Below, one piece after another: positions 1 through 34,035 of a DNA stretch of 34,035 nucleotides (its first letter is position 1; every line of letters starts with the position of its first letter). The position numbers and the translations under genes were made by a program. This DNA is from Bdellovibrionota bacterium FG-2. Its GTDB lineage: Bacteria; Bdellovibrionota; UBA1018. A model generated the notes under the pieces. It saw nothing but the letters and a program-made list of their open reading frames with translations. It did no database searches and was not told the origin of the DNA. The stretch is taken from NCBI GenBank assembly GCA_051382305.1, contig JBBCAV010000429.1, forward strand, positions 1 through 34,035. The letters are read 5' to 3'.

Positions 1-219
1 TAAAATAGCAAACGTAAAGCCCAAAAAGTTCATGAAACAACTTCTCGCTGAGGTTCGGGCACTCATGTACCCAATCCGCCCAGGCAGAAGTTATCCAAGA
101 GTTTCGATGCAACCTATAAAATCCTGGAATCTCAAGAAGTCGGCAAAACTAAGAGCGTTTGCAGCTCAGAGAAAAAATCCGACGGCGGCGAGGTGAACGG
201 GCTTATCCGGCTGCCATTG
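1..219 (+). mobile_element. Right end of an IS4-family insertion sequence (partial)
   Basis: An open frame at 2-196 ends ...YPIRPGRSYPRVS...*, a C-terminal motif typical of IS4-family transposases. It is followed by CTTATCCGGCTGCCATTG (202-219), whose reverse complement CAATGGCAGCCGGATAAG resembles IS4-type terminal IRs. Confidence 0.75.
2..196 (+). CDS. IS4-family transposase, C-terminal fragment (5' end outside window)
   Basis: Manual translation gives KIANVKPKKFMKQLLAEVRALMYPIRPGRSYPRVSMQPIKSWNLKKSAKLRAFAAQRKNPTAAR*. Confidence 0.7.
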   Translation, partial: KIANVKPKKFMKQLLAEVRALMYPIRPGRSYPRVSMQPIKSWNLKKSAKLRAFAAQRKNPTAAR

Positions 220-286
220 TATCTAACCGCTTGCTACGTCAAAAACCTGCCGCTGAAATTATCCCCTCAACACTGAGAGCAGTCCT

Positions 287-295
287 TGATACACT
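287..295 (+). promoter_or_regulatory. Putative extended -10 promoter of the aro operon
   Basis: TGaTACACT lies 9 nt before the aroA ATG. No Shine-Dalgarno sequence is visible. Confidence 0.35.
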
Positions 296-304
296 TAATT
301 CACG

Positions 305-1582
305 ATGATCAAAACTCTCCATCCAGCTGTTCGCTTAAGCGGTAAACCAAAAATTCCGGGGGACAAATCAATTTCCCACCGCGCACTCATCTTTGGCGCA
401 CTTGCACAGGGGCGGACCGAAGTAATCGACCCTCTCGAAAGCGGAGACGTTCATTCTACGGCGAAGTGCTTAGCCGATCTGGGCGTAAAATTCACCCGCG
501 AAGGCAGCAAGATATTTGTAGACGGTATGGGCGCACAGGGGTTTTTCACCCCCACAAGAACCCTGGATTGTGGAAACTCTGGAACCTCAATTCGTTCACT
601 CATGGGCGTCTTAGCAGGATGCGGTGTGACCGCAACACTCACCGGAGACTCCTCTCTTGTGGGACGGCCGATGAAACGAGTGGCAGAGCCACTGCGACTC
701 ATGGGCGCCAAGTTAAGCCTCACGAAAGACGACTACGCTCCGCTTACCGTTGAAGGCACAAAACTTCGCGCGATAGACTATCATCTCAGAATTGCTAGCG
801 CTCAAACTAAAACCGCGATCATGCTGGCCGCTCTTTTTGCCGAAGGGACGACGGTAATCCGCGGAGAAATTCACAGCCGCGACCATACCGAGCGCATGCT
901 TAAGCACTTCGGAGTAACAGTAGATTTATCGCCTACGTCGATTAGCATTAAGGGCGGGCAGAGACTAAAGGCCGCTCGAGTCACAGTCCCTGGAGATCCT
1001 TCGACTGCGGCCTTTTGGATGGCGGCCGCAAGTCTAGTCCCTGGGGCAAAGATTGAAATGGAAAATATTTCACTCAACCCCACCCGCATCGGCTTCATCA
1101 CTGCACTGCAAAAAATGGGTGCAAACATCACCATTCAAATCACGTCTGAAATTCCAGAACCTATTGGCACGGTAACGGTCGTTCCCGGCGCGCTCAGAGG
1201 GGTAAAAATTTCTAGAGAAGAAGTCCCCACCCTCATTGATGAACTCCCGCTGCTCGCCGTACTCGCCAGTCAAGCCACCGGCGTCACGGAAGTTGAAGGA
1301 GCAGAAGAGCTTCGAGTCAAGGAGACGGATCGAATCGAAGCGATGGCCGTAAATCTACGTGCGATGGGAGTCGAAGTCGAAGTACGCAAAGACGGCTTCC
1401 GGATTGAAGGCCCCCAGCTCCTAACGGGGGCATCCATTAACACCTTTCATGATCATCGCATCGCCATGGGTTTCAGCATTGCCTCTTTAGTTGCAAAGGG
1501 AGTGACAACCATACAGGGTGCCGATTGCGTCGGAATCTCATACCCCGATTTTTTTAACACCCTCGAAGAGCTCACCCAATAA
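305..1582 (+). CDS. aroA: 3-phosphoshikimate 1-carboxyvinyltransferase (EPSP synthase)
   Basis: Motifs PGDKSISHRA, LDCGNSGT, SAQTK, SRDHTERML, ELRVKETDRI and DHRIAM are present. Confidence 0.97.
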   Translation: MIKTLHPAVRLSGKPKIPGDKSISHRALIFGALAQGRTEVIDPLESGDVHSTAKCLADLGVKFTREGSKIFVDGMGAQGFFTPTRTLDCGNSGTSIRSLMGVLAGCGVTATLTGDSSLVGRPMKRVAEPLRLMGAKLSLTKDDYAPLTVEGTKLRAIDYHLRIASAQTKTAIMLAALFAEGTTVIRGEIHSRDHTERMLKHFGVTVDLSPTSISIKGGQRLKAARVTVPGDPSTAAFWMAAASLVPGAKIEMENISLNPTRIGFITALQKMGANITIQITSEIPEPIGTVTVVPGALRGVKISREEVPTLIDELPLLAVLASQATGVTEVEGAEELRVKETDRIEAMAVNLRAMGVEVEVRKDGFRIEGPQLLTGASINTFHDHRIAMGFSIASLVAKGVTTIQGADCVGISYPDFFNTLEELTQ

Positions 1583-2970
1583 TGAAAGCAGCGGTCATCG
1601 GCACTCCTGTCTCTCACTCCCTCTCCCCTGTAATATTTAGCTTCTTAGCGAAGCAAGTCGGGATGCCTGATTTTCATTACACCTCGCAGGAAGTTCCGCC
1701 TTCCCAGCTGACATTAACACTCAGTGAAGTGAAGGCTGACCCGCAATATGTCGGCCTCAATGTCACGCTCCCGCACAAACAAGCCATTCTGCAACACCTC
1801 GATCAGCTGGCTCCCGAAGTAAAATGCATTGGTGCCGCGAATGTCGTTCACTGTATTGAAGGGCGAACGATTGGATACAACACCGACGTTTTGGGCGTCA
1901 TTCGCACCCTCGAGGATCATCAATGTGATGTACGAGGCAATTCCGCCCTGATATGGGGCGCCGGCGGAGCCTCCAGAGCCGTGGCTTATGCCTTAGGGAA
2001 ACTAGGCGCCACGACCGTCAACATTTTGAACCGTGACTTCGATCGCGCAAGGATTTTATGTGCGCAAATCGGAGAAACATTCCCGCACGCCCTCTTTGTC
2101 CCCATCCTAGCCCACGACGAGACGCCAAAGATTACGACCCCCCTCTCGCTTTTGGTTAATGCAACTTCGGTAGGCATGAAGACAGACTGGATTTTTCCGA
2201 TAGATAAATTTCCTCTCTTGCCTGGCGCACTAGCCTTTGACCTCGTTTATAATCCCGAAAAAATCCCCTTTTACGCAATGGCCAAAATTAAGGGGCTTCG
2301 CGCCGTCGATGGGTTAGATATGCTGATTTACCAGGCACTTGCTACTTGGGAGATCTGGTTCGGACCTCTAGAACAAGCACAAATACCACAAGAAAGACTA
2401 CGTGATTTTCTATTGAACGGGCGGCAATCACGTCCTTTTTTTCTGACGGGCTTCATGGGAGTTGGAAAGACAAGGATCGGATCTATTCTCGCGAAAAAGC
2501 TAGGCTGGCAGTTCGTCGATACCGATCGACTTATCCAAGAGGAGATAGGTCTCTCAATTCCGGAAATCTTTGAAACCAAGGGAGAAGCCGCGTTCCGAGA
2601 TCTAGAAAAGAGAGCCATCATGAAAGTCGCTTACTGCCAAAAGACGATTATCTCCTTAGGCGGAGGAGCCCTCATGGATCTCGATAACCTGAGTTTGATC
2701 GAAAGGGCAGGTGACCTCATCTACTTAAGCGCAAGTGTCAGCACTTTACTCGAACGCCTTAGTCCGAGAGCAAGTCAGCGCCCGCTTCTCGCTAAGGCCG
2801 ACTCTCCGAACGAGAGTGTCCGCGAAGAAAAAATCCGCGCCCTTCTTGAACTTCGCGAGCCCGTCTACAACCGCGCTCGATTCAAAATTGAAACAGATCA
2901 CAGGGATCCAGAAGGCATCGCGGAGGCCATTTTGAAGCGCGTTGCAAAGGGCCCAAGAGGAAAATCATGA
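1582..2970 (+). CDS. aroE-aroK: Bifunctional shikimate dehydrogenase / shikimate kinase (AroE-AroK fusion)
   Basis: The N-terminal part has AroE motifs (HSLSP, NVTLPHK, GYNTD, GAGGASRA, DLVYNP, GLDMLIYQA). The C-terminal part has AroK motifs (GFMGVGKT, DTD, GEAAFRDLE, SLGGG, RPLL). Both lie in one ORF. Confidence 0.93.
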   Translation: MKAAVIGTPVSHSLSPVIFSFLAKQVGMPDFHYTSQEVPPSQLTLTLSEVKADPQYVGLNVTLPHKQAILQHLDQLAPEVKCIGAANVVHCIEGRTIGYNTDVLGVIRTLEDHQCDVRGNSALIWGAGGASRAVAYALGKLGATTVNILNRDFDRARILCAQIGETFPHALFVPILAHDETPKITTPLSLLVNATSVGMKTDWIFPIDKFPLLPGALAFDLVYNPEKIPFYAMAKIKGLRAVDGLDMLIYQALATWEIWFGPLEQAQIPQERLRDFLLNGRQSRPFFLTGFMGVGKTRIGSILAKKLGWQFVDTDRLIQEEIGLSIPEIFETKGEAAFRDLEKRAIMKVAYCQKTIISLGGGALMDLDNLSLIERAGDLIYLSASVSTLLERLSPRASQRPLLAKADSPNESVREEKIRALLELREPVYNRARFKIETDHRDPEGIAEAILKRVAKGPRGKS

Positions 2971-4070
2971 AGCCCCTAATTGTCAGAGTGCCATTTGCCA
3001 AAAAAGCCGCGCATTCATGTGACATTCGAATTGGTTCGGGAGCAACCCAGTTGCTTGGGCAATGGCTATCGCAATGCCGCTCCAAACGGGCTTTTATTAT
3101 CTCAGACGCAAGATTGACAAACGCGCGCTCAAAAGTTCGCAAAGCGCTTGCTTCGGCAGGATGGGAAACGCACGAAATTCCTGTGACAGCAGGAGAAGCG
3201 TTCAAAGACATTGAGGCGATCTATCCGCTCTACGGCAAATTGCTCAACGCAAAAGCCGATCGCAACGCGACTCTTTTTGCAGTTGGTGGCGGCTCTGTCG
3301 GTGATGCCGCGGGTTTTGTGGCCTCCACTTATTTGCGCGGCATCGATTGGGTAGGCATTCCAACCACGCTCTTGGCACAAGTCGATAGCGCCGTGGGAGG
3401 AAAAACCGGGATCAATCACCGTACGGGAAAAAATCTTATCGGAACTTTCCACCAGCCCAAGCTTGTCATATGCGACACTGATTTTCTATCCACGCTATCG
3501 ACCCGCGAGATTGTCTCCGGCTTGGGTGAAATCATCAAATACGGCATTACCTTTGACCCGAAATTCTTTGCCTTTCTCGAGAGAAACAATGAAGAACTCC
3601 TCGCGCGCGATTCAAGGTTCCTTACCAAATCCATTCGCACTTCTCTCATCTGGAAAGCCAAAAAGGTCGCATTCGATGAATTTGATCGCAAAGGGGTGCG
3701 CGAAGCCCTAAATTTTGGTCATACGTTTGGCCATGCCTTAGAATCTTTTACGAAGTATGAAACCTTCCAACACGGAGAGGCCGTAATTTGGGGGATGCGC
3801 TTTGCGCTGGCGCTCTCAGTGGTACGGGGAAAATTGGACGCTAAGACCTGCGACAAGATTGACTCGTTTTTAGCAACTTTTGCAGTTCCTCCTCTCCCCG
3901 CCAAATTGGGTGCAAAAGAATTGAGTGCGCTCATGGCAATAGATAAGAAAGTGCGGGACGGAAAAATTCATTTCGTACTTTTGAAGGCTCTCGGGCGAAC
4001 AGAGTCCGATAATGGAGTCACAAATCAAGACATCACGAAAGCTCTTTCGCTTTTGAGGGCTTCGTCATGA
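2967..4070 (+). CDS. aroB: 3-dehydroquinate synthase
   Basis: Motifs GGGSVGDAAGF, PTTLLAQVDSAVGGKTGIN, KNLIGTFHQP, LNFGHTFGHALE and HGEAV are present. Confidence 0.97.
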   Translation: MKPLIVRVPFAKKAAHSCDIRIGSGATQLLGQWLSQCRSKRAFIISDARLTNARSKVRKALASAGWETHEIPVTAGEAFKDIEAIYPLYGKLLNAKADRNATLFAVGGGSVGDAAGFVASTYLRGIDWVGIPTTLLAQVDSAVGGKTGINHRTGKNLIGTFHQPKLVICDTDFLSTLSTREIVSGLGEIIKYGITFDPKFFAFLERNNEELLARDSRFLTKSIRTSLIWKAKKVAFDEFDRKGVREALNFGHTFGHALESFTKYETFQHGEAVIWGMRFALALSVVRGKLDAKTCDKIDSFLATFAVPPLPAKLGAKELSALMAIDKKVRDGKIHFVLLKALGRTESDNGVTNQDITKALSLLRASS

Positions 4071-4540
4071 AACATGCTATGAACCTCCTCATCCTCCATG
4101 GTCCAAACCTCAATCTTCTCGGGGAACGAGAACCCGAGATCTATGGTTCTTTAACTCTCCCGCAGCTTAACCGAAAACTTCGCGAGTTTTCCTCTCAGTC
4201 TTCGTTATGGATTCAACTACGAATTCATCAATCCAACAGTGAGGGCGCCCTCATTGATCTTCTTCACAAAAATCGAAAATGGGCTCACGGGATCGTCTTC
4301 AATCCCGGCGCCTACACTCATACCTCCTATGCTCTGAGAGATGCGATTGCGGGAATTCAAGTTCCCACCATCGAAGTGCATCTCAGTGATATTCATAAAC
4401 GTGAAGCTTTCAGGCGCATTTCGCTGATCGCACCCGTCTGCCTAGCGCAGATTTCTGGGTTGGGGTGGAAATCCTATACGCAGGCAATCCAGAAACTCAG
4501 CACTAACTTCCAAGAATTCCAGAAAAAGGGAGCAAAATAG
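4067..4540 (+). CDS. aroQ: Type II 3-dehydroquinate dehydratase
   Basis: Motifs [26 protein letters not shown] and [14 protein letters not shown] are present. Confidence 0.97.
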
Positions 4541-4542
4541 AA

Positions 4543-5625
4543 ATGGCTGGAAACACGATCGGCAAGCTGTTCCAGGTAACAACCTTCGGTGAATCACATG
4601 GCGAACTCATCGGCGTGGTGATAGACGGGTGCCCTGCGGGGCTCGATTTGGACTTAGCATTCATTCAGGCGGAACTTGGCCGCCGCAGACCTGGCCAATC
4701 TAAAATTACCACACAGCGCAGAGAGCGCGACGAAGTAAGGTTCGTGTCCGGAATCTACGAGGGGAAAACCACTGGCACTCCACTGACAGCTTTAATCAAG
4801 AATGAGGACCAGCGCTCACAAGATTATGCCGATATCGCAAAAACCTTTCGTCCTTCTCATGCGGACTTTACCTATGAAAAGAAATACGGACTTCGAGACC
4901 CTCGTGGCGGAGGACGTTCCTCGGCTCGTGAAACTGCCGCAAGGGTCGTCGCGGGCGCAGTGGCCAAACTTTTTCTCAAGAAACATGGGATTAAGATCGC
5001 CGCTTATGTTTCGCAGGTCGGGTCGATTAGTTTAGACAAGGCCCCCAGTGAGGTGAATCTCAAGGCAATAGAAAAAAGCATCGTGCGGTGCCCGGATCCA
5101 AAGACTGCAAATGAAATGATCTCTTTAATTGAGTCAGTCCGTGCCAGTGGTGACACCATCGGCGGCGTCGTGACCGCCGTAATTAGGGGCTGCCCTATCG
5201 GACTCGGCGAGCCTGCTTTTGACAAACTTCACGCCGATCTTGGCAAAGGCATGCTGAGCATTAACGCCGTCAAGGGGTTTGAGTACGGCTCTGGATTTGC
5301 GGGAGTAGAGATGCGCGGGTCTGAACACAACGATGTCTTCGTGATGACCTCGAAGGGCCGGGCCATAAAAACTTCCACGAATTTCTCAGGCGGCATTCAG
5401 GGCGGAATCAGCAATGGAATGGACATCGAGTTTCGTGTCGCTTTTAAGCCGGTCGCCACGATCATGAAGTCGCAAAAAACCGTGGATAGAAAGGGAAAAG
5501 CTGTCACGATCAAAGGCAAAGGCAGACATGACCCCTGCGTGGTTCCAAGAGCGGTGCCTATCGTTGAAGCAATGGCTGCAATCGTCCTTATCGATCATCT
5601 TTTAAGGAACCGAGCAACAAAATGA
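4543..5625 (+). CDS. aroC: Chorismate synthase
   Basis: Motifs [24 protein letters not shown] and GRHDPCV are present. Confidence 0.98.
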
Positions 5626-6452
5626 TTAAGATTGGAATTCAAGGCGTTAAAGCTTCTTTTCATGACGTTGCGGCCCAGAAGTTTTTCGCAACGATCCAAG
5701 AAATCGAATGTCCTTCATTTCGAGATCTCTGCCTCAAGCTTCGGAATCGCGAAGCCGACTATTGCATCATGGCGATTGAAAATTCGATCGCCGGAAGCAT
5801 TCTGCCAAATTACTCACTGCTTGAGACATTTGGCTTCAAAATCATCGGCGAGGTCTATCTTCGAATCGAGATGAATCTCATGGCCCTGCCCGGGCAAAAG
5901 ATCGACGAAATCCGACTTGTCCAATCTCACCCCATGGCTCTACTACAATGCGATGAGTTTCTCTCCGAACACCCTCACATGACAGTCCTCGAAGCCACCG
6001 ACACCGCTGATAGCGCCAAGGACATACGAGATAGGAAACTTCTGGGCACCGCAGCCATTGCGAGCCGGCTTGCCGCTGAAACGTACGGCCTTGAAGTTTT
6101 GGCCGCAGGAATTGAAACGAACAAACAAAACTACACTCGTTTCTTAGTCATTTGTCGCAAAGAGGACTACCGGCCTGCTTCGCTCGCCAACAAATCTTCG
6201 ATCCGCTTTGAAGCCCCCGATCGTCCCGGAAGCCTCGGGCTTGTCTTAGAATGTTTTAGCCAACACTCCACTAATATGACGAAGATCCAGTCGGTCCCTA
6301 TCCTCGGACGGCCTTACGAGTACTCCTTTCATGTCGATCTAGAATGGGATAACTTAACACAGTATAATGTTGCGATGGCTGCAGTTAAGGAACGAGTCAC
6401 CAACCTAATTCAATTCGGCGAATATCCAAAGGGCGTGAGGCCATCGTTATGA
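5622..6452 (+). CDS. pheA: Prephenate dehydratase with ACT domain
   Basis: Motifs [18 protein letters not shown] and NYTRF are present, plus an ACT domain (DRPGSL...NMTKIQSVP). Confidence 0.92.
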
Positions 6453-7606
6453 TTATTGCACGCGCAAAACGCTTAGAGCAGGTGAGCGAGTATTACTTTT
6501 CAAAGAAACTTGAAGAGATTCGCCAAATGCGGAGTCAGGGAAAGGACGTCATTAACTTGGGGATAGGCAGTCCTGACCTCGCGCCCTCGTCCTCGACTCT
6601 TACTGCGGCGGCAGAGGCACTACATTCAAGCAAGAATCATGGATATGGCTCCTACCGATCTACCCCAGAACTAAGAGCTGCGATGGCCGAGTTTTATCAC
6701 AAAACCTATGGTGTGGGCCTTAATCCAAACGACGAAATTCTCCCACTTCTTGGCTCCAAAGAGGGTATTTTCTATATCTCGATGGCTTTTCTAGATCCGG
6801 GCGATGGCGTACTGGTTCCTAACCCAGGATATCCCGCCTACTCTGCTATTGCTTCGCTTGTGGGGGCAAAAATCCACACTTATGATCTAACGGCGGAAAA
6901 CGGCTGGCTCCCCGATTTTCAGAAACTAGAAGAAATGAACCTCACGGGATGTAAACTCATGTGGGTGAACTACCCCCATATGCCCACTGGAACACAGGCC
7001 GATAAGAGGGTTTTTGAGAAACTCATCGCATTTGGGAAAAGCAAAGGAATCCTGATTTGCAACGACAACCCCTACAGCCTGGTCCTTAACCCCGAACCCC
7101 CTTTGAGTTTACTGAGCGCAGATCCAAAACTGGAACATTGCTTAGAACTCAATTCTCTGAGCAAGTCATTCAATATGGCGGGCTGGCGGGTCGGCATGGC
7201 TCTCGCTTCACGTGAGATCATTGACGCGATTCTCCAAGTCAAAAGTAATGTGGATTCGGGAATGTTTCAACCCATTCAGACTGGAGCTATTGAAGCGCTT
7301 AAGAATCCAGAAGAATGGCATAGACAAAGAAACGAGATTTACGCCGAACGCAAGAAAGTCGCCTGCAAGATTGTCGAAAGCCTGGGATTGACTTGTGACT
7401 CAAATCAAGTCGGAATGTTTCTTTGGGCAAAAGCATCGCATGAAATTCCGGATGTTGCCCTGTTTTTGGATCGCGTTTTACGAAAGCATCATGTCTTTCT
7501 CACTCCTGGGTTTATCTTTGGCTCCAACGGCGTTCGCTACGTTCGGTGCTCTCTTTGCGCACCCGTGGACCTCCTTGAGGAAGCCCTAAGGCGGGTGAAC
7601 GAATGA
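6449..7606 (+). CDS. PLP-dependent class I/II aminotransferase (probable aromatic amino acid/prephenate aminotransferase)
   Basis: Motifs NLGIGSPD, GSKEG, PNPGYP, NYPHMPTG, DNPY and SLSKSFNMAGWRVG (PLP lysine) are present. The gene lies between pheA and tyrA. Confidence 0.88.
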   Translation: MIIARAKRLEQVSEYYFSKKLEEIRQMRSQGKDVINLGIGSPDLAPSSSTLTAAAEALHSSKNHGYGSYRSTPELRAAMAEFYHKTYGVGLNPNDEILPLLGSKEGIFYISMAFLDPGDGVLVPNPGYPAYSAIASLVGAKIHTYDLTAENGWLPDFQKLEEMNLTGCKLMWVNYPHMPTGTQADKRVFEKLIAFGKSKGILICNDNPYSLVLNPEPPLSLLSADPKLEHCLELNSLSKSFNMAGWRVGMALASREIIDAILQVKSNVDSGMFQPIQTGAIEALKNPEEWHRQRNEIYAERKKVACKIVESLGLTCDSNQVGMFLWAKASHEIPDVALFLDRVLRKHHVFLTPGFIFGSNGVRYVRCSLCAPVDLLEEALRRVNE

Positions 7607-8511
7607 AACTTACCGTAATTGGTCTAGGATTGATTGGCGGCTCCGTAGCCATAGATCTACGCCGGAGCGGTTTCGTAGGAGAAGTTGTGGGAGTGGATTC
7701 TAACGAGGCCCACCGTGCACAGGCACTTGAAATGAAAATCGTAGATGAGTGCCTGCCCCTTGATCGCGCATTGAAAGGCGCGCAACTCGTTGTGCTTGCT
7801 GTACCCGTTCACGCAATCGCCGCGATTCTTCCGGGTCTCCTCGATCTCGTTCCCGCAGACTGTACGGTGACCGACATGGGCTCCACAAAAGAGGGCATCT
7901 GTAAATCGGTCGCCACTCATCCAAAGCGAGGGCAATTCGTTCCTTCTCACCCGATGGCCGGAACTGAAAATTCGGGCCCGGGTGCCGCGCTTCGTGGACT
8001 CTTTCTAGGCAAAGTGGCTGTAATATGTGATGTGGCCGCAAGCGATAGGCTTCACCTTCAGCGCGTCGAGAAGATGTACGAGATCCTAGGCATGAGACTC
8101 TTACGCATGGATTCCTCTGAACACGATCTCCATGCCGCTTACGTTTCTCATCTCTCGCACATTACCTCCTTTGTTCTGGCAAACACGGTTCTTGCGAAAG
8201 AACAGAACGTCAATACAATCTTCGACCTTGCAGGCGGTGGATTCGAGTCAACGGTTCGTCTCGCCAAAAGCTCGCCCGAAATGTGGGAGCCCATCTTCGA
8301 GCAAAATCGCGAGAACATCATCCATGCTCTTGAGTCCTATATTGAGCATTTTCAAAATTTCCATCGCACTTTGGTGGAGCACGCTCCCGCTGAAACCCGA
8401 CAACTCATGGCGGACGCAAACCGGATTAGGCGCGTCCTAAATCAAATCAATACTCCAACACAAATAAAGCCAGAGGACCCAAGCAATGAAAGCGCTTCGA
8501 AGACGAATTGA
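7603..8511 (+). CDS. tyrA: Prephenate dehydrogenase
   Basis: Motifs GLGLIGGS, DMGSTK, HPMAGTE, HD...SHLSH and GFESTVRLAKSSPEMW are present. Confidence 0.95.
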   Translation: MKLTVIGLGLIGGSVAIDLRRSGFVGEVVGVDSNEAHRAQALEMKIVDECLPLDRALKGAQLVVLAVPVHAIAAILPGLLDLVPADCTVTDMGSTKEGICKSVATHPKRGQFVPSHPMAGTENSGPGAALRGLFLGKVAVICDVAASDRLHLQRVEKMYEILGMRLLRMDSSEHDLHAAYVSHLSHITSFVLANTVLAKEQNVNTIFDLAGGGFESTVRLAKSSPEMWEPIFEQNRENIIHALESYIEHFQNFHRTLVEHAPAETRQLMADANRIRRVLNQINTPTQIKPEDPSNESASKTN

Positions 8512-8776
8512 CGAGTGCGATCGTACCTTACTCAAGATCCTTGCCACGCGCTTTCGGGCGGCCAGAAAGGTGGGACTTTATAAACTATCACACGACCTCC
8601 CAGTTCTTCAAAAGTCTCGATGGGCTGAGATAATGGAGGCCCGTCTTAAACTCGCCAAGCGCCTGAGTTTAGATGAAGATTTCACTACGGCCATTTTCGG
8701 TTTAATCCACAAAGAATCCCTCAAGATCCAAAAAGAAGAACAACGCGCGAAAAAAGGAAAGAAGACGAGATCATGA
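8486..8776 (+). CDS. Stand-alone AroQ-class chorismate mutase
   Basis: Matches the CM_2 pattern LRRRIDECD...R...VGLYK...VLQKSRW...IHKESLKIQ. Confidence 0.9.
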
Positions 8777-10134
8777 AAAGTACCAAATGGACTCCAGGAA
8801 GTTGGCGAAAAAGACCCCAGAATCAGATTCCAGTATATGCGGATCCCGCAAAACTAGCGGCGGTGGAGGCGACGCTCGCGGGTTATCCGCCTCTTGTTTT
8901 TGCGGGCGAAGCTCGGCAACTCAAAGCTCGACTCGCACAGGTGGCGGCTGGAAAAGCGTTTCTACTCCAGGGAGGGGATTGTGCGGAGAGTTTTGGGGAT
9001 TTTCGCGCGAATTCCATTCGCGATAATTTTCGGATTCTACTTCAAATGGCCGTCGTACTGACGTTTGGCACTAAACTCCCCGTCGTTAAAGTGGGGCGCG
9101 TGGCAGGGCAGTTTGCAAAGCCACGGTCCAACGATCTCGAAACTCGCAATGGAGTTACACTCCCTTCTTTCCGAGGTGATGTCATCAATGGATTTGATTT
9201 CACCGAAGCCTCTCGCATACCGCAACCCGAGCGCATGGAGCGCGCCTACGTTCAGGCCGCCTCAACCCTCAACCTGCTACGCGCCTTCGCCCAAGGGGGA
9301 TACGCAGATCTTCATCACGTCCACTCCTGGAACTTAAACTTCGTAAAAAACAGCGCTGAAAATGCTCACTACGAGCAGATTGCCAAACGCTTGGACGAGA
9401 CGCTTGCCTTCATGGCGTCTATTGGGATTACGAGCGAAAACACCCCACAAATTCGTGAATCTGAGTTTTACACCTCTCATGAGGCGTTACTTTTACACTA
9501 TGAGCAGGCGCTCACGCGCCAAGATAGTACGACGGCCCGCCCTGGGGAAGGTTATGAAGGAGATTACTACGATTGCGCTGCCCATATGCTTTGGATAGGG
9601 GAGCGAACCCGACGGTTCGATGGGGCGCACGTCGAGTTTCTTCGTGGCGTAAAGAATCCCATCGGCCTAAAGTGCGGACCCGAAATGACAGATGAGGATC
9701 TCATTCGCCTCATCGACATACTTAACCCCGAAAACCAGCCGGGCCGCCTGACACTGATTTCTCGAATGGGCTTTGACAAAGTTGAATCCAAAGTACCCCC
9801 ACTTATTCGCCGGGTTCAGAAAGAGGGCCGTTCGGTTGTTTGGTGTTGCGACCCGATGCACGGGAACACTGTTACCACGCAAAATGGGTATAAAACCCGC
9901 CATTTTAGCCGCATCCTGGGCGAAGTGCAAAAATTCTCAGCCATTCATCGGGCCGAGGGAAGTTACGCTGGAGGTGTGCACTTTGAACTTACAGGCCGTG
10001 ACGTGGTGGAATGCTTAGGCGGCGATCAAGCCCTAACCGAAACTCATCTTGCACAGGGCCTCTATGAGACTTTGTGCGACCCGCGACTCAACGCTACTCA
10101 GGCGCTTGAACTTGCCTTCCAACTGTGTAAATAG
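8773..10134 (+). CDS. Class II DAHP synthase
   Basis: Motifs [45 protein letters not shown] and CDPRLN are present. Confidence 0.97.
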
Positions 10135-10139
10135 ACCCT

Positions 10140-11378
10140 ATGAAGAAACCCGAACTCCTTGCCCCTGCGGGCGATTTTGAGAAGTTGAAATTCGCTTTTG
10201 CTTACGGCGCGGATGCAGTCTATGCCGGGCTACCGATGTTTTCACTCAGAACGCGTGAAAATCGTTTTGATTTGGATTTCGTAAAAAAGGGTATCGACTA
10301 CGCCCACGCCTTAGGTCGCAAGATTTACATTACTGCAAATATTTACGCCCACAATCTTAAGATTGAGCCTTTTCTTGAGGCCATGGAACACGTTGTGCCC
10401 CTCGGGGCAGATGCTTACATTATGAGCGATCCCGGGCTCATCGATCTCGTCCGCGAGAAACACCCAAAAGCTGTCATTCACCTTTCGACCCAAGCCAATA
10501 ACACGAATTGGGCGCAAGTGCGTTTTTGGAAGAAGCTAGGAATTTCGCGCATTATTTTGGCCCGTGAACTCATGCTTTCGGAAATTCGAGAGATTGTCGA
10601 GAAGAATCCCGACATCGAGATGGAAGCCTTCGTCCATGGAGCCATGTGCATGTCCTACTCTGGACGCTGTCTGCTTTCTGATTATATGACGGGAAGGCCG
10701 TCGAACTCAGGGTCTTGCACCCAAAGTTGCCGCTGGCCCTATAAGGTTTATGTCGAAGAGCCACGGCGTCCCGAGAAGTTCATGCCCGTCGAAGAAGATG
10801 AACATGGAAGCTACATTTTTAACTCCAAGGACCTTTGCACCATTGAACTGCTTCCTGCGATTCTCCAAACCGGAATCTCTTCGATAAAGATTGAAGGTCG
10901 AAACAAGAATTTTCTCTATCTTGCCACCGTCACGCGCGCCTACCGACAGGCCATCGATGCTTGCCTTAGTGGAGACTTCGAAGAAAAGCTTCCGGCGCTT
11001 TTGGATGAACTCAGATCAATCGACTATCGAGGCTACACCCGCGGCTTCTTTGAGGGGCCACTCGACAACAAGATGAACTACGATCTGAGCAGCTCCGCAA
11101 CGAGAGAATTTGGAGGAAAGGTTGTCCAGCTTCACACCGATGGCTGGGTCGAAATTGACATCAAGAACAAGCTTTCAGTCGGTGACACTATCGAATGGAT
11201 CACCCCAGACCGCGGAGTTCTCAAAGAAACCCTCACCCAAATTCGAACTTATGAGGATCTTGAGATTCAGACGCTCTCAGCAGGCTCCAACCGCAATCCA
11301 AAAATACACTCCACGCACCGTCTTGACGAATATTGTCTGCTGCGGACAGTAATTCGAAGTAAGGGTCTCACCTGTTGA
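10140..11378 (+). CDS. trhP: U32-family Fe-S protein, probable prephenate-dependent tRNA U34 hydroxylase (TrhP/YegQ-like)
   Basis: Motifs KPELLAPAG, HLSTQAN, EAFVHGAMC, C-x6-C-x15-C-x3-C (CMSYSGRC...CTQSC), FNSKDL and SIKIEGR are present. The 412-aa size with a U32 C-terminal domain fits TrhP better than the larger RlhA or shorter UbiU. Confidence 0.8.
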   Translation: MKKPELLAPAGDFEKLKFAFAYGADAVYAGLPMFSLRTRENRFDLDFVKKGIDYAHALGRKIYITANIYAHNLKIEPFLEAMEHVVPLGADAYIMSDPGLIDLVREKHPKAVIHLSTQANNTNWAQVRFWKKLGISRIILARELMLSEIREIVEKNPDIEMEAFVHGAMCMSYSGRCLLSDYMTGRPSNSGSCTQSCRWPYKVYVEEPRRPEKFMPVEEDEHGSYIFNSKDLCTIELLPAILQTGISSIKIEGRNKNFLYLATVTRAYRQAIDACLSGDFEEKLPALLDELRSIDYRGYTRGFFEGPLDNKMNYDLSSSATREFGGKVVQLHTDGWVEIDIKNKLSVGDTIEWITPDRGVLKETLTQIRTYEDLEIQTLSAGSNRNPKIHSTHRLDEYCLLRTVIRSKGLTC

Positions 11379-11689
11379 ACCTCTCCGCCACAACATAGGA
11401 TCCCGAAAGTTCTCGGCAAGCAGATGCAAAATCCTCATGCCATATTGCCAGCTCTATCATTTGATCAGAGTAGAGTTGCATCCTTCCAACAAGTAGTTCA
11501 GGGCGAACCCGAAGCTCGTACACGTTTTTTGGCCCCCACCGATAGGCGAGCTTCTGAATTCTTTTCAATAAGGCGGATCATTCGATTCAATGAAGTATCC
11601 TGACACTCCGAAGATATTGCAGCAAAAGCATTTTTCTCGGGGATCAGTGAAGTTACCAACAAAAATGCCAACGCATAAAAAGTAGTCAT
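11368..11689 (-). pseudogene. Small exported protein split by a 1-nt frameshift
   Basis: A signal peptide (MTTFYALAFLLVTSLIPEKNAFA) starts ORF 11689-11498. Removing one base near the A4 run (11562-11565) joins it to ORF 11568-11368, giving about 106 aa. Confidence 0.5.
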
Positions 11690-11712
11690 ATGGTCATATG
11701 AATGATGAGATT

Positions 11713-11729
11713 AGCAACCCACATGCCCC
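11713..11729 (-). promoter_or_regulatory. Putative sigma-54 (-24/-12) promoter
   Basis: The minus strand reads GGGGCATGTGGGTTGCT, matching GG-N10-GC with GGCAYG...TTGCW, just upstream of the 11689 gene. Confidence 0.5.
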
Positions 11730-11837
11730 TGATTTCTCGCATTTCGCAGGAACAAATGCACCGAAAACACTACAATTTTCGCAACCGAATGTGAACTAGG
11801 TCTTTCGGGACTGTACTAAAAGAGGTGCACAGCATGC

Positions 11838-11854
11838 TTGGTGTATCGTTTGCA
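11838..11854 (+). promoter_or_regulatory. Putative sigma-54 promoter
   Basis: TTGGTGTATCGTTTGCA matches TGG-N8-TTGCA, upstream of the GGAG RBS and ATG at 11898. Confidence 0.45.
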
Positions 11855-11897
11855 GGACTACGAGCACGCGCCTTAAAAATGAACTCTGGAGAACTTT

Positions 11898-12986
11898 ATG
11901 CAGACTGATCGCATCACGTCCTCTTACTTTGTTTCTCTCCTTACTCTAGTCCTTACGATCGGGGCGATCGGACTTGCCGGGTGCACCACCATGAGCATCC
12001 CCATTAAGCCGCTCCCCCCCGGGACCGATCTCGAAAACGAATTTCCAAAAATCGAGAGTCAACTGAGCGCAGCTAAAGAAAACGACGTCGATTATCTTTC
12101 GGCAACGCATTACGCAAAAGCTGAGGCTGCATTGAATCAGGCACGGGAGCAAAGCATTCAAGGCGCGTCCTACAATGAGATCGCAGAGAAACTTGCCGAA
12201 GCTCAATCATTTTTGGCTCACGCTGAGAATCGCGCCGCGATAGCGCGTGGCCTTTTAAAAGACACGCGTGAGGCGCGAGCCAATGCGATTGCTGTCGATG
12301 CAGAGCAATACTTTCCAAAGATTTTAGAAAAGGCCGACACCAAACTTCTTGCCATGGCTCTACTCATCGAAGAGGGTGAAACGCCCTTTTCCCAAAGCGA
12401 CAACGCCGAGCTCGTCGATATCTATAAGAGACTTGAAATCTCTTCGGCTCGAATTTGCTTTTTGCGCGCTCCACAAAAGATCCTCGGAGACGCCCTAAAT
12501 CTTGGGGCCGCACAGTGGGCACCGAAAACGCTGCAAAAAGCCAAAGCAACGCTTGCCGCGCTGGATCGGCAAATCCATCTCAACTGCAGAGACACAGAGC
12601 GAGTTCAGATACTTTCGGCGCGGGCGAACCGGGAAACCGATCTGCTTTTCAGAGTTACCCAACAGAGTAAACTGATTCAGAGTGGCAATCCCGAAGAAAT
12701 CGCTCTGCGAAATGAAACGATCAAGACCCTTCAATCATACTTTCCCCCCGGCGAAGCAACCGTCACCCTGGAGGGGGATCGCTTTGGAATTCAACTCAAA
12801 GGGCTCTTTCAAGAAAACGCAACTGTCATTATTCCGGAGCGGGTTTCCCTGCTAGAGAAGGCTAAACAGGTTCAGGCCGAGTTCGAAGAACCTATTTCAA
12901 TAGCTTGTGAGGAACGAGCCAACACTCCGGTCCTATTACAGCTTGAAAGGGCAAAAGTGGTGCAGGAATTTCTGACACAATCCTGA
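11898..12986 (+). CDS. Lipoprotein with helical repeat region and degenerate/truncated OmpA-like C-terminus
   Basis: It has a lipobox (LAGC) and Ala-rich helical segments (YAKAEAALNQA, AEQYFPK, AAQWAPKTLQKA). The C-terminus IQLKGLF...SLLEKAKQV...ERAKVVQEFL resembles the first half of an OmpA_C domain. Confidence 0.65.
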   Translation: MQTDRITSSYFVSLLTLVLTIGAIGLAGCTTMSIPIKPLPPGTDLENEFPKIESQLSAAKENDVDYLSATHYAKAEAALNQAREQSIQGASYNEIAEKLAEAQSFLAHAENRAAIARGLLKDTREARANAIAVDAEQYFPKILEKADTKLLAMALLIEEGETPFSQSDNAELVDIYKRLEISSARICFLRAPQKILGDALNLGAAQWAPKTLQKAKATLAALDRQIHLNCRDTERVQILSARANRETDLLFRVTQQSKLIQSGNPEEIALRNETIKTLQSYFPPGEATVTLEGDRFGIQLKGLFQENATVIIPERVSLLEKAKQVQAEFEEPISIACEERANTPVLLQLERAKVVQEFLTQS

Positions 12987-13002
12987 CGCCGTAGGTCGCA
13001 CC

Positions 13003-13019
13003 TTGGTTCGTAAATTGCT
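13003..13019 (+). promoter_or_regulatory. Putative sigma-54 promoter
   Basis: TTGGTTCGTAAATTGCT matches TGG-N8-TTGCT, upstream of gene 13088. Confidence 0.5.
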
Positions 13020-13087
13020 CATACTGCTACATATTAAATGAAATTTCACGCCAACTAGGTGAGAATAACTACAATGAGGGAGAGAAT

Positions 13088-13627
13088 ATGCGCAGATTGT
13101 TTCTTTTAGCGGGCCTGAGCTTACTTCTAACATCCTATGCCTGGAGCACTTCTTTCGATTCCACGACCATCGCTGATGCGATTCCGAATTGCATGTCGGG
13201 GACCAAAGTACTTGAAAACAACAACGAACAAGTCTTGATCTGGAAGTCAAATACCGCCAATCAGTTTCTTGCACGCGCACACGTCGCGGGTCCAATCACC
13301 CGCCTATTTGCCGATAAAAACGGGCACAACCATTTTGAAATCCAACTTGGAACCGGCACAGATGAGACGCTCGAGGTCATCTACAATAAGTCATTTGGAA
13401 CACTGCCGAAACTTCATCTCGGAATGGAAGTTGAAGCATGCGGCGACTACATCACCTCCACGGCGCAAGCGGGAAGCTACCCACCTTCACCCGATGGAGC
13501 AATTATCCATTGGATACATCGCAATCCCTCCGGACACGGACATGATTCAGGATATCTAGCGATCGATGGGACGCTCTATGGTCAGGGTAATGGGATTTCT
13601 AGAAATTCTGATCCAAGTTCTCCGTGA
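13088..13627 (+). CDS. Exported DUF3465-like protein
   Basis: It has a signal peptide, a strong GAGGGAG RBS, and the pattern H..FEI...YN...G..V.ACGDY...GAIIHWIH.NP.G.GH..GYL.IDG.LY. Confidence 0.7.
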   Translation: MRRLFLLAGLSLLLTSYAWSTSFDSTTIADAIPNCMSGTKVLENNNEQVLIWKSNTANQFLARAHVAGPITRLFADKNGHNHFEIQLGTGTDETLEVIYNKSFGTLPKLHLGMEVEACGDYITSTAQAGSYPPSPDGAIIHWIHRNPSGHGHDSGYLAIDGTLYGQGNGISRNSDPSSP

Positions 13628-14405
13628 CCGTTTCATAAACTTTTCGATAGATCATGTGCGTTCCGAGTGGAATCGGTCCGGTTTCGGAGTAGTGGTCGCC
13701 AGGAAACGCGCCCAGGTCCTCGCCCCAACGCGCAGATTCCACACTCACCATGCCGTCGTTATCGGGAGAGCCCGCATTGGCGACCAGGCCATGAGTCACC
13801 CACAGCCAAGGCACCAACAGATGCGTCACGATAGGCGAAGGAACGTAAAACCCCATGCTGAAATAGCGAATGTCTGATCGATCAACGACATGCTGATTAA
13901 AATTCTCGGCGAGATATTTCGTCGTTAGCTCCTTTGCTGTAATCAGATCGCCGCCAATAAGATTTAAAAGCGAATTCACCACCGGTTCCCCCGACCCTAG
14001 GTGATCCACGATAAAATCCGCAATTGGACTACCGTGGTGTGGGGTCGCAAGGGTCGTAATTGAGAGGCAACGCGAGGCGATTTGAGGATAGCGATGAACG
14101 ACTAAGCGAATATCCAACCCGCCCATGCTGTGCCCGAGGAGGTGAAATTTTCCTTCGGGAACGAGGCGCAGAATTTCTTTTCGCAAAACTGCAGCCCGTT
14201 CCTCGATTGACCCGGCAAAGGGGGTGTGTGCGATAAAGATGTCGTAGCCCAGTTCTTTGAAAGCGCTCTTCATGGGCACAACGGTTTCATAGGGCTCGGC
14301 GGTCATTCCCAATCCGTGAGCAAAAATGATGGGGTCCCGATGAGCGGCCAGGACGCTTGAGATTGGAGAAACCAGAATTAGGAAAACCAAAATATTTTTC
14401 ATCAT
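13599..14405 (-). CDS. Secreted alpha/beta-hydrolase lipase (triacylglycerol lipase-like)
   Basis: It has a signal peptide, oxyanion motif AHGL, nucleophile GHSMGG, TPHHGS, catalytic Asp in NDGMV and catalytic His in GDHY. Confidence 0.9.
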   Translation of the reverse strand: MMKNILVFLILVSPISSVLAAHRDPIIFAHGLGMTAEPYETVVPMKSAFKELGYDIFIAHTPFAGSIEERAAVLRKEILRLVPEGKFHLLGHSMGGLDIRLVVHRYPQIASRCLSITTLATPHHGSPIADFIVDHLGSGEPVVNSLLNLIGGDLITAKELTTKYLAENFNQHVVDRSDIRYFSMGFYVPSPIVTHLLVPWLWVTHGLVANAGSPDNDGMVSVESARWGEDLGAFPGDHYSETGPIPLGTHMIYRKVYETVTENLDQNF

Positions 14406-14542
14406 AGGGTCCCCTCCAGAACACGACGTTAAAGTGGGAAACCCTATAGCAGCTTGTTCAAAAATTCAACGTGCGGCGCACAATGAGGCATCTAACCCAA
14501 GAGTTTCAAGTCATTCTGGCCAGATGCTATACGAATAAACCT

Positions 14543-14570
14543 TTGACATTCAACCTAGAGCCTCTAAGCT
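14543..14570 (+). promoter_or_regulatory. Putative sigma-70 promoter embedded in an inverted repeat
   Basis: TTGACA-N16-TAAGCT lies within TTTGACA...TGTCAAA (14542-14576). Confidence 0.45.
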
Positions 14571-14603
14571 GTCAAAAATCATCTAAGAACTCTGGGGAAA
14601 ACT

Positions 14604-15434
14604 ATGACTACAAAATCAAAGCTGATGCGGATCAGTGCTGTTTCGATAGGTGCGATGTTAGCGTATACGATCGCGATAGGATTCGTAGGCGGTTGCGGAA
14701 CAACGCCCGCTCCAGCGGCGAGCGCAAGTCCAGAGGTTTCGGCAAGTCTGGAGGCGAGCGCTTCGCTTGAGGCCAGGGTTTCACCAGAACCAAGCGCGAG
14801 TCCAAGCCCTGAGGCAAGTCCGACCGCGTCTCCAGTCCCTGTAGTCTACACTTCCGATTCTTTTGATGGGCGAGGCGCAATTGCCTCTACCGACGCTGCG
14901 GCGGGCGGAAGCATTCAACTTTGGCACGTTTCTACAGGGAGTTTTCTCCTGGCCAGCGGTGAGCTCACGAACGCTGGAGGAGGAGGAGGAGGAGGAGGAG
15001 GAGTAACCACTGCAGGTGGATATATTACTGCAACTTCACAAAATTGCGCGGTGCAGGCAACGCTGACCTTCGTATCCGCCTCTCCCTCTAAATACGCCGG
15101 CGTCAGGTTTCGATATGGAATTGGAGATTCTGATGGCTTTGAATTTGGCGCAAATAATTCTAATTATCAATTCAAACAACTCTTGGCTGGGTCTGGTACC
15201 TTAGCAAGTCCAGCAATCACCCCCCATACCGGCGATATTATTCGCGCAGAGGTTTCGGGAAACAACATTATTCTTAAGATCAATGGCACGGATGTGATGT
15301 CTACGAATTTTGTGGGCCTTTCTGATAGTTTTTCTGGGAGTGCCCTCAATAGTATTGCCTATACAGGTTTTGGCGTGATGATTTACGGGGGTGGCGCTCG
15401 GCTTGACAATTTCGTGGTCGAGAACTGTAATTAA
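14604..15434 (+). CDS. Putative lipoprotein with Ala/Ser/Pro linker and beta-sandwich (lectin/ConA-like) domain
   Basis: It has a hydrophobic N-terminus ending VGGC, an ASASP-rich linker and poly-Gly. The beta-rich C-terminus (IRAEVSGNNIILKINGT...GFGV...RLDNFVV) resembles ConA/LamG-like folds. Confidence 0.55.
   Translation: MTTKSKLMRISAVSIGAMLAYTIAIGFVGGCGTTPAPAASASPEVSASLEASASLEARVSPEPSASPSPEASPTASPVPVVYTSDSFDGRGAIASTDAAAGGSIQLWHVSTGSFLLASGELTNAGGGGGGGGGVTTAGGYITATSQNCAVQATLTFVSASPSKYAGVRFRYGIGDSDGFEFGANNSNYQFKQLLAGSGTLASPAITPHTGDIIRAEVSGNNIILKINGTDVMSTNFVGLSDSFSGSALNSIAYTGFGVMIYGGGARLDNFVVENCN
14976..15002 (+). repeat. (GGA)9 trinucleotide repeat encoding Gly9
   Basis: Nine perfect GGA units, in frame. 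Confidence 0.95.
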
Positions 15435-15447
15435 GCAAAGTTTTTGA

Positions 15448-16869
15448 ATGAAAACACGAAATCCAACCTTGCTCCCCGCCCTGGTCCTTCTCGCTGCCTC
15501 ATGGACTCATGCCGAGGCGGGCAATGGAACCATTGATTTCGAGGCCATGACCCAATCCGCGCGCGAATCCCTGGGCGCCCTAGTTGAAGCCAATACCACC
15601 AACCCCCCCGGTAACGAAAAACGAGCCGTTGACATCGTAGCGAGCCGTCTAAAAGCAGTCGGAATTTCCTACGAGATCACCGAATTCGCCCCAGGCCGTC
15701 AGAGCATTGTGGCGAGACTAAAAGGCACCGGCACTAAAAAACCCGTGATGCTCGTTGCACATCTGGATGTCGTCGGGGCGGAGGGACAAACATGGACCGT
15801 CGATCCCCATAAACTCACCGAGAAAGACGGCTACCTTTACGGACGCGGTGTGAACGACATGTTGGGAATGGCCGCCGTGAACCTCGAGATTTTTCTGGCG
15901 CTCAAACGTCAAGGCATCAAACTTCGGCGTGATGTGATTCTAACGCTGGTGGGCGATGAGGAATCCAATGGCGATGGAATTCGCTATATTCTCAAGAACT
16001 CCCCTGAATCGATCAATGCCGGCTTTGTGCTCAATGAAGGCGGGGCGCCCATCCTCGATGAGAAGGGGAACATTCGCTTCGTCACCATTCAAGGCGCTGA
16101 GAAAACCTACCAAGATTTTGAACTCTCGGTTACCGGCAAAACCGGACACTCCTCGGTGCCTTTTCCAGATAACGCAATCTATCGCCTCTCAGGCGCCTTG
16201 GCTCGTCTCGGAAAATTTAAGTTTCCGGCACGACTCCTACCGATTACACGTGCCTATTTTGCGGCTCGAGCCAAGATCGAAAAGCCTGCGATTGCGAACG
16301 CCATGAAGGCGCTTGCGAATTCTCCCGAAAACCCAAAAGCAGCGCTCCCGGAAGCCGCTTTAAAAGTCATCGAAGCAGAGCCCCTGATTGCGCCTAATTT
16401 GCGCACGACCTGTGTTGCCACAATGCTTTCGGCGGGCACACGAGTGAACGCGCTGCCGGCAGGGGCCAAAGCCACCATAAACTGCCGCGTCCTCCCGGAT
16501 GAGACGCTCGACCAAGTGAGAAAAACGCTCCTCGCTGTAATTGCTGATCCGCAAGTCCAATTGAAAACGCTAGACGAATTCGAACGCTCCGACGCCTCGC
16601 CCGTTGCTGGCGCGGATATCGAAACGCTAAAAAAGATAATTCTTCAAACTTGGCCGGGAGTTCCGATTATTCCCTATATGATGTTTGGTGCGACAGATTC
16701 ACGGTTTCTGAGACGAGCAGGAATTCCCTCCTATGGTTTACTCCCAATCGCTGAGACCGAAGACGATGGCCGGCGCTCCCACGGAATCGATGAGCGCATT
16801 CGGGTAAAAAGTTTTCGTGAAGGAATTGAGTTCTTCTATCGACTGATGATTGCGTTAGCAGCCACATGA
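15448..16869 (+). CDS. Exported M20/M25/M40-family metallopeptidase
   Basis: It has a signal peptide and motifs AHLDVV, YGRGVNDM, GDEE, NEGG, GHSSVP, GATDSRF and HGIDER. Confidence 0.92.
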   Translation: MKTRNPTLLPALVLLAASWTHAEAGNGTIDFEAMTQSARESLGALVEANTTNPPGNEKRAVDIVASRLKAVGISYEITEFAPGRQSIVARLKGTGTKKPVMLVAHLDVVGAEGQTWTVDPHKLTEKDGYLYGRGVNDMLGMAAVNLEIFLALKRQGIKLRRDVILTLVGDEESNGDGIRYILKNSPESINAGFVLNEGGAPILDEKGNIRFVTIQGAEKTYQDFELSVTGKTGHSSVPFPDNAIYRLSGALARLGKFKFPARLLPITRAYFAARAKIEKPAIANAMKALANSPENPKAALPEAALKVIEAEPLIAPNLRTTCVATMLSAGTRVNALPAGAKATINCRVLPDETLDQVRKTLLAVIADPQVQLKTLDEFERSDASPVAGADIETLKKIILQTWPGVPIIPYMMFGATDSRFLRRAGIPSYGLLPIAETEDDGRRSHGIDERIRVKSFREGIEFFYRLMIALAAT

Positions 16870-17789
16870 AACTCAAGATCTCCTTTGCACTTCTTATCGC
16901 ACTCTTGACCGCCACCTCTATCGCACCTTCTCATGCCTCTGAGACAGATTCATTCACCACTCGGTACGTTTCTGTTGCCGACGGCTTCCCGCCCGTTAAC
17001 CACGAGGTCAATGAACGGATCACTCGCGCAGTTTCCCAGGCAAACCGAGTTTCTTCATGCAACTTTTTGGTGTTGGAGACGCTTCTGGGGGCCGAGCTAT
17101 TGCGCCCCTTTTATGGCCGCATCGAGCAGTTCGCAAATACTTCGGACCTCGTTCCAAAATCACACACTTTTTTCACCGAATCCATTTACCAAAACGTCCC
17201 TCGCATCAATTACCTCCTGCTTCAGATCGGGGAAAGTATTCTTGGTTTTGGCACTATGATTCACGACGACAAACTGCTCATAGGGACCGACAAATTCGGA
17301 CATTTTTTTGACGAGGGCCATTGGTTTTATCGGGACCTGAACACCACCGCCTCGAATCTCGAACAGGTTTTGGTCAAAAGCGAATTATCAGAAGAAGGGG
17401 CCAACGGCCTGACTTTTGGAGGAATCAAATCCTATGCCGACTTGATTGCCAATTATCAAGGCATGCACTTTTGGTCGGAAATTCTGCAAGAGAAACTCCC
17501 GCAAGGCAAACGCTATCTTAAATGCGAAAAGCAGCAATGGCACCAAATCCGCATTTTTGATTTCAGGGACTATTTAGACGCCGGTTGGGATGAAGCAATA
17601 AACTGCAACGAATATATCAGCCGTGAGTATGAGCACGCTGTTCTTTCAACGATCGCCGCGCTCGAATCAAAACAGGGGCGAAAGCTTCATTGCCCAATCC
17701 GACCCGATGAATGCGTGTTCCTGGCCCACAAATATGGCCCGCTCGCGCCCCGACTTCTCGGACCCAAGTGTCTCGTGAATCGCCTCTAA
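16866..17789 (+). CDS. Exported hypothetical protein, possible metal-dependent hydrolase
   Basis: It has a signal peptide (SHA|SE), an ATGA overlap with the peptidase gene, motifs GTDKFGHFFDEG and SYADLIANYQG, and six Cys. Confidence 0.7.
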   Translation: MKLKISFALLIALLTATSIAPSHASETDSFTTRYVSVADGFPPVNHEVNERITRAVSQANRVSSCNFLVLETLLGAELLRPFYGRIEQFANTSDLVPKSHTFFTESIYQNVPRINYLLLQIGESILGFGTMIHDDKLLIGTDKFGHFFDEGHWFYRDLNTTASNLEQVLVKSELSEEGANGLTFGGIKSYADLIANYQGMHFWSEILQEKLPQGKRYLKCEKQQWHQIRIFDFRDYLDAGWDEAINCNEYISREYEHAVLSTIAALESKQGRKLHCPIRPDECVFLAHKYGPLAPRLLGPKCLVNRL

Positions 17790-18362
17790 AATTCTCTCCG
17801 GCTGAAGAGCAAGAAGTCTCGTTAGTTTTTTCCCGGTGACTGCCGAAAAATCAGGTCCTTCAATCATTTCCGCATCAAAGCTTACGACAAACGATTTTGG
17901 ATTTGCGTCTTCAGGTTTTAAACAAATAAGTCCTGAAACAGCCGCGGCACTCTGCTTGATCCAATCAGGGGAATCAATAAAAGTCATCTCAAGCCGATAC
18001 CCGGTCTCACTCCAAGGCGTGGCGCAAGCAGCAGCACTTTCGCTAATATCGCCCTTTAAATAGGTTTGTAGAGGTACGTGCAACACCCTGACAGTGCCTC
18101 GAATTTCAAACTGCGGACAACCGCGAGGACCTTCGGGATAGAAAAAAACCGATGGGTCTTCAATCTCTGCCGGACGGAGTCGTGCAATCATCTCTTTGAG
18201 ATTACCTACCGCAGCACCAAGCCGTACCTGCGCTTCACTTAAACTAGAGGCGGAAAAAATGTTTTCCGTATAACTTAAATGGACACGATCGCCCGAGTCA
18301 TCCCAAGAAAAAGGCGCCCCGACAAAACCCAACAAAATGAAGAAACACAACCACAGCTTCAC
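17667..18362 (-). CDS. Exported hypothetical protein
   Basis: GTG start with a signal-like N-terminus. It fills the gap between convergent and divergent genes, and its 3' end overlaps the opposite gene by 123 bp. Confidence 0.6.
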   Translation of the reverse strand: MKLWLCFFILLGFVGAPFSWDDSGDRVHLSYTENIFSASSLSEAQVRLGAAVGNLKEMIARLRPAEIEDPSVFFYPEGPRGCPQFEIRGTVRVLHVPLQTYLKGDISESAAACATPWSETGYRLEMTFIDSPDWIKQSAAAVSGLICLKPEDANPKSFVVSFDAEMIEGPDFSAVTGKKLTRLLALQPERILEAIHETLGSEKSGRERAIFVGQEHAFIGSDWAMKLSPLF

Positions 18363-18454
18363 TCTAATTACCTATCATTCGCCGGACTGACCGCAAAGAG
18401 GAAAGCAGGTGATTGACAGCGGCCTATAAACAAGGATAGTTAACGCGTAGAATT

Positions 18455-19282
18455 ATGCGCCTCATCTATGATTACAAAGCCTATCGTGCGTTCTTGAAAG
18501 ACTACTACCTTTCCCAAAAGGAAAAAAACCCCTCGTTCTCTTATGCGGTCTTTGCAAAGCAAGTGGGGCTTTCGTCTTCGGCGCATATTCAGCTAATCCT
18601 CTCCGGTAAACGAAATCTCACCGTGCACAACATTCATCGCGTCGCAGAAACACTTTCATTACCCCAGGGAGAGCTGGATTTTTTTGAGACACTCGTTCAC
18701 CTCAATCAAGCAGAAGGCGTCTCGGAAAAAAAGTTTTACGCGGAACGTCTCCTCAATCTATCCGTCGATAAGCCGCAGTCCTCACGAAGACTGAAAGTTT
18801 CTTTTCTTCTTTCCAGCGGAATTCTTCCCGCACTGCTTCTCTCTATTGAAGGGAAAACCCTTAGTTCCGCCACCAGCGCGGGGGACCGCTTTGGATATTC
18901 CGTAGACGAGACCGAGAAGGTGCTCAAGCAACTTCTTAAAGAAGGCGTCATCAGGCTCGAAGAAGACCACATTCGCCTTTCACACCGGCATCTCATTTTG
19001 CACGATAAGAAGGCCCAGAGCCAGGCCCAAAAGAACTTCCTAAGTCAACAACTGCGCCTCTCAACCCGCGCCTTTGAGCGGATGTATGAAAAAGAAGGCA
19101 AATTCTTCGCCCATACATTCACCATCAATCCCGCGGGCATGGCTCGCTATATTGACGAAGTGAAAACGTTACTCGAAAAGATGACCCAACTCTCGGATGC
19201 AGAGGCCGGGGACTCAGTCATGCAACTCAATCTTCAGCTTTTTCCCTACGAAAAGAGCCTGCAAAAGAGCCACATCGATTAA
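18455..19282 (+). CDS. TIGR02147-family protein (XRE-like HTH + DUF4423), putative regulator
   Basis: Motifs YDYKAYRAFLKDYY...KNPSFSY..FAKQVGLSS...ILSGKRNLT and FFETLVHLNQA are present, with a C-terminal MQLNLQLFP. Confidence 0.85.
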   Translation: MRLIYDYKAYRAFLKDYYLSQKEKNPSFSYAVFAKQVGLSSSAHIQLILSGKRNLTVHNIHRVAETLSLPQGELDFFETLVHLNQAEGVSEKKFYAERLLNLSVDKPQSSRRLKVSFLLSSGILPALLLSIEGKTLSSATSAGDRFGYSVDETEKVLKQLLKEGVIRLEEDHIRLSHRHLILHDKKAQSQAQKNFLSQQLRLSTRAFERMYEKEGKFFAHTFTINPAGMARYIDEVKTLLEKMTQLSDAEAGDSVMQLNLQLFPYEKSLQKSHID

Positions 19283-19314
19283 CACGCGGAGCGTTAAAAG
19301 TTAAAAGCGTGCCC

Positions 19315-19731
19315 ATGAACCTCAAGAAACAGAAATACTCGCGCTTATCGTTCCTTATCCCTTTAGCCCTTCTGAGCCTATCGCTTTCGCCATCACTTTT
19401 TGCCGAAACGTCCTGGCTTCCGGCTCCGCCTGCGACGCCTCCAAATGCGCTAAAAACTCAGCTGCGCTACATGGACCTGCTTTTAAAAATCCGCAACGTG
19501 AAATACGTTGCGACCGCCTCTTGCGATGAACGCACCGGCACATTAGTCACATTCAAAAACATTGGCCCCGGGCCCACAGTCGATTGCATCGCCGTCCGGA
19601 TGAAGCACTCTTCGGACATTTCGGCCGTTGAAAATATCTACGAAAACCCGCTCCAGCTTGAGGGCATCTTGATCCTCTTCACTGATCAAGACCCCATTCC
19701 TAACAAGGGCGGCATCACTGTTCATAATTGA
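19315..19731 (+). CDS. Small exported hypothetical protein
   Basis: It has a signal peptide ending SLFA and two Cys, and lies directly downstream of the TIGR02147 gene. The start is either GTG 19309 or ATG 19315. Confidence 0.6.
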   Translation: MNLKKQKYSRLSFLIPLALLSLSLSPSLFAETSWLPAPPATPPNALKTQLRYMDLLLKIRNVKYVATASCDERTGTLVTFKNIGPGPTVDCIAVRMKHSSDISAVENIYENPLQLEGILILFTDQDPIPNKGGITVHN

Positions 19732-19985
19732 GGTTCTTCGGGAAAACGAGTGGGTAAAAAGGCGCGGTTTTTTTAACCTTGCAAAACTGTTCGGCTTACC
19801 GTTTTAACTCTCGCCAGCGCGTTTTTTGGTAAAATTTGTATTGAAAACAATCTCGAGACATGCAACAAAATGGTACTTTACACGGTAAAAGTGCGACTTT
19901 TTAATACGCTGTTTTTTTTCTAATCCACTTGTCGCGCACTTTCATGACATCAATACAACCTTCTTTCATGAAAGGAACCGTGCCC

Positions 19986-20900
19986 ATGTCACCTACGCCC
20001 ATCCCTTCGCTTACCCTGCAAATCCATCAGCGCGCTGTAGAACTTAGCGCCCGCTACAAAAGAGCTGAATCAGAATTACTGGAAATCCTCGATCAGGTTG
20101 ATCGTCACCGCGTCTATCTCAAGCGCGGACACTCAAGTCTTTTCCTCTACGTCGTCCATGAGCTTGGATTGTCCGAAAGTGTGGCCTACAACCTTATTAC
20201 GGTTGCGCGCAAAGCTCGTGAAGTGCCAGAGTTGAGAGGATTAATTGCGGATGGGACAATCACACTTTCGAATGCCCGCAAAATCGCACCCGTGTTAACC
20301 CCTCAAAACAAGGCCGAATGGCTGCAAAGAGCGGCGTCGCTGTCCCAACGCCAACTTGAAAAAGAAATCGTAAAAGTCAGACCCGAAGCCGCCACACCAG
20401 AAAATGTGAGTTACGTGACCGAGAATCGTGTCCGCCTAGAAGTGGGCCTCTCTGAACAGGACATGCTCGCGCTCAGGCGCGTACAGGACCTCTTGAGCCA
20501 AGCACGGGGACGTTCTGTATCCCTCGAAGAAGTCATTGCGCACATGACTAGAGAGCATCTCAAACGTCACGATCCAGTGAAACGAGCGAAACGCCAGATC
20601 GTTCGAAAGGGGAAACAAGCGCAAAAAGCGCCGCCAGCCGAAGCGCAACCTGTAGCGATACAGGCGATGGAGTCGCCAGAACGTAAGCGCGTCCCAATTC
20701 CGACGAATATCCTTCATCAAGTTCGTCTACGCGATCAGGGTCGATGCACGTACACTCACGAAAACGGGCAAAGATGCAATCAAAGCAGGTGGATTGAGAT
20801 TCATCATAAGATCCCCATATCCGAAAAAGGAACAAACACGTTGGAAAACCTTGAAACTTTATGCACCCAGCACCACAAGAGGGCTCACGCTACGGCATAA
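19986..20900 (+). CDS. HNH endonuclease with DUF222-like helical N-terminal domain
   Basis: The C-terminus reads RDQGRC...C...EIHHKIP..KGTNTLENLETLCTQHHKRAH; the N-terminus contains GHSSLFLYVVHELGLSE. An AAAGGA RBS supports ATG 19986 over the TTG at 19929. Confidence 0.85.
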   Translation: MSPTPIPSLTLQIHQRAVELSARYKRAESELLEILDQVDRHRVYLKRGHSSLFLYVVHELGLSESVAYNLITVARKAREVPELRGLIADGTITLSNARKIAPVLTPQNKAEWLQRAASLSQRQLEKEIVKVRPEAATPENVSYVTENRVRLEVGLSEQDMLALRRVQDLLSQARGRSVSLEEVIAHMTREHLKRHDPVKRAKRQIVRKGKQAQKAPPAEAQPVAIQAMESPERKRVPIPTNILHQVRLRDQGRCTYTHENGQRCNQSRWIEIHHKIPISEKGTNTLENLETLCTQHHKRAHATA

Positions 20901-20946
20901 CGGTAAACGACCCCGGCACCCACCACTTAGGGCTCCTTATTACGTT

Positions 20947-20966
20947 GCGTGCACGTGTACGCCTTT
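20947..20966 (+). terminator. Weak possible terminator hairpin between convergent genes
   Basis: GCGTGC-ACGT-GTACGC is followed by CTTT. Confidence 0.25.
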
Positions 20967-20987
20967 CGACCTTAAGAAAGTCCCCAC

Positions 20988-21416
20988 TCAAGAATCCGAA
21001 GAGCCATAATTGAAACAAGGCATCGACGTGAGGTTTCCACCTGTACTAAATGCCTGGTTTTGGAAGTAATTGACGTCAATAAGTCCGTCATATTGTGTGG
21101 CTGATTTTCGCTCAAAGCGCAGAAACACGTAACCGCTCCGCCCAAAGTCCTGAGTCACCATCATCACATTCCCGTATTCGATGAGCTGTAAACTCGGCTT
21201 CAAGAGCGTGACCACGTGCTCATCATTCTCGCCCATGAAGTTCTTCGTGCGCAACTCCACACTTTGAACAGCGCCATCGATCGACTTAAAAGAAACGGTA
21301 AGGGTGTTGGACTTATTAATGAGGCACGAAAAATGAGTGGTCGCCGAGGCCGCAAAGCCTTGCACACTCGAAAACACCACCATCCCTAAAACAAACAAAC
21401 GAATCTGATTTTTCAT
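20988..21416 (-). CDS. Small exported hypothetical protein
   Basis: It has an AAGGAG RBS, a signal peptide ending QGFA, and Cys near both termini. Confidence 0.75.
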   Translation of the reverse strand: MKNQIRLFVLGMVVFSSVQGFAASATTHFSCLINKSNTLTVSFKSIDGAVQSVELRTKNFMGENDEHVVTLLKPSLQLIEYGNVMMVTQDFGRSGYVFLRFERKSATQYDGLIDVNYFQNQAFSTGGNLTSMPCFNYGSSDS

Positions 21417-21628
21417 AATTGAATCTCCTTGCCCCGCTTATAGGCGATACTTCAGTGCGTTCGCAATGAAGCAAAAGATGACTCGAGGGTTTTCAATTAC
21501 AAAAAGTTATAGGGCTCTCAGTCATCGGTTTTCCGGTATAAGAAGTCTTGAAACTTTTTTGTGGATTCATCGCCTTAGGGCCAATACAATTAGTCTATAA
21601 CTAAATTGATACATTGGGGAGATGAGCG

Positions 21629-22933
21629 ATGAAATTCTACGTTCTGGTTACTTGCTGTGTGATGAGTATTGTGTGTGCAAATCTTGTGGGGTGCTCAAGC
21701 ACCGTGGCCACTCCGACGCCGGACCCCTCAGCAAGCGCATCGCCTTCACCCAGTGCAAGTGCCTCACCCGCTGCCGCAGCAACTCCGGGCCTTAAGGTTA
21801 CCGCCACGGTCTCAAACCTTTCCGCAAACGCGCTCATGCTAGGGAGCGCCTCTACGCTTCGTAACCCTATGCGCGACACAATGAACGCCTCAAGCCGTAC
21901 GGGCGAAACGCTCGTGACTCCAGCGTCGTACAAATTGGCCCTCGTTAATTTTTGGTTACTCAAGAGCGATGGAACCGAGATCAACGTGATCAACTCGGAT
22001 GCCGCGAACCCCACCTATACCGAAGAGCGTCCGTTGATCCTGGATTTTTCGACAGAGGGCGCCTCCCAGGAACTGTTCTCGGGTACGACATTTACAGCAG
22101 GAACTTATACCGGCTACAAAATGCAGTTTCTCTATATCGAAATGAATTTGCCTTGCGCGTTTCATGTTCCGAATCCCGCCTGGGAAACAGAATTTACAGA
22201 TGCGACTATTCTCGATCATTCCACCACGCGCAATTTTAGGACCTACTTCAACGCCGTTGGCAAATATTGGAAGCGCGATTTCGTGGTCGAGCTTGTGGCG
22301 GACTCCGGCGAGTGGTACTGGCCCAGACGCTCGGTTCAAGACGGCGCCGGCACGAAGAACTTCTTTATCCCTGTTGCCACCAACGACCATCCTCCGGGAG
22401 GCCCAGGATTTACGAGTGTCATTGATCTTTTTTCAAACGAAGAATTCTGGGGACCTGACTCCGGTTTCAGCACAAACACGGACCCCATTATTGTCGGAAC
22501 CCATTCGTCAGTTGGAGGCGTGAATGCGGTACTTCCATCCTCCTTCACCATCCCCGACGCACTGACTGAGTTTTTTAACATCGACATCAAGATCGATGTT
22601 TCAAATACGATGATGTTTGGCGAAACGAGCACATTTGCAGGTGATGTCACGCCCTTTCCAAGCGTGTTGGATCTAGGTCCGGCGTATGCTGCCGGAGGTG
22701 CGGGGTTTTACGGAGACCAAGGCCTTCATCCTTTGATGCCTGCCTTTACCGTGACAGTCACCAATGGCGCCACGGATGCGAAGGCTACGGCTGATAAGGC
22801 GTTTCAAATTCCGGAGGCATGTGTGACAGGCAATTGGCTAGAGCCCGTGTTGTGTCAGACGAATTACTGCCCAACGCACGCGACTGACAAGTTCTGTGTG
22901 GATTATGCGGCAGTGAAGTCCAATACTCCTTAG
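21629..22933 (+). CDS. Lipoprotein of unknown function with Pro/Ser/Ala linker and Cys-rich tail
   Basis: It has a GGGGAG RBS, lipobox LVGC, a PSASASPSPSASASP linker, a beta-rich body, and four Cys in the last 40 aa. Confidence 0.75.
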   Translation: MKFYVLVTCCVMSIVCANLVGCSSTVATPTPDPSASASPSPSASASPAAAATPGLKVTATVSNLSANALMLGSASTLRNPMRDTMNASSRTGETLVTPASYKLALVNFWLLKSDGTEINVINSDAANPTYTEERPLILDFSTEGASQELFSGTTFTAGTYTGYKMQFLYIEMNLPCAFHVPNPAWETEFTDATILDHSTTRNFRTYFNAVGKYWKRDFVVELVADSGEWYWPRRSVQDGAGTKNFFIPVATNDHPPGGPGFTSVIDLFSNEEFWGPDSGFSTNTDPIIVGTHSSVGGVNAVLPSSFTIPDALTEFFNIDIKIDVSNTMMFGETSTFAGDVTPFPSVLDLGPAYAAGGAGFYGDQGLHPLMPAFTVTVTNGATDAKATADKAFQIPEACVTGNWLEPVLCQTNYCPTHATDKFCVDYAAVKSNTP

Positions 22934-22935
22934 AA

Positions 22936-23935
22936 TTAGAAATGGCCGACCTGGCCCATGTATTTTCCGCCGGTTTTGTTTGCCGTGCCAGTGACGTGTC
23001 CTGCTGACATGATCGTACCAGTTAGTTCGGAGCCCGGCTTGAAGCGGATTACCTTTTTTGCCGAAGCTTTAGAAACCGAGAACGATCCCAGACCATCAAT
23101 CGTTACGCCGTCGGCGGTTTGTGCAGCCATCTGAGCCATTTGCACGGCAAAGTTCTGCAAAAATAGGTTTAATTCTTTTTCATTCAGGTCTGCTTCTTTC
23201 AGCAAGAAGTCAAATTGCTTATCGGTCAAGCCTAGATTTTCAGATTTCGGATTGAGATAGGCTTTGCCTTGTTCTTCGATCAACGTGTTCAGAACGACAT
23301 CTGCTGCCTTAAGAAGCGCAGCGGAACTAGCTACGAACTCAAAACCCTTCTCCCTCTTCTTCGCAAAATCCTCAATAGCCTGGAAAAGGGGCGCAGAGAC
23401 GGCAGCACTGATGACGGCTCCTCCTGGAACAAACGGGGCCGCGATACGGACAGCGTCTGCTTTAACGGCGTCAGAATTCTTACTCAAAGTTTCTGTGTAA
23501 AAACTTAAAGATTCCAGAAAAAGGTCCTCGCCCTTTAGTTCGATACTTGCAAATTCGCGGAGCAAATCGGACTCAGCAAAAACTACTGAAGTCCAATAAT
23601 TCTGCGCAAAGCGATGGGCCGCAGCTTTGACCATCGCCTGATCGGGATTGAAAATAATTTGGCCATCATCCTGCGAGAAGATTCCAACACCCGCAAGCGC
23701 CAGCGATTTACCACTATTCAAAGATTTCGTGGTCGATGTAATGAAAGCATCCAGCGCCTTTTTCGCCTGCTCCTTTGTGAGTCCGGTCTTGGCAGAGAGA
23801 TTTTCCATCAGCATGACGGGGTACTTCCTGCCGCCAAAATCACTGCCGTTCAGCGGCACTCGCAGCCGATGCAGTGGACGATACCGCGATGAGCCCCAAA
23901 ACAGTGACAGACATGATTTTCGAAAATTTTCTCAT
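22936..23935 (-). CDS. Tandem HU/IHF-like (DNABII) domain protein; signal peptide separated by a 1-nt frameshift
   Basis: A GAGGAG RBS and ATG at 23935 give MRKFSKIMSVTVLGLIAVSSTASAA, which stops at 23840. The body (23859-22936) has two HU-like segments: LSAKTGLTKEQAKKALDAF...LAGVGIF and EADLNEKE...VTIDGLGSFSVSKASAKKVIRFKPGSEL. Confidence 0.7.
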
Positions 23936-24051
23936 AAGCAGTAACTCCTCGGGTAATCTTTCAAAATATCCAAGGTCGGCGCCGCCTGTTTAAGGCTTTG
24001 CCACCTGACCTAAGATCTTACTCATTACTTCAATATTTTCGAATACGAATC

Positions 24052-24066
24052 ATTCCCACAAAGAAT
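24052..24066. promoter_or_regulatory. LysR-type T-N11-A operator
   Basis: The palindrome ATTC-N7-GAAT sits in the divergent intergenic region, with a degenerate copy at 24036-24050. Confidence 0.55.
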
Positions 24067-24088
24067 ACTTCGGTGTATCCTCATTACT

Positions 24089-24970
24089 ATGGAACTCAAT
24101 CATCTCCGTACCTTTTATGCCGTCGCCCGGGAGGGCGGTTTCACCCGCGCCGCTCAGGTTTTGCGCGTTCAACAACCCGCCGTGAGCAAGTCGATCAATT
24201 TGCTTGAAGAATCTCTGGGGATCTTACTTCTAGAAAGAAGTCGCACGGGCATTCGCTTAACTCAGGCTGGAACGCTGATCTATCAATGCTGCGAAAAAAT
24301 ATTTTCTGGGGTGGAAGAAATCCAAGTCATCGCGAGCGCCGAAAAGAAAGAGTGCAAGGGCCCCTTACTTTTTGCGGCAACCGAGATGGTGGCCGTATAC
24401 CTTATTCCGCAAATGCTCAAAAGTTTCTTAAAAGAATATCAAGAAGTTCAGCCCCGATTTTTTGCGGGAAACTCCGCCCAGATTTGCGACGAACTCCTTG
24501 ACGGAAAAGCCGACTTCGGAATGTTCTATACAAAAATTGAAGACGAGCGTTTTGTCATTAGCGATCTTGCAAAAGTCCCTGTCGCGCTTGTTGTTGCCGC
24601 AAAGTTTCGTAAGAATCCTGAGGTGATGAAATCCTATGTTTCTGCGCGAACCCAAGATTACCCCAAGAGCATTGTCGAGCGAGAAATTCGAATACTTGGT
24701 GGCTTTGGTTTAAAGTATCCGCCAAAGATTGAAACGAACAACTACGACGCCCAAAAACAGGCCGTCCTCTCAGGCCTGGGTTGCAGCATTTTGCCCCTCT
24801 ACATGATTCAGGATGAGGTAAAAAAGGGGACGATGCATGTGATCGCGACCCCACCGGATCTCGCCTATACGTTAAGGCTCGTTATTCGACGAAACGCGGT
24901 TCTTTCCAGAAACTCGCGCGTCTTCTTGGATTATTTCAGAAGTGAGATTTCGAAGCTAGTTTCATCCTAA
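24089..24970 (+). CDS. LysR-family transcriptional regulator
   Basis: It has the HTH LRTFYAVAREGGFTRAAQVLRVQQPAVSKSINLLEESLG.LLER, followed by a substrate-binding domain. Confidence 0.95.
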   Translation: MELNHLRTFYAVAREGGFTRAAQVLRVQQPAVSKSINLLEESLGILLLERSRTGIRLTQAGTLIYQCCEKIFSGVEEIQVIASAEKKECKGPLLFAATEMVAVYLIPQMLKSFLKEYQEVQPRFFAGNSAQICDELLDGKADFGMFYTKIEDERFVISDLAKVPVALVVAAKFRKNPEVMKSYVSARTQDYPKSIVEREIRILGGFGLKYPPKIETNNYDAQKQAVLSGLGCSILPLYMIQDEVKKGTMHVIATPPDLAYTLRLVIRRNAVLSRNSRVFLDYFRSEISKLVSS

Positions 24971-25526
24971 AAACTAATTCGAAGCCGCACCATCAAACCC
25001 ACCATGAGCTCCACTCGCTTTGTGGGTTCGGGCAAAATTTCTTCTTCCGACTTTGAAAAAATACAACTTGCGGCCGCCAATACATTTACGCCTCCTACAA
25101 AGTAGAGCGCCGTACTCAAATCAGGCTGTGAGGAGGTCGCCGCATTCAGGATATTAAGAGCAGCAGTAAGGGAATGAGATATGACTCGAATTTTTCGCAC
25201 GCCCCGCGCGCGCTCAGAATTTTGCTCCAAAAACTGCCTAGAAAGCCGCTCCCGATCCACTTTTGAAAGACTAGGAACACCCTTGAGAATTCGCTCAAAG
25301 CGCAAATAATCATTATTGATCAGCACCAAGTAGGACCCATACCCCACCGCGCCGCTGATCACATAGGCCCACCCGTTTTCCGAATTCTCACGCTCAATAG
25401 TTTCCGCCTTTTGGGTCAACAAATCGTAAGAACCCGCAAAGGCCCGGGCGCAACCCCCATAGAACCCATAAGCCAGATGGCCAAGAGTGCCGAGAGCACA
25501 AGGAGTTGCCTACAGGCGTATCGCAA
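24967..25526 (-). pseudogene. Membrane/exported protein with frameshifted signal peptide
   Basis: The signal-like frame LRYACRQLLVLSALLAIWLMGSMGVAP joins RAFAGSYDLLTQK if one C is added near 25447. The start position is approximate. Confidence 0.5.
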
Positions 25527-26617
25527 ATTCTGTCGCAATCCTATTTTCAGGCTCTCCACCACTCAAATCCCCCCGCATAAACTCATAGACAATACCCACT
25601 TGAAACACCTGCAGACTATACTGAAGGCCTCCGGTTCCAGAATTACTATTGGCGCCGGCTATTAACTCCATAATTCCAAATTTGTATGAGGCGCCTAAGC
25701 GAAACCGTGACAAAAAGTCCTCCGCCGTAAACAGATTAACGGCGTCGATGCCCACCCGCAGAATACCAAAGGCCAAGGGCGGCCGAACGCCGACCCCAAT
25801 TCCAAGATCCTTCTTCTCCGGATAAAGCGTATCACGAGGGGTCGCCACACCGACATTCGTTATCGACAACCCCACCCAGGGCATACTCTCCGAGTGCCAG
25901 CCAAAATAAGGATCAACGAAGATCGCACGCTGGTTCTTAGAAGGAAGCAGCGTTCGGGGATCTTCCGTCACGGCCTCAAAGAGTGAAAACGCCGCGTGGA
26001 CATAATTGCGCTCAATCAGCCGAAGCTTGGTACCGGCGCTAAATTCATGCAGCTCAGGAGAGATAAATTCCAAAGGGATCCCCCCCCGAAAAAACGAAGC
26101 TCCGCTCAATGGACGCATGAACAGAAACCACCGGAAAATTAGGATTGTGCACTTCTGAGACGTACTGCACACGATAGGGCGAGAAGGCGCCCGAGAAGTA
26201 GCGCGTCGAAAATACGAGCCTCACATGCGCTTCTACGCTCGTGACATTTTGCCTCTGAAAAAGCTCTTGCAGAAACCCCTTACTGAGCGGTTTAAAAATG
26301 AACCGATCCGCATTGGAGAGCGCCGTGTAATCATTCCCTACGAAAATTCGCGCGAGCAGAGAGTTTTCCTGAAGAGCAGGAAGAAAAGCAGGATTACAAA
26401 CTGTTCCATCGGGAAGCGTATCGCGCGAAAGGAAAAGCTCAGCAAGTCCTCTCGACCCAGCCGTCAGCTCCATGCTTTGAAACCTCGAAGGAACTCGGCT
26501 AAAAGCATAGTCAGATGGAACCGCGTACCCCGAGGTGGAGCAGAAGGCAACTCCCAGAACGAATCCGAGAATCAGGGCTGGGCCGGTAGCGGTTCCTCGG
26601 GCGAATCCGAATCGCAA
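25510..26617 (-). pseudogene. Outer-membrane beta-barrel-like protein split at a G8 tract
   Basis: ORFs 26617-26054 and 26172-25510 join (FVFSGG|IPLEF) if G8 at 26080-26087 becomes G7, giving 368 aa. The product has a signal peptide, an NPA motif and amphipathic strands. Confidence 0.75.
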
Positions 26618-27332
26618 CGAAGACCCTTGCGAAATCCCTCTTGGCTCGCCTCGGCTAGCGAAGCCGCGCCTGGCAAACCACTTGGTCGAGCTCTTGAAAC
26701 TTTTGAGTCAGGGCGGTGGTCAGCGCTTGAACCTCGACCAATGAAGTCTGTCGTTTTGGAAAAGTTTGGCCAAAATCTTCTATTCCTAGAGTTAAAGTTT
26801 CTGTGATCCACGCTAAGTTATCTCGTAAATGTCCCAAATCGAGGCGACACGCCCAGCTCCTAGTCCCAAACTCCGAATCACCGACCAACTCACTTCCAAG
26901 GTAAGCCTTGAGAAGCGCAATTCGGATGAATAAACGGTAGATACTAACATCTCTTGTCGCCTCAACGGGGTCAAGACATTCGAGAGCTTTTCGCAACAGC
27001 GGCCACTTTTCTTTCGGCACATCTGGAAAACGATTGAAAAACCCCACAATTCTTCGAAACTCGTTCATGAGCGCATCAATGTCACCGGCGAGTTTTTCAA
27101 CAAAAAAACATTTATCGACAATCTGACTGGGCTCACTTTTTGGTGCGGCCTCGCTCGCGGGCTCTGGCGCCTTAAGAAACGTATCGTTCACGGAGCGGCT
27201 AAAAACCACATCGGCAAACGAGTCATAGAGACTGTAAACATCCACTCCCGCTTCGCCCAAGAGCGCTGACGCCAGCATGGTGCGGGCCTCCGCATTGGGT
27301 TTGCCGCCCAAAGCCGTGTCTTGCGAAACGGT
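26572..27332 (-). pseudogene. 5'-truncated helical protein fragment
   Basis: The frame opens after a TGA at 27335-27333 with no credible start or RBS. It contains the TPR-like EARTMLASALLGEAGVD, and possibly a further frameshift near 26680. Confidence 0.5.
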
Positions 27333-27829
27333 TCATCTAAAGCGCAATCCGTCAGCATCACTTTAGCCTCCTCGTGATCGCCGACTCGTTCTCCCACAAT
27401 TTCTATTTTAGAAACCTTGCAAGCTTCAGCTTCGCGATCAAAGGGCATCTTAAGATTCTGTTTCATCACCCAAGATCCATCCGGGCGAGTCTCGATAAGC
27501 CCTTTAGACACTTATTTAAGGACGCGACGAAGTTCGGCAAGGATCTTACCCAGCGTGACTACTGGACTACCGTCGACTTTCACGTCAGCATTTAATGCAT
27601 TTGAGATTTCGTTGAGAACGGTTTCAATCGGTCTGAGCAAATCTCGAACCCCTCCCAGCGTCGTGATTTCATCGGTTTTCACAAGGCGCTCCGTCAGAGC
27701 GGTGTTCGCCTGGTCATTAGTAATCGAACTATTCGAGGCCACCGGCATAGACCGACCACAGTAGGTCAGAGCGAGTGCCAAGCTCAAACAGACCCCAACT
27801 TTCCAGAAAACCGACGCATTTTTTCTCAT
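27188..27829 (-). pseudogene. Lipoprotein gene with in-frame premature stop
   Basis: It has a GAGG RBS and a signal peptide ending LTYC. TAA at 27514-27512 is followed directly, in the same frame, by VSKGLIETRPDG... Confidence 0.6.
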
Positions 27830-27858
27830 TTCGAACCTCGTGTGAATTTAGGAGACGA

Positions 27859-28851
27859 TCACCACTGGCTTTGGACGCCGAACATCACTTGTAGCCCGTA
27901 GGCGTTTTGCTCAACATTCTCCTCAGCATTGCGCACATTATAGGCCTTGTAGACCACGAAGTTGGCCGATCCAAAAGCCGAGAAGTGCTTCGAAATCTCA
28001 TAAACGAGTTCCAAATAAGTCTTGGAATTCAAGCGGTGCTCGCCATTGATTTCTTGATACGCTTCCTGACAATCGGAGTACATCCCAGGGCCCGTGTACC
28101 CAATGTAAGATGACCCGTGGCCAGCGCCAGGCCCGTAGTCATCGGGGCCTGAGACGTAATAAGAACTGCAGGAAGTTCCCAAGTATTTTCTATCATCAAT
28201 AACACTGTAGGAATCAAACTTTTCACCCAGGGCGATTTTAAAACGATTCGCAATCACTGCCCCAATTTTAGCGCTCAAACCGACGGTCGACATCGAACGA
28301 AGATCTCCGGCGACCGGAACAATCCCCATCGCGAAAAAATCAGCGGCCGTTGAGGCAAAGAACTGAAAATTCGCAGAAACCTGGCGCTCCCAATCTCCCC
28401 GCACTCCAAGCGCAGAAATACGCACCAACATATTATTTCCGAGTGCAAGATTGCGCTGAACATCCAGTCCTCCCACCGAAATCCACCCAGAGTATTTAAC
28501 CTGAGAATCCCCGCTGCCGGTCAAAAACTCCACACTGTCCCCTATTTCTAGCGCCTTAAAATCAACATCCACGTAACTCACACCGCCCGCACCCGCCGCC
28601 ATATCAGCGCGAAATCGTGCAAGCACGAAACGATCAGAAATCTTCACGCCATCGAACTGAAGGCGCAGCATTACTTCGGCGTAATGATCTCCACCTAAGC
28701 TCGCAAAACCGACGCCCGCGCCAAGGCCCAAAGACTGATCGGCCGAATCGCCCACTTCAATCATTTCGGATTCAGCGTGTCCTGCCTTCACCCAACCCAA
28801 AGCCAAACCCAAGCCCAAAACCAAAGACGCTCTAAACAACACGCTCTTCAT
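27859..28851 (-). CDS. Outer-membrane beta-barrel protein
   Basis: The start is re-assigned to ATG 28851 (GGGGG RBS, signal MKSVLFRASLVLGLGLALGWVKAGHA). It has amphipathic strands and a C-terminal LQVMFGVQSQW BAM-type signal. Confidence 0.7.
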   Translation of the reverse strand: MKSVLFRASLVLGLGLALGWVKAGHAESEMIEVGDSADQSLGLGAGVGFASLGGDHYAEVMLRLQFDGVKISDRFVLARFRADMAAGAGGVSYVDVDFKALEIGDSVEFLTGSGDSQVKYSGWISVGGLDVQRNLALGNNMLVRISALGVRGDWERQVSANFQFFASTAADFFAMGIVPVAGDLRSMSTVGLSAKIGAVIANRFKIALGEKFDSYSVIDDRKYLGTSCSSYYVSGPDDYGPGAGHGSSYIGYTGPGMYSDCQEAYQEINGEHRLNSKTYLELVYEISKHFSAFGSANFVVYKAYNVRNAEENVEQNAYGLQVMFGVQSQW

Positions 28852-28942
28852 ATAAACCCCCTGTAATAAAAACCCCGGGAAACTGGCGGCTAGATAACAA
28901 AGCAGGAGCATTTTCGAAAGGCTTTTGTTAGGTTTCGTTGTA

Positions 28943-29704
28943 ATGAACGAGGCAATAAAAAATGAATGGGAGAGCACACGCGTTTTTGCCGACGGCGCAA
29001 GCTCTGGCAACCCTGGCCCGGGCGGCTGGGGCGTGGTGATTTTCGGCGTCGACGGCAAAGTTTTGGAAAAAGGCGGAGGTCACCCGGCTACGACCAATAA
29101 CCGCATGGAGCTGATGGCCACCATAGAGGCTCTTCGGGCGATACCAAGAGATCAGGAAGTAGAAATCTGTACTGATTCCGCCTACGTCATCAATGGGATC
29201 ACCGGCTGGTGCTTTGGATGGCGCCGCAACGGTTGGAAAACTAAAGAAGGCGCAGACGTCCTTAATCGGGAGCTTTGGGAGAGTTTGTTTGCCTTAGTTC
29301 AAGGTAGAAAAATCACTTGGACCAAGGTCCGGGGGCACGCTGGGATTCCAGGAAACGAGCGAGCCGATGAAATTGCCGTATCGTTCTCGAAAGGGCCCAG
29401 AACTACCCTTTATTCAGGCAGTAGGTTGGGATACGACATTATCCCCGAACTGCCCGACAACCCGGACTTGGGCAGCAGTTCCTCAAAGAGCTCAAAACAG
29501 CACGCCAAGCAGCCTGCTTTTTCATATCTAAGCCTTATTGGGGGCTCAGTCGTGCGTCACAAAACATGGGTCCAATGCGAGCGTCGGGTCAAAGGACAAT
29601 CAGGAGCGAAGTTCAAGAAAGCCTTAAGCCTTCAAAACGAGAGAGAAATTTTGCGCGGATGGGGATTTTCGTCGGCCGCGGGCGTCAAGGACGACCAGAG
29701 CTAA
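28943..29704 (+). CDS. rnhA: Ribonuclease HI with C-terminal hybrid-binding (viroplasmin-like) domain
   Basis: Catalytic motifs FADGASSGNPGPGGWG, TNNRMEL, TDSAY and VRGHAGIPGNERAD are present. The tail reads TWVQCERRVKGQSGAKFKK. Confidence 0.93.
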   Translation: MNEAIKNEWESTRVFADGASSGNPGPGGWGVVIFGVDGKVLEKGGGHPATTNNRMELMATIEALRAIPRDQEVEICTDSAYVINGITGWCFGWRRNGWKTKEGADVLNRELWESLFALVQGRKITWTKVRGHAGIPGNERADEIAVSFSKGPRTTLYSGSRLGYDIIPELPDNPDLGSSSSKSSKQHAKQPAFSYLSLIGGSVVRHKTWVQCERRVKGQSGAKFKKALSLQNEREILRGWGFSSAAGVKDDQS

Positions 29705-29763
29705 GAAGCAGCTCTTCGGTTGATATACCAAATTTTAAGACCAATATGTTGATTTTATGGGTG

Positions 29764-29789
29764 TAAAATAATCTAAAACGATCTAAAAT
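29764..29789 (+). repeat. Three 10-bp-phased TAAAA repeats overlapping a -10 box
   Basis: The sequence reads TAAAATAATC TAAAACGATC TAAAAT. The last TAAAAT lies 6 nt before ATG 29796. Confidence 0.6.
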
Positions 29790-29795
29790 ACGGTA

Positions 29796-31187
29796 ATGCG
29801 GCGAAATGCAGAGCACTTCCTAAGAAAATGGCTGAAAGATGTAAAACGCAAGCCCCTCGTGATCAGAGGAGCACGCCAAGTGGGGAAGTCCACTCTAGTC
29901 CGAAATTTCACTCAAGCACGAGGATTGCGACTCATCGAGATCAACCTAGAAAAAACGCCACAGCTCGCGGCTAGTTTTCGAACTCGCAATATCCAAAAGA
30001 TCTTGTCTGACCTCGCGTTACTCGCGGAAACAGAGCTCAACGCAAAGACTGATCTGATTTTCTTGGATGAAATTCAGGCGATTCCAGAAGCGTACAGTGC
30101 CTTGAGATATTTTTACGAAGACTCACCTCAATACAGGGTTATTGCGGCGGGAAGTCTTTTGGAAGTCGTACTGGCCGAGCAAGAATTTTCAATGCCCGTG
30201 GGTCGAGTGCAGTTTCTTTCGCTAGGGCCAATGACATTCTTTGAATTCTTGGCGGCCAACGAGGAGGTTCAAGCCCTAGAGTCTTTGGGCAGTTTTCGGA
30301 TCAACGACAAAGAGACAATGAGCGAATTCTCCGAAGTTTTACACGAACGAATGATCGAACTTTATAACAACTACCTTTGGGTCGGAGGAATGCCAGAGGC
30401 CGTTGCAGAATACGTCCGGGCCGCTAAATCGGGGCTCGGAAAGTCTTTTTCTAAAATCAGTGAAATCAAATCAAACCTCCTGGAAACCTATCGAAGTGAC
30501 TTTGGAAAATATCGGAGGCGCTACCCGCAAGATCGAATGGAACGAATATTCGATTATGCGAGTCGGAACGTCGGAATCAAAGTAAAGTACTCAAACCTCT
30601 CTCGCGAAGACATCGCACGCGATCTCAAGCCGGGCATCGAGCTCCTCGAACGAGCGCGAGTACTCAAGCGCGTTTTTCACACCGCCGCGACGACTCTTCC
30701 GCTGGCCGCAACTCAAGACGAAACCCTCTTTAAGTTTCTGTTTTTGGACGTCGGTCTCATGATGGCCAGTTTGGGCCTGAGTCCTAACGACCTAAAACAT
30801 CGCGAACGACTCAATCCTGCTCTGCTCGGGCAGATCACCGAACAGTTCGTTGGCCAACAACTTTTGGCTTCTCTACCCGAAACCCAGAGTGGACTATTCT
30901 ATTGGATTCGGGAGGGGAAATCTGGGAACGCAGAAGTCGATTATGTAATTCAAAACGGAAGCGAGATTGTGCCGCTTGAATGCAAAGCCGGGGCCAGGGG
31001 CTCCAACAAATCCCTCACCCAGTTTATGTTAAAGCGGCGCGATGCACGGGCCATCCGCCTTGATCTCAATCGCCCCTCCCGACAACAAGTCAAGACGACC
31101 ACGGCCGATCACCAAGCAGCGGAATTTGAACTCATTAGCTTACCGCTGTATCTTGCAGAGCGGATTTTTGAATTGGTTACGACTTAA
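29796..31187 (+). CDS. AAA_14 ATPase with DUF4143 (PD-(D/E)xK-like) C-terminal domain
   Basis: Walker A GARQVGKS, Walker B IFLDEIQ, AAGS, PVGRV, GGMPE and EVD...PLECK are present. Confidence 0.92.
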   Translation: MRRNAEHFLRKWLKDVKRKPLVIRGARQVGKSTLVRNFTQARGLRLIEINLEKTPQLAASFRTRNIQKILSDLALLAETELNAKTDLIFLDEIQAIPEAYSALRYFYEDSPQYRVIAAGSLLEVVLAEQEFSMPVGRVQFLSLGPMTFFEFLAANEEVQALESLGSFRINDKETMSEFSEVLHERMIELYNNYLWVGGMPEAVAEYVRAAKSGLGKSFSKISEIKSNLLETYRSDFGKYRRRYPQDRMERIFDYASRNVGIKVKYSNLSREDIARDLKPGIELLERARVLKRVFHTAATTLPLAATQDETLFKFLFLDVGLMMASLGLSPNDLKHRERLNPALLGQITEQFVGQQLLASLPETQSGLFYWIREGKSGNAEVDYVIQNGSEIVPLECKAGARGSNKSLTQFMLKRRDARAIRLDLNRPSRQQVKTTTADHQAAEFELISLPLYLAERIFELVTT

Positions 31188-31194
31188 AGCGTGG

Positions 31195-32409
31195 CTACAA
31201 AAATAGCTCAATCGGCAAAGAAGCCTCATCCGAACTGTATATTTCAACACCTTTGTGGGGATGAAGATAAACGATCTTGGCCCCTGGATAGTGTTTTTGA
31301 AATGATCGAGCACTGCGCATGGAACTTAGAGAGGGCTTTTGCTCAAGCGTGCAAATAAAGCCAATAACTTTTTCCTTTTGACGGAAAGCAAAAGACACGG
31401 AAGCCCCCCCTTGTTGTCGATACTGAAACAGGTCAAAGGCCAAACCTGGGGTATAATAGAATGGAATTCGAAGATGCGCGAAAGCCAACCGTTCCAGATC
31501 TGCCATTGAATCATATCTGTTTCTAGCCAAATAGGAGGCCTCGCCTTGGTCCTCAAGAAGATAGACAGAGCGTGCCTCATTGCCCTCGGTCAAAACCTGT
31601 CTCACAAAAAATATTGCCTCCAATCCCGTTAGCAATTTTCGAAGCGTCGGGCCGGAGATCCGCGTCTTACGCGCCAATTCTGTCAGATTAAGGGGAACAT
31701 TTTGATTTTCCGCCAAAACTTGAGCTAACAGACGCAATCGAATTAAGGGCAAATTCGTTTCACACACCAGACGTAGATCTCGATCAAAAATCAAATTCAA
31801 TTGGGATTCGATGAGATCCTTGCGGTCCCGCTCATTACGCATGAAGCAAATGCCAGGCAACCCACCAAGGTCCAAGTACTTCTGGGCCTCTTTGTTCGCA
31901 GAGAGACCCTTAACTGTGGAGGAATCAAATCGGCAACTTCGAAAATCAACACTCATGAGCCTTAGCGCCAATTCATTAAGCGGTTTTTCGGCGAGTTCCG
32001 AAACCGAGAAGGGAAGAAGCTCATAGGTCAAAATTCTCCCCGTCAGAGATTCTCGAATGACCTTTCGCGACGAAAACCGAACCGACCCCGACAAGAGAAA
32101 CAAGCCTGGCTTTTTGTGAATGCAGACAAATTCCTTCAGCTCCGGAAAGAGCCCTGGCGAAAGCTGACACTCATCAATTGCTATGGGCGTCTGATGGGGG
32201 GACCGCGTAAGCTCTTCAAGAAACTCTGAGGGATTTTCGTTGGCCCGGCTCAGTTCTAGCGACCGATCTAAAGTCGTGTATCTCTTTGCGAGAAGCTCCA
32301 GAAGGGTTGTCTTGCCCGCTTGACGATGCCCAAAAACACCCACGATGCCTTTATGAGTCAGACCCCTTTGAATTAAGGCTTTGAGATAGCGATTCCGAGT
32401 ATGAGCCAT
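31195..32409 (-). CDS. Divergent AAA_14/DUF4143-like ATPase lacking the nuclease motif
   Basis: Walker A GHRQAGKT, Walker B IAIDECQ, LSGS, ESLTGR, LLPFS, GGLP and a wHTH (NLTELARKTRISGPTLRK) are present. Confidence 0.88.
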   Translation of the reverse strand: MAHTRNRYLKALIQRGLTHKGIVGVFGHRQAGKTTLLELLAKRYTTLDRSLELSRANENPSEFLEELTRSPHQTPIAIDECQLSPGLFPELKEFVCIHKKPGLFLLSGSVRFSSRKVIRESLTGRILTYELLPFSVSELAEKPLNELALRLMSVDFRSCRFDSSTVKGLSANKEAQKYLDLGGLPGICFMRNERDRKDLIESQLNLIFDRDLRLVCETNLPLIRLRLLAQVLAENQNVPLNLTELARKTRISGPTLRKLLTGLEAIFFVRQVLTEGNEARSVYLLEDQGEASYLARNRYDSMADLERLAFAHLRIPFYYTPGLAFDLFQYRQQGGASVSFAFRQKEKVIGFICTLEQKPSLSSMRSARSFQKHYPGAKIVYLHPHKGVEIYSSDEASLPIELFL

Positions 32410-32424
32410 GGTTTGAGTCTATAC

Positions 32425-32472
32425 CTGTTCCTGGCAAATCGGAAAGCTATATTTCACATTTGCCAGGAACAG
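32425..32472. repeat. Perfect 15-bp inverted repeat, putative operator
   Basis: CTGTTCCTGGCAAAT-N18-ATTTGCCAGGAACAG lies 16 bp upstream of ATG 32409. Confidence 0.85.
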
Positions 32473-32645
32473 TATTTTTCAAACTTCCAAACCACTGGCA
32501 AGCGCATGCGCCAATAACTCAACACTCAAATCACGCAGCTAACCATCTACCGGATAACCACAAAAACCACTCAAGCCCGCCCAGGACAATGCCGATCCTT
32601 ACCCTAGAGGATAATACAACTATGTCTACAGGCTCGTCCTTCAAC

Positions 32646-34035
32646 ATGAAAAACATCATCAAGAGCAAACTCGCAGTTTTTCTTCTCGCTGCACTCTGCG
32701 CGCAACCCACGCTCACCTACGCCGAGCCAGATGCCCCGCCGGCGGCCGCGGAGCAAGATCTCAAAAAGGTCACCGCCTACGAAGTCTGGAACGATCTGCT
32801 TGAGGTTTCACTTACGGAGAAATCAATCCCGCTAAAAGTCGTGGGCTCGGATTCGACCTTTAGTTTCGGGGGCGAAAAAGAGGGATCATCTTCCATGATT
32901 GCGCGCGTAATGGGGCCCGACAAGGCCGCGTTCACGAGTTTTGTTTTAAGTCTCACCCCGGAAAATCGGGTCAAGTTTTTGAGCGAATTCTTGACAGGGA
33001 TTTCGAGCGGAAAAATTCTGGTGAAAAAGGTTTTTGACTCCACCGGAAAACAGATTCCACTTGATCTTAGAGGCGTCACTGAAACTAATGTTTCGAAGCT
33101 TACACCCGAAGACCTTCAGGCACGATTTAATCTTTTTTTAGAACGCGCGGGTGATCGAAGTTTTTCTTTCATCAAGCCCGAAACCAGGCGTGCCATCGCA
33201 GGCGGCCGTTTTCCAGGCCTCGATAAAAAGACCTCTATGACCGGGGAGAATCGACGCAGATTTTACATGGGATTTCTCCCCCTTTATGGCGACGCCGAAC
33301 GCTATCTTGTCAACGCTCACGCGACGAGCAACGGATGGGAGATGAACTTCAAGCCACAGCCAAACTATGGCGAATTTGAAGGCATGATCACCTGGTTTCG
33401 AAAAGCGCTCAGCACCAACGGAGCGCTTTTTGAAGCTCCGGGCCACCAGTGGCTCGTGTTCCCCAAGCGCGATGCATCTCCAGAAGAAACTGCGGTGCTG
33501 GAAAGTAGAATTAGCGAAACCTACAAAGCCATTCAAGCCTACGTTGTTCTGCGCGGGATCGAAGGAAAAACCAATATTGAGATTGGCTCTCACAAACAGG
33601 TTCACAATGATTCAGATGTTACGGTGAATAACAACGACAGAGGCGTCTTTCGCTCTCAAGTCGACCGGTTTAGAACAATGGACGGCCGATCTGCTTACAA
33701 CCTAGAACTTCGCGCGGGCACAAAGTCCGATTCCACGCGTCGTTTCGTGGAGCATGCGCTGATTTCGCGGTATGCAGCAAATGACTTCGAGGGGCTTGCA
33801 GCCCATTCAAGCTGGGAGCTAATCCCTCCTGGTTATGGGACTCTCCTAAAGACCGAACCCCTCGTAAAACGCTTCGGCGTAACAGCCCTTGAGGCCAGTC
33901 GTTGTATCGAAAATCTTCAAACCATGGGAGGCAATGCTACTAAGTTTCGAACGATTTCCGAAGGCTACTTTGTCCCTTTTTGGCAATGGGAAAACGCGCC
34001 CTATCTTGCGCCTGAAAAAGTAGCGCAGCTTAAGG
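32646..34035 (+). CDS. Exported protein with carboxylate-amine ligase-like motifs (3' partial; absent from ORF track)
   Basis: Manual translation is open for 463 codons to the window end. It shows the signal MKNIIKSKLAVFLLAALCAQPTLTYA and motifs SFGGEKE, GWEMNFKP, APGHQW and NLELRAG. An alternative in-frame ATG lies at 32622. Confidence 0.8.
   Translation, partial: MKNIIKSKLAVFLLAALCAQPTLTYAEPDAPPAAAEQDLKKVTAYEVWNDLLEVSLTEKSIPLKVVGSDSTFSFGGEKEGSSSMIARVMGPDKAAFTSFVLSLTPENRVKFLSEFLTGISSGKILVKKVFDSTGKQIPLDLRGVTETNVSKLTPEDLQARFNLFLERAGDRSFSFIKPETRRAIAGGRFPGLDKKTSMTGENRRRFYMGFLPLYGDAERYLVNAHATSNGWEMNFKPQPNYGEFEGMITWFRKALSTNGALFEAPGHQWLVFPKRDASPEETAVLESRISETYKAIQAYVVLRGIEGKTNIEIGSHKQVHNDSDVTVNNNDRGVFRSQVDRFRTMDGRSAYNLELRAGTKSDSTRRFVEHALISRYAANDFEGLAAHSSWELIPPGYGTLLKTEPLVKRFGVTALEASRCIENLQTMGGNATKFRTISEGYFVPFWQWENAPYLAPEKVAQLK

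Follow-up and report, generated by a model that had tools for sequence, protein, structure and literature searches.

The window, as we call the whole 34,035-nucleotide stretch of DNA that was analysed, carries on its minus strand a gene copy that, on balance, we consider to have been broken recently by a frameshift and to derive from a rare gene, whose product is a single-chain, Sec-exported protein with tandem HU folds. There is little doubt about the core of this reading, namely that the frameshift affects a copy of a gene for an exported tandem-HU protein. This protein is a member of the HU superfamily, in which tandem arm-truncated HU domains are already known from CCDC81. Most likely, the copy in the window is freshly broken, which limits its own biological weight. 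The sequences show directly the anatomy of the locus, where the frame shifts, and the signal peptides of relatives, and the models show the HU folds with their packing; export, the loss of DNA binding, the role of a C-terminal tag, and the reality of the extra base in cells are points that we infer. A broader and more interesting lead than the window locus itself is a set of multi-HU proteins that bear Sec or Tat signals and have an armed basic half.

The split gene and its second copy

The earlier note, made from the sequence of the window, had described a GAGGAG ribosome-binding site, an ATG at 23935, and a Sec-type signal peptide running into a stop at 23840, and all of these can be read on the minus strand (Table 1). 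The small ORF at 23840..23935 encodes MRKFSKIMSVTVLGLIAVSSTASAASAAERQ and then stops. It begins with an MRK n-region, which is followed by a hydrophobic core and ASA/ASA cleavage motifs. Signal peptides were judged here by our own heuristic based on hydrophobicity, charge, and the residues at positions −3 and −1. A Sec (type I) signal peptide was taken to have a positive n-region, a hydrophobic core of at least 10 residues, and small residues at −3/−1; the small ORF of the window is of this kind (charge +3, KD10 of 2.50, ASA sites). The spacing described earlier also agrees with the coordinates. The distance between the ATG and the start of the body ORF is 76 nt (23935 − 23859), or 25 codons and 1 nt, and removal of one base yields a 332-aa preprotein, as computed from the coordinates. 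The open frame of the body extends over 331 aa without an internal stop.

Table 1. Position and strand of the features of the tandem-HU locus in the window
Feature	Position	Strand	Remarks
Shine-Dalgarno-like GAGGAG	23945..23950	(-)	Spacer of 9 nt to ATG 23935; sequence reading
Orphaned signal-peptide ORF	23840..23935	(-)	31 codons; stop TGA 23840-23842
Site of the extra base	23857..23860	(-)	AGTG here, GG-G in the second copy; shifts the body to the +1 frame
Body ORF (mature tandem-HU part)	22936..23859	(-)	307 codons; GTG 23859; stop TAA 22936-22938
Possible internal start	23812..23829	(-)	AGGAAG (23829-23824), 9 nt, ATG 23814
Conserved mature N-terminal peptide PLNGSDFGGRKYPV	23815..23856	(-)	13 of 14 residues identical to the second copy
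HU-fold domain 1 (aa 15-73)	23641..23817	(-)	Two helices, three strands; arm cut to the turn SQDDGQ
Helical middle domain (aa 74-208)	23236..23640	(-)	Contains the hydrophobic loop IAAPFVPGGAVISAAVS
HU-fold domain 2 (aa 209-286)	23002..23235	(-)	Arm deleted (GSFSVS-KASAKKVIRFKPGS)
Disordered C-terminal tail	22939..23001	(-)	Conserved tag GTANKTGGKYMGQVGHF at its end (22939..22989); pLDDT below 50

A second copy of the gene is present in the assembly from which the window comes (G000; 433 contigs, 85% complete, 4.4% contamination), on the 2,477-base contig C388. Its product, P0002, has a length of 352 aa, is 64% identical to the window protein, and has its signal peptide in frame. The N-terminus of P0002 reads MRKYLKLVSGVFLASFFVSITASA-AGPLNGSEFGGRKYPV, with the boundary at MRKYLKLVSGVFLASFFVSITASA|AGPLNG; by the same heuristic it carries a Sec (type I) signal peptide (charge +3, KD10 of 2.53, ASA|A). 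The signal peptides of the window and of P0002 share 12 of 24 residues, as well as the MRK start and the TASA end. In the DNA alignment, the ribosome-binding site and the ATG are alike in both copies, and AGGAGT is kept ahead of the start codon of the second one. The alignment of the orphaned signal-peptide ORF with its in-frame counterpart in P0002 shows that this ORF is not a chance product. About 150 bases from the second copy lies a fragment of a Tn3-family transposase, consisting of its final 74 residues (E 8e-14). This fragment and the patchy distribution described below suggest that the tandem-HU gene is accessory and possibly mobile. Given the 2.5-kb size of the contig, the 4.4% contamination of the MAG, and the transposase fragment, C388 could belong to another strain or organism.

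Comparison of the two copies at the DNA level revealed one base more in the window, which reads GCGAGTGCC where the second copy reads GCGGG-GCC; the difference is located within 23857-23860. Similarity to P0002 follows the frame of the signal peptide up to TASA and the frame of the body from PLNGS onward. The frame of similarity thus changes exactly at AGTG, which fits a simple insertion of one base. Over 304 aligned codons, dN is 0.230 and dS is 1.544 (near saturation), giving a dN/dS of 0.15, and the part encoding the signal peptide is likewise under constraint. Apparently, purifying selection acted on both copies during most of their divergence, so the lesion, if real, is young.

A Logan contig (8,023 bases, word depth 14.1) is identical to the window over 22700-24300, with zero indels. 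It comes from the sole public run that contains this stretch, which was available as assembled contigs and possibly represents the sample of the MAG itself. The presence of the same base in two assemblies excludes an artefact of a single assembler and leaves room for systematic errors in the reads or for a variant present in a minority. Judging from these sequences, the extra base is probably real in cells. If it were instead a sequencing or consensus error, the gene would be intact and would encode an exported preprotein of 332 aa comparable to P0002. This would agree with the absence of any other lesion in the body, with the low dN/dS, and with the intact state of the signal-peptide ORF, ribosome-binding site, and cleavage motif; moreover, the word depth is modest and the other assembly may stem from the same reads. 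However, two assemblers produced the same base, and AGTG is not a homopolymer run, whereas the indel errors of short reads concentrate in such runs. We consider an error of this kind unlikely.

HU-fold domains and their arrangement

Pfam Bac_DNA_binding matches the whole body ORF with an E-value of 1.9e-13 in two stretches. When the segments were searched alone against PF00216 (cut-off of 22.4), aa 1-100 scored 35.1 bits and aa 205-307 scored 23.0 bits, so each of the two HU-like segments noticed earlier exceeds the family cut-off, the second one marginally (by 0.6 bits).

Three-dimensional models of both proteins were constructed using AlphaFold2. The window model, based on an 8-row alignment, is weak (mean pLDDT of 60.1, pTM of 0.53), and the P0002 model, based on a 9-row alignment, has a mean pLDDT of 73.3 and a pTM of 0.74, with values of 85-94 in the HU parts. 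Both models contain the succession helix–helix–strand–strand–strand–helix twice, with a helical domain between, turns in place of the arms, and a disordered tail; the N-terminal peptide PLNGSDFGGRKYPV is of low confidence in both. HU2 of the window model (residues 209..284) superposes on solved HU chains with Z 5.5-6.0 and an rmsd of about 2.1 Å over 71-76 residues. HU1 of the P0002 model (37-106) does so with Z of about 5 and an rmsd of 1.7-1.8 Å over about 70 residues at about 30% identity. Overall, HU chains fit the predicted models at an rmsd of 1.7-2.3 Å over about 70 residues. The possibility that neither segment models as an HU fold, under which the first reading would have failed, can be set aside, as both segments do so.

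The single-chain pseudo-dimer proposed from the sequence also appears in the models, which are monomer predictions and in which the two HU folds are packed together within one molecule in the way HU subunits pair, although AlphaFold may echo the HU dimer from its training. In an unfiltered structure comparison of the P0002 model with 48,161 chains, the top matches were single-chain tandem-HU structures, each aligned from HU1 through HU2. These are 8snb_1K from a sea-urchin doublet microtubule (Z 10.5, rmsd 2.8 Å, 141 residues, model 37..330), 8v3l_A, a Tetrahymena proximal microtubule inner protein (Z 9.5, rmsd 3.0 Å, 140 residues), 9e2g_2N from T. brucei (Z 8.9, rmsd 3.4 Å, 147 residues), and 2iif_A, an engineered single-chain IHF (Z 8.9, rmsd 4.3 Å, 130 residues). 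The window model matches 8v3l_A with Z 10.7. From its title and the parts of PMC10705406 that were available, 8v3l_A appears to be CCDC81B, the CCDC81 domain being a eukaryotic tandem HU; the literature searched did not establish the identity of the proteins behind 8snb_1K, 9e2g_2N, and 8g2z_0T. Foldseek alone gave zero matches to the window model at E ≤0.001, and HU chains appeared at a probability of 0.9-0.99.

The middle domain contains the hydrophobic stretch IAAPFVPGGAVISAAVS that had been noticed between the HU segments. It is present at aa 139-155 (23395..23445) and, in the models, forms a loop within the helical domain, not a membrane helix. The middle domain aligns to a region that has an HExxHVVQQ (eCIS_core-like) motif in some relatives; where relatives read HELTHVVQQ, the window reads REKGFEFVAS. 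A Pfam search with aa 95-210 of the window protein found no family, with eCIS_core / DUF4157 (PF13699) among those looked for. As for the relatives, P0013 passes the eCIS_core cut-off (24.8 vs. 22), and P0005 and P0007 stay under it. The eCIS_core and T4_gp19 families have no match in the genome of the window, but control genomes are equally silent, so that this absence carries no weight. A likeness of the middle domain to Cse1-type and other helical bundles (Z 6-8.4) was rejected, as this level is unspecific for helical bundles.

Among the closest known systems are HU and IHF (DNABII, PF00216). Each half of the tandem-HU protein exceeds the cut-off of that family; in the models, it fits solved HU structures with a deviation of about 2 Å and packs against the other half as HU subunits do. 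However, HU and IHF form from two basic 90-aa subunits, whereas the protein of the window type is a single chain of 307-352 aa. Its halves, unlike basic HU, have a pI of 5.2-6.3; it lacks both beta-arms and their RNPxTG tips, and its additional parts are the Sec signal peptide, the helical insert of 135 aa, and the C-terminal tag.

Another close system is the HU-CCDC81 clade of bacteria and eukaryotes, for which tandem HU domains with truncated hairpins and a dimeric unit within one molecule were proposed (Burroughs et al. 2017, PMC5499826, as far as its text was available). The same traits are predicted here: tandem HU domains, truncated hairpins, and one dimeric unit in the models, with ciliary microtubule inner proteins as the best structural matches. 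The profiles of the clade are nevertheless not matched, HU-CCDC81_bac_2 (PF18175) scoring 30-31.1 bits with a cut-off of 35, and PF18289 and PF14908 scoring below 26.1. In the available part of the survey, bacterial CCDC81-like proteins are described as having cytoplasmic HU domains, a disordered linker, a membrane helix, and SPOR or LysM domains (PMC5499826). The tandem-HU protein, by contrast, starts with a signal peptide and lacks a membrane helix; Pfam gave no SPOR or LysM match for it, and its HU halves are set apart by a large helical domain. Engineered single-chain IHF (PDB 2iif/2iie) likewise has covalently linked HU-type halves, across both of which the P0002 model aligns; this artificial protein, however, retains both arms and is a DNA binder, whereas the window protein is natural, arm-less, and associated with an export signal.

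Predicted export, distant relatives, and loss of the arms

The tandem-HU protein is rare. Among 41 related genomes, it was found in G000 only, and a homologue search with the single ORF returned, among 3595 candidates, only the protein itself and the second copy. The genome G001 of the same genus (98% complete) has the LysR neighbour with different adjoining genes and no tandem-HU copy. A three-row profile applied to 401 genomes of the phylum found three carriers, namely G000, G189, and G415, of which the last two belong to a single genus. The proteins of G189 and G415 (360 and 363 aa) have a signal peptide, an arm-less HU1, and a middle domain with HEAAHV(V/A)QQ, after which four DGHVTVLK repeats and an armed HU2 follow. 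A profile search for homologues (A3) found five proteins among 8000 scored candidates, and a pattern search (A4) gave no confirmed relative in either genome contigs (192 matches) or viral contigs (108 matches). No match to P0002 was found in plasmids by tblastn, and the ESM Atlas gave no usable match for P0002 or P0004.

HMMER, run exhaustively against 1.84 billion representatives, revealed 148 proteins at E ≤0.001, of which nine were at ≤1e-10 and two at ≤1e-30. The nearest relative is P0003 (328 aa, E 4.8e-49), and the source record of one relative calls it an HU family protein and assigns it to a Flavobacteriaceae MAG. For the analysis of N-termini, 44 relatives were assembled: all 41 HMMER matches of 190-450 aa other than P0001, the protein of the window itself, together with P0002, P0150, and P0151. 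A signal-peptide-like N-terminus was detected in 33 of them by a crude rule of our own, and in 15 of the first 16 distant relatives that were read. By eye, P0040, P0083 (of the twin-arginine type), P0150, and the truncated P0055 are also signal-peptide-like, and P0011, P0019, P0059, P0064, P0067, P0081, and P0093 have no signal peptide. Tat motifs of the SRR(T/D)VL type are located at the start of P0008, P0012, P0015, and P0049, and P0012 has a weak Pfam Tat-signal match.

The suggestion that the family is exported therefore gains support from its sequences, as signal peptides, apparently of the Sec type, stand in frame in P0002 and in the nearest of the distant relatives. Homologues that all lack a signal peptide, which would have spoken against the first reading, were not what was found. 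The accompanying statement that signal peptides are absent from DNABII proteins is true of canonical HU and IHF, while the metagenomic relatives look exceptional. Extracellular HU and IHF hold biofilm DNA together; the canonical ones lack an export signal, and their exit route is debated. If a family of the HU fold carries Sec or Tat signals, bacteria have also evolved dedicated exported versions of HU.

No report of a signal-peptide-bearing bacterial HU was found in the literature searched, and the supplements of PMC5499826 could list such forms. In the available part of that 2017 superfamily survey, plastid-targeted eukaryotic HU is the sole HU with a signal peptide that is mentioned. Plastid HU and the tandem-HU family are alike in having an N-terminal signal peptide; however, the plastid signal serves import into an organelle that holds DNA, whereas a bacterial Sec signal directs away from the compartment of the chromosome.

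The earlier note had stated that both RxGRNPxTG beta-arm tips are missing, and the alignment with relatives does have gaps at these places. Opposite NRAARSGRNPQTGATIQ of the relatives, the window sequence is gapped, and its HU1 has GIFSQDDGQIIFNPD; the extended beta-arms with the RNPxTG tip and the intercalating proline are absent from both halves. In the window model, tight turns at 64-67 and 262-271 take the place of the arms. HU1 has a net charge of 0 and a pI of 6.3, HU2 has a net charge of −1 and a pI of 5.2, and the mature protein has a pI of 6.0; the HU halves of P0002 are similar in charge and pI. The armed HU2 of distant relatives has a net charge of +8 to +12 and a pI above 10. The loss of both arms, of the RNPxTG tips, and of positive charge points to the loss of DNA bending of the HU/IHF type, and canonical DNABII-type bending by the window protein is, as judged from its sequence, likely to be absent. 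HU bodies without arms can still touch DNA.

The proposal that went with the first reading, of a protein that binds extracellular DNA or acts on the nucleoid of a prey or host, does not suit the window protein, whose arms are missing and whose HU halves are at net 0 and −1. It is improbable that this is an exported DNABII-like protein binding extracellular or prey DNA, the frameshift being incidental. Membership of the HU family and the signal peptides of relatives would agree with it, as would the basic HU2 with an RTGRNPQTG arm kept by distant relatives, a trait compatible with the binding of DNA outside the cytoplasm. The host also shares its family with an Oligoflexia MAG, and the class Oligoflexia sits with predatory bacteria. 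However, both the window protein and P0002 lack both arms and the conserved prolines, and the HU halves of both proteins are neutral to acidic. In addition, the closest tandem arm-truncated HU structures, those of the CCDC81 type, are microtubule inner proteins rather than DNA binders according to the available part of PMC10705406.

We return to the main reading, that of a frameshifted gene for an exported tandem-HU protein. In its intact form, represented by P0002, the type-I signal peptide would take the protein across the inner membrane and would be cleaved near ASA|A. In the mature protein, HU1 would pack on HU2 as in a normal HU dimer, with the helical domain of about 135 residues inserted between them, and a flexible tail after HU2 would end in the conserved 17-residue tag. 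The de-armed lineage would not bend DNA as HU and IHF do, and its product may instead act outside the cytoplasm as a scaffold or adaptor that docks through the tag; this role is tentative.

The tag GTANKTGGKYMGQVGHF recurs in the second copy as ANKTGGKYVGQVQHF. It also ends an unrelated 424-aa lipoprotein of G018, the Oligoflexia MAG, and 147-aa signal-peptide-bearing proteins at three metagenome loci, one of which belongs to a Melioribacteraceae MAG; every carrier of the tag has an export signal. A degenerate DNA pattern of the tag was found in two of 75 genomes of the family, and the reversed control gave 0. The peptide itself can be written as GTAN[KP]TGGKY[MV]GQV[GQ]HF; the tag pattern carries about 47 bits, and we estimate that chance alone would give fewer than 0.1 matches in the searched collections. 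The pattern gave 0 matches in viral contigs, and no gene family common to the neighbourhoods of tag carriers was found. Each carrier genome has one occurrence of the pattern, except G000, which has two; that genomes have a single carrier makes a general sorting signal unlikely. We only propose that the tag is a docking or a released peptide. The 434-aa lipoprotein encoded next to the tandem-HU gene was considered as possible kin of the tag-bearing lipoprotein of G018 and proved unrelated (best E 0.59).

Possibly, although here we are more doubtful still, these proteins represent an undescribed class in environmental bacteria: multi-HU proteins exported by Sec or Tat that would be DNABII-type proteins of the periplasm or the extracellular space, with one arm-less half and one armed basic half. 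The lineage of the window would then be a de-armed offshoot that has acquired a portable docking or released tag, and the tag would move between unrelated exported scaffolds across phyla. The armed relatives, those of G189 and G415 and of metagenomes, would be candidates for handling DNA in the periplasm or matrix. The lineage of the window may illustrate the opposite trend, in which the parts that bind DNA have been lost and the HU pseudo-dimer persists as a scaffold, in parallel to eukaryotic CCDC81. The occurrence of the tag across phyla is a separate small puzzle, and the tag could mark a shared envelope partner.

Fate of the window copy and genomic context

In the window copy, the inserted base would separate the signal peptide from the body and prevent export. 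The copy may thus be a young pseudogene or, at most, leave a cytoplasmic remnant of 292 aa from ATG 23814.

It is very improbable that this signal-less product is functional here as a newly re-purposed cytoplasmic tandem-HU scaffold. The gene caller did choose this start (P0001), the Shine-Dalgarno-like AGGAAG lies 9 nt upstream of it, and the product (MLMENLS...) begins about where canonical HU begins. However, such a protein would lose the conserved N-terminal peptide PLNGSDFGGRKYPV, and the intact ribosome-binding site, ATG, and signal peptide upstream speak for a very recent change.

A switch between exported and cytoplasmic forms, which the earlier note had offered as one option, can hardly be upheld: a programmed +1 shift of the ribosome would restore the frame before the signal-peptide frame meets UGA five codons past the site, giving the exported form, and the internal start would supply the cytoplasmic one, but no slippery codon of the prfB type was found at GCG AGT G CC or at CAG UGA (CAG-UGA cannot re-pair in +1), sequence reading found no Shine-Dalgarno-like stimulator directly upstream of the shift site, the second copy and every relative read are in one frame, and similarity to the second copy changes frame at AGTG rather than at the stop.

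For the frameshifted copy, the surroundings are unremarkable in composition, no anomaly being found around the tandem-HU gene, and promoter-like and terminator-like sites are no commoner than in shuffled sequences. The window contains an aromatic amino-acid operon (305..10134), which is followed by a patchwork of genes without an assigned function. A LysR regulator (24089..24970) is oriented divergently to the tandem-HU gene, which converges with the gene of the 434-aa lipoprotein so that their stops are 2 nt apart.

The shared C-terminal peptide

The tandem-HU protein and its second copy in the FG-2 assembly both carry the C-terminal peptide GTAN[KP]TGGKY[MV]GQV[GQ]HF, which forms a near-identical end on exported proteins unrelated to each other. 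The other carriers are a lipoprotein and three small secreted proteins, one of the latter from a Melioribacteraceae MAG and two from other metagenome contigs. Each genome has a single carrier, with the exception of the FG-2 assembly, which has two. No gene common to the neighbourhoods of the carriers was found.

Location of the features discussed
Feature	Location	Remark
C-terminal peptide, tandem-HU protein	window 22939..22989
C-terminal peptide, second copy	L003 1707..1754	contig C388
Peptide-bearing lipoprotein	L002 295..1569	424 aa; Oligoflexia MAG
Peptide-bearing small secreted proteins	L007 620..1063; L008 635..1078; L009 1801..2244	147 aa
Small secreted proteins with shared motifs	L009 2569..3045	adjoin the Melioribacteraceae carrier
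Tn3-family transposase, 3' remnant	L003 1907..2152	contig C388
HNH ORF	window 19929..20900	323 aa; HNH nuclease motif at C-terminus
Aromatic amino-acid biosynthesis operon	window 305..10134	compact
Fused shikimate dehydrogenase-shikimate kinase ORF	window 1582..2970	inside the operon
Class-II DAHP synthase	window 8773..10134	inside the operon
Lipoprotein-like ORF	window 21629..22933	434 aa
HU-related paralogous ORFs	C131 43280..43654; C111 4276..4710; C115 8841..9215	FG-2 assembly

Relatives of the tandem-HU protein

In relatives of the tandem-HU protein, the linker between the HU halves contains short peptide motifs that recur (P0005, P0006, P0007, P0010, P0011, P0013, P0025, P0030, P0032, P0045, P0067, P0080 and P0150). 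HELTHVVQQ is the end of the Pfam eCIS_core family, whose cut-off is exceeded by P0013, and the RKRPGRVKYSNVTLKRG motif gives weak matches to the T4_gp19 tail tube (E 1.7e-4 in P0080). DGHVTVLK is repeated up to four times; DYNSSRSN is another recurring motif. P0032, an RHS-repeat protein of 2108 aa, contains HELTHVVQQ, repeats the HU C-terminal motif VVKFRPGSELxDKVK about ten times and carries RKRPGRIKY at its C-terminus. The small secreted proteins of L009 that adjoin the Melioribacteraceae carrier share this set of motifs, with RKRPGGIKY and NYNSSISN.

The subgroup of P0008, P0012, P0015, P0040, P0049 and P0083 comprises proteins of about 240 aa with two HU halves, an N-terminal twin-arginine signal (SRRxVL) and the common motif DLIPGxGDxRR between the halves, which suggests that a folded HU pseudo-dimer is exported via Tat.

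The three HU-related paralogues of the FG-2 assembly are lysine-rich, about 110-125 aa long, and share a KPRWSFP motif; the HU model is matched only at positions 15-88, and none of the three has a signal peptide. Four canonical HU/IHF genes are present alongside them.

Structural match to a twin motor

One subunit of the G1-ATPase twin motor of Mycoplasma mobile (chains V and R of PDB 9io5) aligned to both predicted tandem-HU models over both HU halves, at Z 8.1-10.4 and with about 133 residues aligned; this match comes from the fold search only. No mention of an HU-like fold in any twin-motor subunit was found in passages of PMC11864180.

Possible mobile elements and neighbouring genes

About 150 b separate the second tandem-HU copy from the Tn3 remnant, which corresponds to positions 316-389 of 389 of Pfam DDE_Tnp_Tn3 (E 8e-14). 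In G001, a genome of the same genus, the HNH ORF has at least 20 matches with 62-87% DNA identity, 14 of these over 550 bases at 67-73%; it represents a multi-copy family or a mobile element. The lipoprotein-like ORF, with a PSASASPSPSASASP linker and a Cys-rich end, matched no Pfam family. It converges with the tandem-HU gene, 2 nt separating the stops, and its G001 homologue is located on a different contig from that of the G001 LysR gene.
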